Positions 1 to 64,000 of a stretch of DNA of 64,000 bases are shown here, one piece after another. Under the pieces are notes generated by a model. The model ran no database searches, was not told the origin of the DNA, and saw only the letters and a list, made by a program, of their open reading frames with translations. Every line of letters begins with the position of its first letter. Positions within the stretch are counted from its first letter, which is position 1. This DNA is from Bdellovibrionales bacterium. Its GTDB lineage: Bacteria > Bdellovibrionota > Bdellovibrionia > Bdellovibrionales > UBA1609. The DNA lies in the NCBI GenBank assembly GCA_965205945.1, contig CBDBIB010000001.1, forward strand, positions 416,001-480,000, given 5' to 3'. Position numbers and translations under genes: made by a program.

Positions 1-1146
1 ACATTCTGGAAAACAAAATTATTGATTGCTTTTTTATCAGCATTTTTAACTATTTTATTTTTAAATATTTCTATTAAAATACTAAAATTAAAACTAACTT
101 ACAGCGAAATAATCCGTCCTTTAAAAGTATATTTATTACGATATTGTAAATTAGAATTTTGGCCATCTTTTATATTGTATGCTCCTTTTGCTCCATACTT
201 TATATATCTATTTTTAAAATATGGAGGTACTAAAACAATATTATCAACAAACCCCTCAATAAAAATGAGTGGACTTATTGGTGAATTAAAATCTGATATT
301 GATATATTTTTATCAAAATATATTAAAAATCAGCGCATAAAAACATTTAAACTTGATGAAAAAACTCTGCCTTTTGCTAAAAAAATTATGAGTGAAAATA
401 AGTTGTCATTCCCAGTTATTATCAAACCAGATAGCGGAATGCGTGGTGCAGGTGTTAAAATTATAAAAACAGAAAATGAGTTGGAAGAAATTTTAAATAA
501 AACTGAGGAAAAACAAGTTCTACAAGAATTTTGTGATTTTAAAAATGAGTGGGGAATATATTACTACCGTTTTCCAAATGCTCAGAGTGGAAAAATATTC
601 TCAGTAACGGTTAAAGAAAAACCTTTAATAACTGGAGATGGAAAATTATCTTTATATAAATTAGTTTTATCGGATCAACGCCTCTGTCAGAGATTTGATA
701 TTATTTTTAAAGAATGTAACTTATCGCCTCATTATATTCCTAAAGTAAATGAAAAAGTTCAACTTGTTAATAAAGGAAATCACTCTAAAGGCTGTATTTT
801 TTTAGATGGCTCAGAGTGGGTGAAAAACTCTCAACTTAAAAACGTTCAATGGGTCTTAGATCAATTAGAGGGGTTTTATGTTGGTCGGATAGACATTAAA
901 TTTCGTGATTTAGAATCTCTATCTTGCGGAGAATTTAAAATTATAGAAATTAATGGCGCTGGAGCAGAGTCTTCAAATTTTTATGATCCAAAATTTTCCG
1001 TAAAAGAGGCTTATAAAATTATTAAAGAACAATGGACAATTATTTTTCAAGTTGGTCATATGAATCGTAAACTTGGAAAGGAAACAAAAAAATCAATTTG
1101 GAATTTATTTTCTGAAATAATTCAATATCGAAGAATGAAGACATAA
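1..1146 (+). CDS. ATP-grasp fold protein (D-Ala-D-Ala ligase-like superfamily) with an N-terminal hydrophobic segment; 5' end probably outside the window
   Basis: Frame is open from base 1 (TFWKTKLL...). ATP-grasp motifs FPVIIKPDSGMRGAGV, VLQEF, GRIDIKF and IIEINGAGAE. Confidence 0.75.
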   Translation, partial: TFWKTKLLIAFLSAFLTILFLNISIKILKLKLTYSEIIRPLKVYLLRYCKLEFWPSFILYAPFAPYFIYLFLKYGGTKTILSTNPSIKMSGLIGELKSDIDIFLSKYIKNQRIKTFKLDEKTLPFAKKIMSENKLSFPVIIKPDSGMRGAGVKIIKTENELEEILNKTEEKQVLQEFCDFKNEWGIYYYRFPNAQSGKIFSVTVKEKPLITGDGKLSLYKLVLSDQRLCQRFDIIFKECNLSPHYIPKVNEKVQLVNKGNHSKGCIFLDGSEWVKNSQLKNVQWVLDQLEGFYVGRIDIKFRDLESLSCGEFKIIEINGAGAESSNFYDPKFSVKEAYKIIKEQWTIIFQVGHMNRKLGKETKKSIWNLFSEIIQYRRMKT

Positions 1147-1264
1147 AAAGCATTTTATTTTAAACTTGACCTTGGTTTTTTGTATGATTGTATATATTCT
1201 TTAATATATTTTCTTATATACACAGAAAGTAATGGTGGTAATTAATAAAAAAAGGAGATTTAAA

Positions 1265-1717
1265 ATGAAAACACTAATAGTTATATGTATATCTTTTATG
1301 CTAACAACAGCTTTTGCCAAAAATACTAATTATAATATGGATAACGGTTTATTTATAAACGGATATGACCCTGTAGCCTACCTTACAAGCAATAAGGCTA
1401 TAAAGGGAAAACAAAATATACAATATTTGTACAATGGAGTAAAAATTCAGTTTAGCTCAGAAGAGAATAAGAAAAAATTTATAAAAGACCCTGAAAAAAT
1501 GCTCCCAGCTTATAAGGGATGGTGCGCTTACGCTATGTCTGAAAAAGCTAAACTAGTTGAAGTTGACCCTAAGTCCTTTAAAGTTATCAAGGGTAAAACA
1601 TATCTTTTTTATGATAGCGTCTGGGCCGATACTTTAAAAAAGTGGAATAAAAAAAATAACGACAATATACAAGTTAAACGAGCTGATATGAATTGGAAAA
1701 AGATTTATTTAAAATAA
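1265..1717 (+). CDS. Exported YHS-domain protein (Cys form of the YHS (seleno)protein family)
   Basis: GGAG RBS before ATG 1265; signal peptide ending AFA; GYDPVAY, FSSEENKKKF and PAYKGWCAYAM motifs. Confidence 0.8.
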   Translation: MKTLIVICISFMLTTAFAKNTNYNMDNGLFINGYDPVAYLTSNKAIKGKQNIQYLYNGVKIQFSSEENKKKFIKDPEKMLPAYKGWCAYAMSEKAKLVEVDPKSFKVIKGKTYLFYDSVWADTLKKWNKKNNDNIQVKRADMNWKKIYLK

Positions 1718-1727
1718 GGCATTTAAA

Positions 1728-3677
1728 ATGACGCTAACCTGGCATAAAGTTGCTAAAGTTAACGAACTTCTAGAAGGGCGTGTAAAAACAGTAACCATTG
1801 GAACTAAAAATATTGTTCTAACAAAATACAAAGGTATTTATGGCGCCTTAGATAATGCTTGCCCTCATCAGGGTGGACCTTTAGGAGAGGGATCTATTGA
1901 AAATGGTTTTTTACGTTGCCCCTGGCATGGTTGGGATTTTTGTCCTCACTCAGGTAAACCTCCAGGCGGCTACGACGATGGTGTGGCCGTTTACCCTGTA
2001 GAAGAAAGAACTGATGGAATTTATATTCAGATAAAATCTATAAAAGACAATAAAACTACAGTAAGTGATAAAATGGTGGAGACCATGATTAATTGGGGCG
2101 TAGACACTGTTTTTGGAATGGTTGGACATTCTAACTTAGGTTTTGCTGAAGCACTTAGAAAACAAGAAGAGCTTGGGAAGCTACGTTTTTTTGGAATTCG
2201 TCACGAAGGAGCAGCAGCTTTTGCCTGCTCTGGTTATGCTAAAACAATAGGAACCCCTGCAGCTTGCTTTACTATTGCAGGACCTGGAGCAACCAATTTA
2301 TTAACAGGTTTATGGGATGCAAAAGTTGATAGAGCGCCTGTTTTAGCCCTAACAGGGCAGGTGAATACTCAAGTACTTGGACCGGGAGCTTTTCAAGAAA
2401 TTGATTTAACATCTGCATTTAATGCTGTAACTAAATTTAGTCAAACTGTATTAAATGAATCTGATCAAGTCGAGTTAATGAGCTTAGCTCTTAAAAATGC
2501 TATTGTTCATAGAGATGTTGCTCATTTAATTTTACCTGATGAAGTTCAAATATTACCTGCAACAAAGACAATGAAGGCCTTAAGTTGTGTAGGTCGATTA
2601 GCTGATATGAAAATAAGACCACCACTTCAAGCTTTAGATACTGCATTACAAAAAATCTCTAAAAGCAAAAGACCTGTGATTATTGTTGGGTATGGTGCTA
2701 AAAGATCTATGGTTGATATTATTAAATATGCTCAAGTATTAAACGCTCCTATTATAACAACCTTTAAAGGTAAGGGACAAATTTCAGACGCTCACCCTTT
2801 AGCCTGTGGTGTTCTTGGACGTAGTGGAACACCCGTTGCTAGCTGGTTTATGAACGAATCTGATTTATTAATTGTTTTTGGATCGTCATTTTCTAATCAT
2901 ACAGGAATTACCCCTAAAAAACCCATTATTCAAATTGATTTTGATCCAATTCAAATTGGAAAGTTTCATAAAGTAGATATACCCATCTTAGGAGATGTTG
3001 GAGTTGTTGCAAACTTACTGCTTGAAAAAATAAATATTAAAGCAGCAAATATACGAATAAATATTAAAGATGAAGTAGCAAAACGTTGGTCTATTTGGAA
3101 AAAAGAAAAATTATCTCGCACAAAAGATGATTTTAATAAGGGGATTGGATCTGCAGCAATATTTTCTATACTTAAAGATGTTATCCCCAATGATGCTATT
3201 ATTCCTGTAGACGTAGGTAACAATACTTATTCATTTGGACGGTATTTTGAGTGTAAAGGTCAAAGCATTTTAATGTCTGGTTACTTAGGGTCCATTGGAT
3301 TTTCTTTCCCTGCTGCTATGGGCGCTTGGGCTGCAGTTAAAGGACAAAGAAAAATTGTTTCTATTAGCGGCGATGGTGGCTTTGGGCAATATATGAATGA
3401 GTTTACTACTGCTGTTAAATATGACATGGATATCACTCATATTTTATTAAACAATTCAGAGCTCGGAAAAATTTCAAAAGAACAACTTTCCGGAGAATGG
3501 CCAGTTTGGCAAACCTCTTTACACAATCCAAATTTTGCAAAATATGCTCAAAATTGTGGTGGCCTAGGAATTCAAGTTAATAAAATTACAGAACTTAAGA
3601 GTGCTCTAAACAAAGCTATTGCTCATAAAAAAGGACCCTCTCTTGTTGAAATTATCACAGATGCAAAACTCATATAG
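1728..3677 (+). CDS. Rieske [2Fe-2S] domain fused to a pyruvate oxidase/AHAS-like ThDP-dependent enzyme
   Basis: N-terminal CPH...CPWHG Rieske ligands; IRHEGAAAFA and GPGATNLLTGL motifs; ThDP motif GDGGF...NN. Confidence 0.9.
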   Translation: MTLTWHKVAKVNELLEGRVKTVTIGTKNIVLTKYKGIYGALDNACPHQGGPLGEGSIENGFLRCPWHGWDFCPHSGKPPGGYDDGVAVYPVEERTDGIYIQIKSIKDNKTTVSDKMVETMINWGVDTVFGMVGHSNLGFAEALRKQEELGKLRFFGIRHEGAAAFACSGYAKTIGTPAACFTIAGPGATNLLTGLWDAKVDRAPVLALTGQVNTQVLGPGAFQEIDLTSAFNAVTKFSQTVLNESDQVELMSLALKNAIVHRDVAHLILPDEVQILPATKTMKALSCVGRLADMKIRPPLQALDTALQKISKSKRPVIIVGYGAKRSMVDIIKYAQVLNAPIITTFKGKGQISDAHPLACGVLGRSGTPVASWFMNESDLLIVFGSSFSNHTGITPKKPIIQIDFDPIQIGKFHKVDIPILGDVGVVANLLLEKINIKAANIRINIKDEVAKRWSIWKKEKLSRTKDDFNKGIGSAAIFSILKDVIPNDAIIPVDVGNNTYSFGRYFECKGQSILMSGYLGSIGFSFPAAMGAWAAVKGQRKIVSISGDGGFGQYMNEFTTAVKYDMDITHILLNNSELGKISKEQLSGEWPVWQTSLHNPNFAKYAQNCGGLGIQVNKITELKSALNKAIAHKKGPSLVEIITDAKLI

Positions 3678-3685
3678 GAGATTCT

Positions 3686-3892
3686 ATGTCAAAAACTATA
3701 GCCGAAAATATAATTTTATTAGCTAATTTATATATTCTAATAGGTTTTATTTATTCAGTATATTTTTTTAAAATACGCATTCTAAAAACTGATTCAGTTT
3801 TTACTAAAACATGTTGGAGTGTAAAAATTTTAATGGTGCCTGCAACAATAATGCTATGGCCACTTATTGCTATTTGTGGAGAAAAAAAATGA
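3686..3892 (+). CDS. Small membrane protein with two hydrophobic segments
   Basis: AGGAG RBS; 68 aa; starts 8 nt after the upstream stop; ATGA overlap with the next ORF. Confidence 0.7.
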   Translation: MSKTIAENIILLANLYILIGFIYSVYFFKIRILKTDSVFTKTCWSVKILMVPATIMLWPLIAICGEKK

Positions 3893-4035
3893 TTAAAAAA
3901 CAACGAAGAGCTCATTTATATATTTGGCTATTTTTACTTCCAGCATTAATTATTTTATTTTACTTTGTTCAAACTAACCGACAGCTAAATATCAACAAAA
4001 ACTCTAATAACAAAGGACACCACCATGAGCGTTGA
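3889..4035 (+). CDS. Small single-pass membrane protein (MIKKQRRAHLYIW...)
   Basis: ATGA stop/start overlap at 3889-3892; basic N-terminus plus one hydrophobic helix; overlaps the next start. Confidence 0.6.
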   Translation: MIKKQRRAHLYIWLFLLPALIILFYFVQTNRQLNINKNSNNKGHHHER

Positions 4036-5077
4036 TTACGTAAGAGTACAGTGGACAGAGCATAAAAAGTGGTATGATCTAATCTGTGTAGGTTTTTTCT
4101 TTTTGTTATTCTTATGTTTTCTAATTACAAGTTTAATTTCTTTTGATAAACCGAGTCAGTTTAGTTTTATGACCCTTCTTATACGTGGATTTGGGTTATG
4201 TGCTATTACGTTTATACATATTATATTGGCAATTGGTCCTTTAGCACGAATAGATAAAAGGTTTTTACCGTTACTTTATAATAGACGTCATTTAGGTGTG
4301 ATGACATTTTTTATAGCATTTTTTCATGTGTTTTTAGTTATGTTATTTTATCATGGTTTTGGAGTAATGAACCCATTAATGTCTCTTTTAATTGGAAATA
4401 CAGAATACAAGTCTTTATCTGCTTTTCCCTTTGAATTATTTGGGTTAGGTGCTTTTTTTATTTTATTTATGCTAGCTTCTACGAGTCATGATTTCTGGCA
4501 GAAATTTTTTGGTAAAATCTTCTGGAAATCAATGCATATGTCTATTTACTTAGCCTATTTTTTAATAATAACTCATGTTCTCCTTGGAGTTTATCAATCC
4601 GAACAAAGCCTTATTTATACCTTTCTTATAGTTTTAGGGTTTTTAAGTATAAGTGGATTACACATAGCTGCGGGAATAAAAGCTTATAAACTTGATGCTA
4701 TAAATGTGTCAAAATTAAACTGGGTAAAAGTTGCAAAAATTAGTGAGTTTATTCAAGATAGAGCTAAGGTTATTACTACAAAGAATGGAGAGAGTGTTGC
4801 CATATTTAAACATAAAAAAGGTTTTAGTGCTGTAACAAATGTTTGCGCTCATCAAGGTGGCCCTCTTAGTGAAGGTAAAATTATTGATGGTTGTATTACT
4901 TGTCCATGGCATGGATGGCAATATAAGGTTGAGGATGGTCAGAGCCCTCCGCCTTTTGAAGAAAAAATATGTACATATGAAACTAAAATAACTGATGGTT
5001 ATGTCTATGTCTTTGCTCAAGCAAAACCCCCAGGAACCTTTATAACACCCTTAAAAAGTGGAGAATTAAGTGAATAA
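4025..5077 (+). CDS. Ferric-reductase/MsrQ-like multi-pass heme b membrane domain fused to a C-terminal Rieske domain
   Basis: About six hydrophobic helices; LYNRRHLG, FHV, WKSMH and THV histidines; C-terminal CAHQGGP...CPWHG. Confidence 0.85.
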   Translation: MSVDYVRVQWTEHKKWYDLICVGFFFLLFLCFLITSLISFDKPSQFSFMTLLIRGFGLCAITFIHIILAIGPLARIDKRFLPLLYNRRHLGVMTFFIAFFHVFLVMLFYHGFGVMNPLMSLLIGNTEYKSLSAFPFELFGLGAFFILFMLASTSHDFWQKFFGKIFWKSMHMSIYLAYFLIITHVLLGVYQSEQSLIYTFLIVLGFLSISGLHIAAGIKAYKLDAINVSKLNWVKVAKISEFIQDRAKVITTKNGESVAIFKHKKGFSAVTNVCAHQGGPLSEGKIIDGCITCPWHGWQYKVEDGQSPPPFEEKICTYETKITDGYVYVFAQAKPPGTFITPLKSGELSE

Positions 5078-5831
5078 AGATGAATTTTATGTTGGTTATT
5101 TTCCAATGCCGAAAACTTATAAAAAGTTTTTATTTGTTATTTTAACTATAATAGCTATTTTCTTTACTATATTAGTTTTTATTGTTGCTAAAGAGCAAGT
5201 TCAACCTAAAAATGGAGTTGGTTGGAATCCTAACGGGGATGGAGCTATTATTGTTAAAGGTGTAATATCAAAATTCCCCTATGATTTACTACGCTTTAAA
5301 GAGTCAAAAAAAAGTGCTGTTCAAACCGCGATATTAACATCTATGACAAAAACATCTATTCAAAATCGTATAAAAGGAAAATATGATAAAGCCTTAGATT
5401 TAAAAGGAGTTATGATCCGTCAAAATGGCCGATTTGTTTTCTCAGTATTAGACGGTAAAGAAAGCATTAAGATTTCAGATTTTAACCCTTTAGATTTTAG
5501 CCCTTTAAAAACTAAGATGATAGGTATTGTTCATCTACAAGGAGAAATTATTGATCCAAAGTGTTATCTAGGAGCAATGAAGCCAGGAGGGGGCAAGGTT
5601 CATAAATCTTGCGCTGTTCTATGCATCCGTGGTGGAATTCCTCCTATGTTTGTAACCAAGAATGAACTCTTAAATGAAACTTATTATTTACTAACTGATA
5701 AAAATGGTGGTCCAATAGTAGAAGATATTATTGCTTATGTTGGTGATCCAGTTTCAATTACAGGGTTTGCTGAAAAACATGATGATATGTTATTTCTTCG
5801 TTTAGATGTGGAATCAATAAAAAGATTATAA
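5070..5831 (+). CDS. Membrane-anchored hypothetical protein with a Cys/His cluster
   Basis: One N-terminal TM helix; motif GEIIDPKCYLGAMKPGGGKVHKSCAVLCIRGGIPP; GTG start overlaps the upstream stop. Confidence 0.75.
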   Translation: MNKDEFYVGYFPMPKTYKKFLFVILTIIAIFFTILVFIVAKEQVQPKNGVGWNPNGDGAIIVKGVISKFPYDLLRFKESKKSAVQTAILTSMTKTSIQNRIKGKYDKALDLKGVMIRQNGRFVFSVLDGKESIKISDFNPLDFSPLKTKMIGIVHLQGEIIDPKCYLGAMKPGGGKVHKSCAVLCIRGGIPPMFVTKNELLNETYYLLTDKNGGPIVEDIIAYVGDPVSITGFAEKHDDMLFLRLDVESIKRL

Positions 5832-5843
5832 AGGATACCCATT

Positions 5844-7457
5844 GTGAAAAAAATTAAAGTGTTTGAGTTAAATGAATTAGTTGATCGTAGGCCAAATTAT
5901 AAATTAATATCCGGTGTTGATTTAGTTATCATTCGCTATGATGATCAGGTTTCAGTAATGTATGGGCGCTGTTTACATCGTGGTGCGCTAATGTCTGATG
6001 GGCATATTGATGGAAATAACCTTATTTGTGGAGTTCATGGTTGGGACTACCGTTTAGACACAGGCATAAGTGAGTATAATAATAAAGAGGCTCTGAAAAA
6101 ATTTAACTCTTGGATTGACAATGGTGTAGTTTTTCTTGATGCCGATGAGGTAAGCGAGTGGGCAAAAAATCACCCACAGCCATTTAATCGTGAAGAGTAC
6201 CTTGGCTTATATCAAGATGCTCATATAACAGAAGAAGAACCTGAAAATCATTTAATTCAACACCTTGCTAAACACGGTCTAAAAAAATCAGGGCCCCATG
6301 GCCCAACGGGTGCTATGGGGGTTGAAAAATCAAAACTTCCCCATTGGAATGAAATACAAATTACTACAGCTCAATTAAAACGTTTTCCATTATTAGATAA
6401 TGAGCCTGTTAAAAGTAACGTTGTCATTGGCCCTAAAGCTCGTAAACCTTTACACCTTAAAATCCCATTATTTGTTTCAGATATGAGTTTTGGTGCCTTA
6501 TCAGAAGAAGCTAAAATAGCTCTTGCAAAAGGCGCTGAGCTAGCCGGCACTGGGATTTGTAGTGGAGAAGGGGGTATGTTACCAGAAGAGCAGGCTTGTA
6601 ACTCAAGATATTTTTATGAGTTAGCATCCGGACGCTTTGGTTATGACATTAAAAAAGTTAAGCTTTGCCAAGCTTTTCACTTTAAAGGCGGACAAGGCGC
6701 AAAAACTGGAACAGGAGGGCATTTACCAGGAAGTAAAGTTAGTAAAAAAATTGCTTCTGTTCGAGGTTTACAAGAGGGACAAGCCGCAATATCACCAAGT
6801 CGATTTTCTGATTGGGAAAGCCTTGATGATATAAAAAAATTTGCAGATAAAGTGCGTCAGGCTACAGGGGGAATACCTATAGGGTATAAACTCTCGGCTC
6901 AAAGAGTAGAAGAAGATATTGCCGCAGCTCTTTATATTGGAGTTGACTATGTGATTCTTGATGGGCGAGGTGGCGGTACAGGAGCTGCTCCACTAATTTT
7001 TAGAGATCATATTTCTGTTCCAACCATACCAGCTTTAGCTAGAGCCCGACGCTATTTAGATGCTCAAAAAGCGTCTCATGTAAGTTTAATAATTACAGGG
7101 GGACTACGTGTAGCACCAGATTTTGTTAAAGCCCTAGCTCTAGGGGCTGATGCTATTGCACTGTCTAATTCAGCACTCCAAGCAATTGGTTGTTTAGGCA
7201 TGAGGGCTTGCCACACAAACAATTGCCCAGTGGGTATTGCAACTCAAAAAAAAGATTTACGACGCCGTTTAGTTATTGATGAATCTGCAAAACGATTACA
7301 TCGTTTTTTTAGCGCCTCAACAGAATTAATGCAAGTAATGGCTCGTGCTTGTGGACATAATCATTTATCAAAATTTAACTTAGAAGACTTAGTAACGCTT
7401 AACCCCTCTATGTCAAAGCTTAGTGGTGTTCATTTTGCAGGAGATTCAATTTTTTAA
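5844..7457 (+). CDS. Rieske domain fused to an FMN-binding glutamate-synthase-family domain (no amidotransferase domain)
   Basis: CLH...CGVHG Rieske; MSFGALS, GEGG, GQGAK.G.GGHLP and DGRGGGTGAAP; Fe-S motif CLGMRACHTNNC. Confidence 0.9.
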   Translation: MKKIKVFELNELVDRRPNYKLISGVDLVIIRYDDQVSVMYGRCLHRGALMSDGHIDGNNLICGVHGWDYRLDTGISEYNNKEALKKFNSWIDNGVVFLDADEVSEWAKNHPQPFNREEYLGLYQDAHITEEEPENHLIQHLAKHGLKKSGPHGPTGAMGVEKSKLPHWNEIQITTAQLKRFPLLDNEPVKSNVVIGPKARKPLHLKIPLFVSDMSFGALSEEAKIALAKGAELAGTGICSGEGGMLPEEQACNSRYFYELASGRFGYDIKKVKLCQAFHFKGGQGAKTGTGGHLPGSKVSKKIASVRGLQEGQAAISPSRFSDWESLDDIKKFADKVRQATGGIPIGYKLSAQRVEEDIAAALYIGVDYVILDGRGGGTGAAPLIFRDHISVPTIPALARARRYLDAQKASHVSLIITGGLRVAPDFVKALALGADAIALSNSALQAIGCLGMRACHTNNCPVGIATQKKDLRRRLVIDESAKRLHRFFSASTELMQVMARACGHNHLSKFNLEDLVTLNPSMSKLSGVHFAGDSIF

Positions 7458-7667
7458 TACTTAATAGTTTAAGCCTTTAAACTTATAACTTCTCTTAAAA
7501 AAACCAAATAAAAAACCTTTACTTATATAAAACCCTTCTTTAAGGTTTGATGAATAAAGAACTAATTTAGAGCAAGTGCATACAATTAAATTCAGGCTTA
7601 AAAATTTTAGTGTTTTATATAAAATACTGATAAGTTTTCTTATGCTACAATACAAAAACTACTTAAT

Positions 7668-8273
7668 TTAAATCTTAAAGCTCCTCATATCTTTTAGTCT
7701 AGAATTAATATCATTTTCATTTATGGCCCTATCTCCCCCACGCATAGTTTCTGGTTTTGTTAGTGATCCAAACTCAAACTCGTATTTTTCTTTGGGCTCA
7801 ATAATTGATTTAATATATTTAGAAAAATACTGCCTTTTGTTAATAAAGAAACAACTAATTAAATCCCCCTTTTTTAATTCAAATTCGTTATAATCCTCTT
7901 CAACTTCACATATATAATAGGTTTGAAAAATACTAAATTCTTTAATAAGAGGACTTGGAGTTATTCCTTTAATTTTAACTCTGATTTCTTTATTATCAGA
8001 GCCAGAAACACTTAATCCGATGTTGTCACAAGTTTCAAATCTAAATACAAAATGCCAATATTTTTTATATTCTGGTTCAATGCTTCTCATCATGCGTAAA
8101 CCTGCAACATGCATCGATGAATACACTTTAAAAATTAAATTGTTAAAAGTTTCAAGTGTCTTAAACGAATTTTCAACATATTTCTTAAATAATTTTTGAT
8201 CTTTTTGCTGCTGATAAAAACTATAAATTGCGAAACAAAAACTCAAAATTCCGATAATACCAAATATTTCCAT
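7668..8273 (-). CDS. Hypothetical protein with an N-terminal TM helix
   Basis: 201-aa ORF, purine-rich RBS (AAGGAAGAG), no recognisable motif. Confidence 0.6.
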   Translation of the reverse strand: MEIFGIIGILSFCFAIYSFYQQQKDQKLFKKYVENSFKTLETFNNLIFKVYSSMHVAGLRMMRSIEPEYKKYWHFVFRFETCDNIGLSVSGSDNKEIRVKIKGITPSPLIKEFSIFQTYYICEVEEDYNEFELKKGDLISCFFINKRQYFSKYIKSIIEPKEKYEFEFGSLTKPETMRGGDRAINENDINSRLKDMRSFKI

Positions 8274-8685
8274 AAACTCTTCCTTTTAAATTCCCGAAAA
8301 CTTTAACTTTTGCAAAGTTGTTAGTCCTAAAAGTCGTCATTCCCCATGAACATCCAAGTGTATAACCTCTCCCCTTCCTACGGCTAGCCATCTTATGGTC
8401 ACTTGGGAAAACCTTTTAGACTCTGTAGCACCGTTATTCTTATCAAAAGCCTCTCCATAATCTAATTAACAGTGATTATTGATATATACTACCTAAAGAA
8501 GAAAATAATTTTTATGGCTAGCGACTATACCATAAATAAAAAGCCTGCTGCCAAACTCAATTAAAATTCTTACGAAGAAATTTTGTGATTAAAAATAAGA
8601 TGCTTAATTTATAGACTTTTTATGAATTAATTTTTATTCCTTAATAAAATAAAGTTAAATCCGGGGTATCTAAACTCGGCTTTTA

Positions 8686-8714
8686 TTGCTCCTAACGAGA
8701 CTAACACGTAGTCT
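8686..8714 (+). promoter_or_regulatory. Putative sigma70-type promoter giving a leaderless fumC transcript
   Basis: TTGCTC-17 nt-TAGTCT, then 7 nt to ATG 8722; no Shine-Dalgarno. Confidence 0.4.
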
Positions 8715-8721
8715 AATATTC

Positions 8722-10125
8722 ATGGATTATAGAATAGAAAAAGACAGTATGGGTGAAGTTAAGGTTGAATCTTGTAAACTTTGGGGGGCTCAAACTCAAC
8801 GCTCTTTAAAAAATTTTAAAATCGGTTTTGATAAATTTCCAAGAGAGATGATTCGCGCCTTTGGAATTTTAAAAAAATCCTGTGCAAGAGCAAACATGAC
8901 CTTAGGCTTATTACCTAAAGAAAAGACAACAGCAATTTTAAAAGCCGCTGATGAAGTGATTAAAGGAAAATTTGATTTAGAATTTCCCTTAGTTGTTTGG
9001 CAAACAGGCAGTGGAACACAGTCTAATATGAATTCTAATGAGGTTATTGCAAACCGTGCAGCTCAAATCATGGGTTTTACTTTAGACGTTAATAGTAATG
9101 AGAAAAAAGTTCATCCCAATGACGATATTAATAAAGGACAATCTTCAAACGATGTTTTTCCAACAACTATGCATATTGCAACATCAGAAATGATTGCAAA
9201 GAAGATGATTCCAGCTTTAAAAAATTTAAAAAAATCTTTAGAAAAAAAACAAGATGAATTCTCTGATATTTTTAAAATTGGAAGAACTCATTTTATGGAT
9301 GCAACACCACTAACCCTAGGCCAAGAGTTTTCAGGGTATGTTAGGCAAATTGAGCTTTCTATTAAGCGTATTGAGTTTGCACTAACAGGCACTTTAGAAC
9401 TTGCAATCGGCGGAACAGCTGTTGGAACAGGTTTAAATACTCATGAAACTTTTGACCAAACAGTTTCAAAATATATAGCTGAAGAAACAGGTTTAGCTTT
9501 CATGTCTGGGAAAAATAAGTTTGAAGGGCTTGCTGCCCATGACGCTATGGTCTTTTTAAGTGGATCCTTAAAAACTGTAGCTGTAAGTTTAATGAAAATT
9601 GGAAATGATATTCGTATGCTTGGCAGCGGTCCAAGGTGTGGAATTGGAGAGTTAAACCTTCCTGCAAATGAGCCGGGAAGTTCTATTATGCCTGGAAAGG
9701 TTAACCCTACGCAGGTAGAAGCTCTTACAATGGTTTGCGCTCAAGTTATGGGAAATGATGCAGGTGTTGCTATTGCAGGGTCTATGGGGCATTTTGAATT
9801 AAATGTTTTTAAGCCAATGATTGTTCATAATGTTTTACACTCAATCCGTCTTTTATCAGAGGCTTGTAATAGTTTTAGAGTAAATTGTTTAGACGGGATT
9901 ATAGCGAATAAAGAAAAATGTGCTAACCATTTAAACAATTCTTTAATGCTAGTAACAGCATTAAACCCACACATTGGTTATGATGCATCAGCAAAAATTG
10001 CAAAGAAAGCCTTTAAGGAAGGAACTACATTAAAAAAAGCTGCAATCTCTTTAGGCCTTTTAACAGAGACTCAATTTAAAGACTGGGTTAAACCTAGTAA
10101 TATGATAAGGCCTTTAAAAACATGA
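8722..10125 (+). CDS. fumC: Class II fumarate hydratase
   Basis: [13 protein letters not shown] start; [22 protein letters not shown] and signature [11 protein letters not shown]. Confidence 0.97.
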
Positions 10126-10991
10126 GTTTACCTAAACAATGCTCTTGGATTAACAATAAAGATATTAGGCCTTATTTTTTTATAAGAAAAGAGAATTGGT
10201 TTAAAGAGCCTGGTTCTTTTCTAAAGAATTGTAATTGGTTTAAAAATTTAAAAGTTTTAAAAAAAGATCCTCTTTCAATGAAAGAAAAAGATTTTACTAA
10301 AATTATTCTAGAAATTGAAAGTCGAGTTTTTCATCAAAGTGGTATGCCTATGCCTGGCTGGGTTTTTTATGACTGTGGGCTTATTCCAGGCATTGTAACA
10401 GGTTTTGCACATAAAACATCTCAACTTCCAAAAAGTATTAAGGCTATTTTAAATAAAGACTTACTTAAAACAGAATGGACACCGTTATCGCTTTTCATTG
10501 CTATTCCTTGCGGAAATAAAAAAGAATGGGTTGCACATAATTTAAGCTCTATAAACAATCTACTCTCGAAAAAAAATAGATTTTATGGACTAGGATTTTT
10601 ATCTAAATGCTTTGGTCTTTGGTATTCAAATATTAAACAAATTTGTGGAATGACTCAATGGCAAAGCCCCGCACTTAAATTACATGTTAATTACGGGAAC
10701 TTTGAAATTTTAACTTCCTACACACCTATTCACTCACATCCTCAAACATTAACATATAGATGTAGTCTAAATTTTAATTCATGGAAGAGGTTTTTTGATA
10801 AAACTACAGATGGTAACTTTTCTAAAAAATTTGAATTAGTAAATAAATTAAAAATCAATCCGACTGATCAAAAGAGTTTAATTAAAACTCAATCTTTTTT
10901 AGAAAAAAATGACGAGTCATTTTATTTAAGGCCAGATCAGATTAAGAATGCTAATGTTGGAGACGTTTTAAATATTTATAAACGCGTTTAA
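10122..10991 (+). CDS. Hypothetical protein, possibly a divergent GNAT fold
   Basis: ATGA overlap with fumC; RFYGLG and [13 protein letters not shown] loosely resemble GNAT motifs A and B. Confidence 0.6.
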
Positions 10992-11021
10992 TTATATTAC
11001 TGTAAATATCTTAGGAGGCAT

Positions 11022-11798
11022 ATGTTGCTTTTAGTTTTATCTGGTTTAGGGGTTGGAGTGGTTTCAGCTCTCTTAGGTTTAGGTGGAGGAGTGTTACTCG
11101 TTCCATTTTTACCCAAATTAACTGATTGGAGTAGTCACCAAGTTGTAGCAGTGACGCTTTTAATTATCTTAGGAAATTCCTTTGCTAATATGATCTGGTA
11201 TAATAAAAGAAATATGGTAAATTGGAGTGTTTTAATTTTTTGGGGCCCTTTTGCAGCTATGGGAGCGTTTACAGGCTCCTATTATGCTTTAAAGCTTGAA
11301 GGCCAGAAACTTCGAATGGCTTTGCTTGTTATTGTAGGCTTAATGATCATTCGATTTAGTCTAGATTTTTTTAAAAACCCAAGAAGTAAAAAGCTCTTTG
11401 TTTCTTCAGATTGGAATCCTTTTAAAGGAATCTTTGGTTTTTTTGTGGGTAGTTTTTCTGGATTTTGCGGCGTTGGAACAGGGCTTATTTCAAATATTAT
11501 TTTTATGAATCGAAGATGGGTTTTAAACAATAAAGTTGCTCCAACAGGAAATGGAGTGATGCTTTTTGTTAGCCTTGCTTCAATGATAAGTTTTTTAATT
11601 TTTGGAAAAAGTCAAAATATTGAACTTTCTTTTTTTCTAGAAAATGGAAAAGAAATTTTAGTTCTAATGGGATCTGTTTTTATAAGTTCATTTTACTTAA
11701 GGCCATTTAACCCCCTTATCTCAGATAATTTAAGATTTCTTTGCCTAATCATAACACTTTTTTCAGTATTTGGCTGTGTTTTATATGAAATGTTTTAA
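11022..11798 (+). CDS. TauE/SafE (sulfite exporter) family membrane protein
   Basis: GLGGGVLLVP and GFCGVGTG repeats; many TM helices; AGGAGG RBS. Confidence 0.85.
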   Translation: MLLLVLSGLGVGVVSALLGLGGGVLLVPFLPKLTDWSSHQVVAVTLLIILGNSFANMIWYNKRNMVNWSVLIFWGPFAAMGAFTGSYYALKLEGQKLRMALLVIVGLMIIRFSLDFFKNPRSKKLFVSSDWNPFKGIFGFFVGSFSGFCGVGTGLISNIIFMNRRWVLNNKVAPTGNGVMLFVSLASMISFLIFGKSQNIELSFFLENGKEILVLMGSVFISSFYLRPFNPLISDNLRFLCLIITLFSVFGCVLYEMF

Positions 11799-12008
11799 TA
11801 TTCACCCTTATTTTACTCTAGCTTTTAAAGAATTTTCTTAATCTAGACAGGCTTTTTTTAGATTTAAAAGTGACCCAGCACCAAATAAAAATATACCTTC
11901 TTTAATGTCACATACTAAAACTAAACTTACATGCTTAGAGTCTTACAGCTTTAAAAAATAAATAACCTTGCTATTTTTATATTTACTTTTTAAATATTTA
12001 AACTAATT

Positions 12009-12839
12009 ATGGATTTTAAAGTACTTGATGCGGGTGATTTTTATAAATTAGAACAAGTAGGCCCTTATATTTACCACAGGCCAAGCCCTGCAGCCATTTG
12101 GCCTAGGGGAAACCATCCCTTATACAATAAAATAGATGCAAAATATGAGCGATTTCAAAATGGTAAAGGTAGGTGGATTTATAACAATAAAAATATGAAA
12201 AAAACTTTTATAATTGATGTTTTAAATCTAAAAATTCAAATGCAGCATAGCTCTTTTGGGCATTTAGGGCTTTTTGCAGAACAACTTATAAATTGGAAGA
12301 GGCTTAAGAAAAATGTGTCTAAAGGAGATAAGGTTTTAAATCTATTTGCTTATACGGGAGTGGCCTCTTTAATTTGTGCCACCAAAGATGCTGAAGTGAC
12401 CCATGTAGACGCCTCTAAAACAAGTTTAACTTGGGCAAGAAAAAATCAAGAACTCTCAGGACTTAAAAATAAGAAAATACGATGGCTTGTTGATGACGTT
12501 CAAAAGTTTGTTGCTAAAAAAATCAGACAAGAATCTAAATATGACTGGATTATTTTAGATCCCCCAAGCTTTGGACGAGGTAATAATAACGAAGTTTGGC
12601 AAATTAATGAGCATCTTCATGGTTTAATGCAAAACCTATCTAAGTTAAAATCAGATAATTTTAAAGGAATCCTTTTATCTTCCCACTCTCCAGGATACTC
12701 AGCCATAGCTTTAGAAAATCTTTTAAAAAGAACAAGTTTTAAAGAAAAAATGGGAGTTTGCCATGAAATGTTTATTGATCATGAAAAGTATCCACTTCCA
12801 AGCGGAGACTGCGCTTGGCAAACGAATATAAAATTATAA
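12009..12839 (+). CDS. Class I SAM-dependent methyltransferase (RlmI/RlmK-like catalytic domain)
   Basis: VLNLFAYTG, VDAS and ILDPPSFG motifs. Confidence 0.85.
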   Translation: MDFKVLDAGDFYKLEQVGPYIYHRPSPAAIWPRGNHPLYNKIDAKYERFQNGKGRWIYNNKNMKKTFIIDVLNLKIQMQHSSFGHLGLFAEQLINWKRLKKNVSKGDKVLNLFAYTGVASLICATKDAEVTHVDASKTSLTWARKNQELSGLKNKKIRWLVDDVQKFVAKKIRQESKYDWIILDPPSFGRGNNNEVWQINEHLHGLMQNLSKLKSDNFKGILLSSHSPGYSAIALENLLKRTSFKEKMGVCHEMFIDHEKYPLPSGDCAWQTNIKL

Positions 12840-13889
12840 ATTAAACTCTAATTGGTTAATTTTGTTAGTATCAAATTTAATACCAAACCCAATAAGGCGA
12901 GTTTTCTCAGGCAGACCCTCCCAAAAAGAAATCATATAAGAAAGTGCAGTATCATAATCTGGTATATCTTTAAAGATCCCAACATCTTTTGATCTACTTT
13001 GAAAATCAAAGCTTTTTAATTTAAAACAAACCCCTTTAATTTTATAACCCTTTACTTTTGAAGTTTTAAATCTGGCAACAAATTCAATATAAACCTGTTT
13101 AAAGCCCTCTTGAATTTCATTTTTAGTAATAAGATCCTGTGGAAAAGTTCTTTCAACAGAAAAAGATTTTCTAACAGAATTAGTTTTTACTTCCCTATCA
13201 TCAATGCCTTGACAAAGTTTATACAAATGTCCCCCCATGCTCCCAAAAAGACGTTGAATCTCTAAAAGACTTAGACGTCTTAAGTCTCCACAAGTTTTAA
13301 AACCAAGCTTATGCATGCATTCTTCTGTTTTTTTCCCAACCCCCCAAAGTTTTCCAACAGGTAAAAACTTTGTAAAGGAAGAGTTTTTATGGGGAGAAAC
13401 TGTAAACTGTCCATTTGGTTTTCTTAAATCACTTGATATTTTAGCTAAAAATTTATTATTTGCAATCCCAGCAGAAGCAGTAAGGCCTCTCTTTAATAAA
13501 ATAGTCTGCCTAATTTTTTTTGCAAGTAAGGTGGCACTACCTTTAAACTCACGGCTCTTAGTAACATCTAAATACGCTTCATCAAGAGACAGAAGCTCGA
13601 TTTTATCAGTAAAATTTTTTAAAATTTTATGTATCTCTACACTTTCTTCTTTATATAGAGAAAACTTTGGGTGAATTAAAATAAGATCAGGACAAAGCCT
13701 TAATGCATGGACCGTAGACATTGCTGATCTAACACCAAATTTTCTTGCTTCATAGGAAGCCGCAGCAATAACACCTCTTTGATCCCTGCCTCCACCAACA
13801 GCTACAGGTTTTTTTAAAAGCCTTAAATCGTGTTTGACTTCAACAGCAGCAAAAAAACAATCCATATCAATATGGATAATTTTTTTCAT
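12834..13889 (-). CDS. dinB: DNA polymerase IV
   Basis: IIHIDMDCFFAAVE, SYEARKFGVRSAM, SLDEAYLD and SDLRKPNG. Confidence 0.95.
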   Translation of the reverse strand: MKKIIHIDMDCFFAAVEVKHDLRLLKKPVAVGGGRDQRGVIAAASYEARKFGVRSAMSTVHALRLCPDLILIHPKFSLYKEESVEIHKILKNFTDKIELLSLDEAYLDVTKSREFKGSATLLAKKIRQTILLKRGLTASAGIANNKFLAKISSDLRKPNGQFTVSPHKNSSFTKFLPVGKLWGVGKKTEECMHKLGFKTCGDLRRLSLLEIQRLFGSMGGHLYKLCQGIDDREVKTNSVRKSFSVERTFPQDLITKNEIQEGFKQVYIEFVARFKTSKVKGYKIKGVCFKLKSFDFQSRSKDVGIFKDIPDYDTALSYMISFWEGLPEKTRLIGFGIKFDTNKINQLEFNL

Positions 13890-14394
13890 TTAGATTCTAA
13901 ATCTTTTATTTTTTTCATAAATTAATTAAAACTCAATAATTTAATTGTATTTTTCCTTATTCCTATAATTTTTATACTCAAAACAATTTTTACTGCTCTC
14001 TTTAATATAGCTTTTTTACATTTTTTAAATCTAGAGTAATAGCAAACTTAACCCTACCTTTTTTATCTAAAAGTACAATGAGCAGTAATGAAAAAAATCA
14101 CTCTAAACTCCATAGTATATAGGTTTTCTATATTAAAATTTTATAATATTAGTTTATAAACTTTAAAACTTCTTAGTAAATAGTTTATATAAATTAAACC
14201 CTTAATAAAATTAACTTAAAAAATTTAGATTTTCAAAAAGATTTAAAAGAATGAGCCAATATTTTGAGCAATCCAGGTGTCAATGAATTACCTTAAAATT
14301 CATTTTCCAACTAAGATCTTATTTTTTGGTATTTCAAGCAATATTTTTTTTTTTGGTTGAGTTTTCAAGCTTCTAAATATTTAATCTTCATCCT

Positions 14395-15009
14395 ATGTCA
14401 TACGGAAAAATGCCACCACAAGCCTATACAAAAGAGACTCTACAAAACGCTTTTGAGTGGTGGTCTCAGCAGCCCGAAGACCTAAGAAATCAAATCCAAG
14501 ACAAAGATGACCTAGTAGGTTATTATTTAAGACTCCATAGAGGTATTGAACCTCCAAAGAATGAAGGTGGTTTTACAAAAGCTGCAAAAGAATCCTTTTC
14601 TTTAGAACTTAAAGGACTGGTGAAAAATTTAGATGCCTTTGAAGGATATGAAGAAAAAATGATACAACCACCTACAAAATCCGAAGAAAAGCCAAAACCA
14701 AAATTCTGTGAGCAACTTAAAATACCACAAGTTAAACACTCAACAACAACACCTGTATTTAACCCTTCAAATCAATTACAGTTTCCAAACATGTCAAAAC
14801 CATTAATACCCACTAAAGAAGCTGACATAATGATAAGCAAACCCTCAACCTTGGCAAATTCAAAAATTCAAGAAAAATTTTTTAAATTGGATGAAAAATC
14901 CAAAATATCTGTGGCTAAAACAAAAAAACTTTTAAACCTGTCTTCAGATGAAGAAGCTCTTCGTGCCCTTATTGCGTTAGGCAAATCTAGAATTAAAGAA
15001 CTCATTTAG
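14395..15009 (+). CDS. Hypothetical protein (N-terminal PPQAYTKETL domain, Pro-rich linker, short helical C-terminus)
   Basis: 204-aa ORF upstream of ileS. Confidence 0.7.
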   Translation: MSYGKMPPQAYTKETLQNAFEWWSQQPEDLRNQIQDKDDLVGYYLRLHRGIEPPKNEGGFTKAAKESFSLELKGLVKNLDAFEGYEEKMIQPPTKSEEKPKPKFCEQLKIPQVKHSTTTPVFNPSNQLQFPNMSKPLIPTKEADIMISKPSTLANSKIQEKFFKLDEKSKISVAKTKKLLNLSSDEEALRALIALGKSRIKELI

Positions 15010-15080
15010 CCAAGACACTTTCCCAAAAACGTAAATCTTGCTAAGATTCTTATTGTAAAGCACTAGTTAAGGAACATCTT

Positions 15081-17843
15081 ATGAAACTCAAAGACAGTTT
15101 AAATTTACCAAAAACAAGCTTTCCAATGAAAGCCTTGTTACCTGAAAATGAACCTAAAAAAATTAAAACCTGGGACGATATAAATCTTTATCAAAAAATT
15201 CAAAATAGAAACAAAAACTCTGAAAAAATTTTTACAATGCCTGATGGACCCCCTTACGCAAACGGAAACATTCATTTAGGGCATGTTTTAAATAAAGTTT
15301 TAAAAGATATCACACTAAAATATAAAAATTTAAATGGGTTTAAAGCGCCTTTTATACCAGGCTGGGATGGCCATGGTTTACCTATTGAGCTAAAAGTTTC
15401 AAAAAACCTTGGCTCTAAAAGACAAGGCATGACGAAAAAAAAACTTAGACAATTGTGTCGTTTTGAAGTTTATAAGTGGGTTGATATTCAAAAAAAACAA
15501 TTTAAACGACTCGGAATTTTAGCTGATTGGGAGAACCCATATATAACAATTGATCCTAAATATGAAGCCGAAGAAGTTAGAGAATTTGCCAGAATTTATG
15601 AAAATGGACTCATTTATAAAGGCAAAAAACCGGTTTATTGGTGCCCTACTTTACAGACCGCTTTAGCAGACACAGAAGTTGAATATATAGAGCGTGAAAG
15701 CCCCTCTATTTATGTAAAATTTAAAATTAAGCCTGAAACCTTGCCTTTAGCTCTTCGTAAATATGTAGATTTATCCGCTGTTATTTGGACAACAACTCCT
15801 TGGACGCTTCCTGCAAACCTAGGGATTTCGGTACACCCAAAATTTAATTATCAAATTGTAGAAACAAATCATGGCAATCTTTTTTTAGCAAAAAAAATGA
15901 TCGATAAGGTGGTTATGGAAACTGGTTTAAAAATCCAATCAAGGGGCGCCCAGATAGAAGGCCTTAAATTAGAAAGTATTGTTGCAAATCATCCATTTTT
16001 AAAACAATCTTCAAGGTTTTTACTTGGTGAACATGTTACTTTAGAGGCTGGCACTGGATTAGTTCATACCGCCCCTGGACATGGTGTAGATGACTACCAG
16101 GTAGGTTTAAAGTATGGCCTTAAAATTTATAGCCCCGTAGGTCCTGATGGAAAATATACGAGTGACTATCCTCAACGTGAAGGTCAGCATATTTTTAAAG
16201 CTAATAATCTAATTGTCCAAGATTTAAAGGCTTTAGGGGCCTTAATATTTTCAAAAAATTTGAAACATAGTTATCCACACAATTGGAGATCTAAAACCCC
16301 ACTAATCTATAGAGCAACTCCCCAATGGTTTTTAAAGGTGGATGACAACGACTACAGTATTAGAAAAAATGCCCTAAAGCTAACTGAATCCGATATTAAA
16401 TTCTACCCGGATTGGGGTAGGGCTAGACTTAAAGGAATGTTAAAAAATAGACCTGATTGGTGCTTAAGTCGCCAAAGAATCTGGGGTGTTCCCATTCCTG
16501 TTTTAATCTGTTCTTCATGTGAGAAAACACATATATCAACTTCATTTATAATGTCAGTTGCTGATAAAATGGAGAAATCAAAAAAAGGAATAGAGGCTTA
16601 TTTTGAAGATGACTTATCCGATATTACACCTTTAAAATGTGATAACTGCAACAATACAACCTTTAATAAAGGCGAAGATATTTTAGATGTTTGGTTTGAT
16701 AGTGGTGTTTGTCATGCTGCTGTTCAAAGAAAACATAAAGATATGAAGGCTCAAGCAGATTTGTATCTTGAAGGTTCTGATCAACATAGGGGTTGGTTTC
16801 AAACAAGCTTGCTCTCTTCACTTGCTGCCCATAAAGAGGCTCCATTTAAGGCTTTAGTAACACATGGCTTTGTAAACGATGCTAAAGGCAGAAAAATGTC
16901 TAAGAGCCTTGGAAATGTTATTGATCCACTAAAAGTTATTCAAAACTCGGGGGCTGAAATCTTAAGGCTTTGGGTTACATACGTAGACTACGGACAGGAT
17001 ATGAATGTTTCACAGGAAGTCTTTTTAAGGGTGACTGAGACTTATAGAAGAATTCGAAATACCATGCGTTTTATGCTAGGAAATCTTAATGGTTATGAAC
17101 ATAAAAATTTAGACCCTACAGACTTAAACTCCTTAGATCGCTGGATATTAGCTAAATTAGATAAACTTGTTCAAGATGTGACAACGGCTTTTGAAACGTA
17201 TAATTATTATAAAGCCTATCATGGAATAAATTTATTTTTTACAGTTGATTTAAGCTCAAGGTATTTAGATATTTTAAAAGACAGGCTTTATGTAGAAAGT
17301 AAACACTCAAAATTAAGGAAATCATCACAATTTGCCCTCTATAAAGTTCTTAAAACAACATCTGTTCTCATAGCCCCAATTTTATCTTTTTTATCAGAAG
17401 AAGTTTATGAGTATCTTCCTGAGTCTTTGGAAAAAGAAAAAAAAGAATCTATTTTCTTAGAAAATTACCCTATTTCAAATGAAAAATTTGCAAATAAAGA
17501 CTTGATAAAAGAGTATGAAGAACTCTTTGAACTTAGGTCTGTCATTTCAAAATCTTTAGAGAAAATGAGGGATGATAAGAAGCTTAAAGCAAGTTTAGAG
17601 GCTAAAATTACAATATCTAAGACAGTCTTAAGTGCTAAAATGTGGGCGAAATATGGGGATCAACTAGCAGAATTTTTTATTGTTTCAAAAGTAAACTATG
17701 ATAAAAACGGCAGTGAACTCGACGTTAGTTTGGCAGAAGGTGAAAAATGTCCCCGCTGCTGGCATATTGAATATTTAAAAGAACATAAATGTGGTAAAAA
17801 GATTTGTAATCGCTGCTCAAACGTAATGGATGAATTTTTATGA
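15081..17843 (+). CDS. ileS: Isoleucyl-tRNA synthetase
   Basis: DGPPYANG-HLGH, WTTTPWTLP, EGSDQHRGWF, KMSKS and C-terminal CPRCW zinc finger. Confidence 0.98.
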   Translation: MKLKDSLNLPKTSFPMKALLPENEPKKIKTWDDINLYQKIQNRNKNSEKIFTMPDGPPYANGNIHLGHVLNKVLKDITLKYKNLNGFKAPFIPGWDGHGLPIELKVSKNLGSKRQGMTKKKLRQLCRFEVYKWVDIQKKQFKRLGILADWENPYITIDPKYEAEEVREFARIYENGLIYKGKKPVYWCPTLQTALADTEVEYIERESPSIYVKFKIKPETLPLALRKYVDLSAVIWTTTPWTLPANLGISVHPKFNYQIVETNHGNLFLAKKMIDKVVMETGLKIQSRGAQIEGLKLESIVANHPFLKQSSRFLLGEHVTLEAGTGLVHTAPGHGVDDYQVGLKYGLKIYSPVGPDGKYTSDYPQREGQHIFKANNLIVQDLKALGALIFSKNLKHSYPHNWRSKTPLIYRATPQWFLKVDDNDYSIRKNALKLTESDIKFYPDWGRARLKGMLKNRPDWCLSRQRIWGVPIPVLICSSCEKTHISTSFIMSVADKMEKSKKGIEAYFEDDLSDITPLKCDNCNNTTFNKGEDILDVWFDSGVCHAAVQRKHKDMKAQADLYLEGSDQHRGWFQTSLLSSLAAHKEAPFKALVTHGFVNDAKGRKMSKSLGNVIDPLKVIQNSGAEILRLWVTYVDYGQDMNVSQEVFLRVTETYRRIRNTMRFMLGNLNGYEHKNLDPTDLNSLDRWILAKLDKLVQDVTTAFETYNYYKAYHGINLFFTVDLSSRYLDILKDRLYVESKHSKLRKSSQFALYKVLKTTSVLIAPILSFLSEEVYEYLPESLEKEKKESIFLENYPISNEKFANKDLIKEYEELFELRSVISKSLEKMRDDKKLKASLEAKITISKTVLSAKMWAKYGDQLAEFFIVSKVNYDKNGSELDVSLAEGEKCPRCWHIEYLKEHKCGKKICNRCSNVMDEFL

Positions 17844-18331
17844 AAAAAAAACTATTGTATTTAATTTCAATTTGTACACTTATCCTTGTTTTAGATCAAG
17901 TTATCAAAATTTATGTGCATACTAATTTTAACCTTCATGAATCCAAAACAATTATAGACGGATTTTTTAGTTTTACGTATGTAAGAAATCCAGGTGCCGC
18001 CTTTGGTATGCTTAGAAATACTCCCGAACTGTTTAGACGTGTTTTTTTCCTAAGTGTTACACCCATTGCTATAGTCGTACTTTTTTATTTTTTAGCTACA
18101 ATAAAACCTCAAGATATTTTTCAAATAATAGCAATAAGTCTGATCTTTTCTGGAGCACTAGGAAATTATATCGATAGAGTTCGATTTGAATATGTAATAG
18201 ATTTTCTAGATTTTTATATTGGAAACATACATTACCCTGCATTTAATGTTGCAGATATTGCTATTGTTTGTGGTGTTTTTCTTTGGTTCTACTGTATTCT
18301 TAATGAAGATATGAAGAAGGCAAAGGCCTAG
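17840..18331 (+). CDS. lspA: Lipoprotein signal peptidase II
   Basis: NPGAAFG, GALGNYIDR, VIDF and FNVADI; follows ileS. Confidence 0.95.
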   Translation: MKKKLLYLISICTLILVLDQVIKIYVHTNFNLHESKTIIDGFFSFTYVRNPGAAFGMLRNTPELFRRVFFLSVTPIAIVVLFYFLATIKPQDIFQIIAISLIFSGALGNYIDRVRFEYVIDFLDFYIGNIHYPAFNVADIAIVCGVFLWFYCILNEDMKKAKA

Positions 18332-18334
18332 GCG

Positions 18335-19072
18335 TTGTTTGCGTATCTAAAAATTTTAAACTTTGAAATATCTGTCTATTTTTTATTTTTAAGCTTAACC
18401 TTTACATTTGCAGTACCATTGATCATACAAAGAGCAAAAGCTTTATCGTTATCAACAATACATGCTCTAGATTTATATCTATTTGTATTGATTGGGTCCT
18501 TTTTAGGCTCTCGAGTAATGTATGTTCTTTATCAAGAGCCCTTTTTTTATTGGTCTAACCCTAAACAGATTTTCTTTTTCTGGAATGGTGGATATATTTT
18601 CTTTGGAGGATTTTTGGGCGCTATTATTGCCGGGCTCATTTTTTGTCACATCCACAAAGAACCTCTTAAAAAATGGTTGAACTTTTCCATTCCAATTTTA
18701 TCTTTAAGTTATGCTATTGGAAGAATAGCATGTCTACTAAGTGGCTGTTGTTATGGAAAAGAGCTAAATGCTTGGTGGTCTGTATTTATGCATCATTCAA
18801 ATAGGCATCCAACACAGCTCTATGCCTCAATAATGGAACTGTTTATTTTTAGTGTTTTAATTCTTGTGGAGAAGAAAAAAGGATTTAAGAGTTTTTTAGT
18901 CCTTCCTTGGTGGATGGTTCTTCATGGAACAGCTCGTATTGTTATGGAGCAGTTTAGAGCAGATCCAAGGGGCATGAATCTTTTAGGAGTATCTATCTCT
19001 ACAAACATTTCAGTAATTTTAATTATTTTAGGTTTAATTTTATTCATTAAAAAATTAAAACTTAATCCTTAA
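18335..19072 (+). CDS. lgt: Prolipoprotein diacylglyceryl transferase
   Basis: GSRVMYV, GRIACLLSGCCYG, HPTQLY and EQFR. Confidence 0.92.
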   Translation: MFAYLKILNFEISVYFLFLSLTFTFAVPLIIQRAKALSLSTIHALDLYLFVLIGSFLGSRVMYVLYQEPFFYWSNPKQIFFFWNGGYIFFGGFLGAIIAGLIFCHIHKEPLKKWLNFSIPILSLSYAIGRIACLLSGCCYGKELNAWWSVFMHHSNRHPTQLYASIMELFIFSVLILVEKKKGFKSFLVLPWWMVLHGTARIVMEQFRADPRGMNLLGVSISTNISVILIILGLILFIKKLKLNP

Positions 19073-19195
19073 AAAGACAGCTATACTCTTTAACTCTACA
19101 CCAATTAAACTAAATAACTTTTAAATAAAATTTTATAAATATAACTTTAAAAACTTTAGTAAAAGTTAAATCAAAAAGATGTAAAATAGGTTTCA

Positions 19196-19372
19196 TTAAT
19201 ACAAATAAACCGCACCTAATCTAGCGACTAAATCATTACTCTGATCACCACCAACACCTGTTGCTTCGCTGTACTCACCATATGCCTCCACAATCAAAGT
19301 ATTACCATCACTACTCAAGCTAAGGCTACAACCAAATTGATCACCCCCATGATTTAAAAAGTAAAAATTCAT
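19196..19372 (-). pseudogene. Isolated terminal FG-GAP (integrin-alpha-like) repeat, probable gene relic
   Basis: Manual translation MNFYFLNHGGDQFGCSLSLSSDGNTLIVEAYGEYSEATGVGGDQSNDLVARLGAVYLY*, matching the FG.S.SLS.DG.TL.VGA...GAVY repeat pattern. Confidence 0.75.
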
Positions 19373-19425
19373 TATTACTTACAGATAAAAAATCTCATAG
19401 TCATAGTGAGCTTTTAAAGTTTAAA

Positions 19426-20448
19426 TTAAATATATAGCTCTGAGGAAGAAGCTGCCTTTAGTTTTTTTTCTATGGAATGTGGCCTAAAAAATTTACAACT
19501 AGAAAGCAAATAAAAATTAGCAAGGATTTTTAAACGACCTTTCTTTATAGCTGGATTAAAAGAACTCATAGCAGATCTGTGTAAAGAAATTTTTTCCTTA
19601 GTTTTCTTACTTATTTCCTTAGTAAAAGGGTTCGGTAGGGTTTTTTGTATGTGTCTTTTTAAAAGTTTTAAATGTTTTCGTATAAAATCATGATCACTAG
19701 AAAGAACACTGTCATAAAAACTAATGAAAGTCATTTCAGAGTTTGAAAGTGCACACCCCATCCAAGGTGCTTGCTCTTCACCCATAAAAATAAATTTATT
19801 GTTTTGAAAATCACCAAGTTTTTCTTTAGCAATCTTAAATTTTGCAGTAATTACGTCAAAATCTTTTGATTTTTTAATCTTTTTCCTAAAGTCGTTAAAA
19901 AAATCTTTTTCTGGTAAAATATCATTCAACTCTTGTACCGGGGCTGTCCAAATAACATGTTCAACTTGAATACGTGTTTTTCCATTAAGTTCAAGCAAGT
20001 TATAATTAGAGTCTTTAGAGGTTTTAAAAAGTGCTGTGATTTGACTATGTAAAAAAATATTTTTTACATTTTGAGTTGAAAAACTATTTTTTTTAATTCC
20101 TGTTACAATATAAGTTTTCTTAGATGTAAAAATATCAATAAGATCAATTGTTGATATCTTTTTATCCCCAAAACCTATAAAAGGTATTAGTCCTTTTTTT
20201 CCACTACATAAAGTTTCTAAAAATTCAGTATCATATTTAAAAAGATCTAAATTTTTTTCTTGCGTCCAAATTAAAGATTCAAGAGAAAAAAAATTTTCTT
20301 CACCCTCCCTCATTAAAGAGCCTCCAAGTTCACCAGAACTTTCAATCAGAATGGAATCTTTACCTTTAGTTTGAAGTTTTTTAAAAACACTAAGGCCTAC
20401 AAGGCCTCCTCCAACTACTAAATATTCAACCTTATTAGGGACTTTCAT
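19426..20448 (-). CDS. FAD/NAD(P)-binding oxidoreductase-like protein
   Basis: N-terminal VVGGGLVG...IESSGELGG dinucleotide-binding motif; the rest is divergent. Confidence 0.7.
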   Translation of the reverse strand: MKVPNKVEYLVVGGGLVGLSVFKKLQTKGKDSILIESSGELGGSLMREGEENFFSLESLIWTQEKNLDLFKYDTEFLETLCSGKKGLIPFIGFGDKKISTIDLIDIFTSKKTYIVTGIKKNSFSTQNVKNIFLHSQITALFKTSKDSNYNLLELNGKTRIQVEHVIWTAPVQELNDILPEKDFFNDFRKKIKKSKDFDVITAKFKIAKEKLGDFQNNKFIFMGEEQAPWMGCALSNSEMTFISFYDSVLSSDHDFIRKHLKLLKRHIQKTLPNPFTKEISKKTKEKISLHRSAMSSFNPAIKKGRLKILANFYLLSSCKFFRPHSIEKKLKAASSSELYI

Positions 20449-20461
20449 AATTTTAATAACA

Positions 20462-22462
20462 TTACATCAAATCAACAGGGTCAACATTTATACTGATTCT
20501 AGACTGTGGTGGTAACTTTCCTAAAGCCTTAAGAACCCTCTTTATAAACTGCTGATGTTTTAAATCTTGTGAAAATTTTAAAACCACTTGAAAACGATAT
20601 TCATTGCGTATTTTTCCTATAGGGGCTGGACAAGGACCCAAAATGCCTAAGTCTGAAAATTGAGGCCAGGCCGTTTTAAGTTGACTGCTAAGTTGAGCAA
20701 GCCTTCTAGCTAATAACTCTCCGGTTTTTTCAAATTTTGCTTTGATTAAAAAAGCAACCATTTTAGTAAATGGAGGGTAGTTAAAACTTTGTCTTATTTT
20801 AAGCTGTTCTAAGGCAAAATCCTCAAAGTTTTTTTCATTTAAATTTTCAAAAATTTTATGCTCAGGAGATCTTGTTTGAATAATAATTTCAGCCTTTTGT
20901 TCCCTCCTTCTACCCACTCGCCCAATAACTTGTAGAATCTGTTGCAGACTTTTTTCAGAGGATCTAAAATCTGGAAAAGACAGTGCTTGGTCAGCATCTA
21001 AAATACCCATAAGAGTTAAATTCGTAAAATCTAAACCTTTTGCTATCATTTGAGTTCCAATAATGATCTCAAAATTTTGGTCTTCAATATCTTTAATAGC
21101 ACATGAAAGCTGATTCTTTGTATGAATTTCATCACGATCAAATTTTAAAATTCTAACATTTGGAAAAATAATATTTAAATCCCTAAAAACCTGTTCAGTT
21201 CCAAGCCCAATCCTTTGAATTCTTTTATCATTACATTTAAAGCACTTAACAGGAGCCTTCTCACCGTATCCACAGTAATGACAATAAAGATCATTTTTAT
21301 TATGTAAGGTTAACGATACATCACAGTTTAAACATTTAAAGCCCTGACCACAAGAATAACACTGTATACAAGAGGCCCAACCCCGACGATTTAAAAAAAG
21401 TGCTACTTGTTTTTTTCTAGACAAATGGTTTTCAATGCTATTTTTTAACTCCTTACTTAACCAAAAAGGATCACTTTTTTCTTTTGTCATATCAACAATT
21501 TTAGGTATAAAAACCCTTTGATTAAACACTTTCTCCTTTAAACGAATGTATGAGTATTTGCCTCTTTTAACATTGTTAAGACTTTCAAGGCTTGGTGTTG
21601 CCGACCCTAAAACAATCGGGATGTTTTTAAGTTGTGCTAATTTTAAGGCTGCATCTCTTGCGTGATATAAAAACTTTTCTTCTTGTTTAAAACTAGATTC
21701 ATGTTCTTCATCTAAAATAATCAATCCAATATTTTTAGAAGGGCAAAAGAGTGCTGAACGTGGACCTATTAAAATCTTTGTCTTCCCCTCAATAAAATCA
21801 TACCAGGAATTAGTTTTTTGTCTTAAAGTAAGTTGACTATGGTAAACAGAAATCAGACCTCCAAAGCGTTCTATGAATCGCTTTTCAAGTTGTGGAGTTA
21901 GTGAGATTTCAGGAAGTAAGAAAAGTCCTTGTTTATTTTGTTTTAAAATCACTTCTCCAAAAAGCTCCATATAAATTTCAGTTTTACCAGAACTAGTCAC
22001 ACCGTGAAGAAGGTGGGTTTTAAAATTATTAAGAGGTTTTATTTTATTTAAAGCATTTTTTTGAGCATCTGTTAGTGTTGCAACTCTTGTTGAATTAAGT
22101 GTTTTAGAATTTTTACGCTTTTCTTTTCGTGGAAGTGGAGGAAATATAGAGTTTATAACCAAGCCTATAGGATAGTGATAGTATTTAGCTATCCATTTTA
22201 ACCACTCTAAGTGATGAGAATCTAAAATAAGGCTGTGCTCTTTAAAAATAGTGATTTCTTTGGTTTTAAAATCAGGTTCACCAGTCTTTAAGACAACTAC
22301 CCCTGTAGTATTTTTCTTCCTTAAAGGTACAACGACTTGCTCTCCAATACTAAGTTCTTTTACACAGCTGTAAGTTAAACAAGTATCTAAGGGGGCAGGA
22401 ATTGCGACTTCATAATAATGCACCCGGTTACTATATGCCTTTGTTTCAATTTGAGACAACAA
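20462..22462 (-). CDS. priA: Primosomal protein N' (replication restart helicase); start codon uncertain
   Basis: GVTSSGKTE, PEISLTPQ, DEEHE, four CxxC pairs, GTQMIAKG and QVIGRVGR. Confidence 0.95.
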   Translation of the reverse strand: MLSQIETKAYSNRVHYYEVAIPAPLDTCLTYSCVKELSIGEQVVVPLRKKNTTGVVVLKTGEPDFKTKEITIFKEHSLILDSHHLEWLKWIAKYYHYPIGLVINSIFPPLPRKEKRKNSKTLNSTRVATLTDAQKNALNKIKPLNNFKTHLLHGVTSSGKTEIYMELFGEVILKQNKQGLFLLPEISLTPQLEKRFIERFGGLISVYHSQLTLRQKTNSWYDFIEGKTKILIGPRSALFCPSKNIGLIILDEEHESSFKQEEKFLYHARDAALKLAQLKNIPIVLGSATPSLESLNNVKRGKYSYIRLKEKVFNQRVFIPKIVDMTKEKSDPFWLSKELKNSIENHLSRKKQVALFLNRRGWASCIQCYSCGQGFKCLNCDVSLTLHNKNDLYCHYCGYGEKAPVKCFKCNDKRIQRIGLGTEQVFRDLNIIFPNVRILKFDRDEIHTKNQLSCAIKDIEDQNFEIIIGTQMIAKGLDFTNLTLMGILDADQALSFPDFRSSEKSLQQILQVIGRVGRRREQKAEIIIQTRSPEHKIFENLNEKNFEDFALEQLKIRQSFNYPPFTKMVAFLIKAKFEKTGELLARRLAQLSSQLKTAWPQFSDLGILGPCPAPIGKIRNEYRFQVVLKFSQDLKHQQFIKRVLKALGKLPPQSRISINVDPVDLM

Positions 22463-22503
22463 GTGACCGTTTTTTTAAAGTCACTTTCTTTTTAATCCGA
22501 TCC
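22461..22503 (+). promoter_or_regulatory. Inverted repeat overlapping a putative sigma28 (FliA)-like promoter
   Basis: AAGTGAC (22461-67)-N12-GTCACTT (22480-86); TAAA (22476-79)-N16-TCCGATCC (22496-503), ending 10 nt before ATG 22514. Confidence 0.4.
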
Positions 22504-22513
22504 AGTAGATGAA

Positions 22514-24007
22514 ATGAATATAAAGTCACCAACATCTTTATTTAAAAAACAGGCCCCAATACCAATGCTTTTTACGCTCATGTTGCTGCTCCAAAATTGT
22601 GGAACTTCAGAAAATGATATTTCAGAGTCATTAAAAAATTATGAGCAGAGCCAAGCAGATAAACTACAGTTTGCCTTTGAGGCCACCATTGATCATATAG
22701 GTTATATGAGTTGTGATGGCACCCCTGAATTACAACAATCACCATATTTTACTTTTAAAGTTGGTGCCTATAATAATGGTGAGGGTTTAAAATTTAAAGA
22801 CAATTTTATATCTTCAGTAGGCAAATTATATGAAAATAAGGAAAAACTTTTATCCTATCTTGCTCAGTCAAAAAGAAATCAAGGTGCTGGAGCAGTCATG
22901 TCTATTCGTGAATCAGGTCAATTTAGGGGGCCTTTAACCTTAGAGGAGGGCAGAATAGAGGACTTTGTTGCCCCAATACTTTGGAATCTTGGAGCAAATC
23001 AACAGCTAGCAAACCCTAGTTTTTCATCATTACTTTACGATAATCCTCAAGGAGTCAACTACCTATCAGGTTTTAATGGAGTTTTTCAAAAATCGTTTGA
23101 AACAAGCCTATACTTTCCTAATAGTTCATTTGTCCGTCCTGCCCTTGAAGGGATTAGCTATTTAGCACTTACATTTGCAGTAAATGATCTAGCAGAGAAT
23201 AATGGGTCAAAAGCAAGATCACCATATGATGAAAAAGGGTTAAACCCAGCTGTAGATTCTTCAGTTTTTGGAAAAGGTTATAAAATGAAGTTTGCACAGT
23301 TTGATTCAAGAAGAATCAGTTCTCCTAGAGCTGTCCTTACTGAAGTCACCGGCTATGATTTAGAAAATGAATCAGGTCTTAATGAGAAATGGGTATGCCC
23401 CCCCAATGAACGCTACATTATTATAAGAAATACTACTGATGCCACACGTAGGTTTGATGACTCTTTAGCGTTAAAAAATAATGGGACCTCAAATAACCCC
23501 TGGAATCTAGACTATGACGATGGCGGAAAAGGTGTTGGTGGCTACTATATGGAACGCATCTATCAAGATAGCGATGATAAAGATAACGATGGCAATAGGA
23601 CAGAATTAATAAAATTTAGAAATAAGGTTTTATGTCCAACAATCCCAGATGAAATGCTAAGTGGTCACACAGAGCATACAGATCCAGCATGGAAAAGAAT
23701 AAGAAATCTTTTAAGCCCCGATGAGTGGTATGTATATAGAGGAGAGAGGTATAATTGTATAGTTCCTAAAAAAAACAATGGCTCCTGCTATGGGAGACTT
23801 GAGCAGCCTTCTAGTGAAAATACCTTTCTTCAGTATTTTGCAAATGAGGATTTTATTGATCAAAAGTTAGCGGATGAGCGAAACTTTCAAAGTAATACAA
23901 GTATACCAAAACCAATTAGACCCTCTATAATAGACTGTGAAGCTAGCACACCTCCAGCCTCAGCGCGTCTTTGCCCTCATATCCTGTCAGTTTGCTACAA
24001 ACAATAA
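22514..24007 (+). CDS. Putative Cys-rich lipoprotein
   Basis: Hydrophobic stretch ending LLQNC; several Cys in the C-terminal half; DSDDKDNDG acidic loop. Confidence 0.7.
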   Translation: MNIKSPTSLFKKQAPIPMLFTLMLLLQNCGTSENDISESLKNYEQSQADKLQFAFEATIDHIGYMSCDGTPELQQSPYFTFKVGAYNNGEGLKFKDNFISSVGKLYENKEKLLSYLAQSKRNQGAGAVMSIRESGQFRGPLTLEEGRIEDFVAPILWNLGANQQLANPSFSSLLYDNPQGVNYLSGFNGVFQKSFETSLYFPNSSFVRPALEGISYLALTFAVNDLAENNGSKARSPYDEKGLNPAVDSSVFGKGYKMKFAQFDSRRISSPRAVLTEVTGYDLENESGLNEKWVCPPNERYIIIRNTTDATRRFDDSLALKNNGTSNNPWNLDYDDGGKGVGGYYMERIYQDSDDKDNDGNRTELIKFRNKVLCPTIPDEMLSGHTEHTDPAWKRIRNLLSPDEWYVYRGERYNCIVPKKNNGSCYGRLEQPSSENTFLQYFANEDFIDQKLADERNFQSNTSIPKPIRPSIIDCEASTPPASARLCPHILSVCYKQ

Positions 24008-24049
24008 ACTTAATTTGCGAAAAAATATAATAGACGATAAATTTTAGGA

Positions 24050-24919
24050 ATGAAATTTTCTTTTTTATTTTTTTTGTTTTATTCATCAAATGCCTTATCA
24101 CAAATTAATACCGCAAAAACTCTCGGCTTTGCTGGTGTAGGCAGCGTCAATGCTGAGTCTACAAGCTCAAACCTTCTTCAAAACCCTGCAGCTTTGAGTT
24201 TAAATGCAGATTTAGAGTTCGGTGCCGGATATGGACATGGAAAAACTCCTTTGGGCCTGAAACAGAAAAGTTACTATGCATGGAGCAAAGACAGTCTTTC
24301 CTCTTCCTTTAAGACCCACAGAAACACTAAAGTTAAGAGCTTAATTGATAGTCAGCAAGAGTCATTTCCTTTTGCAGCCGCAATTTATTTTAGTAATTAT
24401 CAAATAGATTTTAAAAAGTATAAATTTTATAAACTTGCTGTTTCACATGTTATTACTAAAAAAATTAGTTTAGGCGGTTGCTTTAGCTATCTTAATGGAA
24501 AACCAAAAAGCCTAACCCTTGATAATTGGGCTGGTGATTTAGGTTTAGTGTATAGAAGGTCTGAGACGATTCACCTAGGCATTTCATGGCTTAATTTAAA
24601 TTCTAATGATGACATGATAAAAAAACTTAAATTTGGTGGAGCCTTTAGACTCCCTAAGTTGGCTAAAGTATTTCTAGATACTGAGTATAATCTAGGAAAT
24701 GTAGAGAATAAATGGTCCTTTGGCATTGGGTTTGAGGCTAAGGTTAGAAAATTTTTTGCCTTTAGAAGTGGCTTTTTTACTTCAACACAAGAACTTAAGG
24801 AGTATTTAGGTTTAGGACTAAGCTTTATAGGCCCTAAATTTAAAATCCACTATGGTACAAGGACAGAGCTAAAATCTAAGATCGCACTGCACAGCGTTGA
24901 CTTTTCTTTGCCTTTTTGA
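24050..24919 (+). CDS. Putative outer-membrane beta-barrel protein (FadL/PorV-like N-terminus)
   Basis: Signal peptide; LGFAG...QNPAAL motif; alternating beta-strand pattern; terminal Phe. Confidence 0.7.
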   Translation: MKFSFLFFLFYSSNALSQINTAKTLGFAGVGSVNAESTSSNLLQNPAALSLNADLEFGAGYGHGKTPLGLKQKSYYAWSKDSLSSSFKTHRNTKVKSLIDSQQESFPFAAAIYFSNYQIDFKKYKFYKLAVSHVITKKISLGGCFSYLNGKPKSLTLDNWAGDLGLVYRRSETIHLGISWLNLNSNDDMIKKLKFGGAFRLPKLAKVFLDTEYNLGNVENKWSFGIGFEAKVRKFFAFRSGFFTSTQELKEYLGLGLSFIGPKFKIHYGTRTELKSKIALHSVDFSLPF

Positions 24920-24962
24920 TAACTAAGGGTGTTTTAAAAGACTTCTTTTAAGGGAGATAAAA

Positions 24963-25094
24963 ATGGCTTCAGCTACAAAAAAAACAAAGCTAAATCGCAG
25001 AAATAAGCATAAAAATGCTGGTAAAGTTAGAAAAACAAAGAATCAAAATAAAGGCACAACAGCTACTAAAGAAGCTCTCTTTGGAAACAACTAG
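24963..25094 (+). CDS. Small highly basic protein, 43 aa (not in the ORF track)
   Basis: AGGGAG RBS; MASATKKTKLNRRNKHKNAGKVRKTKNQNKGTTATKEALFGNN*. Confidence 0.7.
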   Translation: MASATKKTKLNRRNKHKNAGKVRKTKNQNKGTTATKEALFGNN

Positions 25095-25158
25095 ATCTAA
25101 AAGCCTGTAAATTAAATAACAAAACACACAAGACTCTTAGTACATATACTGTCTTTTT

Positions 25159-25533
25159 TTAATCTTCATTGTCATCATCTTGATCAACTTCATTCATTAA
25201 ATTTTCAAGACTTGTAAGGTCTTTAGGTCTTATCTTTAACAACCAGCCTTCTTCAGTACTATCATCAAAGAGTAATGTAGGATCATCAATAATTGCAATA
25301 TTAGCTTCAATTACTTCACCTTCAAGTGGAGAATATATATTTATTGGTCCCTGATCAGTTTCAACTTCACCACAAATCTCTTCTGGGCCAACTTGACTGC
25401 CCTCTTCAGGTAAATCAGCTCCCCATACCTCATTTACATCATCAAACATGTCCTGCTTAATCCCAATGATTAAAACATCTTCTTCGGATTTTGCCCATAG
25501 CTCATCAGTAAACTCAACTTCAGTATCAATCAT
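25159..25533 (-). CDS. Glycine cleavage H-protein-like protein lacking the lipoyl lysine
   Basis: FTDELWA, IGI, LPEEG, IYSPLEGEVIEAN and GWL motifs of the H-protein fold; VETDQ in place of VESVK. Confidence 0.8.
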   Translation of the reverse strand: MIDTEVEFTDELWAKSEEDVLIIGIKQDMFDDVNEVWGADLPEEGSQVGPEEICGEVETDQGPINIYSPLEGEVIEANIAIIDDPTLLFDDSTEEGWLLKIRPKDLTSLENLMNEVDQDDDNED

Positions 25534-25898
25534 ATGCTCTCCTTTTACTTGTAAATATTATTTACACAAAGCTATTTTACCCAAAACAATAAGTTTTAAG
25601 TACATTGGATCACGTCTAAGACTGTTTTAAAGATTTTATCTTTAAAAGATCTTACTTAGCACCTAGGATTTAAATTGCAAGAGCTTTAGCAGTGAATTTA
25701 ATATTTTTAATTTTTCCTTGGTTTTAGACTTTAACTTACAGGCATAGTATAAATAGTTTTTTAAATCCACACTATTTTTTAAAAAAAATTTACATATACA
25801 ACCTTTTTACAGTCCATTACTTTTTTCAAAAACAGCAATCCTCCCTACTCTAATCTAAAAAAAAAAGATAAGTCTTATACTCTTAAAGGAGAAAAGAC

Positions 25899-26648
25899 TT
25901 GATACACGTTCTTAAAAATAACAAGACTATTCTTACCAACATTGCTTACGACACCACCACCCAAGCTACTGTTAAATGCCTACATTTTATTAAAACTGTA
26001 CTCCAACTTGATGTTAAAATGGGAATTTATGATTCTTCATCCACAAACTATCAAGCTTTGATCCAAATGACTCAGACAAAATCTTTCATTGAATTAAAAG
26101 GAAAAATTTTTCTTCCCATATTTAAAAAAAATAAATCTATCTGGGGTTTTATAGAAATCAACTATAAATCAAAAAAACCTACTCTTGTTAAAGTCAAAAA
26201 AGCTCTTCAAACAATTAAAGATATGATTGAGCCCGAACTAGAAACTCCTTTAAATGATTTTTCTAAAAATAATTTAAATTACTCTCTTCTTGTTTTTGGA
26301 GGAACCTTTGAAAACAATCATAAAATAGCCTCAAATATTTTCCAAAATAAAAAATTCACTTCATTTATTAATTTGACAGAATGGATTCAACAAGATGATT
26401 TATTTTCATTAAAGACCTTATGTGAATTTTCTGACAACCTTCTCTTCGTTCCTGAAGTTCTTAATTTAAATTTAAACCAACGTTCAATCCTAGCCCTCTA
26501 CTCTATACTCCCTGATCAATTAAAAAAATCATCTTTAATTGCTTGTACTAAAACTACCTTTAAAAACCTATCCTCTTTAATTAAAGATGAAAAAGGCTTT
26601 CTATCAGCATTTTCTAAAAGAAAAGTACATTTTAATAAATACTTTTAA
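25899..26648 (+). CDS. Hypothetical protein, possibly a degenerate GAF plus AAA+-like regulator
   Basis: AGGAG RBS and TTG start; IFLPI...WGFIEI (GAF-like tail); LLFVPEV..L...Q..L (enhancer-binding-protein-like); no Walker A. Confidence 0.5.
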   Translation: MIHVLKNNKTILTNIAYDTTTQATVKCLHFIKTVLQLDVKMGIYDSSSTNYQALIQMTQTKSFIELKGKIFLPIFKKNKSIWGFIEINYKSKKPTLVKVKKALQTIKDMIEPELETPLNDFSKNNLNYSLLVFGGTFENNHKIASNIFQNKKFTSFINLTEWIQQDDLFSLKTLCEFSDNLLFVPEVLNLNLNQRSILALYSILPDQLKKSSLIACTKTTFKNLSSLIKDEKGFLSAFSKRKVHFNKYF

Positions 26649-26842
26649 AATATTAAAGGTTTGTTAAAAACACTACATAAAAATCAACACTAAATTTTTA
26701 ATAATTCTATTTATGTAGCCATTCATCTATTTTTAAATGCTTTTAACATGCTTGCCAGAGTTTTTAACTCTAATTTTAATGTAAAAACTACCACTCATAG
26801 CTTTATTGCTCTAAAATCAAAATAGCTTACTGGAGAGTTATT

Positions 26843-27808
26843 TTGAATATTGGTGTTGAAAAATTTATTGCTGAAAAATTAAACATTGCTTTTAAAACTA
26901 CCCCCTTAGCCGGAGATGCTGGAACTAGGCAATATTTTAAAATTAAGAGTGAAGTAGGCGACAAATATATCCTCTGCGTCTACAAAAAAAATGAGCTGAC
27001 CTCTTTTGACTACTTTTTAAACATTAATAAAATGTTTAAAGACCACGGTATAAATACTCCTCATATTCTACACACTAGTAAAAACTTAGGTTTAATGATT
27101 TTAGAAGATCTTGGAAAAATTACTTTAGAAGAGGCCTTTAAGAGCAAAGCAAACCTTTTCTTTTATCGCAAGGCCATTAATACTCTTATTAAAATCCAGG
27201 GCATTAAAAAACACGAGGGCTCTATAGCGCACAGCTACGCATTTAATATTGAAAAATTAAATTGGGAATTTAATTTTTCCTTAAAACACTTAATAAAACT
27301 TTATTCTTTTAATATAAAAGACATAGATATAATAAAATTAAAGAAAGAATTTAATTTAATTTCAACATACTTATTCTCTTTACCACAAGTAGTAACCCAT
27401 AGAGATTACCATTCAAGAAACCTCATAGTTAAAAATAATAAGGTTTATACAATTGATTTTCAAGATGCTCGCTTAGCAAACCCTTTTTATGATTTAACAA
27501 GTTTAATTGAAGATACTTACACAAACCTTCTTATTAAAAATAAGAAGGTTTTAATTAAATACTATTTAGATCACTCAAATATTTCTTTTAATCAAAATTT
27601 TAATAAAAACTATAACCTTCAAGCTTTACAACGCTCTTTTAAAGCCTGTGGAAGTTTTGCAAGATTAAAAAATACTATTAAAACAGATAAGTACCTTAAA
27701 TATCTTGCCCCATCTATTTTAAATATTAAAATTTACTTAAAAGAATTAACAGATTACCCAGAGTTTTTAAAATTTATTAACCTTTGTTCTAAAAAAGAAA
27801 CTTTATAA
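26843..27808 (+). CDS. amgK: Anomeric MurNAc/GlcNAc kinase (aminoglycoside phosphotransferase family)
   Basis: LAGDAGTRQY, LEDLG, HRDYHSRNL and DFQDA; directly upstream of a nucleotidyltransferase. Confidence 0.8.
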   Translation: MNIGVEKFIAEKLNIAFKTTPLAGDAGTRQYFKIKSEVGDKYILCVYKKNELTSFDYFLNINKMFKDHGINTPHILHTSKNLGLMILEDLGKITLEEAFKSKANLFFYRKAINTLIKIQGIKKHEGSIAHSYAFNIEKLNWEFNFSLKHLIKLYSFNIKDIDIIKLKKEFNLISTYLFSLPQVVTHRDYHSRNLIVKNNKVYTIDFQDARLANPFYDLTSLIEDTYTNLLIKNKKVLIKYYLDHSNISFNQNFNKNYNLQALQRSFKACGSFARLKNTIKTDKYLKYLAPSILNIKIYLKELTDYPEFLKFINLCSKKETL

Positions 27809-28768
27809 ATGACTAAATCTGCTTTTCTTTTAACTGCTGGGTTTGGGAGACGATTTCAACCACATACAAATTTCTTGCCGAAACCAGCACTTCCATTCTT
27901 TAATCTTCCTCAAGCCCTTTATCCTTCTGGACTTTTAAAAAATGTAGGTGTTAGCGAGTTTTTTTATAATTCCCACCATTTATCAAAAGAGCTTGATGCC
28001 GCTTTAAAGCCTTTCTTTAAAAAGAATAGCATTTTTGAAAAAAAGATTCTTGATAGTGCAGGAGGTATTGCAAATGCTAAAAAATATTTAATTTCTGATG
28101 AACATTTTTGGGTTGTTAATGGAGATTCTTTTATTACAGCTTTAAATAACGAGATTATCTTAGAGGCCTACGATTTTCATTTAAAAACAAATTCAATAGC
28201 AACTCTTATTGGTATTAAAAAAACAAACCCCTCTTTAATTGGCCTTGGTGTCAACTCCAATAATATTCTTACTCATATTGGAAGAGGCCCTAAAACACTA
28301 CACTTTGTAGGGCTTTATATTTTTAGCAAAGAAATATTTATTTTTTTAAAGCTTAAAAAATCACATATTTTAAAAGATATTTTATTAAAAAACTTTAAAG
28401 GAAAAGTTTCTGTGTTTAATGCCAGTAAAGGTCTAACATGGTTTGAAACAGGGAATGAGCTAGATTTTATAAATTGTCATAAAATTGAGGCTAAAAAAAT
28501 CCTAATAGAACAAGAAGCTTCTTTTGTTTATAAAACACATAAAATCTGGAATAAAAACCCAGAAGCTCTTCTTGAACAATTTTTGCAAAATAAAATTTGG
28601 GGTAAGAAAAGTGTTAATCCACACAAGTCTGATTTTTTAATTCTTCCAGAGAATCTTAAAGATGATTCTGGAAATTTTAAAACTTGTGTAATCACTAAAG
28701 ATCTTGTTTTTCCAAAAGATCAACTTTTTAAAAACAAAGTACTAATCAATGCGTCCCAGTGGACTTAA
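27809..28768 (+). CDS. murU: Sugar-phosphate nucleotidyltransferase, MurU-like
   Basis: LTAGFGRRFQPHT..LPKP, LDSAGGI and VNGD; coupled to amgK. Confidence 0.7.
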   Translation: MTKSAFLLTAGFGRRFQPHTNFLPKPALPFFNLPQALYPSGLLKNVGVSEFFYNSHHLSKELDAALKPFFKKNSIFEKKILDSAGGIANAKKYLISDEHFWVVNGDSFITALNNEIILEAYDFHLKTNSIATLIGIKKTNPSLIGLGVNSNNILTHIGRGPKTLHFVGLYIFSKEIFIFLKLKKSHILKDILLKNFKGKVSVFNASKGLTWFETGNELDFINCHKIEAKKILIEQEASFVYKTHKIWNKNPEALLEQFLQNKIWGKKSVNPHKSDFLILPENLKDDSGNFKTCVITKDLVFPKDQLFKNKVLINASQWT

Positions 28769-29830
28769 AATTTTATCAACCCCCATATAAGATAAATCTA
28801 ATTTAAAATCTAAAATTTTATTCGCAGCTAAAAAAGCAAAGGCCCCACCTTCTACAGCCTGAATAGGCCAACCAATACTTTCACTTGTTAAAACTTTAAC
28901 TCCTTTTAAAGATTCCTCTAATCTTTTTAAAAGATAACAGTTGTATGCCCCTCCCCCAGATACAATAAGCAGTTTAATTTTTCTATTTTTTATTTTATCA
29001 ATTATAGGAAGTATTGTTATTTCCGAAAGAGTTGCTAGAATATCTTGAGAAGATAAGTTTTTCATTCTTTTTAAGATTGTATTTAATTCAACTTCAGAAA
29101 AATCCTTTCTTCCACAACTTTTTAGAGTTTTCTTTTTTAGAAAGCTATTTGTAACAATATACTCTTTAGCTAATTTTATATGAGGCACACCTCTTAGTGC
29201 TGTCTTGCCACCACGATCAAAATCTTTAAAGAAAAGTTTTCTCATTGCTCCATCTAAAAAAATATTTCCAGGACCAACATCCGTTGCATTTAATTTCTTA
29301 CCCTCTTTAAAGGTAATATTAGATATACCCCCTATATTTAAAAACCCCCAATTTTTTTTATGTCCCATTATAGCATTGTGAAACAAAGGAGCTAAAGGTG
29401 CTCCCTGCCCCCCAATGCTTAGAATTTTAGCTCTAAAATCACTCACTACAGGAACATTAAAACGTTTTAAATACGAGGGCTCACCTATTTGCACTGTTGC
29501 TTTTGGAGCTTGATGAAAAACCGTTTGCCCATGAAGGCCAATTAAATCTATTTTCCATTTTTTTATTCTTTGAATTTTATCAAGAGAATCAGCATAAAAC
29601 TTGCCTAGTTTAAAATGTAAAAGCTGGGAATCTCTAAAACTCATTCTACCTTCAGCCAAATTAAATAAAGCCTTCTTCATATGCTTAGAGTACACAACAG
29701 ATCCCATATCTTTGTATTTAAATTTTTTTATATTTTGTTCTACCAATACAAAATCAACACCATCTAAACTCGTACCACTCATGATCCCAACAATATTTAA
29801 TTTTGTCATTTTTTTTATCCTATATATCAT
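28742..29830 (-). CDS. anmK: Anhydro-N-acetylmuramic acid kinase (start may be the Met seven codons later)
   Basis: GIMSGTSLDGVD, HGQTVFH, GGQGAPL, NIGGISN, DVGPGN and SGGGAYN. Confidence 0.93.
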   Translation of the reverse strand: MIYRIKKMTKLNIVGIMSGTSLDGVDFVLVEQNIKKFKYKDMGSVVYSKHMKKALFNLAEGRMSFRDSQLLHFKLGKFYADSLDKIQRIKKWKIDLIGLHGQTVFHQAPKATVQIGEPSYLKRFNVPVVSDFRAKILSIGGQGAPLAPLFHNAIMGHKKNWGFLNIGGISNITFKEGKKLNATDVGPGNIFLDGAMRKLFFKDFDRGGKTALRGVPHIKLAKEYIVTNSFLKKKTLKSCGRKDFSEVELNTILKRMKNLSSQDILATLSEITILPIIDKIKNRKIKLLIVSGGGAYNCYLLKRLEESLKGVKVLTSESIGWPIQAVEGGAFAFLAANKILDFKLDLSYMGVDKILSPLGRID

Positions 29831-29962
29831 GCTTTATTTTTACCATACTTTCTTTAAACCCTCATAGACAATTTTTTCCTTTCTCTTAATCTATTATTCT
29901 CATACTATTAAGAACTAATAGCTTTTTAATAAACATTAAGCTATTTAACTAATGGAGTTTAA

Positions 29963-30883
29963 ATGGTTAAGGCCCTAATCTATAGATTGCTTTTACTTAC
30001 TCCTCTTATCTTTATCATTTCGTCTATAACGTTTTTAATTATTCATTTCATCCCCGGCGATCCTGTTGATCTCATGCTTGGAGACTATGCTCTTGAATCC
30101 GAACGCGAGAGCCTACGCCTATCCTTAGGGCTTTCAGGAAATCTTTGGGATCAGTACCTTTATTTCATTTCCAATCTTTTTAAATTCAATTTAGGAAATT
30201 CTATCTTTTCAGATTCCTCTGTAACAAAACTTATAATACAAAGAGTTCCGGCTACCTTAGAGCTGACTTTAGTCTCGATTCTTATGTCTTGCCTATGGGG
30301 AATTCCTTTAGGTGTTCTTACCGCAAGTACAAAATCTAGCAGCCTTGATTTTATAGGAACCTCTTTAGGTGTTTTAGGAATGTCTGTTCCTGGCTATTTT
30401 CTTGGACCTATTCTTATATGGATTTTTTCAGTTAATCTAGGCATATTGCCTGTTGGGGGCAGAGAAGGCCTTTTAAATCTAGTTCTTCCAAGCTTAAGCC
30501 TAGCTCTTCCTCTTGGCGCCATATTAATGCGTATGACAAGAGCGGCAATGCAAGAGGTGCTTACTCAAGAATATATTCAAGTTGCTTATGCAAAAGGAAT
30601 TACAAAAAAAACACTCTATTTCAAACATGCCCTTAAAAATGCACTTATTCCCATCATTACTATTATAGGCCTTCAAATAGGAACTCTTCTAACAGGAACG
30701 GTCATCACAGAAACTATCTTTAGTTGGCCTGGCTTAGGCACTCTGCTTTTTGATGCTATAAACCAAAGAGATTACCCCATTGTTCAAGGCTGCATCATCA
30801 TTATTGCTTGTATCTATGTTATTGTAAATTTTTTGACTGATGTTTTATATACCATTGTAAATCCAAAGGTTACCAATATATGA
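29963..30883 (+). CDS. Peptide/nickel ABC transporter permease (DppB/OppB-like)
   Basis: PGDP, PATLEL, EYIQVAYAKG, HALKNA, ETIFSWPGLG and RDYP. Confidence 0.9.
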   Translation: MVKALIYRLLLLTPLIFIISSITFLIIHFIPGDPVDLMLGDYALESERESLRLSLGLSGNLWDQYLYFISNLFKFNLGNSIFSDSSVTKLIIQRVPATLELTLVSILMSCLWGIPLGVLTASTKSSSLDFIGTSLGVLGMSVPGYFLGPILIWIFSVNLGILPVGGREGLLNLVLPSLSLALPLGAILMRMTRAAMQEVLTQEYIQVAYAKGITKKTLYFKHALKNALIPIITIIGLQIGTLLTGTVITETIFSWPGLGTLLFDAINQRDYPIVQGCIIIIACIYVIVNFLTDVLYTIVNPKVTNI

Positions 30884-31698
30884 AAAAACTAAATATGTTT
30901 TTCATAACTGGAGTGTTTTTGATTACAAGCTTTTTACTCCTTGGCATCTACAGCTTTGGAATTTCTTATGAAGAGGCCAACAGCATTTCTTTAAACTACA
31001 AGTTCCAAACACCTTCTTTAAATTTTTTAATGGGAACTGATGAAACTGGAGCCGATCTTTTTAAAAAAATTGCCGTTGGAACAAGGATTAGTTTAACAAT
31101 TGCTTTTTCAGTAGTTTTTATAAGTTTAATTGTTGGTCTTATTTATGGTTCAATTTCAGGTTATATCGGTGGTAGAACAGATTCTTTTTTAATGCGAACT
31201 CTGGATCTATTTTACTCTTTTCCAGGTTTCTTATTAGCTCTAGCACTCGTTTGTGTATTAGGCCCCTCTATTCAAAATCTTATTCTTGCGCTCTCGCTTA
31301 CTAGTTGGACTGGCTTTGCAAGACTTGTTAGAGGGGAAATTCTACATATTAAAGAACAAGATTTTATACAAGCAGCTCGATCAATAGGAGCTTCACCAAT
31401 AAGGATTATAGTTTTTTATTTCTGGCCTAACTTAGCTGGTGTTTTGCTTGTACAAAGCACTTTTTCTCTAGCAGGAACTCTTATTGTTGAATCCGGTTTA
31501 AGCTTTCTAGGCTTAGGAGCTCCAGCACACATTCCCACCTGGGGCTCTATACTGAATACAGGAAAATTTTACCTTGTTGAAGCCTTACATATCTCATTTT
31601 TTCCTGGAATTTGCATAGTTTTACTTGTCCTCGGCTTTAATCTTTTAGGTGATGGATTAAAACAAATCCTTGACCCTAAAAAAACTTCTATCATTTAA
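30880..31698 (+). CDS. Peptide ABC transporter permease (DppC/OppC-like)
   Basis: MGTDETG, FIQAARSIGAS, ESGLSFLGLG and FNLLGDGL..ILDP. Confidence 0.9.
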   Translation: MKKLNMFFITGVFLITSFLLLGIYSFGISYEEANSISLNYKFQTPSLNFLMGTDETGADLFKKIAVGTRISLTIAFSVVFISLIVGLIYGSISGYIGGRTDSFLMRTLDLFYSFPGFLLALALVCVLGPSIQNLILALSLTSWTGFARLVRGEILHIKEQDFIQAARSIGASPIRIIVFYFWPNLAGVLLVQSTFSLAGTLIVESGLSFLGLGAPAHIPTWGSILNTGKFYLVEALHISFFPGICIVLLVLGFNLLGDGLKQILDPKKTSII

Positions 31699-31705
31699 TA
31701 CGTAA

Positions 31706-32746
31706 ATGAATAAAAAAATAAAATTAGCTCAGTTTTTATGGACAGGATTAAAAGGAACAACAGTTTCAAAGGAAGAAGAAGAATTTTTAACAAAAACTCC
31801 TCCCGGAGCAATTATCTTATTTACTAGAAATTATAAATCTTTAAATCAACTTTGGAAACTTACTAAAAACCTTCAAAAGATTGCCGCAAACAACGGTTTA
31901 AAAAAACCTTTTATAATTGGAATTGATATGGAGGGGGGAAGAGTGCAGAGGCTAAAAACACCTTTTACCATTTGGCCTTCAATGAAAAAGCTTGGAGATA
32001 TTAACTCAACAACTCTAGCCTTTAATTTTGCAAAATCCATGGGCAAAGAACTTAGAGCTGTTGGAATCAATTTTAACTTTTCTCCTTGCACAGATACTTT
32101 ACTAAATAACAAGAATAACGTTATTGGTGACAGGGCTTTTTCCAACAATCATCATATTGTTGGAAAGCTAGCTTCTTGTATAATTCGTGGCTTTAAAAAA
32201 GAAAATATTCTTACCTGCATTAAACATTTTCCAGGACACGGATACTCCGCTCTTGATAGCCATAATGAGTTACCTATTGATGACCGCAGGCTAGAAGACA
32301 TTCATGAAATTAACGCTTTTAAAAAAACTCTTAAAACTAAACCTGAATTTATCATGCCTGCACACATTATATTCCCAAAAATTGATCCCTATTTTCCAGT
32401 TACTCTTTCTAAAACATGGATAAAAAATGTTTTAATTGATCAATTTAATTGCAGGTCATTTCTAATTTCAGATGATTTAGATATGGGGGCTCTTAATAAT
32501 TATGACTTTGATATGATGGTTAAGCGCATTTATAACTTAGGATTTCATCAACTTTTATTCTGTCACAGTCATGAAAAAGCCCAAAAAGCTTTGGAGTTAC
32601 TAAACCAATCTTGTGAACTTGATAAAATTAGACTCAACCAAATTCTAGATTTAAAAGATAATACTCATCTTCTTGGACCTGATATTCTCAATGATGATAT
32701 AATAGGGCACAAAGAACATAAAAAAATTGCTGATCAATTTAAATAA
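31706..32746 (+). CDS. nagZ: Beta-N-acetylhexosaminidase (GH3)
   Basis: ILFTRN, DMEGGRVQR, KHFPGHG....DSH and SDDLDMGA. Confidence 0.92.
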   Translation: MNKKIKLAQFLWTGLKGTTVSKEEEEFLTKTPPGAIILFTRNYKSLNQLWKLTKNLQKIAANNGLKKPFIIGIDMEGGRVQRLKTPFTIWPSMKKLGDINSTTLAFNFAKSMGKELRAVGINFNFSPCTDTLLNNKNNVIGDRAFSNNHHIVGKLASCIIRGFKKENILTCIKHFPGHGYSALDSHNELPIDDRRLEDIHEINAFKKTLKTKPEFIMPAHIIFPKIDPYFPVTLSKTWIKNVLIDQFNCRSFLISDDLDMGALNNYDFDMMVKRIYNLGFHQLLFCHSHEKAQKALELLNQSCELDKIRLNQILDLKDNTHLLGPDILNDDIIGHKEHKKIADQFK

Positions 32747-32781
32747 TTATTCTATTTTTAAAACACTCATAGGAGCTCATT

Positions 32782-33609
32782 ATGCTTAAAAAAATTATTA
32801 CCCTATCTATAATATGTACTTTTTCATTTACGGTATTTGCTGAAAAAAATATTTTCACTGATGAAGAGTTTAAACAAAATGAGTTTGATCTTATAAGCAA
32901 GGACTTAGTTGCAGCCTTTGCTCATACTATAAACTCTGGAGGTTCATCTTTAGGAAAAATTTGGGGCCTTGAAGCCGGTATTGTTGCAGGTATTTTATCC
33001 TCTAAGAATTTAGAAAATGTTGCTAAAAACATTTCTGGCATAAAACAAGACAACTTTTCATACATACCTTACGCTGGTTTTATTGCAGGCGTTACACTTC
33101 CTTTTGGAATAGGTTATGAGTTAAATATAATTCCTACTCTAGGTCTAGATTTCGAAAACGACTCCTTTTTTAATACCAGCACTGCTTTAAGATGGTCCGT
33201 AACTGACCTTATTCCAATAGTAGGAACATTCTCACCGTTAAAAATTGCTCTAAAAGCTGCTTTTGGGAAAACAGCAGTTAAGTATACCTTTAATATTAAT
33301 ACAGACTCTGAAGAAAAAACTGATTTTAAACTTAATAATACTGAGCTTGGTATTGTTGCAGGATTTAATTTATTTTTAATTGAACCTTATCTTGGCTTAA
33401 GTCATGTCAAATCAAAAACTAGATTACACGCATCAACCAATATTAAAATTCCAGGTATCATTACAGAACAGACTTTAAAATCAGATTTATCAGGAACCAG
33501 AACAATTATTGGTCTTTTATTTAAACTACCCATATTTAGAATTGGTCTAGAATGGTCTAATTTACAAGATTCTAATAGATACACAGCAAAGCTGTCTTTA
33601 AAAATTTAA
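32782..33609 (+). CDS. Exported, probable outer-membrane beta-barrel protein
   Basis: AGGAG RBS; signal peptide (VFA); amphipathic strands in the C-terminal half. Confidence 0.65.
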   Translation: MLKKIITLSIICTFSFTVFAEKNIFTDEEFKQNEFDLISKDLVAAFAHTINSGGSSLGKIWGLEAGIVAGILSSKNLENVAKNISGIKQDNFSYIPYAGFIAGVTLPFGIGYELNIIPTLGLDFENDSFFNTSTALRWSVTDLIPIVGTFSPLKIALKAAFGKTAVKYTFNINTDSEEKTDFKLNNTELGIVAGFNLFLIEPYLGLSHVKSKTRLHASTNIKIPGIITEQTLKSDLSGTRTIIGLLFKLPIFRIGLEWSNLQDSNRYTAKLSLKI

Positions 33610-33651
33610 AAACCCTCTCATAACCCATCTAGTTTTTTATAAAAATAGTTA

Positions 33652-34674
33652 ACCCGAATTCGAACTTTTTAAATCTGCTGTAACATTCTATTCTCATGGG
33701 TTTGAATACGAATTGATAGCTTAAAAGGGCGCAGAAATATGCTGTTAGTGCTGACAAAACATTTATCACAAAGTTTAAACTTTGATGTCAAGAGTGTTCA
33801 ATGTGAAACTCTTCTTTTAAAATTCCAAAAACAGTCTCAACAATATATCTTTTCCTCAGTAACAGTTTGTCAAATAGTGGAACAAACCTATTTTTCATAT
33901 TTGATTTTAAATTCGTAATCAACTAAACACCTTTAGCCATAAGTTTTTTAAAGAACTTCTGGAAGATGTCCCCCTTATCACCAAAAAATTTTCCTAAAAA
34001 AAAACCATGAGCAAGATCTTCTAGAGGTTTTTTATCATGTACATTTCCTGGAGTTATTGTGAAGTTTAAAAGCCCCCCTTTGTGAGAAATAATGATGTGA
34101 ACTTTAAACCCAAAGAACTAAGCCATTGTTAACCTTCCTTTCTTTGCAAGCCTTTTAAAGGTTTCGTGTCGGTTGATTCTTTTGTTATTGCAAACAACTA
34201 AAGGGCTTAAATCAACTATGGAAATTTTAGTGCAAAGATTTGATTGCATCAACGAGTGTAGAAAAATAAAAAGATGTGGAGCCAAAGATTTTTTAAGTTC
34301 TACAAACCTGTTGTAAGATAAGCGTTTTGGGAAATCTGCTTTTAAAAAGCTTTAAGTATAGCCCTGTGTAGAAAGCCTTAAAATTCCTGAACCCAGAAAA
34401 TTAAAATAATAGACATATGGTGATCACTTCTGATTCTGATAACGCCGGGGGAAAACCTTCCTTCTTCTTACTGGATATAAGCTTGCGTTGCTCTTTATGA
34501 AATCCTAAAATAAAATCGCCAACAAGAGTAAAAACTTCTATAAGTTGATTCTCTTTAATCATTCCCAGCTTCTTTTTTGCAGATTAGTTAAAAACAAAAA
34601 ATAAATCTTACAAAAGACTGGGGTGATCTTTTATTTATTCAGGGCTTAGATCCTGAATAAGTCCAAATTCGGGT
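33652..34674 (-). mobile_element. IS982-family insertion sequence, full length (1023 bp), transposase pseudogenised
   Basis: Terminal IRs ACCCGAATTCGAAC and GTCCAAATTCGGGT. Minus-strand translation from ATG 34562 gives LSESEVITI, SYNRFVEL, SPLVVCNNKRINRH, FFGFKVH, TPGNVHD, GDKG and IEHS, with stops and frameshifts. Confidence 0.92.
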
Positions 34675-34939
34675 TAGATAAGATTTCATAGGTTTAAGAG
34701 TATCCACGCATGGACTTTTCTAGCCTCAAGTAAGCCTCTTTTTTCCTCTTTAGTTGTGGTTTGATTGTAAGCAGCTAAGTTCTTAAAATGAATTCTTTTA
34801 CGTTTTAAAAGCTTAAGGGCCCTGACAAAGCCTCTAACTCCACTTTTCTTTTAAAAAAAACCTTTTTGTCTTATCAACACTTGAATAATTTATACTTGTA
34901 AGTTTAATTAAATATTTAACTTTCAAAAAGGTAATTATA

Positions 34940-36010
34940 ATGTTTATTAAACGTACTTTTTTTATATTTTGTTTTTGTGCCATCAATTCTCAACCTTTAA
35001 GAGCTCAAGTCAGTTCTTTTTCTCAAGCAAGCTCACCTAGATCCAACCCCAATATTAGCGTTAATGTATTAATGTTAGGACGCACTGGAAATAGTGGAGA
35101 AAGCGCCTTATCTAAAAACCCGAATGGACTTCAACTTCAAGAAGTTGAGACAAGGTTTACCTCAAACATTGACAGTTACTTTATGGGTAATGTCGTGCTT
35201 GCTATTGAAAAAGAAAATGAGGAGTTTAAAGTTGAACCCGAGGAAGTTTTTATTCAAACACTTTTCCTACCTTCTTTTACAATTAAGGCTGGAAAATTCT
35301 ATGCCCTTTTAGGACGCCACAATCATCTTCACACTCACTCGTTTCCATTTATTAATAAACCCCTCACAAATGAAATTTTATTAGGAGAGGAAGGTTTAAA
35401 TGAAGAAGGGGTAGCTATATCTTACTTGGTTCCAACCTCTTGGTATTTTGAAATAGTTGCACAGGGTTTTTCAGCAACCAACGAAATTCTTTTTAATAGC
35501 ACGAGTAAAAACGATATTACAGGCATTTTATTTATAAAAAACCTTTGGGATTTAAGTGATGCTTCAACATTTGAATTTAATCTTGCCTATGCAAATGGAA
35601 AAAACTCATTTAATGGAACAACTTACCTTTATAACGCCTCTGCAACTTATAAGTGGCGCCCTATTCAAAAATCTATAAACCATAGCTTTTCTTGGACCAT
35701 TGAGTTTTTACAATCTCACAGAGAAAATGCTACAAAGGATAAAAAAATTGGTGGTATTAGTTCCTGGGCACAATGGCAACTTACAAGACGTTGGTGGCTG
35801 CAAGGACGAGGCGAGTACCTTGGACTGCCAAAACCGGATGCTGGCACAATAACAAAATATTCAGCCCTTGTAGGGCTTGCCCTAACTGAATACTCAGCTT
35901 TAAGACTTCAATACGATAAGATTAACCAAAATTCTCATAGCAAAAACGAGCACCATATTTCCTTACAGTTAAATGTTAGCCTTGGCGCACATCCAGCGCA
36001 TAACTACTAA
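34940..36010 (+). CDS. Putative outer-membrane porin for metal uptake
   Basis: Signal peptide; NPNIS; HNHLHTH motif; beta-strand pattern; C-terminal GAHPAHNY; first gene of a metal-binding-protein operon. Confidence 0.7.
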   Translation: MFIKRTFFIFCFCAINSQPLRAQVSSFSQASSPRSNPNISVNVLMLGRTGNSGESALSKNPNGLQLQEVETRFTSNIDSYFMGNVVLAIEKENEEFKVEPEEVFIQTLFLPSFTIKAGKFYALLGRHNHLHTHSFPFINKPLTNEILLGEEGLNEEGVAISYLVPTSWYFEIVAQGFSATNEILFNSTSKNDITGILFIKNLWDLSDASTFEFNLAYANGKNSFNGTTYLYNASATYKWRPIQKSINHSFSWTIEFLQSHRENATKDKKIGGISSWAQWQLTRRWWLQGRGEYLGLPKPDAGTITKYSALVGLALTEYSALRLQYDKINQNSHSKNEHHISLQLNVSLGAHPAHNY

Positions 36011-36020
36011 GAAAGTAAGT

Positions 36021-36929
36021 ATGAAAAAAATCCTTATTTTTTTACTAATATCATCACTCACCCCAGTGACAGCCTTTGCTAAATTAAATGTGCTCACTAC
36101 CACTACCACCTTAAAATCCATTGCAAAAAGTATTGGTGGCAAATATGTCAAAGTTAATTCAATTACAAAAGGGACACAAGATCCTCATTTTGTGGAAGCA
36201 AAACCTTCATATATGGTAAAAGCTAGACAAGCTGATTTAATAATTGCTGTTGGTCTAGACTTAGAGATTGGGTGGCTACCAAATATTATCCGAGGCTCAC
36301 GAAATCCTAAAATTATGGATGGAGGCCCCGGCTATTTTCAAGCCAGTCGTTTCATTACCCCTATTCAAGTACAAAAAGGTCGAGTTGACCGCTCTAAAGG
36401 TGATATTCATGCACTTGGAAACCCCCACTTCATACTTGACCCCCTTCGCACCATAAAAATTGCTAAAGCCCTTTCTAAAAAATTCTCTAAACTAGATCCC
36501 AATAACGAAATTTACTATAATCAAAATGCAAAAACTTTTGAAAAAAAAATCAATCAAAAGCTTTTAAAATGGCATAAAAGAATTAAACAAAAAGGAATAA
36601 AAAAAGTTGTCACTTATCACAAAACACTTAGTTATTTTCTTCACCGCTTTGGCTTAAAACTGTCAGGAGAAATTGAAACTAAGCCCGGAGTGCCACCAAC
36701 TATAAAATATATTCTTTCTCTTATGGAAACTATTAAAAAAGAAAAAGTCTCCTGTATCTTAGTTGAAAGCTTTTTTGAAACAAACACTGCTCAAAGAATA
36801 AAAAAAAATGTCCCTCTTCAAATTAAAGTCATACCAACTGAAGTCAATGCAACAAAAAAAGCCACAAACTATGAGGCTTTGATTGAAACCATAGTAGCCT
36901 CAATTGAAAGTTGTACAACAAAAAAATAA
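36021..36929 (+). CDS. Metal ABC substrate-binding protein (ZnuA/TroA family)
   Basis: Signal peptide from ATG 36021; QDPHF, GDIH..GNPHF and VTYH. Confidence 0.9.
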   Translation: MKKILIFLLISSLTPVTAFAKLNVLTTTTTLKSIAKSIGGKYVKVNSITKGTQDPHFVEAKPSYMVKARQADLIIAVGLDLEIGWLPNIIRGSRNPKIMDGGPGYFQASRFITPIQVQKGRVDRSKGDIHALGNPHFILDPLRTIKIAKALSKKFSKLDPNNEIYYNQNAKTFEKKINQKLLKWHKRIKQKGIKKVVTYHKTLSYFLHRFGLKLSGEIETKPGVPPTIKYILSLMETIKKEKVSCILVESFFETNTAQRIKKNVPLQIKVIPTEVNATKKATNYEALIETIVASIESCTTKK

Positions 36930-36943
36930 ACCCTGGATAGTTT

Positions 36944-37744
36944 ATGAACGATGTCATTTTATTCCTAGCCCCTCCCTTTATGATGTGCCTCATCTTAATA
37001 GGTATTCACTGTTATCTAGGACTTCACGTCCTTGCACGGGGTGTGATTTTTGTTGATCTTGCCTTAGCTCAAGTTGCTGCTTTAGGAAGCCTATTTGCTT
37101 TTTTATTTAATTTTGAACACTCTGATACAGCCACATATTTTATTTCATTAACAGGAACCATCATCGCCGCACTGTTTCTTTCTCTTGCCAACCTTTATCG
37201 AAATAAATTTTCTCAAGAAGCTATAATAGGAATTCTGTATGCTTGCTCCACAGCTTCTATTATTTTAATTGCTGATAAGATGAGTCATGGAACTGAACAC
37301 ATAAAATATGCTCTAGTCGGTCAACTTCTTTGGGTAACTTGGAGCGATGTTTTAAAAGTTACCGCCATTTATAGTATCGTTTCTACTATCCACTATATTT
37401 TAAGAAAGCCCCTCATAGACAATTCATTTGGAAAAAACTCTCATTGGAAATGGGATTTTATTTTTTATGCTCTTTTTGGTGTAGTTATTACAAGTTCAGT
37501 TCATGTGGCCGGAGTGTTATTGGTGTTTTCATTTCTCATTGTCCCTGCTGTTTTAAGTTCAATCTTTTATAAAAGACTCTTTCCTAGACTTTTATTAGGT
37601 TGGGGCGTGGGCTTTGTTTTAAGCGTTTTAGGAATGTCGCTTTCTTATTGGCTAGATCTTCCAGCAGGTGCTTTAATTGTAGTTGTGTTTACCTTAGTTC
37701 CTATTTTCGTAGTTCTAGGCATGAAAACTATTAAAGCACCTTAA
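36944..37744 (+). CDS. Metal ABC permease (ZnuB/ABC-3-like)
   Basis: RGVIFVDLALAQVAALG, EAIIGILY and AGVLLVFSFLIVPA. Confidence 0.85.
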   Translation: MNDVILFLAPPFMMCLILIGIHCYLGLHVLARGVIFVDLALAQVAALGSLFAFLFNFEHSDTATYFISLTGTIIAALFLSLANLYRNKFSQEAIIGILYACSTASIILIADKMSHGTEHIKYALVGQLLWVTWSDVLKVTAIYSIVSTIHYILRKPLIDNSFGKNSHWKWDFIFYALFGVVITSSVHVAGVLLVFSFLIVPAVLSSIFYKRLFPRLLLGWGVGFVLSVLGMSLSYWLDLPAGALIVVVFTLVPIFVVLGMKTIKAP

Positions 37745-37865
37745 AAAAACTTTATAGTGAATCTTTTGTCAGTATTAACTGGGTATTGCCTGCGCGCTTT
37801 TAAACCGGTAATACGTGTCATGAAAATAGAATGTTAAACTAGATTTAAAAAGTCCAAATTCGGGT
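37745..37865 (+). mobile_element. IS982-family 3'-end fragment (transposase C-terminus plus IR), inverted relative to the 33652-34674 copy
   Basis: Encodes NFIVNLLSVLTGYCLRAFKP and ends AAGTCCAAATTCGGGT; its reverse complement aligns with about 33646-33775. Confidence 0.85.
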
Positions 37866-37964
37866 TAACTAAACTCTTAGACTCAACTGACTTAGAAAAA
37901 TTAACTCTTACCTTAAGGTTTCTTTTCTCTTCATCTTTTAACTAGAGTTTAAAAATTTAGATTT

Positions 37965-38891
37965 TTAGATAATTTTTAATTCATCAGGCCAGGGAACTTT
38001 AAAAGTAAGGAGTTGTCTTGTTAAAGGATGTTTAAAGTTAAGTTCTTTAGCAACTAAGGCAAGACGTTTTAACTTCTTAGCTTTAGATTTTAAGATAGGA
38101 TCTTGTAGATCATTTATTTTTTTTTTCGAGCTATAAATAGGATCGTTTAAAATAGGATGACCTTTTTCTGACAAGTGAACACGTATTTGATGTGTACGAC
38201 CAGTTTCTAAGGAAAGTTCTACTAGACTAAGACTACCCTGCTTTAAAACTTTATAATGTGTAATCGCAATTTTTCCGACCTTTTGACTTAAAAACTTCTT
38301 TCTATCTCTAGGGTTTCGTGAAAGATTTGTCCTTAATGTTCCTTTTTGAATTTTTAATTTACCAAAAATAAGAGCCCAATAAATTCGACAAGCCTCTTTA
38401 TTTTTAAATTGTTCACTTAAAGACTCAAAAGCAATTTTAGTTTTAGCTAGAACTAAAAGACCACTAGTATCCTTATCAAGTCTATGCACAACTCCAGGAC
38501 GAATAGAGTCATTCTTTAAAAGTTTATCAAAGAGCGCGTTTACAAGAGTTCCATCAAGATTTCCTGCCCCAGGATGAGTAACAAGACCAATAGGTTTATT
38601 AACAACAATTAGATCATTATCTTCAAAAATTATTTCAACAAAAATTTCCTGTTGAAATGCCATAATTTTTTTTTTTAACAACGTTGTCATTGTTATTTCA
38701 ATTGAATCATTTAAGTTTAATAATAAAGAGGCTTTAACTTTATTTTTATTTACGGTAATTGCTTCAGATTTTATCATTTTTTGAATTTGTATTCGACTAA
38801 AATCAGGATATAAACGACTAATAAAAAGATCAAGTCTTTGAATAGTATTTTTAGATTCAACAATATAGGTTTTTTTATTTTCTAAATTCAT
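37965..38891 (-). CDS. rluD: RluA/RluD-family pseudouridine synthase
   Basis: S4 domain, VVNKP.G..THP, HRLDKDTSG and TGRTHQIRVH. Confidence 0.88.
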   Translation of the reverse strand: MNLENKKTYIVESKNTIQRLDLFISRLYPDFSRIQIQKMIKSEAITVNKNKVKASLLLNLNDSIEITMTTLLKKKIMAFQQEIFVEIIFEDNDLIVVNKPIGLVTHPGAGNLDGTLVNALFDKLLKNDSIRPGVVHRLDKDTSGLLVLAKTKIAFESLSEQFKNKEACRIYWALIFGKLKIQKGTLRTNLSRNPRDRKKFLSQKVGKIAITHYKVLKQGSLSLVELSLETGRTHQIRVHLSEKGHPILNDPIYSSKKKINDLQDPILKSKAKKLKRLALVAKELNFKHPLTRQLLTFKVPWPDELKII

Positions 38892-39501
38892 CTAAAGATT
38901 TCAGATATTCTTTTGTAAAAGCAATAGGGTTTATTCCTAAAAGTTGACAAATTTGTATGACAAAACCACGAACAAAAACCCTTGAGGGTAGATTCTCAAA
39001 ATCTTCCTCCTCTACGGCCAAAATACTTGTTTTTGATATTTTTGAAAAAGAAGAAATTTCATCAAGAGAAATATTTTTATATTTCCTAATTTTTTGTAAA
39101 AAAGATCCTGAACAATCATTAAGAAATTTTATTTGATCTTCAGTAAAAGTATCTTTATTAAAATCTTTAATTAAAAAACCGTCTTGTGCAGAAGCTGCTT
39201 TAGTATGATTTGATTGATTTATGTGAAGAGATAAATCTGGATTAGCGGGATTTAAAGTTTTTGATTGAATATTTTTTGTATCATGCCCTCGCCTTAGGTC
39301 CTGATTTTTAAGTGTTGTATAAGCACTCTCTATTAATTTATGAAGATCCTTGGCCTCTTCTTGACTAAACATACTGTAAAGAGCGGCGCTAGTAGGACTA
39401 TAAGTTTCCTTAGCTTCCATATACGCACGTTCAATTTCTTGAAGAGTGGCATCTTCAGAAATTTGAAGAATTTCATAAAAATTTTGTTTATTAGTAATCA
39501 T
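38875..39501 (-). CDS. J-domain-like plus RodZ-type HTH protein
   Basis: NFYEILQIS..AT..EI.RAY N-terminus with no HPD; C-terminal LQKIR...ISLDEIS...LPSRVFVRGF. Confidence 0.8.
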   Translation of the reverse strand: MITNKQNFYEILQISEDATLQEIERAYMEAKETYSPTSAALYSMFSQEEAKDLHKLIESAYTTLKNQDLRRGHDTKNIQSKTLNPANPDLSLHINQSNHTKAASAQDGFLIKDFNKDTFTEDQIKFLNDCSGSFLQKIRKYKNISLDEISSFSKISKTSILAVEEEDFENLPSRVFVRGFVIQICQLLGINPIAFTKEYLKSLDEFRK

Positions 39502-40469
39502 GCTGCAATATCAATATAACCCACATTAATCTTATTTTCAATTTTCGAAAATAAAGTTCTAAATTCTCTTAAAACCTCTGAATCTGGAGATTCTAAGAAA
39601 AGAGGCTTCATAGCTCGAACAGATTGCCATACATAGTTATCAAAATCTAGGTGTCCAAGAAAGTCTACTTCTTGGCCAAAGTACTGCCTTGAAATATTTG
39701 AAAATGATCTGCCAACCTTTTGATCTCTTAGCACACGACACTGGTTAATTATTATTTGTGGTTTATAAGTTAAAATTTCTTGAACAATGAGATTTCCAGT
39801 TTGTGGAAATTTTACTGTTAAATATCTTAGCAAATCTGAGGGAGTTTTAATGCCTAAATCTACCTTATTATTTAATATTGAATTAATAGTGTTCTTAAAT
39901 CCATGCTGTTTAGCTACACTTTTAAGGTTACTATAGAAAACTTCTTTAAGAAAATCATATGTATTCTCAATACTAATAGGCTCAGGGGTGCTTACAGTTA
40001 ATTGCACATCCGAACATGAAAAGGCTTGGATTGTTTTAGTGTCTGCCCCTGTACCAAGGTCATATACAATTCGATCAAAACCAAGTTTCCTAGCTTCTAA
40101 AAACAGCTGGTTTAAACTTTTAGCATCGATTTTATGAGCTCCATAAAAATCAGCGGCTCCTCGAATTATACTAAGATTTGTAAACTCTGTAGGAACAACG
40201 GCTTTTCTTAGGTGAGATACTTTTCCAAATAAATAGTCCTTTGCTGAAACACCGCTTCCAGCCACACACAAGTAAGTATGAGCGTTGGCACCCTTAAAAT
40301 CTAAGTCGATAATAAGAGTTTTTAAGCCTCCTTTGGCTAAATAAAGGGCTAAATTGCTAGTAATGAATGATTTTCCGACCCCACCCTTACCACCACCAAG
40401 AGCATAAACTACGGTTTTATTAAACCCACCATTTTTCTTAAATCTATTACTACAATTTTGCTTTATCAT
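39498..40469 (-). CDS. MinD/FlhG-like P-loop ATPase
   Basis: GGKGGVGKS, DLD..GAN.H, DLGTG and TPEPISIEN. Confidence 0.88.
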   Translation of the reverse strand: MIKQNCSNRFKKNGGFNKTVVYALGGGKGGVGKSFITSNLALYLAKGGLKTLIIDLDFKGANAHTYLCVAGSGVSAKDYLFGKVSHLRKAVVPTEFTNLSIIRGAADFYGAHKIDAKSLNQLFLEARKLGFDRIVYDLGTGADTKTIQAFSCSDVQLTVSTPEPISIENTYDFLKEVFYSNLKSVAKQHGFKNTINSILNNKVDLGIKTPSDLLRYLTVKFPQTGNLIVQEILTYKPQIIINQCRVLRDQKVGRSFSNISRQYFGQEVDFLGHLDFDNYVWQSVRAMKPLFLESPDSEVLREFRTLFSKIENKINVGYIDIAA

Positions 40470-41151
40470 ATCTGATTTTCTCTTCGGCTTCAGATTTTCT
40501 TAAATAGAGAGGATAAAAGTCTAAATATGTACAAGCCTTAAGGTATGCACAGATGTTAGTCTTGTTTGTAAATGATGAAGCTATGTTTTCAACAGTTAGA
40601 TTTACTTTTTGAACTGATGAATCTAAATAATCAAAACTAGAGTATTTATTTCTAAGCTCATTAAGCTTTTCATGTGCTCCATTAAAATTTATTTCCTCAT
40701 ACCAAGTCATATTTATAAGCGTAAACTTAGAGGTAAAACTTTTATTTCCTACAGAAGGGATAATAACATGAAACTGAGTAAGATCATTTTTTTTAGAAAG
40801 GATGTTTTGAGCAATCGGTGAGAAACTGCTACATAACGTGATAGGAATTTTTCCTGCAGCAAAAGAAAGTGATTTTATAAATGCAGCCCCAACTCTAAGA
40901 CCGGTAAAACTTCCAGGACCTTGGACAAAAAATATATGAGAAAGGTTTTTAATTTCAAATTGAGAAGTAAGTTTTAAAAATTTTAAAAAAAGCACATTAC
41001 TATGATAAACCTTTTTATTCCATACCTGTTGATTTAAAATTTTACCAGAAGGGCAAAGTACTGCAAGGGCTCCATTTAAACTAGAAGTGTCTAAAAGCAG
41101 TCCCCAATGTTTAGTATCACCATCCTGAAAAAATAATTTGTGAGAAGTCAT
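40450..41151 (-). CDS. tsaB: tRNA t6A biosynthesis protein TsaB
   Basis: LLDTS, GPGSFTGLRVG and PLYLRKSEAE. Confidence 0.88.
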   Translation of the reverse strand: MTSHKLFFQDGDTKHWGLLLDTSSLNGALAVLCPSGKILNQQVWNKKVYHSNVLFLKFLKLTSQFEIKNLSHIFFVQGPGSFTGLRVGAAFIKSLSFAAGKIPITLCSSFSPIAQNILSKKNDLTQFHVIIPSVGNKSFTSKFTLINMTWYEEINFNGAHEKLNELRNKYSSFDYLDSSVQKVNLTVENIASSFTNKTNICAYLKACTYLDFYPLYLRKSEAEEKIRYDKAKL

Positions 41152-42766
41152 TAAATATAGTATATACGATCAGTAACAGAATTAAAACAACACCAATTTG
41201 CTGACCAATCATTTTTACCCTCATACTTACAGGATTTCCGGTAACAACTTCAATAAAATAGAAAAATAAATGCCCTCCATCTAGTACAGGAATAGGTAAA
41301 AGGTTTAAAAGAAAAAGATTTATAGAGATTATGGCCATTATTTTAATAAAATAAGTCCATCCAATATTTAAAGAGTCTTTTGCAATTTTACCAATGGAGA
41401 TTACACCACTTAAAGTTTTATGTGAAATCTCTCCTGTTAAAAGCTTCTTAAAACCTAAAAAAGTTGTTTTAACCCAATGTATAGATTCTGTTACTGCATA
41501 TTTAAAAAGATCTTTTATAGAAGTAAAACTTCTTATAACAGTGACTGGTGGAAGATATTCTAGTCCAGATAAAATGCCAATAGTTGGGCGATACTTAACT
41601 TGTCCAGTAGATGTAAGAAGTTGTGTTTGCACAGGGGTTACAGAAATATTTTTTTCTCCATCTGTATTAGCAATAAGCAGGGTAACACTTTCGCCTTTAG
41701 CAGTTGATTTAATTGCAGCTACAAGATCTTCCCATTTTACAAGCTTAACACCACTGATTTTAAGAACCTGATCTCCTGCTTTTAAACCTGCTTTTTCAGC
41801 AGGAGACCCTCTTTGAACCTGATCAACCATAAGTTCAGAATTTACAAAGCCTAAATTTGCAAAGTTCCACGCAAGTCCATTTGAAGGAATTTTTTTTTGT
41901 ATAACTTGTCCAGAAGCTTTTTTAATTGAGATTTTTAAATCTTGAGTTGTAGAAGTACCTAATATAGCTTTTTTAAGTTCATAAAAACTTTTAATTTTTA
42001 TAGAATTAATCCCTATAATTCTTTCAATTGAAGAAAATCCATTATCATTATTTAATAAATTTGATTTATAATCGATTCCAACTCGAGAAGATCTTCTTAA
42101 TAAGTTAAGACCTTGAATATGACCAACCTTCTTTAAATCAGAAATAGGACTCGTGTTGTCTTTAATAATTATAGGGGCAAGAATAGATTCTAGTTTACCG
42201 TTTAATCGTAAAACTTTAAGACGTGCATTAGACCCATCTTTAAGATATCCAAGCTCTTTAGTAAAATCTGTAAAATATTTTACAGGTGTTTCATTCACAG
42301 ATTGAATAATATCACCATACCTTAAACCTGCTTGATATGCAGGAGTTGCAGGATTAATATCTCCTAAAGAAACAGCAACTTCAGGTGAACCCAACATTCC
42401 AAGCATTAAAAATAAAACAAAAGCAAAAATTAAATTCATGATTGGTCCAGCTGAAACAATAGCTATTTTTTTAAATACATTTTGATGATTAAAACTTTTG
42501 CTTTGGTCATTTATGGGAATATTGTCTTTGTTACCATCGCCATACATTTTTATATAGCCACCAAGAGGGATTAAACTTAAGCAATATACAGTTTCTCCGT
42601 TTTTCCAAGAAAAAAGTTTTGGTCCAAAACCAATACTAAAAATTTCAACACGAACTCCACATATACGGGCTACAATAAAATGCCCCCATTCATGAATAAA
42701 AATAAGAGCGCCTAAAAGTAGAAAAAACGGCCCAATATAGGCTAGTTTAGATATTATAAAATCCAT
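41117..42766 (-). CDS. rseP: RIP metalloprotease with PDZ domains
   Basis: HEWGH, FSIGFGP, PLGGY, AGPIMN and NLLPIPVLDGGH. Confidence 0.95.
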   Translation of the reverse strand: MDFIISKLAYIGPFFLLLGALIFIHEWGHFIVARICGVRVEIFSIGFGPKLFSWKNGETVYCLSLIPLGGYIKMYGDGNKDNIPINDQSKSFNHQNVFKKIAIVSAGPIMNLIFAFVLFLMLGMLGSPEVAVSLGDINPATPAYQAGLRYGDIIQSVNETPVKYFTDFTKELGYLKDGSNARLKVLRLNGKLESILAPIIIKDNTSPISDLKKVGHIQGLNLLRRSSRVGIDYKSNLLNNDNGFSSIERIIGINSIKIKSFYELKKAILGTSTTQDLKISIKKASGQVIQKKIPSNGLAWNFANLGFVNSELMVDQVQRGSPAEKAGLKAGDQVLKISGVKLVKWEDLVAAIKSTAKGESVTLLIANTDGEKNISVTPVQTQLLTSTGQVKYRPTIGILSGLEYLPPVTVIRSFTSIKDLFKYAVTESIHWVKTTFLGFKKLLTGEISHKTLSGVISIGKIAKDSLNIGWTYFIKIMAIISINLFLLNLLPIPVLDGGHLFFYFIEVVTGNPVSMRVKMIGQQIGVVLILLLIVYTIFNDFSQIIFSGW

Positions 42767-42767
42767 A

Positions 42768-43595
42768 CTAGAATTGTAGAAGAAGATAACTTAAAATACT
42801 AGCAAAAAGCAGCCCATCTAAACGATCAAAAAAGCCGCCATGCCCAGGAAGAAAATTTCCAGAGTCTTTTATTTTACTAGTACGTTTAATAACAGATTCA
42901 GTAAGATCTCCTGTTAATGCGGCAAGTAGTATTAGTGAACTCAATAAAATTTTTAATAACAAGGAGTCAAATCTTTGTAAAAAAGAAAACTCCCTAAATT
43001 CTTGATCTAAGACTAAAGTTATAGGAATGCATGTTAAACCTGCTAAAAGAGCACCTTCAATAGTTTTTGAGGGAGAAGATAGCGGATAAAGTTTTACTAA
43101 GAAAAGTTTACCACCAAACAATTTGCCCCAAAAATATGAAAATGTATCAAATAATGCAACTATAAAAAATAAAAAATACACAGATTCAAACCGTGGTGAC
43201 ATTACTAAATGTGTAAGAAGAAACGTTGGAGCAATTAAAGAGTAGAATAAAAATATATAAAGCTTACTGTGATTAGAATAAAAGGACTCCTCATGTGTTG
43301 AGATTTTTCGATGAGCCCACATCCAAACGATAATTTCAACTAAACAAAATAAAAGAAGGTTGTTTAAATTCGGGTATAAATAAAAACTAATAAAATGTAT
43401 TAAATGAAAAGGTAGTAAAAAGAGAAAATCTCTTTTTTTCTTAAATACGAGCGTGCCACATTCAGTAGCTATAATCATAAAAACAAAAATACAAAGCACA
43501 TAAAGCCCATCAGCTTTAAAAAACATATGTATTATAAACAAAATTAATCCACTAATTAGTGCAGATAAAGTTCTTTTTATTAATGAAAAATTCAT
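42768..43595 (-). CDS. cdsA: Phosphatidate cytidylyltransferase
   Basis: SPSKTIEG and GDLTESVIKR...KDSG..LPGHGG.FDRLD. Confidence 0.93.
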   Translation of the reverse strand: MNFSLIKRTLSALISGLILFIIHMFFKADGLYVLCIFVFMIIATECGTLVFKKKRDFLFLLPFHLIHFISFYLYPNLNNLLLFCLVEIIVWMWAHRKISTHEESFYSNHSKLYIFLFYSLIAPTFLLTHLVMSPRFESVYFLFFIVALFDTFSYFWGKLFGGKLFLVKLYPLSSPSKTIEGALLAGLTCIPITLVLDQEFREFSFLQRFDSLLLKILLSSLILLAALTGDLTESVIKRTSKIKDSGNFLPGHGGFFDRLDGLLFASILSYLLLQF

Positions 43596-44312
43596 TTAAA
43601 GTTGAGCTCCTAATTTAGAAAATTCAACCGCTGTTCCAAAACGTCGATTTCTTTTCTGGTACTCTTGTAGTGCCAATTCTAAATCTTGTGGTCTAAAATC
43701 TGGCCAAAGTGTTTTTGTAAAATAAAGCTCCGCATAAGCAGATTGCCAAAGCATAAAATTAGAAAGCCTTTGCTCTCCACTAGTTCTGATAATGTAATCA
43801 GGTTCAGGTATGCCATCAGCAAATAAAATTTTACAAAGACTAACTTCAGTTATAGGCACAAAACTATTTTTAATGTGTACATTAATTGCTGAAATCAACT
43901 CTTGTCGACCTCCATAATTTAAAGCTAATACAAGATTTAAACCTGTGTTTGTAGAGGTTTTTTGAACAATGTTTAAAATATTTTTTTTAAGCTTTAAAGG
44001 AAGAGGGTTTAAATCACCAATAACTCTTAAACAAACATTATTAGAAATTAAATAGCCTTGTTTTTTTTTAATATGACGATCAAGAAGTTTGAATAAAAAA
44101 TTAACTTCTTCTTTTGAGCGAGACCAGTTTTCAGTACTAAAAGCATATAAGGTTAAAAATTTAATAGAGGTCTTATGAGCACAATATTCAACAATTTGTT
44201 GTGCAGTTTTAGATCCTTTAATATGCCCTAAAAACCTATGTTTATTTCTAGAAATGGCCCAACGCCCATTTCCATCCATTATAAACGCAACATGTTTTGG
44301 AGTTGTAGTCAT
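43596..44312 (-). CDS. uppS: Undecaprenyl diphosphate synthase
   Basis: IMDGNGRWA, FSTENW and RTSGEQRLSNF. Confidence 0.96.
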   Translation of the reverse strand: MTTTPKHVAFIMDGNGRWAISRNKHRFLGHIKGSKTAQQIVEYCAHKTSIKFLTLYAFSTENWSRSKEEVNFLFKLLDRHIKKKQGYLISNNVCLRVIGDLNPLPLKLKKNILNIVQKTSTNTGLNLVLALNYGGRQELISAINVHIKNSFVPITEVSLCKILFADGIPEPDYIIRTSGEQRLSNFMLWQSAYAELYFTKTLWPDFRPQDLELALQEYQKRNRRFGTAVEFSKLGAQL

Positions 44313-44321
44313 TATTATAGT

Positions 44322-44879
44322 TTAAATTGTAAGAAGTTCTTTTTCTTTATCATTAGAAATTTCATCAACTTTTTTAATAAAGGTATTTGTTAAAGTTTGA
44401 ATTTCAGCTAAGTAAATTTTTTCTTCATCTTCTCCAATTTCTTTGCTTTTTTGTGAGGCTTTGATAAATTCATTTGCATCACGCCTAGCCATTCTTACGG
44501 ATATACGAGTATCTTCTACAATTTTTTTAATAGATTTAATCATATCTTTTCTACGTTCTTCAGTAAGGTCTGGAACTTTTAATCGAATTACTTTTCCATC
44601 GCTTTGAGGGGCCATGCCAAGATTTGATTTAATTAAAGCAGCTTCAATATCTTTAATAACAGAACTCTCCCATGGCGAAATCAAAAATGATTTAGCATCA
44701 GGACAACTAACAGAAGCTACTTGGTTTAAAGGGTTTAAAGACCCGTAGTAGCTAACCCTTACAGAATCAAGCATACTTACATTGGCTCTACCAGTACGGA
44801 TTTTTTTTAAATCTTGAATAAGAGAGTCCACAGCTTTTTTCATAAATACTGTTGTAGATTGTTTAAGTTCATCAAGCAT
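44322..44879 (-). CDS. frr: Ribosome recycling factor
   Basis: IRTGRAN and LTEERRK; position after pyrH. Confidence 0.96.
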   Translation of the reverse strand: MLDELKQSTTVFMKKAVDSLIQDLKKIRTGRANVSMLDSVRVSYYGSLNPLNQVASVSCPDAKSFLISPWESSVIKDIEAALIKSNLGMAPQSDGKVIRLKVPDLTEERRKDMIKSIKKIVEDTRISVRMARRDANEFIKASQKSKEIGEDEEKIYLAEIQTLTNTFIKKVDEISNDKEKELLTI

Positions 44880-44918
44880 AAATAAGCTCCTCCATTAGTT
44901 TTTAAAAATTTAATTTAT

Positions 44919-45641
44919 CTATTGAATGCGTGTGCCAACTTTATCTCCTAAAAGTACACGTTTAATATTTCCCCTAACGCCTAAATTAAAAGTTACAATT
45001 GGAAGCTTATTATCCATAGATAAGCTTACAGCTGTGGAGTCCATCACGCCAAGTTGCTTTTGAAGAACGTCACGATAGGTAATGTCATCAAACATTATAG
45101 CGTCATCATAAAGTTCAGGATCTTTATCATAAACACCATCTACTTTAGTGGCTTTTAATATAACCTCAGCATTAATCTCCATACCTCTAAGGCTTGCGGC
45201 TGTATCAGTTGTAAAATATGGATTTCCTGTGCCAGCTCCAAAAATCACAACACGTCCTTTTTCAAGGTGCCTAACAGCTTTACGTCTTATGTAAGGTTCT
45301 GCAATTTGTTCCATTTTAATAGCTGTTTGAACTCTAGTTTTAATAGAGATTTTTTCTAAAGAGTCTTGAAGCGCTAAGGCGTTAATGCAAGTTGCAAGCA
45401 TTCCCATATAATCAGAGGATGATCTATCCATTCCTTTAGCTGATGCTGCAACACCTCTAAAAATATTTCCCCCACCAATAACAATGCCAATTTCAACGCC
45501 TAAATCATAAGCTCCTTTTACATCTGCAGCAATATTAGCTATAGTTTCAGTATTAATCCCATAACCATCATCACCAGCAAGGGCCTCACCACTTAACTTT
45601 AACAATATACGCTTAAACTTAATTTTCTGATTAATGCCCAT
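44919..45641 (-). CDS. pyrH: UMP kinase
   Basis: [17 protein letters not shown] and GNPYFTTD. Confidence 0.97.
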
Positions 45642-45656
45642 GAATCCTCTATTTTT

Positions 45657-46304
45657 CTAACCTGTCATTTGAGCAACTTCTTTAGCAAAGTTGTCAACTT
45701 TTTTCTCAATACCCTCACCTAATTCAAAGCGAACAAACCTACGAATAACAATGTTCTCACCAATCTTAACAATTATATTTCTAAGGTGTTCTTGTATAGT
45801 CATATCTGGATTTTTAACAAAAGGTTGGTCAAGAAGACAGATACTTGTAGCCCACTTCTTAATTTGACCTTCTAAAATCTTATCTAAAAACTCAGGCCTT
45901 TTGCCCTCTTCAATAGCTTTAGCTTTTAAAATAGCCTTTTCTTTATCTTTAGCTTCTTTAGTAATCTGAACAGTAGATATGAATTCAGGAGCCATTGCAG
46001 CAATGTGCATTGAGATGTCGCTTACAAAGGCTTGAAAGTCTTCATTTTTTGCAACAAAGTCAGTTTCACAATTTACCTCTAAAAGAACACCAATACGTCC
46101 TTTGCCATGAATGTAGGAGCTAATACAACCTTCAGCTGCAATTCTACCAGCTTTTTTTGCAGCTGTGCTTAAACCCTTTTGCCTTAACCAATCAATAGCT
46201 TTATCTTTTACTCCATCAGCTTTTACAAGAGCTTTTTTACAGTCAAGCATCCCTGCCCCAGTTAATTCTCTAATTTTCTTAATATCACTTGTGGTAAAAT
46301 TCAT
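45657..46304 (-). CDS. tsf: Elongation factor Ts (short form)
   Basis: TGAGMLDCKKAL and EVNCETDFVA. Confidence 0.97.
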   Translation of the reverse strand: MNFTTSDIKKIRELTGAGMLDCKKALVKADGVKDKAIDWLRQKGLSTAAKKAGRIAAEGCISSYIHGKGRIGVLLEVNCETDFVAKNEDFQAFVSDISMHIAAMAPEFISTVQITKEAKDKEKAILKAKAIEEGKRPEFLDKILEGQIKKWATSICLLDQPFVKNPDMTIQEHLRNIIVKIGENIVIRRFVRFELGEGIEKKVDNFAKEVAQMTG

Positions 46305-46316
46305 TTTTAACCTCTC

Positions 46317-47216
46317 TTATTCATCAGTTTCATCATCAAGTTTATCTTCTAATTTTTCTTCTACTTCTTGTTCAATTTCAACAATTTCAGCTGTTCCAGC
46401 TGCAACAAGTTTTCTTTTTGTAATTTTAATTACAGCAGGTCCTGTGGTGTTTGTTTTCTCTTCTTGCGGAGCCTCTGCAACTAAAGGGGTTTGCTCAGCT
46501 TTTTTTATTAACTCCTCTTTTAAACTTATTTCCCATTTCTTAGCACCTTCTTGATAAGCTTTGCTTACAAGATCACAAAAAAGTTTAATTGATCTAATAG
46601 CATCATCATTACCCGGAATTGGATAATCAATTGCTTCAGGATCACAATTTGTATCAGCAATACCTATCACTTTAATCCCAAGCCTTTGTGCTTCTTTAAC
46701 AGCAATATGTTCTTTAACGGCATCTACAACAAACATAATTGCAGGAGCTTCTTTCATATCACGAATACCCTCTAGGCATTCAGTAAGACGACTATACTGC
46801 TTATCAATTTGAGAGCGTTCTTTCTTTGAAAAAAGTTGAAATTCTCCACTCTTTCTCATTTTTTCAATTTTTCTCATTCTTTCAATTGAATTTTTAATTG
46901 TAGTAAAATTTGTAAGCATTCCTCCTAACCATCTTTTTGTAACAAAAAACTGGCCACATGCAGGAGCGGCTTCTTTAATGGCATCTACAGCCTGTTTTTT
47001 AGTTCCTACAAAAATTAAACGCCCACCTTTAGCCGCAGTGTCTTTAATGAAATTTAAAGCTATTTTAGCAAGCTCCATAGACTGTTGAAGATCCACTATA
47101 TGAATTCCCCCTCTTGCACAAAAAATATAGGGTTTCATTTTTGGGTTTCCACGCTGTGTTTGGTGCCCAAAATGTACACCAGCGTCTAATAATTCCTTTA
47201 CAGTAACCTGTATCAT
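46317..47216 (-). CDS. rpsB: 30S ribosomal protein S2 with an acidic C-terminal extension
   Basis: AGVHFGH, RWLGGMLTN and PGNDDAIRS; AGGAG RBS before ATG 47216. Confidence 0.97.
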   Translation of the reverse strand: MIQVTVKELLDAGVHFGHQTQRGNPKMKPYIFCARGGIHIVDLQQSMELAKIALNFIKDTAAKGGRLIFVGTKKQAVDAIKEAAPACGQFFVTKRWLGGMLTNFTTIKNSIERMRKIEKMRKSGEFQLFSKKERSQIDKQYSRLTECLEGIRDMKEAPAIMFVVDAVKEHIAVKEAQRLGIKVIGIADTNCDPEAIDYPIPGNDDAIRSIKLFCDLVSKAYQEGAKKWEISLKEELIKKAEQTPLVAEAPQEEKTNTTGPAVIKITKRKLVAAGTAEIVEIEQEVEEKLEDKLDDETDE

Positions 47217-47310
47217 AAATATTCTCCTAGTTTGTCCTCCCATCTACAAATTGCTCACTAGTTAGGCAGATGGTGCGTATGGCCCAAGCAACATACATGG
47301 GCTTGATGCA
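47217..47310 (-). promoter_or_regulatory. Structured 5' leader of rpsB (possible S2 autoregulatory element)
   Basis: Locally GC-richer, with stems CCATCTGC/GTAGATGG (47240-47273) and GCCCA/TGGGC (47282-47302) just upstream of the RBS. Confidence 0.5.
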
Positions 47311-47572
47311 TTTGCTATCACACTAAATAGGACAAAGGCAAAAGAAAACAAACAAGACTTAGATTTATTTAATAAGACTTTAAAATAAAGGTTAAAAACA
47401 AGCTGCGCCAACCACAATAAGTCATTCCTAAAGAAAATACTCTCTGCCTCTTTGTTTAAAGAAAAGTTTAATTCCAATTTAAAGGGTTCTCTTAGAAAAT
47501 TAAAATTATAAATAGGCAACATTATTACAATATCAGTTTTGTTTTTAAAAAAAATAAGGTTAAATAGGTTGT

Positions 47573-48055
47573 ATGACTAAAGCTAAACTTTTAACCCTTT
47601 CATTAATAACAATTTCATTTACTCTACTCTTATTAAGTTTAGTTCTTATTTTAAACCCGAAAACTCGTCTTTCTTTAAACAACCTTATTCAAAACAAGAA
47701 TCGAAAAATCATTGCCACATTACAAACAAATCTATCCATACCTAATAAGAATTTTAAAATTCTTAAGATAAAGCACAATTCAGACTTATGGATTGAAATT
47801 TATGATCTTTCTTCATCTGAAAATCGGGTTGCCGAATTTCAGCTCTTAAAAAAAACTAACGCCCAAATGCTTGTAAAGAAAAAAGCTTCTAGTCTATTCG
47901 CTTCAGATTTAGATGGTGATAAAATTTTAGAAATTCTAGCACCTTCTTTTAATTCCAAGCTCCACCCTAAAATACACGCCTTTCGCTACAACCCTGTAAC
48001 AAACAGCTTTTCTAAAATTTCGGACCAAGATCTTTTACAAAATCTTAATCTCTAA
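47573..48055 (+). CDS. Membrane-anchored hypothetical protein
   Basis: N-terminal TM helix; DLDGDKILEI (DxDxD calcium-loop-like). Confidence 0.7.
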   Translation: MTKAKLLTLSLITISFTLLLLSLVLILNPKTRLSLNNLIQNKNRKIIATLQTNLSIPNKNFKILKIKHNSDLWIEIYDLSSSENRVAEFQLLKKTNAQMLVKKKASSLFASDLDGDKILEILAPSFNSKLHPKIHAFRYNPVTNSFSKISDQDLLQNLNL

Positions 48056-48106
48056 AGCTTTTAGCTTTGATCTTATAAAACTTGACTTATAAACAATATT
48101 CTTATT

Positions 48107-48793
48107 ATGTATCAGTTTATGATTCATTTTATAGCAATAATACTATTTAACCTAAGTTTATTATGTGCCTGTAACAATCAGCAAACACAGCGCCTTTCTA
48201 AACATAACTTTTATCAAGAAAAAAATGATATTGCAGCTTTTGCGCTTACACAAAATGAAACTAAAATTTTAAAACCCACTATTTTTTTAGATGAAGATCT
48301 TTTTTCCGTTCTTGAATTTAAAAGCACGATCACTTTAACCGACACTAAGGAAAATAAAATCACCTTATCTCTTATTGGAAAAAATGTTTCTAACTCTACT
48401 ATTAATGTATCTATTAAAGAGGTTGCCGGCCTAACTCCACAATCTAAAATAATTAAACCTGCGTCTTTTAGACTGCCTATTACAAATGAAAAAGGTTTTC
48501 TTCTTACTTTTGATGTGATTATTGAGTTTAATAGCTCTAAGGAAAGCTTTTTATCCGTATATACTAAACAAGTTCCCCCCATAGAAAATGACTCTGAACT
48601 TGACCCTAAAACACCTCCTCAAGTGTTTACTTCATTTTATTCATCTAGTGATGATGAAATAGCTCTTTATGAGTTTAAAAAACCTGAAAAAGGAGTCCCT
48701 TTAACTTATTTTTTACACCACCAAAATACAGCTCAAAGCTTAAATATTCTTAGAATTTCAACAAGGCTAACTCTAAAAAAAATACTACAATGA
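48107..48793 (+). CDS. Putative lipoprotein (start may be 48119)
   Basis: Hydrophobic N-terminus ending LCAC. Confidence 0.6.
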   Translation: MYQFMIHFIAIILFNLSLLCACNNQQTQRLSKHNFYQEKNDIAAFALTQNETKILKPTIFLDEDLFSVLEFKSTITLTDTKENKITLSLIGKNVSNSTINVSIKEVAGLTPQSKIIKPASFRLPITNEKGFLLTFDVIIEFNSSKESFLSVYTKQVPPIENDSELDPKTPPQVFTSFYSSSDDEIALYEFKKPEKGVPLTYFLHHQNTAQSLNILRISTRLTLKKILQ

Positions 48794-49029
48794 CACTAAA
48801 TTAAACCTTTATAAAAGTTTTAGTTTAAAAATATATCAAATAATAATTTTTTAAGACAATTACAATAATTATTGCGCAAACAACTCAGGCTTGACCTTAC
48901 AAAGTGTTGATTTATGCAGAGCAAAACCCTTAAAAACATCTTCTCTTAAGAAATTTTAAGATAACACCTCTTTAAAGTTTAATCTTCATCTACAATGACA
49001 TTAAAGCTTCTTTGTTGTAGTTTTTTTCT

Positions 49030-51036
49030 ATGTCTTTTAAACGTCACAAAGAAATTATTAAAACCATTAAACACCATGATGAGTTATATTATAAAGATTC
49101 AGCCCCTGAAATCACAGATTATGAATATGATAAGCTCTTTACTGAACTTAAAAATATTGAAGACTTAAACCCTTCTTTAATAACAGATGATTCCCCCACT
49201 CAAAGAGTAAGTGATGCTCCAGTTGATTTTTTTTTAAAGAAAAAACATCAACTTCCCATGTTGTCTTTACAAAACACATACAATTTAAAAGACATTCAAG
49301 ATTTTGATTTACGCTGCAAAAAAGTTTTAGCTTCTAAAGATGAAATTGAATATTGTTGTGAGCCTAAATTTGACGGACTTGCTGTTGAATTAATTTATAA
49401 GAATGGCTCTTTAACCTCAGCCCTTACAAGAGGCGATGGAAAAATTGGTGAAGATGTTTTATCAAATGTTAAAACTATTAAATCCATCCCTTTAAAACTA
49501 AATACAAAAACTCCTCCTAAAATTTTTGAAGTCAGAGGTGAGGTAATGATTTTAAAAAATGATTTTAAAACTTTAAATATCCAACAAAAAGATAGTGGCC
49601 TGCCAGTTTTTGCAAACCCTAGAAACGCTGCTGCCGGCTCCATTAGACAACTTGATTCAAAAATAGCAGCAAATCGCCCATTAAAATTTTATGGACACTC
49701 TCCAGGCAAAGTATCTAAAAAAAATTTTAAAACACAATTTGAATTTCTTAAGCTCTTAAAAAATTATAAGCTCCCCACAGCTTTAGACTATAATGTATAT
49801 AAAATCTGTAAAACTCTAAGCAAGGTCACTCTCCATTATAAAAAAATGGAAAAAAACAAAAAAAATCTCCCTTTTAATATAGATGGAATGGTTATAAAGG
49901 TGAATAACCTAAGTCTTCAGGATGAACTTGGTTTTATTGCAAGAAGTCCTCGCTGGGCTACGGCTGCTAAATTTAAGCCTGATCAAAAACTTACAGTCAT
50001 CTTAGATATTGAGTATCAAATTGGTCGAACTGGTATAATCACTCCCGTAGCTATTCTTGATCCTATATCTGTAGGAGGTGTTACAATTTCTAATGCTACA
50101 CTTCATAATTTTTCAGAACTTAAAAGAAAAGATATTCGAATTGGAGACACTGTGCTCATTCATAGAGCTGGAGAGGTCATCCCTGAAATTATTCATGTTA
50201 AACTTTCTAAGCGCTTAAAAACCTTTAAAAAAATTATTCCCCCTATAAATTGCCCGAGTTGTTTTAAAAAATTACAGCATGAAAATAATAAGATTGCCCT
50301 GCGGTGCACAAATATAAAATGCCCAGGTTTAAATCTAAAACGACTTAAACATTTTGTTTCAAGGTCAGCCTTAAATATAGATACGCTTGGAGATCGGATT
50401 ATTGAAAGATTTTTTAAACTTAATATGATTTTAAACTTTTCAGACATTTATTCTTTAAATAAACACAGTGTCCTTAAGCTTCCTCGTTTTGGAGAAAAAT
50501 CTATAGCAAATCTTTTTTCTTCAATTGAAAAAAGTAAATCAGAATCTCTTGAAAAGTTTATTTTTGCCTTTGGAATTAAACATGTTGGTAAAAAAACCGC
50601 GGAAATTTTAGCTGCTCACTTTCAAAACCTTGAAAAATTCTTAACCGCTACACCCAAAGAGCTTAAAGCTCTTCATAATATTGGTGAAAAAGTCGCCCTA
50701 AGTGTGGCCTCTGAGCTTAGTGATCCAAATTTTGTTAAAGAAATTAAAACACTATTAAAACTTGGTATTAATCCTCTTTCTGAATTCTCCAATCTTAAAC
50801 AAAAAAAAACTCCCCTTAGTGGTAAAAAAATTGTTATTACTGGAACTTTTAAAATACCACGTCCAGAGATTATTAAATTTCTTAAATCTTATGGAATAAA
50901 CGTAAGCAGCTCTGTAAGTAAAAGCACAGATTATCTCTTAGTTGGAGCAGCGGCTGGCTCAAAAGTAAAAAAAGCTCAACAGCTTGGTATAAAAATACTT
51001 TCCTGGATTGATTTAAATAAATTAATTAATTTTTAG
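49030..51036 (+). CDS. ligA: NAD-dependent DNA ligase
   Basis: EPKFDG, TRGDG, FANPRNAAAGS, zinc finger, HhH and BRCT. Confidence 0.97.
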   Translation: MSFKRHKEIIKTIKHHDELYYKDSAPEITDYEYDKLFTELKNIEDLNPSLITDDSPTQRVSDAPVDFFLKKKHQLPMLSLQNTYNLKDIQDFDLRCKKVLASKDEIEYCCEPKFDGLAVELIYKNGSLTSALTRGDGKIGEDVLSNVKTIKSIPLKLNTKTPPKIFEVRGEVMILKNDFKTLNIQQKDSGLPVFANPRNAAAGSIRQLDSKIAANRPLKFYGHSPGKVSKKNFKTQFEFLKLLKNYKLPTALDYNVYKICKTLSKVTLHYKKMEKNKKNLPFNIDGMVIKVNNLSLQDELGFIARSPRWATAAKFKPDQKLTVILDIEYQIGRTGIITPVAILDPISVGGVTISNATLHNFSELKRKDIRIGDTVLIHRAGEVIPEIIHVKLSKRLKTFKKIIPPINCPSCFKKLQHENNKIALRCTNIKCPGLNLKRLKHFVSRSALNIDTLGDRIIERFFKLNMILNFSDIYSLNKHSVLKLPRFGEKSIANLFSSIEKSKSESLEKFIFAFGIKHVGKKTAEILAAHFQNLEKFLTATPKELKALHNIGEKVALSVASELSDPNFVKEIKTLLKLGINPLSEFSNLKQKKTPLSGKKIVITGTFKIPRPEIIKFLKSYGINVSSSVSKSTDYLLVGAAAGSKVKKAQQLGIKILSWIDLNKLINF

Positions 51037-51043
51037 ACTAAAT

Positions 51044-51241
51044 TTAAATATGATCTACAACAATATCTCTAGCCATCACTGTTTTTCTTCCATCAACTTT
51101 AGCCGATTCAAGTCCACGCTGACATAGTCTTTCAACAGCCTTACTTAAAGCCTCCACTGTCTCACTTGAAGTGTTACAGCCACCTTGTTCTTTAATAAAT
51201 TTTTTAACTTTGCTGGTTACCACCAATATCTCTGCAGCCAT
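51044..51241 (-). CDS. Bacterial histone-fold protein (Bd0055/HBb-like)
   Basis: LVVTSKVKKFIK...NTS.E...LS.......A..DGRKTVMARD, with the histone L2/alpha3 RKTV...D motif; GAGGAGG RBS. Confidence 0.92.
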   Translation of the reverse strand: MAAEILVVTSKVKKFIKEQGGCNTSSETVEALSKAVERLCQRGLESAKVDGRKTVMARDIVVDHI

Positions 51242-51351
51242 ATGGCCCTCCTCATTTACTTTATAAGAATAACTAGAAAGTGTTAAAGTGAAAATAAAAC
51301 CATTCGCGTCGCGTTATTTTATATTTTCTGACTCTTTATCAAGCTTTTTTA

Positions 51352-52794
51352 TTAATTTTTGCCTGAATAATAATCTAACTCTTCTTTATTTTTCCATTCT
51401 TTTAAACTCGCAACTCTATCCTTGCCTAAAGGGCTTATCTTAATATAGGCATATCTGGTTAAAATTTTTCTACACTCAATATCTTTAAAAACAGGCGACC
51501 AACTGCCTGGATTTAAAAATTCAACAGAACCTCTTAGTTCATGTTTTACTATATGTGTGTGTCCAAATACAACTCTACTCGTATTAGTCACAATACTTAT
51601 CCACCTTAACCTTTGCTCACCAGGGTCTCTAAATACATTTTCTTTATTTTTAACAGTACTTGAATAAAATATAAAAAACGGTGCTAAAAGCAAAATAGGT
51701 ATAAGTGCCCAATAAATCTGAATGTCAACTAACTGATCCACCATTAAAAAAAATTGAAAAATAAATAAAATTCCAATTAAAAATATAACAGCTTTATCTA
51801 TCCATAAAACCTGCATAATTTTCCATGGCGAACTCACCGCTGAAGGAACTGCAAGAGCAGCAAGTTCTCTAACCATTCGAGGCGTTGCTCTAGATTTTTC
51901 CGCAATCTGCTCAACCCTCTCCTCATAAAAAAATGGATCCACAATAGGCTCTCTAAGTCTATAAAGAACTGACCTGTAACTAATCACCACTGAACTATAA
52001 AACCATGTCCAAATAATTAAAGGTTGTTTTCTAATAAGAAACTTAATAAAAAAATGCAGGTATTGCTTTAAAGTTAATCTGTAGTTTTCTTCGCTATAGG
52101 GATTAACAAAGCCCATAACATTCACCATATATCTAGTTACCATATTTCCAAAAGGAATTCTTATTCTAAAATCATTGCCCACCTTAATCATTGGAAACAC
52201 TGGCGTTTGACAAACACAGTAGGGATCATACTGATTGCCATGTTCTATATGTGTGTCCTTATGACTTATGTAAAACCATTCACAAAATCGAATAAGGTCC
52301 TTACCACCTTGAATATTTGTGATTGCTTTTCTAACTCGCCTTTGAACGTTAGAGTAGTGAAGCTCTAAATCATGGTTTCCAATAATAAAAACAAGCCTAT
52401 TTCCGCCTTCAACAAATCTTGTTAAAGCCTTAACAAAAATAGGATGTGTTTTTAAGATCCTATCAATTTTAAAAACTGATTTTTCTTTCTGTGAAAACAT
52501 CGTCCTATTTCTCTCAAAACTACTTATTTTAAATGATGGCCTTTCAGGCACAGCTGTAACACAATCAAAATCAAAAATGTCACCATTTAATACAAGTTCA
52601 ACTGGGGTTTTTGTAGTTTTAACCTGTTGCTCTAACCAATCAGAAAAAATTTCATCAAAAAAAAACTCTTTTGTTTTATACTTCTTCCATAAAGGTGCCC
52701 TAGGATCTACTTGATGACCTTCAGTCAAGTGTAGATCACTTATAACAAGGGTTGTATATCCTTTTTCAGGAAAAACTTTGACCTTTTTAGACAT
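51352..52794 (-). CDS. Calcineurin-like metallophosphoesterase with an inserted TM hairpin
   Basis: SDLH, NGDIFD, GNHD, EHG and FGHTH; two hydrophobic helices before GHTH. Confidence 0.85.
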   Translation of the reverse strand: MSKKVKVFPEKGYTTLVISDLHLTEGHQVDPRAPLWKKYKTKEFFFDEIFSDWLEQQVKTTKTPVELVLNGDIFDFDCVTAVPERPSFKISSFERNRTMFSQKEKSVFKIDRILKTHPIFVKALTRFVEGGNRLVFIIGNHDLELHYSNVQRRVRKAITNIQGGKDLIRFCEWFYISHKDTHIEHGNQYDPYCVCQTPVFPMIKVGNDFRIRIPFGNMVTRYMVNVMGFVNPYSEENYRLTLKQYLHFFIKFLIRKQPLIIWTWFYSSVVISYRSVLYRLREPIVDPFFYEERVEQIAEKSRATPRMVRELAALAVPSAVSSPWKIMQVLWIDKAVIFLIGILFIFQFFLMVDQLVDIQIYWALIPILLLAPFFIFYSSTVKNKENVFRDPGEQRLRWISIVTNTSRVVFGHTHIVKHELRGSVEFLNPGSWSPVFKDIECRKILTRYAYIKISPLGKDRVASLKEWKNKEELDYYSGKN

Positions 52795-53113
52795 ATCTTT
52801 TTATATAAGATTCTTATAAAAATAAGTAGTAAATTAAATTCTATGATCCAAAGGGGACTAATGAATAATGAACCTAGAACAAACTATATTTATATAGACA
52901 CTAGACTTATATATAGAGAAAAAGACGTTTTAGCTCCGGGTTTTAACCACCACATCATCTCTTCCATAATGGTAAAGGCTACTTATATACTAAATTTTAT
53001 TAAAACAAGAGCTCAAAGATTTATGGCTTTTATTAAAAAACTCTTTAATCTAGATTTAAGCCCTGATCTTTTAAAATACTTATTAAAAGTCTAGGACTAA
53101 AGGTTTAAGCTCC

Positions 53114-53890
53114 ATGAGTTTTTTTCGCATACTTTATAAAAGCCTTATCTCTTCTTTTTTTATCATTTTATTTTTTATTCTAACTCTAATTATAAATATA
53201 GTTTTATACCCTTTTTATTTTATTAAAAAAAAGTTCTTAATAAAACTTAGCGTCTGGCACTCAAAAATTTTATTAAAAATCTTTGGATTTAGCCTAATAA
53301 TGAAAGGAACACCTCCTCTTAACAACGGAACATTGATTATTGGCAACCATATGTCTTATCTAGACATTCTTATTTATCTAAGCTTTTTTGAGTGCCTCTT
53401 TGTCACTTCTGTAGAAACAAAAGAAAAACCTTTTCTTGGATCAATAACAAGTCTAGCAGGTTGTTTATTTGTTGAACGTAGAAACCCAAGAAATCTTTTA
53501 AATGAGCTAAAAATAATTAAAAAGCATTTTGATCACAATCTTTCTATTTGCATTTTCCCAGAAGGAACAAGCTCTAATGGTGAGAAAATACTACCCTTTA
53601 AAAAAAGTCTATTCCAACTTCCTATTAAAACAAAATGTCCAATACAACCTATTGTTCTTAAATACACTCTCATCAATGATAAACCCTTTGGTCTTCACAA
53701 TTGTGACCTAGTTTGTTGGTATGGAAAACACCAGCCCTTTTTAAAACATCTTTTCACTCTTTTTTCTTTAAAAAAAATAACTGCTCAAATTGAAATTTTA
53801 ACTCAAATTGATTCAAAGATTTTTCGTGACCGCAAGGAAGCTTCTAACAATTGCTACCAAATTCTGTCTGACGAATATTTAAAAAAATAG
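53114..53890 (+). CDS. PlsC/OlsA-family lysophospholipid acyltransferase
   Basis: NHMSYLD (HX4D), FVER and FPEGT. Confidence 0.9.
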   Translation: MSFFRILYKSLISSFFIILFFILTLIINIVLYPFYFIKKKFLIKLSVWHSKILLKIFGFSLIMKGTPPLNNGTLIIGNHMSYLDILIYLSFFECLFVTSVETKEKPFLGSITSLAGCLFVERRNPRNLLNELKIIKKHFDHNLSICIFPEGTSSNGEKILPFKKSLFQLPIKTKCPIQPIVLKYTLINDKPFGLHNCDLVCWYGKHQPFLKHLFTLFSLKKITAQIEILTQIDSKIFRDRKEASNNCYQILSDEYLKK

Positions 53891-53947
53891 ATCTTTTTAG
53901 ACCTTTTGCTAGGAGCTTCTCTTTTAAAAAAGAATATAATTATCTTT

Positions 53948-54580
53948 ATGTTTAGATATTTTTTTTTAATAATTTTTATAGTATTTCCCTCTTGTAATAA
54001 CAATGAATCCTTATCTAATGTCGAATTTAAAATAAATCCTGCATCACCTACTGTTTTCACCGCAGATACCATTGAAACTAAAAAAACAATAATTGATGGT
54101 GTAAGAACTATAGAAACTTTCGATATACCCGGCCCATGGATGAGTATTGGATTTGATATTATAAACAAAAGCAAAATTGCAGTAACAATAATAGCTGTCA
54201 CTTTCTACATCAGCCTTCCTAACGAAGAAATAAAAACACAATCCATCACTAATTATAACGCCAATGGTGAAGCCCTTAGCTTCTTTGCTATCCTTCGCCC
54301 TGAAAATGACGTTAACTGTGACGGAATAGTAAGTAACAGCGAAGCAAAATTAATAAACCCTGTGCTTGATAAAGATTGTTTTATGGATGAAACAAACCCT
54401 TCTTTTAATGGTCTTCGATTTAAATTATATGATTTATTAAGTAATGCTGAGGATAAAAGTGCCTATTTAGGAGCAAGTTACCCTGTCAAAGCTCACTTTG
54501 AGGGTTGGACTGGAACATTTGAAAAACCTGAAAAGAATTTTTTTAAAGAAATTTTCTTTATAGGCAAAAGCTCTTTCTAA
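53948..54580 (+). CDS. Putative lipoprotein
   Basis: MFRYFFLIIFIVFPSC lipobox-like start; DVNCDG..S.SE EF-hand-like loop. Confidence 0.65.
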   Translation: MFRYFFLIIFIVFPSCNNNESLSNVEFKINPASPTVFTADTIETKKTIIDGVRTIETFDIPGPWMSIGFDIINKSKIAVTIIAVTFYISLPNEEIKTQSITNYNANGEALSFFAILRPENDVNCDGIVSNSEAKLINPVLDKDCFMDETNPSFNGLRFKLYDLLSNAEDKSAYLGASYPVKAHFEGWTGTFEKPEKNFFKEIFFIGKSSF

Positions 54581-54650
54581 AATAAATCCTAATCTTAAAG
54601 CCCTTCTCCTTAAACAGATTCTAATTAAATAGTTTTTATTCATTAATAAT

Positions 54651-54674
54651 TAACCCAAATTCGAACTTGGGTTA
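54651..54674. repeat. 24-bp near-perfect palindrome made of two fused IS982-type ends
   Basis: TAACCCAAATTCGAACTTGGGTTA; compare the IR TAACCCGAATTCGAACT at 33650. Confidence 0.7.
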
Positions 54675-54676
54675 TA

Positions 54677-55598
54677 GAGCCTTAAATTATTTTGTATAAG
54701 ATCTTTACTAGTGAGAATGATTGCTTAAACTTTTTAAAAGAGATCCGTTGGAGTAAAGGCTTTCACTGCCAGGCCTGTGGTTATGATGATTTTTGGAAAA
54801 TCATCATCAGGCCTTCGCCGCTGCCAATCTTATAGATTCAAAAACTGAGTAAAAAAAAACTATTTTTCAATCAAGCAGGCTTCCCTTAAAAACTTGGTTC
54901 TATGCAATTTGGTGGTTCACTTCACAAAAAACTAGCATCAGTGCTTTGAATCTTTAAAAGAATATTGGTCTAGGTAGTTATCGTAGTGCATGGCTACTTC
55001 TTCATAAAATTCGAACTGCTATGGTTCGTAAAAATCAAAGCCTTCTGCAAGGAGAGGTTGAAATTGATGAAGCTTTTGTTAAAGGCGCCCGCTCTAGAAA
55101 GCGCGGCAAAGGCGCTAAAGGAAAGGAACTCGTTGTAATTGCTAGGGAATGTTTTAGTAAAAAACGTACTGGTAGAATTTAAATGCAAAGAATTCTAGAT
55201 GCTTTAGCGACAACTTTAGAACTCTTTATTCTGGATAATATTGCTCAAGGATCGACAATACACACAGACGGCTGGCCAAGTTACAACGCCATTTCAAGCT
55301 TAGGATATAAGCACTCACCTCGATCTTCAAATTCAGTAGACCCGGATGAACTTCTTCCAAGAATTAATGTTGTAACTACTCTTCTAAAAAGATGGCTGCT
55401 GAAAACACTTCATGGAAATCTAAACCCTAAACATATGGATAACTATTTTGAAGAGTTTATTTTCAGATTTAACAGAAGAACTTTAAAGTCTTAAGGTCTT
55501 TTATTCCAGCGAGTTCTTAAAAACTCAATTCTTGTTCAGCCAGCTCCATATCAGGAAATTATTGCTAGAAAACAATAGGGCCAGTCAAGTGCATACCC
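54677..55598 (+). mobile_element. IS1595-family (ISXO2-like) element; transposase pseudogene, left end missing
   Basis: FTSENDC..FL..IRW..GFHCQACG zinc ribbon, SAW.LLHKIR.AM, GEVEIDE, HTDGW.SY and Y.EEF.FRFNRR. In-frame TAA at 54955, 55180 and 55492. Candidate right end GTCAAGTGCATACCC. Confidence 0.9.
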
Positions 55599-55608
55599 AG
55601 GTAATTTA

Positions 55609-56310
55609 TTATTTAAGTGACCAAATCCCCATAGCAACAGATACAGAAATATTAAAGCTTGCAGTTGAATCAGTTTGAGGAATATAAACCTTAAAATCTG
55701 AAGCTTTAATCAGTGCTGGCTTAATACCTTTTTCTTCAGCTCCAGCAATAAGAATTGTTTTCCTAGATTTTGGGGCATCTCTAATATCTTGCATTTCTTC
55801 ATCCACTACCAAAGAATAAGACCAAAAACCTTTTGCTTTAAAGCCTTTTAATTCATTTTTAATATTTTGGACTCGCATTATTGGAATATGTTCAGCTCCT
55901 CCACACGCCACCTTACAAGCTGTCGGATTCAAAGGAGCCGAGTCTTTTACTGACATTAAAATCCCATCAACCCCCATAAGCCAAGCCGTTCTTAAAATAG
56001 CACCCAAATTCTGAGTGTCCTCCACAGAATCCAAAACTAGAATAAAGCACTCTTTCCCATCTTCATTTGGCCACTTTGGGTTTTCTGTAACTTTACAAGC
56101 AATTCCTTGAGTATTTTTTGAAAGCTTATTAAAAAAACTTTCTTTTTTAGGGGTTAAACTTAGGCCCACTCTTTTTGCCAAAGTCTTAACTTCATCACTC
56201 CATTTTTTAGAATCAAAAGTCTCCCCAGTATAAAGTGCAGACACTGCATGAGGTCGTACTTTTAACGCCTCCATAACTGAATGCCTACCAACTACTATGC
56301 GGTTTGCCAT
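55609..56310 (-). CDS. TrmH/SpoU-family RNA methyltransferase (RlmB-like)
   Basis: GRHSV.EAL, DTQNLGAILRTA, GAEEKG and SFNISVS. Confidence 0.88.
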   Translation of the reverse strand: MANRIVVGRHSVMEALKVRPHAVSALYTGETFDSKKWSDEVKTLAKRVGLSLTPKKESFFNKLSKNTQGIACKVTENPKWPNEDGKECFILVLDSVEDTQNLGAILRTAWLMGVDGILMSVKDSAPLNPTACKVACGGAEHIPIMRVQNIKNELKGFKAKGFWSYSLVVDEEMQDIRDAPKSRKTILIAGAEEKGIKPALIKASDFKVYIPQTDSTASFNISVSVAMGIWSLK

Positions 56311-57002
56311 GCTAACTTTAACTTATTAACAGTTTTATTAAAATTTCTAGTTCTTATTAGCGACCTGCCCATAACCAAATAAGTTGCACCATCAGCCCAA
56401 GCCCTTTCAGGTGTTGAAACTCTTTTTTGATCCTCTTTATCCTCATTGATAAAACGAATACCTGGTGTCACAAAAATACCCTTTGGGTATTTTCTCTTAA
56501 CGGTTAAGACTTCTTTTGGCGAACACACCAGACCTAACAAACCTGACTCAAAAGTTAGATTAGACAAATCTTTAACAATCCTATCAGGCTTCATATGTTT
56601 AAAAAGAGGCAATGTATTTTCTTCCTGATCAAAACTTGTAAGCAACGTCACCACTAAAATTTTAAACGGTCTTATTTGATTCAATTCTTTTTCAAGTTTT
56701 GCAAGGCCTCTTAAACATTCTAAACCATTTAAAGCATGAACTGTACAAAAAGAAGCCTCACTCTTAAACACAGCTCTTACAGAATTTAAAACCGTTGAAG
56801 GAATATCAAAAAATTTATAATCAATAAATATTTTACCTTTTTTTGAAAACCATCTCCACTCACTTTGCGTAAGTTGAAAACCTAAACGAGGCCCTATTTT
56901 AAAACCTAAAATATACGAAGACCATTTCTCAACTAAAGAAAAAGCCTCCTTTTTAGTGTCCACATCAAGGGCAAGAAAAACATCAGCTTTAGATTCTGTC
57001 AT
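56295..57002 (-). CDS. pyrF: Orotidine-5'-phosphate decarboxylase
   Basis: ALD, DYKFFDIPSTV, TPGIR, DQKRV.TP and VMGR. Confidence 0.95.
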   Translation of the reverse strand: MTESKADVFLALDVDTKKEAFSLVEKWSSYILGFKIGPRLGFQLTQSEWRWFSKKGKIFIDYKFFDIPSTVLNSVRAVFKSEASFCTVHALNGLECLRGLAKLEKELNQIRPFKILVVTLLTSFDQEENTLPLFKHMKPDRIVKDLSNLTFESGLLGLVCSPKEVLTVKRKYPKGIFVTPGIRFINEDKEDQKRVSTPERAWADGATYLVMGRSLIRTRNFNKTVNKLKLAWQTA

Positions 57003-58710
57003 AACATTCCTTAATTTTTAAAACTGCACTGTCTAACGGGCAATGATACTTTTCACCCTTAGATCTTACAAAAATATCTACCTTACCCAAGTTAAACCCC
57101 TTAAACCCTATAGTAAGCCGCACAGGAAAACCTAAAAGATCTGCATCTTTAAATTTAACACCTGGACGCTCCTTTCTATTATCAACAAATACACTAAGAC
57201 CTATAGCCTTAAGCTCATCAACAGTTTTTAAAAAGTAGGATTTAATCTCATCATTTAAATCCAATAAACAAATATGAACATCAAAAGGAGAAAGAGATTT
57301 AGGCCAGACAATACCATTTTCATCATGAGACTGTTCGATTGCAGCCTGTAAGGTTCTTGAAACTCCTAAACCATAACAACCCATTTTAAAAAACTGTGCT
57401 CTACCCTTAGCATCTAAGAACTGCGCTTGCATAGACTTACTATACTTAGTTCCAAGATAAAAAATATGCCCCACCTCAATACCTCTTACGGATTTAAGGC
57501 TTCCCTTCCCATCAGGAGAAGGGTCACCATTTTGAGCCAAAGTTAAATCAAAAATTTCTTTAACCTTAAAGTCCCTTCCAGGACTTACACCTTTTAAATG
57601 AAAATCATCCTTATTCGCACCCACCACCATGTTTTTATAATCTTTTAAAAATTGATCCATATAAATATTGATCTTCACACCAACAGGTCCACAACTTCCT
57701 GGATTTGCACCAACTAAATCTAAAACCTCAACATCAGTAAGCATTCTTGGTTCTGTAAAAAAGCCTAAGTGATTTTTTATTTTAATTGGATTTACTTTAT
57801 CTAAGCCTTTTAAAAGCACTATAAATACAACAACCTTTCCATTTGGGTATTCCCCTTGGAAAAACATAGTTTTAACAAGTTCTTCTTCTGGTAAGTTTAA
57901 AAATTCTGATAAATCCGTAATAGTCTTTAAATTAGGGGTTGAAATCTCCTCTAAAACCTTTTCAACAGTCACTGAATTCGGTGTATTTAATTCAAATACC
58001 CTGGGACAAATTTCAATATTTGCAGCGTAGTCTGAACCATCACTCATCAACAGTTCGTCCTCACCTACGCCTGCTAAAACTTGAAACTCCTCTGTTAAAG
58101 AGCCTCCTATAGCACCAGCATCAGCCCTTACAATTCTATATTTTAAACCTAATTGGTTAAAAATTCTAATATAAGCATCTTTAAAAAGATGGTAGCTTTT
58201 ATGTGCAGCTTCTTCATCTATATCAAAACTATAAGCATCCTTCATTAAAAACTCACGACTACGCATCAAACCAAATCTTGGTCTAATTTCATCTCGATAC
58301 TTATTCTGAATTTGGTAGTATATAATAGGAAGTTCTTTATAGCTTGTAATGTCATTCTTAACGTAATCTGTGATCACCTCTTCGTGAGTAGGTCCAAGAC
58401 AAAACTCATTGTTGTTCTTATTCCTAAAAGTTTGCACATCCGGATATCCCCAGCGCCCAGATTCTTCCCAAAGTTTTTTAGGCTGCACCATTGGCATTAA
58501 AAGTTCCGCCATACCAGCTAAATCAAGTTCTTTTCTAATGATTTTTTCAAGCTTTCTAAGTGCTCTTAAAAATAATGGACTATAAGTATAAATTCCTGAA
58601 CTTAATTTTTTAATCAATCCAGATCTCAATAACAGTTTATGACTTGGAATCTCTGCATCCGAAGGATCTTCTTTATATGTTTTAATTCCAAGGTTTGTCC
58701 AATTTACCAT
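56989..58710 (-). CDS. proS: Prolyl-tRNA synthetase with editing insertion
   Basis: LGPTHEE, RDEIRPRFGLMR.REF.MKD and GIEVGHIF.LG.KYS. Confidence 0.97.
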   Translation of the reverse strand: MVNWTNLGIKTYKEDPSDAEIPSHKLLLRSGLIKKLSSGIYTYSPLFLRALRKLEKIIRKELDLAGMAELLMPMVQPKKLWEESGRWGYPDVQTFRNKNNNEFCLGPTHEEVITDYVKNDITSYKELPIIYYQIQNKYRDEIRPRFGLMRSREFLMKDAYSFDIDEEAAHKSYHLFKDAYIRIFNQLGLKYRIVRADAGAIGGSLTEEFQVLAGVGEDELLMSDGSDYAANIEICPRVFELNTPNSVTVEKVLEEISTPNLKTITDLSEFLNLPEEELVKTMFFQGEYPNGKVVVFIVLLKGLDKVNPIKIKNHLGFFTEPRMLTDVEVLDLVGANPGSCGPVGVKINIYMDQFLKDYKNMVVGANKDDFHLKGVSPGRDFKVKEIFDLTLAQNGDPSPDGKGSLKSVRGIEVGHIFYLGTKYSKSMQAQFLDAKGRAQFFKMGCYGLGVSRTLQAAIEQSHDENGIVWPKSLSPFDVHICLLDLNDEIKSYFLKTVDELKAIGLSVFVDNRKERPGVKFKDADLLGFPVRLTIGFKGFNLGKVDIFVRSKGEKYHCPLDSAVLKIKECYDRI

Positions 58711-58921
58711 CTTCTTCCTCTTTTTTTACTGATATCTAGTAAAGCATAACATAAATAAGCACCCTATAATTACCCCTCTTTTTATAAAATGACTAAATAT
58801 ATTTGCTAGATTTTATTTAATATTTTAACGCCTAATTGATTCTAAGTCTATCCTGACTCTTTTTAAGTTATATTTAAATCTCTTTATAAAAACTTAAAAC
58901 TAGTTTTTAATAATGCTTTTT

Positions 58922-60250
58922 CTACCTTTGTGTGTCTACTTCTATGCCGTAAGCTTTTATTTTTCTATGAAGATAACTTCTCTCCAAACCAATTGCCTCT
59001 GATGTTTTAGATATATTACCACCATTTTCTGCTATCTTAGTAAGTAAGTAATTTTTTTCAAACTCCGCCCTAGCCTCTCGAAAATTCCCATAACCATTAA
59101 AACCCTGAATTCCAGAAGGACTGATTCCTGCATATTTGACATCATAAATATCAAATTTTTCACTAATTGAAAGAATATGTACTCTTTCCACAAAGTTTTT
59201 TAACTCTAGAATATTACCTTCCCAATCATGAGTTTTAAGGAGTTTTAAAGCGTCCTCATAAAACACTCTAGTCTTCACTCCTGATTTACGGCAATACTCT
59301 TGAGAAAAGTACTCTACAAGTATTGGAATATCTTCTTTACGCTCTCTAAGAGGCTTCACCTTTAAAGACAATGTAGATAGTCGACCATAAAGATCTTCTC
59401 TAAACTTGCCCTCTTTAACCAATTTATTTAAATCTATAGTTGTTGATGTTACAATTCGCACATTATATAAACGATTGACTTCTTTTTTTCGCAAAATATC
59501 TGATAGCTTTTCTTGAGCTTCTTGATCCAATTTCTCTATATTTTTAATAAATAAAGTTCCGTTCTGAGCGGCCTGGAAAAATCCAATATTTTTATCTTTA
59601 GCCCCTAAAAGCTCTATAGAATGAAGCCCTTCTGGCAACGAACTACAATTTACTGTTACAAAAGGAAAACCTGCTCGTTTACTCACATAGTGAATATTTT
59701 TAGCAATAAGACTTTTACCCACACCCTCCTCACCTTGTAATAAATATGTTGATTGGGTAGCTCCAAATCTCATCACTAAGGATTTAATCTGCTGTATATG
59801 AATGCTTTCTCCAGCAATTACAAAACTTTCTCTAAGTTGATTTAAAAGACTTATCTTTTCATTTTCTTGCATAGAATACGACACAATATTTTTAATTGAT
59901 ATAAGAACCTTTTCCATGGAAATTGGTTTCTCCACAAAGTCCCATGCTCCAAGCTTTACAGCCTTTACCGCAGTATCAATTGTTCCATGCCCTGACATCA
60001 CCACAACTTTAGGGGTTTTTGTTAAAGATTTCATTTCTTCTAACACGCCCAGGCCATCAAAATCACCAGGCATCCATACATCTAAAAGCATCACCTTTGG
60101 TTTAAACTGGCGAAGAGCTTTTAATGCTGAAACTCCATCATGAGCAGTCCTCACTTCACACCCCTCATCTTGAAGAGACGCTGCTAATATTTCACAAATT
60201 GTAACCTCATCATCGACAATTAGTATTTTTTGATTTTTTAAATCTACCAT
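58922..60250 (-). CDS. ntrX: NtrX-like response regulator (REC-AAA+-HTH)
   Basis: VDDE, LLDVWMP, MSGHGTI.TAV.A.K.GA and LERSYLHRK; downstream of an NtrY-like kinase. Confidence 0.8.
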   Translation of the reverse strand: MVDLKNQKILIVDDEVTICEILAASLQDEGCEVRTAHDGVSALKALRQFKPKVMLLDVWMPGDFDGLGVLEEMKSLTKTPKVVVMSGHGTIDTAVKAVKLGAWDFVEKPISMEKVLISIKNIVSYSMQENEKISLLNQLRESFVIAGESIHIQQIKSLVMRFGATQSTYLLQGEEGVGKSLIAKNIHYVSKRAGFPFVTVNCSSLPEGLHSIELLGAKDKNIGFFQAAQNGTLFIKNIEKLDQEAQEKLSDILRKKEVNRLYNVRIVTSTTIDLNKLVKEGKFREDLYGRLSTLSLKVKPLRERKEDIPILVEYFSQEYCRKSGVKTRVFYEDALKLLKTHDWEGNILELKNFVERVHILSISEKFDIYDVKYAGISPSGIQGFNGYGNFREARAEFEKNYLLTKIAENGGNISKTSEAIGLERSYLHRKIKAYGIEVDTQR

Positions 60251-60312
60251 CTTATTTCCTCACACACTTTTTAAAACTCAATTCTAACTGTTTACTTTAA
60301 TTAACCCTGTAA

Positions 60313-62460
60313 CTACCTTTGCGCTGATATTTCTATTAAAAATACTGAGGAATTTATTTTTCCTTTTACAATGGATATCCGTCCACCATGATCCTCAATT
60401 ATTTTACGTGCAATTGGCAACCCTAAGCCACTACCATTTTTTTTTGTTGTATAACTGGCTTTAAAAACATTAGACCATTTCTCCACTGAAACTCCTGGGC
60501 CTGAATCATAAAATTTAACAACTACAACCTGACCAGAGGAAGAATACGAAGCATCAATATAAATCACTTTATTATCTACCTGCTTCATCGCCTCTAAGGA
60601 GTTTTCAATTAAATTAATAAATACCCTTTTCATTTGATCTCGGTCTAAAATAACTCGATCCATTTTAGAAACACCTACATCAAAAACAATATCTAAATGA
60701 GAAGACTTATACACAGAAACCAATTCTAATATAAACTCTGAAAAATCTACACTAATAGGATTAAGTTTTGGAAATCTTGCAAACTGATTAAATTCATTCA
60801 CTAAACCCTTTATAAGATCCACATGGGAAATAATAGTCTTAGTACACTCTTTAAAAACTGGGTCAATAATTTTATCACCAAACTTCTTCTGTAATCGCTC
60901 TGCTGCAAGCTTTACTGGCGTGAGTGGATTTTTAATTTCATGAGCAACCCTTGTAGCAACCTCTTTCCATGCTTTAACTCTTTGATTTTCTCTAAGAAGC
61001 CCTACTTTTTCTAAAGTAATAATGTAACCAATCTGCCCCCCATCTAAGCCATGAAGGGTTGAGATACTCACTTGAAGAGGCAGCACAGAGTCTTTTGTTA
61101 AAAAAATATCTACCTCATGAACCTGAACATCATCTTCAACTCCTGAGTATGATATTACAAGATCATAAATTTCTTTTGGAAAAACTTTACTGAGTCCTTT
61201 GCCCTGAACTCCTTTTCTTGTAACAGGAAACAGCCTCTGCGTTCTTTTATTAATCAATGTGACCTTGTAATTATTGTCACAGGAAATCACACCTGAACTA
61301 ATTTGTGACAAAAGTGTATTCATATATATAGAATGTTGATTAAGATCATTAATCGATTTGTTTAGATTACCTCTAGTGGTTTTTAACTGCTCTATCATTA
61401 AGTTAAAATTGTCCACAAGCTCATTTATTTCATCCATGCCTGTTTTAAATTTAATGGGGTTAAAATCTCCTCTAGAAATTCTTTTAGTGGCATACCCTAA
61501 AGCAAAAAGAGATTTTAAAAGAGATTGGGCTAAGTATAGACTAAACCAACCACCAAAGGCTAAAATTACTAAAGTCATTGTTACCAGAATAAACAAATAC
61601 ATTGTTTTTAAGGGAATTTTAAACTCTTTTGTTGACTGAAAGTCTGTACGAGCTACAGCAATGGCCTCCATGGTATCAATCAATGTAAACGGTAGGATTT
61701 TAGAAACCACTAATATAAGTTCTTGCTCCACATCTACAGTTATTGAACTTAACCATTCTCCTTGCTCAGTTTTTCTAGATATACTTTTAATTTTATTTAC
61801 TTTTATTAACTTTCTAACTTTTTCCCATGAAAGAGACGGCAGGTAAAAGCCTTGTTTTTCTTTATATATCTCTTCTATGCGAATCTTACTTTTAGGAAGA
61901 TAAACCTCTAAGGCATCCACTCCATAAATATTCATTTTATTTGATAAAAATTTTGCAATATCCTTATTTTTTTTTAAATCAAGATCCCTGGCAATACCTT
62001 TTGCTATATAAAAAGAACCATTTCTCATTTCAGAAATATATTGATCTGCTAAATTAGAAGATTTTTTAATAGTTTCTTCTGTTCTATTTGCAAACCATCG
62101 ATCAAAACTATTATTGATATAAAAAACAGAAACCACAAACATCAAACATGTAGGAATAAACGCAAAACTGATAAAAGCTAGAAATAATCTTGTTTTTAGT
62201 GTTTTTCCAATCATTCGAGGTTTTGAATCTGCATAAATTTTAACAAGATTTTTCCCTAAAAAGAAAATAATAGCTAAAAAAACCAAAACATTAAGATTAA
62301 TAAGACCAAAGAAAAACAATGCATAAGAGATCGGCAGGTCTCCACTTACATTATAAAACCTAAAAAGTATCCAATTTAAAACAATAAAAAAAAGGCTTAG
62401 TGGGATTAACGCCCATATTTCAAGCCTTCTTTGTTTAACTTCTGCATCAAAATCTCTCAT
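60313..62460 (-). CDS. ntrY: NtrY-like sensor histidine kinase (TM, HAMP, PAS, HisKA, HATPase)
   Basis: AWKEVATRVAHEIKNPLTP, DSGPG and GSGLGL. Confidence 0.85.
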   Translation of the reverse strand: MRDFDAEVKQRRLEIWALIPLSLFFIVLNWILFRFYNVSGDLPISYALFFFGLINLNVLVFLAIIFFLGKNLVKIYADSKPRMIGKTLKTRLFLAFISFAFIPTCLMFVVSVFYINNSFDRWFANRTEETIKKSSNLADQYISEMRNGSFYIAKGIARDLDLKKNKDIAKFLSNKMNIYGVDALEVYLPKSKIRIEEIYKEKQGFYLPSLSWEKVRKLIKVNKIKSISRKTEQGEWLSSITVDVEQELILVVSKILPFTLIDTMEAIAVARTDFQSTKEFKIPLKTMYLFILVTMTLVILAFGGWFSLYLAQSLLKSLFALGYATKRISRGDFNPIKFKTGMDEINELVDNFNLMIEQLKTTRGNLNKSINDLNQHSIYMNTLLSQISSGVISCDNNYKVTLINKRTQRLFPVTRKGVQGKGLSKVFPKEIYDLVISYSGVEDDVQVHEVDIFLTKDSVLPLQVSISTLHGLDGGQIGYIITLEKVGLLRENQRVKAWKEVATRVAHEIKNPLTPVKLAAERLQKKFGDKIIDPVFKECTKTIISHVDLIKGLVNEFNQFARFPKLNPISVDFSEFILELVSVYKSSHLDIVFDVGVSKMDRVILDRDQMKRVFINLIENSLEAMKQVDNKVIYIDASYSSSGQVVVVKFYDSGPGVSVEKWSNVFKASYTTKKNGSGLGLPIARKIIEDHGGRISIVKGKINSSVFLIEISAQR

Positions 62461-62464
62461 TTTT

Positions 62465-62884
62465 TTATTTTAATGCTTCTAAGGTGTCTAAAAGTCCTAA
62501 AGCAACCTCACTACCTTTGTTTCCCTTTTTACCCCAAATGCGGTCAAAAAGTTGCTTATGCGTACTCACCGTTAAAACTCCAAACTGAACAGGCTTTAAT
62601 GTCTCTAGTCCAACTTGTAAGCAGCCCCTTGCCGCTCCAGCACAAACATAGTCATAATGATTAGTTTCTCCACGAATAACAACTCCATAGCAAAGAACTC
62701 CATTAACTTTGTGATTTAAAATTAAATTCTTAGCCACTATAGGAAGTTCAAGGGCTCCAGGAACAGATTTTAGAATTATATCTTTTTTAAATACACCTTT
62801 GTCTAAAAGAACTTTAATAGCCCCATCTCTTAGTGCTCGTGTATATCTAGAATTAAATTCTGCTGTAACTATACCAATTTTCAT
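62465..62884 (-). CDS. ribH: 6,7-dimethyl-8-ribityllumazine synthase
   Basis: VPGALELP, GVVIRGETNHYDYV, FGVLT and NKG.E.A. Confidence 0.95.
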   Translation of the reverse strand: MKIGIVTAEFNSRYTRALRDGAIKVLLDKGVFKKDIILKSVPGALELPIVAKNLILNHKVNGVLCYGVVIRGETNHYDYVCAGAARGCLQVGLETLKPVQFGVLTVSTHKQLFDRIWGKKGNKGSEVALGLLDTLEALK

Positions 62885-62886
62885 GT

Positions 62887-63960
62887 TTATTTATCTCTAC
62901 TTAAAAACTGCTTAAAAGAAATGATCCCTTTAACTTTAACTCCAAAAGCTGTTAGACCTGCTAACTTTTTTTCAGAGTTTGTAACTAAAATTAAATTTTC
63001 AGCTCCAAGTTTTTTAAGAATTTGAGCACCAATACCAAATTCTTTAAAATCTCTTTTCACTTCAGAATTAACAAAAAAAACCACATTCCTTAAAACTAAT
63101 AAAACACCCTTTCCTTTTTCTTTAGAAAATTTTAAAAAATTATTAAGAGCACTTTTATTCTCTCCTCTTAATAAATCCTTAGGGCCTCTATCTAAATGAA
63201 CTCTAACAGGAACCTTATCTAATGGGCTCCACTCACCAACAACTATTGCATAATGTATCTGGTTATTTACTAAGTCCTTAAAGTAATGAACTTTTAAGCC
63301 CTTAATCTCATCAAACTCAAATTCTTCTGAATAAAGTTCTTCAATATAACTTTCATTATTAAGCCTATATTCTGTTAAAGCTTGAATTGATCCAATTTTT
63401 AAACTGTGTTTTTTAGCAAATTTAACAAGTTCTTGGTAGCGAGCCATAGTTCCATCATCATTCATCACTTCACATATCACAGCACTTTGTTTAAGCCCTG
63501 CAAGTTTCATCAAATCAACACTTCCTTCAGTATGTCCTGATCTTTGTAAAACTCCACCTAGTTTTGCTTTAATGGGAAAAATATGCCCTGGAGTAATAAT
63601 AGACTGTGGAGTTGCAGCTGGATCTGAAGCCACTCGTATTGTAAGAGCTCTATCTGATGCAGAAATCCCTGTTGAAATTCCCTCTCTTGCTTCAATACTT
63701 ACTGTGAATGCTGTTTTATTTGGTGAATAGTTTTGGTTTTCACCCACCATTAATGAAAGTCCAAGCCTATCACTTTGTTCTGGAGACATAGCTAGACAAA
63801 CTAAGCCTCTAGCTTCTTTAATCATAAAGTTAATATGTTGTGCTGTTGCGTACTCACCGGCTAAAACAAGATCACCCTCGTTTTCACGATCTTCATCATC
63901 AATTAATAAAACCATTTTCCCAGTTTTAAGGTCTTTTACTAATTCTTCTACAGTATGCAA
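62887..63960 (-). CDS. ribB: DHBP synthase fused to a degenerate GTP cyclohydrolase II domain (RibBX type)
   Basis: DDEDRENEGD, PGHIFP and GHTEGSVDL; C-terminal domain has VRVH but no zinc-binding cysteines; TTG start with GAGGAG RBS. Confidence 0.9.
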   Translation of the reverse strand: MHTVEELVKDLKTGKMVLLIDDEDRENEGDLVLAGEYATAQHINFMIKEARGLVCLAMSPEQSDRLGLSLMVGENQNYSPNKTAFTVSIEAREGISTGISASDRALTIRVASDPAATPQSIITPGHIFPIKAKLGGVLQRSGHTEGSVDLMKLAGLKQSAVICEVMNDDGTMARYQELVKFAKKHSLKIGSIQALTEYRLNNESYIEELYSEEFEFDEIKGLKVHYFKDLVNNQIHYAIVVGEWSPLDKVPVRVHLDRGPKDLLRGENKSALNNFLKFSKEKGKGVLLVLRNVVFFVNSEVKRDFKEFGIGAQILKKLGAENLILVTNSEKKLAGLTAFGVKVKGIISFKQFLSRDK

Positions 63961-63961
63961 T

Positions 63962-64000
63962 TTAAGAACTCCTCATATTAGAAGCGTGAATAACACCTTT
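63962..64000 (-). CDS. 3' end of an upstream gene, probably riboflavin synthase (partial)
   Basis: Open frame KGVIHASNMRSS* ending 1 nt before ribB; identity inferred from operon position only. Confidence 0.35.
   Translation of the reverse strand, partial: KGVIHASNMRSS

Follow-up and report, generated by a model that had tools for sequence, protein, structure and literature searches.

An operon of a Bdellovibrionales bacterium with a genome of 1.87 Mb contains three Rieske-fusion proteins, and its best explanation, to which we assign a probability of roughly one half, is that it encodes two separately conserved redox modules that both use the low-potential-type Rieske [2Fe-2S] domain as their connector, through which the electrons of a 2-oxo acid would reach a flavoenzyme and also cross the membrane. 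This explanation is supported by the domain content of the proteins, their cofactor motifs, their conservation and co-occurrence and, for the membrane module, a model of the complex and a natural fusion. The conserved core consists of five genes (a soluble pair, a membrane pair and a small membrane protein), and not of the eight that an earlier note had proposed for this part of the window (the whole stretch of 64,000 nt that was analysed).

According to the ORF map of the window (Table 1), positions 1265-7457 form a tight operon in which all genes have the same direction, with gaps of at most 12 nt or overlaps. From 1717 onward, the junctions measure +10, +8, -4 (ATGA), -11, -8 and +12 nt, so that the earlier account of their spacing, with overlaps or no more than 12 nt between neighbours, was correct. 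The co-directional layout also stands, but the count of eight genes does not, as two small ORFs between the ThDP and cytochrome genes bring it to nine ORFs. The first ORF is truncated by the edge of the window (the complete protein has 534 aa), and 85-118 nt separate its end from the start of the YHS gene. In the host genus, the membrane module is placed between the genes of the two soluble enzymes, in a single translationally coupled operon.

Table 1. Features of the operon, with the number of foreign loci (80 in total, 43 of them well flanked) where each gene was found
Feature	Position in window	Strand	Description	Loci (of 80)	Well-flanked loci (of 43)
ATP-grasp gene	1..1146 (start 458 nt upstream of the window)	+	3′ two-thirds of gene; N-terminal VTT/DedA-like membrane domain and ATP-grasp ligase domain	1	
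YHS gene	1265..1717 (ORF 1232/1265)	+	"YHS (seleno)protein" family, Cys form; signal-peptide-like N-terminus	0	
Rieske-ThDP	1728..3677	+	N-terminal Rieske [2Fe-2S] (residues 4-101) and PoxB/pyruvate-oxidase-like ThDP enzyme	32	22
F7 N-half ORF	3686..3892	+	68-aa two-helix membrane protein, N-terminal half of F7		
F7 C-part ORF	3889..4035 (ORF 3811/3889)	+	48-aa one-helix membrane peptide, C-terminal part of F7		
FRD-Rieske	4025..5077	+	six-helix ferric-reductase-domain (FRD) cytochrome b and C-terminal cytoplasmic Rieske	26	18
h253	5070..5831	+	N-terminal membrane anchor and two periplasmic OB-like barrels (predicted)	25 (all beside FRD)	18
Rieske-GltS	5844..7457	+	N-terminal Rieske (residues 4-86) and glutamate-synthase-type FMN domain		
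Downstream neighbour	7668..8273	opposite			

The presence of a complete Rieske domain in three different proteins, noticed earlier from the sequence, was confirmed: the ThDP, FRD and GltS fusions score 63.0, 59.9 and 46.6 bits, respectively, against PF00355 (cut-off, 20.3 bits), and CxH...CxxH is visible in all three translations. In fact, the whole genome contains three matches to PF00355, all of them inside this operon. Two of these domains had been described as strikingly alike; this holds for their cluster-binding loops but not for the domains overall (35% identity over 97 aa). In a Rieske tree, the domains cluster by host protein (GltS, 100/100; FRD, 86/53; ThDP together with stand-alone Rieske genes, 87/80) and, therefore, the fusions are old and separate and have been kept, which contradicts their duplication inside the operon. 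In NCBIfam, the three domains match best to NirD, AndAb and HcaC-type ferredoxins, and they resemble NirD and the Rieske-type ferredoxins of ring-hydroxylating dioxygenases. The latter donate electrons to an oxygenase at its own Rieske centre, which provides a precedent for Rieske-to-Rieske transfer. By contrast with these ferredoxins, the domains in the operon are fused to flavoenzymes and a cytochrome, and no oxygenase catalytic domain was found in its Rieske proteins.

Rieske-ThDP has all three ThDP-enzyme domains (Pfam TPP_enzyme_N, M and C at 106, 112 and 116 bits), as do PoxB (pyruvate:ubiquinone oxidoreductase) and Lactobacillus pyruvate oxidase. Among solved structures, the best match is PoxB of E. 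coli (3eya/3ey9, E 3e-65), and the alignment, which covers PoxB residues 2-527, shows both the GDG...NN motif for ThDP and the catalytic-Glu motif HE. A 2-oxo acid is a plausible substrate class by family membership. Against the NCBIfam pyruvate-oxidase model, the enzyme scores 408 bits, below the cut-off of 742. The last ~45 residues of PoxB (527 to 572) are unmatched; as the C-terminal tail of PoxB is a membrane-binding peptide, this anchor has no counterpart in Rieske-ThDP, which has instead the N-terminal Rieske domain that PoxB lacks. Among five genomes checked, an orthologue was not found in three, and in a fourth, the relative G027, it is reduced to a 180-aa remnant.

The second soluble enzyme, Rieske-GltS, shares the Glu_synthase domain (PF01645, 309 bits) with the FMN ("synthase") domain of GltS alpha and ferredoxin-GltS (7mfm, 1ea0, 1llw). 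It aligns to residues 867-1161 of GltS alpha in 7mfm (E 5e-38), conserving the QGAK motif, the VRG arginine after it and the Cys motif of the [3Fe-4S] cluster (C-x5-C-x4-C-P; C450, C456 and C461). However, the glutaminase, central and C-terminal domains of GltS are missing (537 aa against about 1500), and a Rieske domain is placed where electrons would enter. Moreover, the GEGGQLPG stretch of 7mfm, which we take to be substrate-site residues, is GTGGHLPG in this family, so the substrate may differ. Family membership makes imine chemistry plausible, as the earlier note had suggested, but the enzyme could equally well be a dehydrogenase. It is widespread: its pattern has at least 584 matches in species genomes, of which at least 568 were confirmed, and orthologues 66-72% identical occur in Pseudomonadota, Nitrospinota, Acidobacteriota, Gemmatimonadota, Planctomycetota, Poribacteria and others. 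The sole GltS-ThDP "fusion" found (P0271) covers only 402 of the 537 residues of the GltS-like protein in its alignment, and a frameshift artefact seems to be its origin.

FRD-Rieske (Pfam Ferric_reduct, 36.4 bits) contains the only FRD domain in the host genome, and His 89, 101, 155, 171, 184 and 213 are invariant in 22 sequences. With MsrQ (YedZ) of MsrPQ and the bacterial and eukaryotic FRD proteins (NOX, FRE), it has in common the ferric-reductase transmembrane domain, in which helices 3 and 5 carry conserved His pairs, but it has no FAD/NADPH domain and contains a Rieske domain instead. Like MsrQ, it is predicted to have a periplasmic partner of its own, encoded by the adjacent gene, which is an OB-fold Cys/His protein, unlike that of MsrPQ; its score against the MsrQ model is 44.9 bits (cut-off, 130), and no MsrP-type molybdoenzyme was found in the host genome. 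In the available part of Zhang et al. 2013 (PMC3591440), the combination of FRD and Rieske domains has only an entry as model "M4".

The neighbouring h253 matches no Pfam family, and its AlphaFold model (mean pLDDT 86) has only generic OB folds as fold matches (best Z 6.8; Foldseek TM 0.23). Its second barrel contains an invariant motif (C165, M170, H178, C181 and C185). Several observations support well the earlier suggestion that the heme protein has an exported Cys/His partner, and h253 is predicted to be that partner. Wherever h253 was found (25 of 25 loci), the FRD gene lies beside it and, among the 251 alphaproteobacterial genomes considered below, both occur in the same 12. Modelled as a complex, the pair scored 0.83, 0.83 and 0.84 in three runs, compared with 0.00 for the best of three controls; among 157 solved complexes, 116 reach the mark for this score, compared with 2 among 215 mismatched pairs, and these counts hold only roughly here, as the alignments were self-made. 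At least 92% of the contacts are common to the runs, with partner pLDDT of at least 86. In the modelled interface, the anchor helix of h253 would lie against FRD helices 1-2, and its Cys/His loop (residues 170-188) against FRD loops 108-137 and 187-201. Finally, a natural fusion of 603 aa (P0192) carries FRD-Rieske followed by h253, an order compatible with a Rieske domain in the cytoplasm and an OB domain that faces outward.

The two small ORFs probably correspond to F7, a conserved protein of ~120 aa whose gene elsewhere stands just ahead of that for FRD. An F7 profile built from 11 proteins matches the 68-aa ORF at positions 3-58 of 122 (E 3e-9) and, weakly, the 48-aa ORF at positions 75-106 (E 0.007). 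The ATG of the latter overlaps the preceding TGA, directly after an A8 run; this junction is identical in the same-genus genome G003, where the 68-aa ORF is 79% identical. F7 thus appears to be split in two in the host genus, where it accompanies the core modules.

The co-occurrence of the three fusions across phyla, proposed as a check on the original idea, was indeed observed. Rieske-ThDP orthologues (57-65% identity) adjoin Rieske-GltS in 32 of 80 foreign loci. Of the 43 loci flanked by 6 kb or more in both directions, 14, from many phyla, contain all three fusions, and 17 have Rieske-GltS with neither partner nearby. In a sample of 251 alphaproteobacterial genomes, whose kinship makes the counts overstate independence, Rieske-ThDP is present in 14, Rieske-GltS in 13 and FRD-Rieske in 12; both soluble enzymes are present in 10, and all three fusions in 7, against ~0.6 expected by chance. 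By contrast, a single self-contained unit is not what these data describe: neither soluble enzyme is present in five of the 12 FRD/h253 genomes, the soluble pair occurs without FRD/h253 in three, and Rieske-ThDP and Rieske-GltS are the only fusion in four and three genomes, respectively. As the modules are separable, each Rieske enzyme must also work with other partners.

In the two-module explanation, the PoxB-like ThDP/FAD enzyme would be the electron source, oxidatively decarboxylating a 2-oxo acid and releasing the electrons one at a time to the Rieske domain fused to it. From there, we infer that docking between Rieske domains would allow the electrons to flow to two sinks. One would be the cytoplasmic GltS-like flavoenzyme, wired from Rieske to [3Fe-4S] to FMN and acting on an imino or oxo acid. 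The other would be the FRD/h253 conduit to the periplasm, where electrons would pass from the cytoplasmic Rieske domain to two b hemes of the ferric-reductase-type six-helix bundle and then to the Cys/His/Met site of the anchored OB-fold h253, seated on the outer loops of the cytochrome; F7 would accompany this pair.

It has to be considered, as an unlikely alternative, that the soluble enzymes are sequential dehydrogenases, the FMN enzyme converting an amino acid to a 2-oxo acid and the ThDP enzyme converting this to a carboxylic acid and CO2, with the FRD cytochrome as sole sink, in what would be an amino-acid-fed branch of respiration or electron export. The first product would belong to the substrate class of the second enzyme, which would explain the frequent adjacency of the two genes, and the membrane module sits between them in the host operon. 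The relatives of the host include Pseudobdellovibrionaceae, and predatory bacteria of this kind live on amino acids; GltS is able to oxidise glutamate with artificial acceptors, and FRD-family proteins carry electrons outward in the accounts available. However, FRD/h253 is missing from 3 of the 10 genomes that encode the soluble pair, where the electrons would need a different acceptor, and the host genome already has a conventional glutamate-dehydrogenase-family gene.

We consider it more doubtful still that each Rieske domain serves its own enzyme, as an internal relay to a general, cell-wide partner or a redox, O2 or NO sensor, and that clustering reflects co-regulation, for instance in a stress operon. 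Although every fusion occurs alone in some genomes and the gene surroundings differ greatly between loci (25 of the 80 have a cation/proton antiporter and 17 an unknown 283-aa protein, and ABC and acyl-CoA ligase genes also occur), the host genome has no other Rieske or FRD protein that could be the general partner, the genes are as closely packed, with overlaps or direct contact, as those for subunits of one complex, and the triple co-occurrence far exceeds chance.

The earlier note placed all eight genes in one pathway, with the ATP-grasp enzyme making or activating the substrate and the YHS protein as exported electron partner. In its favour, the genes are co-directional and conserved in G003, ATP-grasp gene included, and the YHS family is exported, with a Cys/Sec site; the YHS protein scores 112.2 bits against NCBIfam NF041384 (cut-off, 70) and 26.5 against Pfam YHS, under the cut-off of 30.3, and the ATG at 1265 is the more likely start, since the G003 alignment begins only at residue 12. 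Additionally, an Acidobacteriota MAG (L042) has, downstream of FRD-h253 and in the same orientation, a homologue of the whole VTT and ATP-grasp protein (28% identity, residues 8-534, E 4e-66). Nevertheless, this is the only such homologue in the 80 foreign loci, where the YHS gene was never found; both genes are absent from the G027 cluster, and the gap before the YHS gene sets the ATP-grasp gene apart from the tight operon. Moreover, the L042 protein forms a fusion with a hydrolase, and a GNAT acyltransferase gene stands before it, a context that suggests a ligase for lipids or peptides with a separate function. Both genes are genus-level neighbours outside the conserved core, the roles proposed for them rest on the host genus, and the eight-gene pathway is very improbable. 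A reverse flow, in which FRD/h253 would bring electrons from a periplasmic donor inward and drive the GltS-like reductase, is hardly credible: heme and Rieske chains are reversible in principle and Rieske-GltS is the most conserved and widespread member, but characterised FRD-family proteins (NOX, FRE, MsrQ) move electrons outward, as far as the available accounts go, and the PoxB-like enzyme, an irreversible cytoplasmic source, is encoded in the same operon.

Returning to the two-module explanation, the neighbours of distant homologues suggest what electrons might do at the periplasmic end. Stand-alone homologues of the second domain of h253 (E 5e-14 to 5e-9 against the h253 profile, positions 146-245), which share the motif GEI.D..C....M...G..H..CA..C..GG.P, are followed in 13 of 13 cases by a secreted Cys-rich protein of ~172 aa and, in 10 of the 13 loci, the copper chaperone SCO1/SenC comes next, two genes on. 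These secreted homologues are soluble, single-domain and uncharacterised and are not beside an FRD gene, whereas h253 is anchored and has two barrels. These neighbours make copper, or thiols in proteins that handle copper, possible targets of the electrons delivered to h253. We found no study of the Rieske-ThDP/FRD-Rieske/Rieske-GltS system in the literature, nor, as had been anticipated, a characterised pathway of the same composition; the three Rieske-fusion proteins recur together in many bacterial phyla.

At the left edge of the window, eight tightly packed ORFs on the forward strand (1265-7457) follow a ninth gene, of which the window includes the 3′ part. Past position 1717, the junctions between consecutive ORFs are +10, +8, −4, −11, −8 and +12 nt, and the operon is considered to end at 7457, as the downstream gene (7668-8273) is found on the opposite strand. 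ORF calls and Pfam (PF00355) confirm the packed, co-directional operon with three Rieske fusions described in the earlier note, with three corrections. Regarding its layout of eight genes, the packing was right, but the first gene is truncated by the window edge and two small ORFs are present. The complete product of this first gene has 534 aa, with a VTT/DedA-like membrane domain before the ATP-grasp domain. The second gene scores 112.2 bits (cut-off 70) with the profile for YHS domain-containing (seleno)proteins, over positions 3-113 of 113. Promoter-like sites were fewer than in shuffled DNA (25 vs. 37.5 on average) and a convincing terminator was not found, the scan being uninformative in DNA as AT-rich as this. 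Of the forms observed in this analysis, the operon, with all its parts within 6.2 kb, is the most compact, and it is fully interleaved.

Genes of the Rieske operon, in window coordinates
Feature	Position	Strand	Basis
ATP-grasp protein (3′ part)	1-1146	+	Pfam/NCBIfam
Exported YHS "(seleno)protein" family member	1265-1717	+	NF041384, 112.2 bits
Rieske domain fused to three-domain ThDP enzyme (Rieske-ThDP)	1728-3677	+	Pfam/NCBIfam
Two small membrane ORFs	3686-3892, 3889-4035	+	
Ferric-reductase transmembrane domain with C-terminal Rieske domain (FRD-Rieske)	4025-5077	+	Pfam
h253, 253 aa, without family	5070-5831	+	Pfam/NCBIfam
Rieske domain fused to glutamate synthase FMN domain (Rieske-GltS)	5844-7457	+	Pfam

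The three Rieske domains score 63.0, 59.9 and 46.6 bits with PF00355 (cut-off 20.3), and all of them carry the CxH...CxxH ligand motifs (CPH...CPWH, CAH...CPWH and CLH...CGVH). The disulfide cysteines that accompany the ligands in bc1-type proteins are absent from the three, in keeping with Rieske domains of the ferredoxin type. A search of the whole genome (1.87 Mb, 97% complete) detected exactly three Rieske domains, all inside the operon, as is the single ferric-reductase domain of this organism. No bc1/b6f-type Rieske subunit was detected in that search and, as the Rieske domains are confined to the operon, a classical complex III is presumably missing from the respiratory chain.

The Rieske domains of the ThDP and FRD proteins had been considered strikingly alike, but they share only 35% identity over 97 aa. 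A tree was built with the three domains from 15 genomes having all of them, together with three stand-alone Rieske genes that adjoin Rieske-less ThDP genes. It groups the domains by host protein (GltS 100/100, FRD 86/53, ThDP plus stand-alones 87/80) rather than by operon, so the fusions must be old. Consequently, a recent duplication inside the operon, for which a phylogeny had been suggested as a check, is ruled out both by this grouping and by the low identity between the ThDP and FRD domains. In three foreign loci (L017:12485-12838, L040 and L089), a separate 117-aa gene encodes the Rieske domain that goes with the ThDP enzyme, whose own gene lies immediately downstream and is Rieske-less. 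Since these stand-alone genes nest within the ThDP-Rieske clade, fission or fusion has occurred more than once.

Regarding the enzymes to which these domains are attached, all three ThDP-enzyme domains (PF02776, PF00205 and PF02775) exceed their cut-offs in Rieske-ThDP. The closest solved relative of its ThDP part is E. coli PoxB (E 3e-65), to which the ThDP-binding motif GDGGF...NNS also aligns. The C-terminal peptide of PoxB binds the membrane and delivers electrons to quinone. The alignment, however, stops at PoxB residue 527 of 572 (query residue 644 of 649), so there is no counterpart of this membrane-binding tail; instead, the protein has an iron-sulfur domain. Additionally, its scores are below the cut-offs of the equivalogs for pyruvate oxidase (NF006377, 407.9 bits vs. 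742) and ubiquinone-dependent pyruvate dehydrogenase (NF006591, 294.7 bits vs. 792). Judged by its sequence, Rieske-ThDP is PoxB-like, not a PoxB.

The 537-aa Rieske-GltS consists, according to Pfam, of a Rieske and a Glu_synthase domain (PF01645, 309 bits), plus weak FMN_dh/IMPDH overlaps, and it aligns to residues 867-1161 of the solved large chain of GltS (7mfm). As in GltS, there is a [3Fe-4S] motif (C450-x5-C456-x4-C461-P, aligned to 7mfm and invariant in 16 sequences), and QGAK and the arginine after it are retained. By contrast, GTGGHLPG replaces the GEGGQLPG of GltS, and the glutamine amidotransferase, central and C-terminal beta-helix domains are missing. The score with the large-subunit equivalog (NF008730) is 152.8 bits, against a cut-off of 1047, and databases label the homologues merely as "glutamate synthase-related protein". 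A single long protein, P0271, was found that could have been a GltS-ThDP Rosetta-stone fusion; it covers 402 of the 537 GltS residues, is probably a frameshift product and was discarded. The search for longer proteins that revealed it is itself weak evidence.

The membrane protein of the operon, FRD-Rieske, scores 36.4 bits with PF01794 (cut-off 28). No variation is seen among 22 sequences in its histidine pairs H89/H101 and H171/H184, as expected for the two b hemes that are predicted to be bound. Positive charges are found at the N-terminus, in loops 2-3 and 4-5 and in the stretch after the last of six predicted helices; with the topology read from this distribution, the Rieske domain would be cytoplasmic. 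Unlike NADPH oxidases and FRE proteins, FRD-Rieske has no FAD/NAD(P)H dehydrogenase domain in Pfam, and its C-terminus is the Rieske domain. Membership of an MsrPQ system is ruled out by the score with the MsrQ equivalog (NF003831, 44.9 bits vs. a cut-off of 130) and by the lack of any match to an MsrP-type molybdoenzyme (PF00174) in the 97%-complete genome, in a search whose control matched in nine of 14 known genomes.

The gene that follows encodes h253, whose family includes 2658 representative clusters at E ≤1e-3 and 1281 at ≤1e-30. In the AlphaFold model (mean pLDDT 86), a helix at the N-terminus (residues 15-42) precedes two OB-like barrels, the second with an insert containing the invariant residues C165, M170, H178, C181 and C185. 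Structure searches with Foldseek (best, a tandem-OB SSB, E 5e-5, TM 0.23) and VIA-align (best, Z 6.8, rmsd 2.7, 66 aligned residues) returned generic OB folds only. Among the many generic OB folds, SilF, of the CusF/SilF copper chaperones, matches at Z 5.5/5.2, on the first barrel and not on the Cys/His domain. For h253, a protein atlas suggested an unnamed "DUF5666" cluster (0.96), with recognition under the atlas's own mark.

Complex modelling supports the binding of h253 to the cytochrome. The three runs scored 0.83, 0.83 and 0.84, against 0.00 for the highest-scoring of three controls; in the benchmark of this score, 116 of 157 solved complexes attained the mark, as did two of 215 mismatched pairs, counts that hold only roughly here, as our own alignments were fed to the model. 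The runs share at least 92% of the contacts, with a partner pLDDT of at least 86. In the modelled complex, the anchor helix of h253 lies against FRD helices 1-2 and its N-terminal tail against the inner loop 78-85, while the Cys/His insert (170-188) contacts FRD loops 108-137 and 187-201, which would be outer loops in the topology read. Additionally, there is a natural 603-aa head-to-tail fusion, P0192, of an FRD-Rieske part (41% identity to the window protein over 349 residues) followed by h253; its topology agrees with a Rieske domain in the cytoplasm and an OB domain facing outward. Another such fusion, P0194, has an internal gap. This support for the pairing, from both model and fusion, is an addition made by the window.

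Gene context also provides a lead to the chemistry of the h253 insert. The h253 profile matches secreted proteins of ~140-180 aa that have the second domain only, together with its motif. In 13 of 13 alphaproteobacterial loci (L102-L114; e.g., L104:3791-5326), such a protein, with the motif GEI.D..C....M...G..HH.CA.WC..GG.P, is followed by a secreted Cys-rich protein of ~172 aa without Pfam family and, in ten of the 13, SCO1/SenC comes next. SCO1/SenC is a family of copper chaperones. These three genes form a conserved periplasmic unit, apparently undescribed, which ties the Cys/His/Met domain, by gene context, to periplasmic copper or thiol chemistry. The YHS protein (putatively metal-binding, exported and containing Cys) fits this theme, although it is a neighbour in this genus only. 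The SCO1 link is likewise an addition from this window.

So is the split of a small membrane protein, F7, which is encoded ahead of the FRD gene as a single ORF of ~120 aa in other genomes. The split is located at 3880-3895 (GGAGAAAAAAAATGATT). With an F7 profile, the 68-aa ORF matches the first half (E 3e-9), and the next small ORF shows a weak match (E 0.007) to the last part; the start of this second ORF is most likely the ATG at 3889, which overlaps the TGA at 3890-3892, after a run of eight A. The junction is the same in a second species of the genus (L094, about 5952-5967). By reading of the frames, one added A in the run would merge them into ~116 aa, the length of a long F7; thus, slippage bridging the split is a possibility, as an alternative to a fixed fission.

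Among 41 related genomes, full-length Rieske-GltS is found in three: that of the window, that of a relative of the same genus, with 91% identity and the entire nine-ORF arrangement, and that of a member of another family (G027), with 70% identity and the order small ORF-FRD-h253-GltS. In the last one, a 180-aa frame distant from the cluster (G027:C1:477740-478267) corresponds to residues 474-649 of Rieske-ThDP with 78% identity and looks like a relic of gene loss. The two large fusion genes have a G+C content of 0.36-0.40, against 0.28-0.31 in the flanks, which, with the patchy distribution, would fit acquisition by transfer, although strong protein constraint could contribute.

Outside the lineage, at least 8000 scored candidates all match Rieske-GltS, the best 120 being two-domain proteins with 67-100% identity, and at least 568 of the 584 pattern matches listed in species genomes were confirmed. 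The best 80 loci of those listed (65-72% identity) are from Pseudomonadota, Nitrospinota, Acidobacteriota, Gemmatimonadota, Planctomycetota, Poribacteria and Microthrixaceae, among others. Cultured carriers in the species genomes include Roseibium denhamense, Hoeflea poritis and a Ruegeria sp. Their neighbourhoods, with Rieske-ThDP orthologues defined by at least 75% coverage and 45% identity, are summarised in the following table.

Genes found beside Rieske-GltS in the best 80 loci and in the 43 of them with at least 6 kb on each side
Gene or combination	Best 80 loci	Well-flanked loci
Rieske-ThDP	32	22/43
FRD-Rieske	26	18/43
h253, always adjoining FRD	25	18/43
FRD and h253 together	25	18/43
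All three fusions		14/43
Neither ThDP nor FRD	41	17/43
YHS	0	
ATP-grasp	1	

The three fusions thus do co-occur elsewhere (in 14 of the 43 well-flanked loci), as the earlier note had asked. The same distribution (one and zero of the best 80 loci) rules out the ATP-grasp and YHS genes as core members, which the note had included in the pathway. In 25 of the best 80 loci, from several phyla, the gene immediately before Rieske-GltS, on its strand, encodes a CPA1-type cation/proton antiporter; other neighbours are a 283-aa protein (17) and F7 (11). Neither the antiporter nor the 283-aa protein is among the window genes, and a 14-sequence profile of the latter, used without a positive control, matched nothing in this genome. 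A second, distant case of an ATP-grasp ligase adjoining the membrane module is found in an Acidobacteriota MAG (L042:3362-8737), where FRD-Rieske, h253, a GNAT acyltransferase (PF13444) and a 923-aa fusion lie on one strand. This fusion (alpha/beta hydrolase, VTT and ATP-grasp domains) is homologous to the full length of the 534-aa protein (28% identity, E 4e-66).

In 251 evenly drawn alphaproteobacterial genomes, h253 is present in 12 and FRD-Rieske in the identical 12, Rieske-GltS in 13, Rieske-ThDP in 14 and both soluble enzymes in ten. All three fusions are found in seven, vs. about 0.6 expected by chance, a comparison that overstates independence because the sampled genomes are related. 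Five genomes have FRD/h253 without either soluble enzyme, and beside the pair neither another Rieske gene nor a family common to the five was found; three have the soluble pair without FRD/h253. The overall picture is of two modules, each conserved on its own, that tend to come together and that, in the window, are interleaved into one operon.

The analysis shows the motifs for the cofactors, how the proteins are conserved and co-occur, and the pairing of FRD with h253; beyond this, we propose a wiring. The PoxB-like enzyme would be the electron source, as oxidative decarboxylation is irreversible and the outlet of PoxB has been lost while a Rieske domain has been gained. Rieske ferredoxins exchange electrons with Rieske oxygenases and, by analogy, the Rieske domains of the operon may pass electrons between proteins. 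The GltS-like enzyme, with its Rieske, [3Fe-4S] and FMN centres, would be a cytoplasmic sink, and FRD/h253 a second one, as a conduit to the periplasm. We give this wiring as a whole a probability of about 0.5. That it is obligate is opposed by the occurrence of each fusion alone in some genomes. The main rival, in which both soluble enzymes would be dehydrogenases acting in series to feed the cytochrome, is considered improbable.

Beyond this wiring, it is conceivable, though rather unlikely, that FRD-Rieske/h253 represents a new class of transmembrane reductases that draw directly on central metabolites instead of NAD(P)H or quinol. The Rieske domain of the cytochrome would be the socket for a Rieske-tagged 2-oxo-acid dehydrogenase and perhaps also for the GltS-like enzyme, and the periplasmic Cys/His/Met centre would reduce copper or keep Sco-type copper chaperones and exported Cys/Sec proteins (e.g., the YHS protein of the operon) reduced. 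Rieske domains would then be portable docking plugs of an unrecognised, phylum-spanning electron network.

The earlier note knew of no characterised pathway of this composition, and the literature searches are in line with this, yielding only a catalogue of FRD architectures and unrelated papers. In that catalogue, FRD+Rieske appears as a domain model only (Zhang et al. 2013, PMC3591440). No study of the Rieske-ThDP, FRD-Rieske or Rieske-GltS fusions was found in the literature covered, that of freely available journals.

Of the proteins without an assigned function, Rieske-GltS is among the better conserved: its identity is 66-72% over at least eight phyla, and no fewer than 568 species genomes encode it. 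Its usual companions, a tail-less Rieske PoxB-like enzyme and an MsrQ-like cytochrome whose periplasmic partner is of a new kind, are equally unstudied. The operon offers a clean template for reconstitution, as all its parts fit into 6.2 kb and further Rieske or FRD proteins are lacking in the genome. If the proposed wiring is true, bacteria would have a route by which electrons from 2-oxo acids reach a flavin reductase and cross the membrane with neither NAD(P)H nor quinones involved; this would bear on the means by which the chemistry of copper and thiols in the periplasm is maintained in the reduced state.
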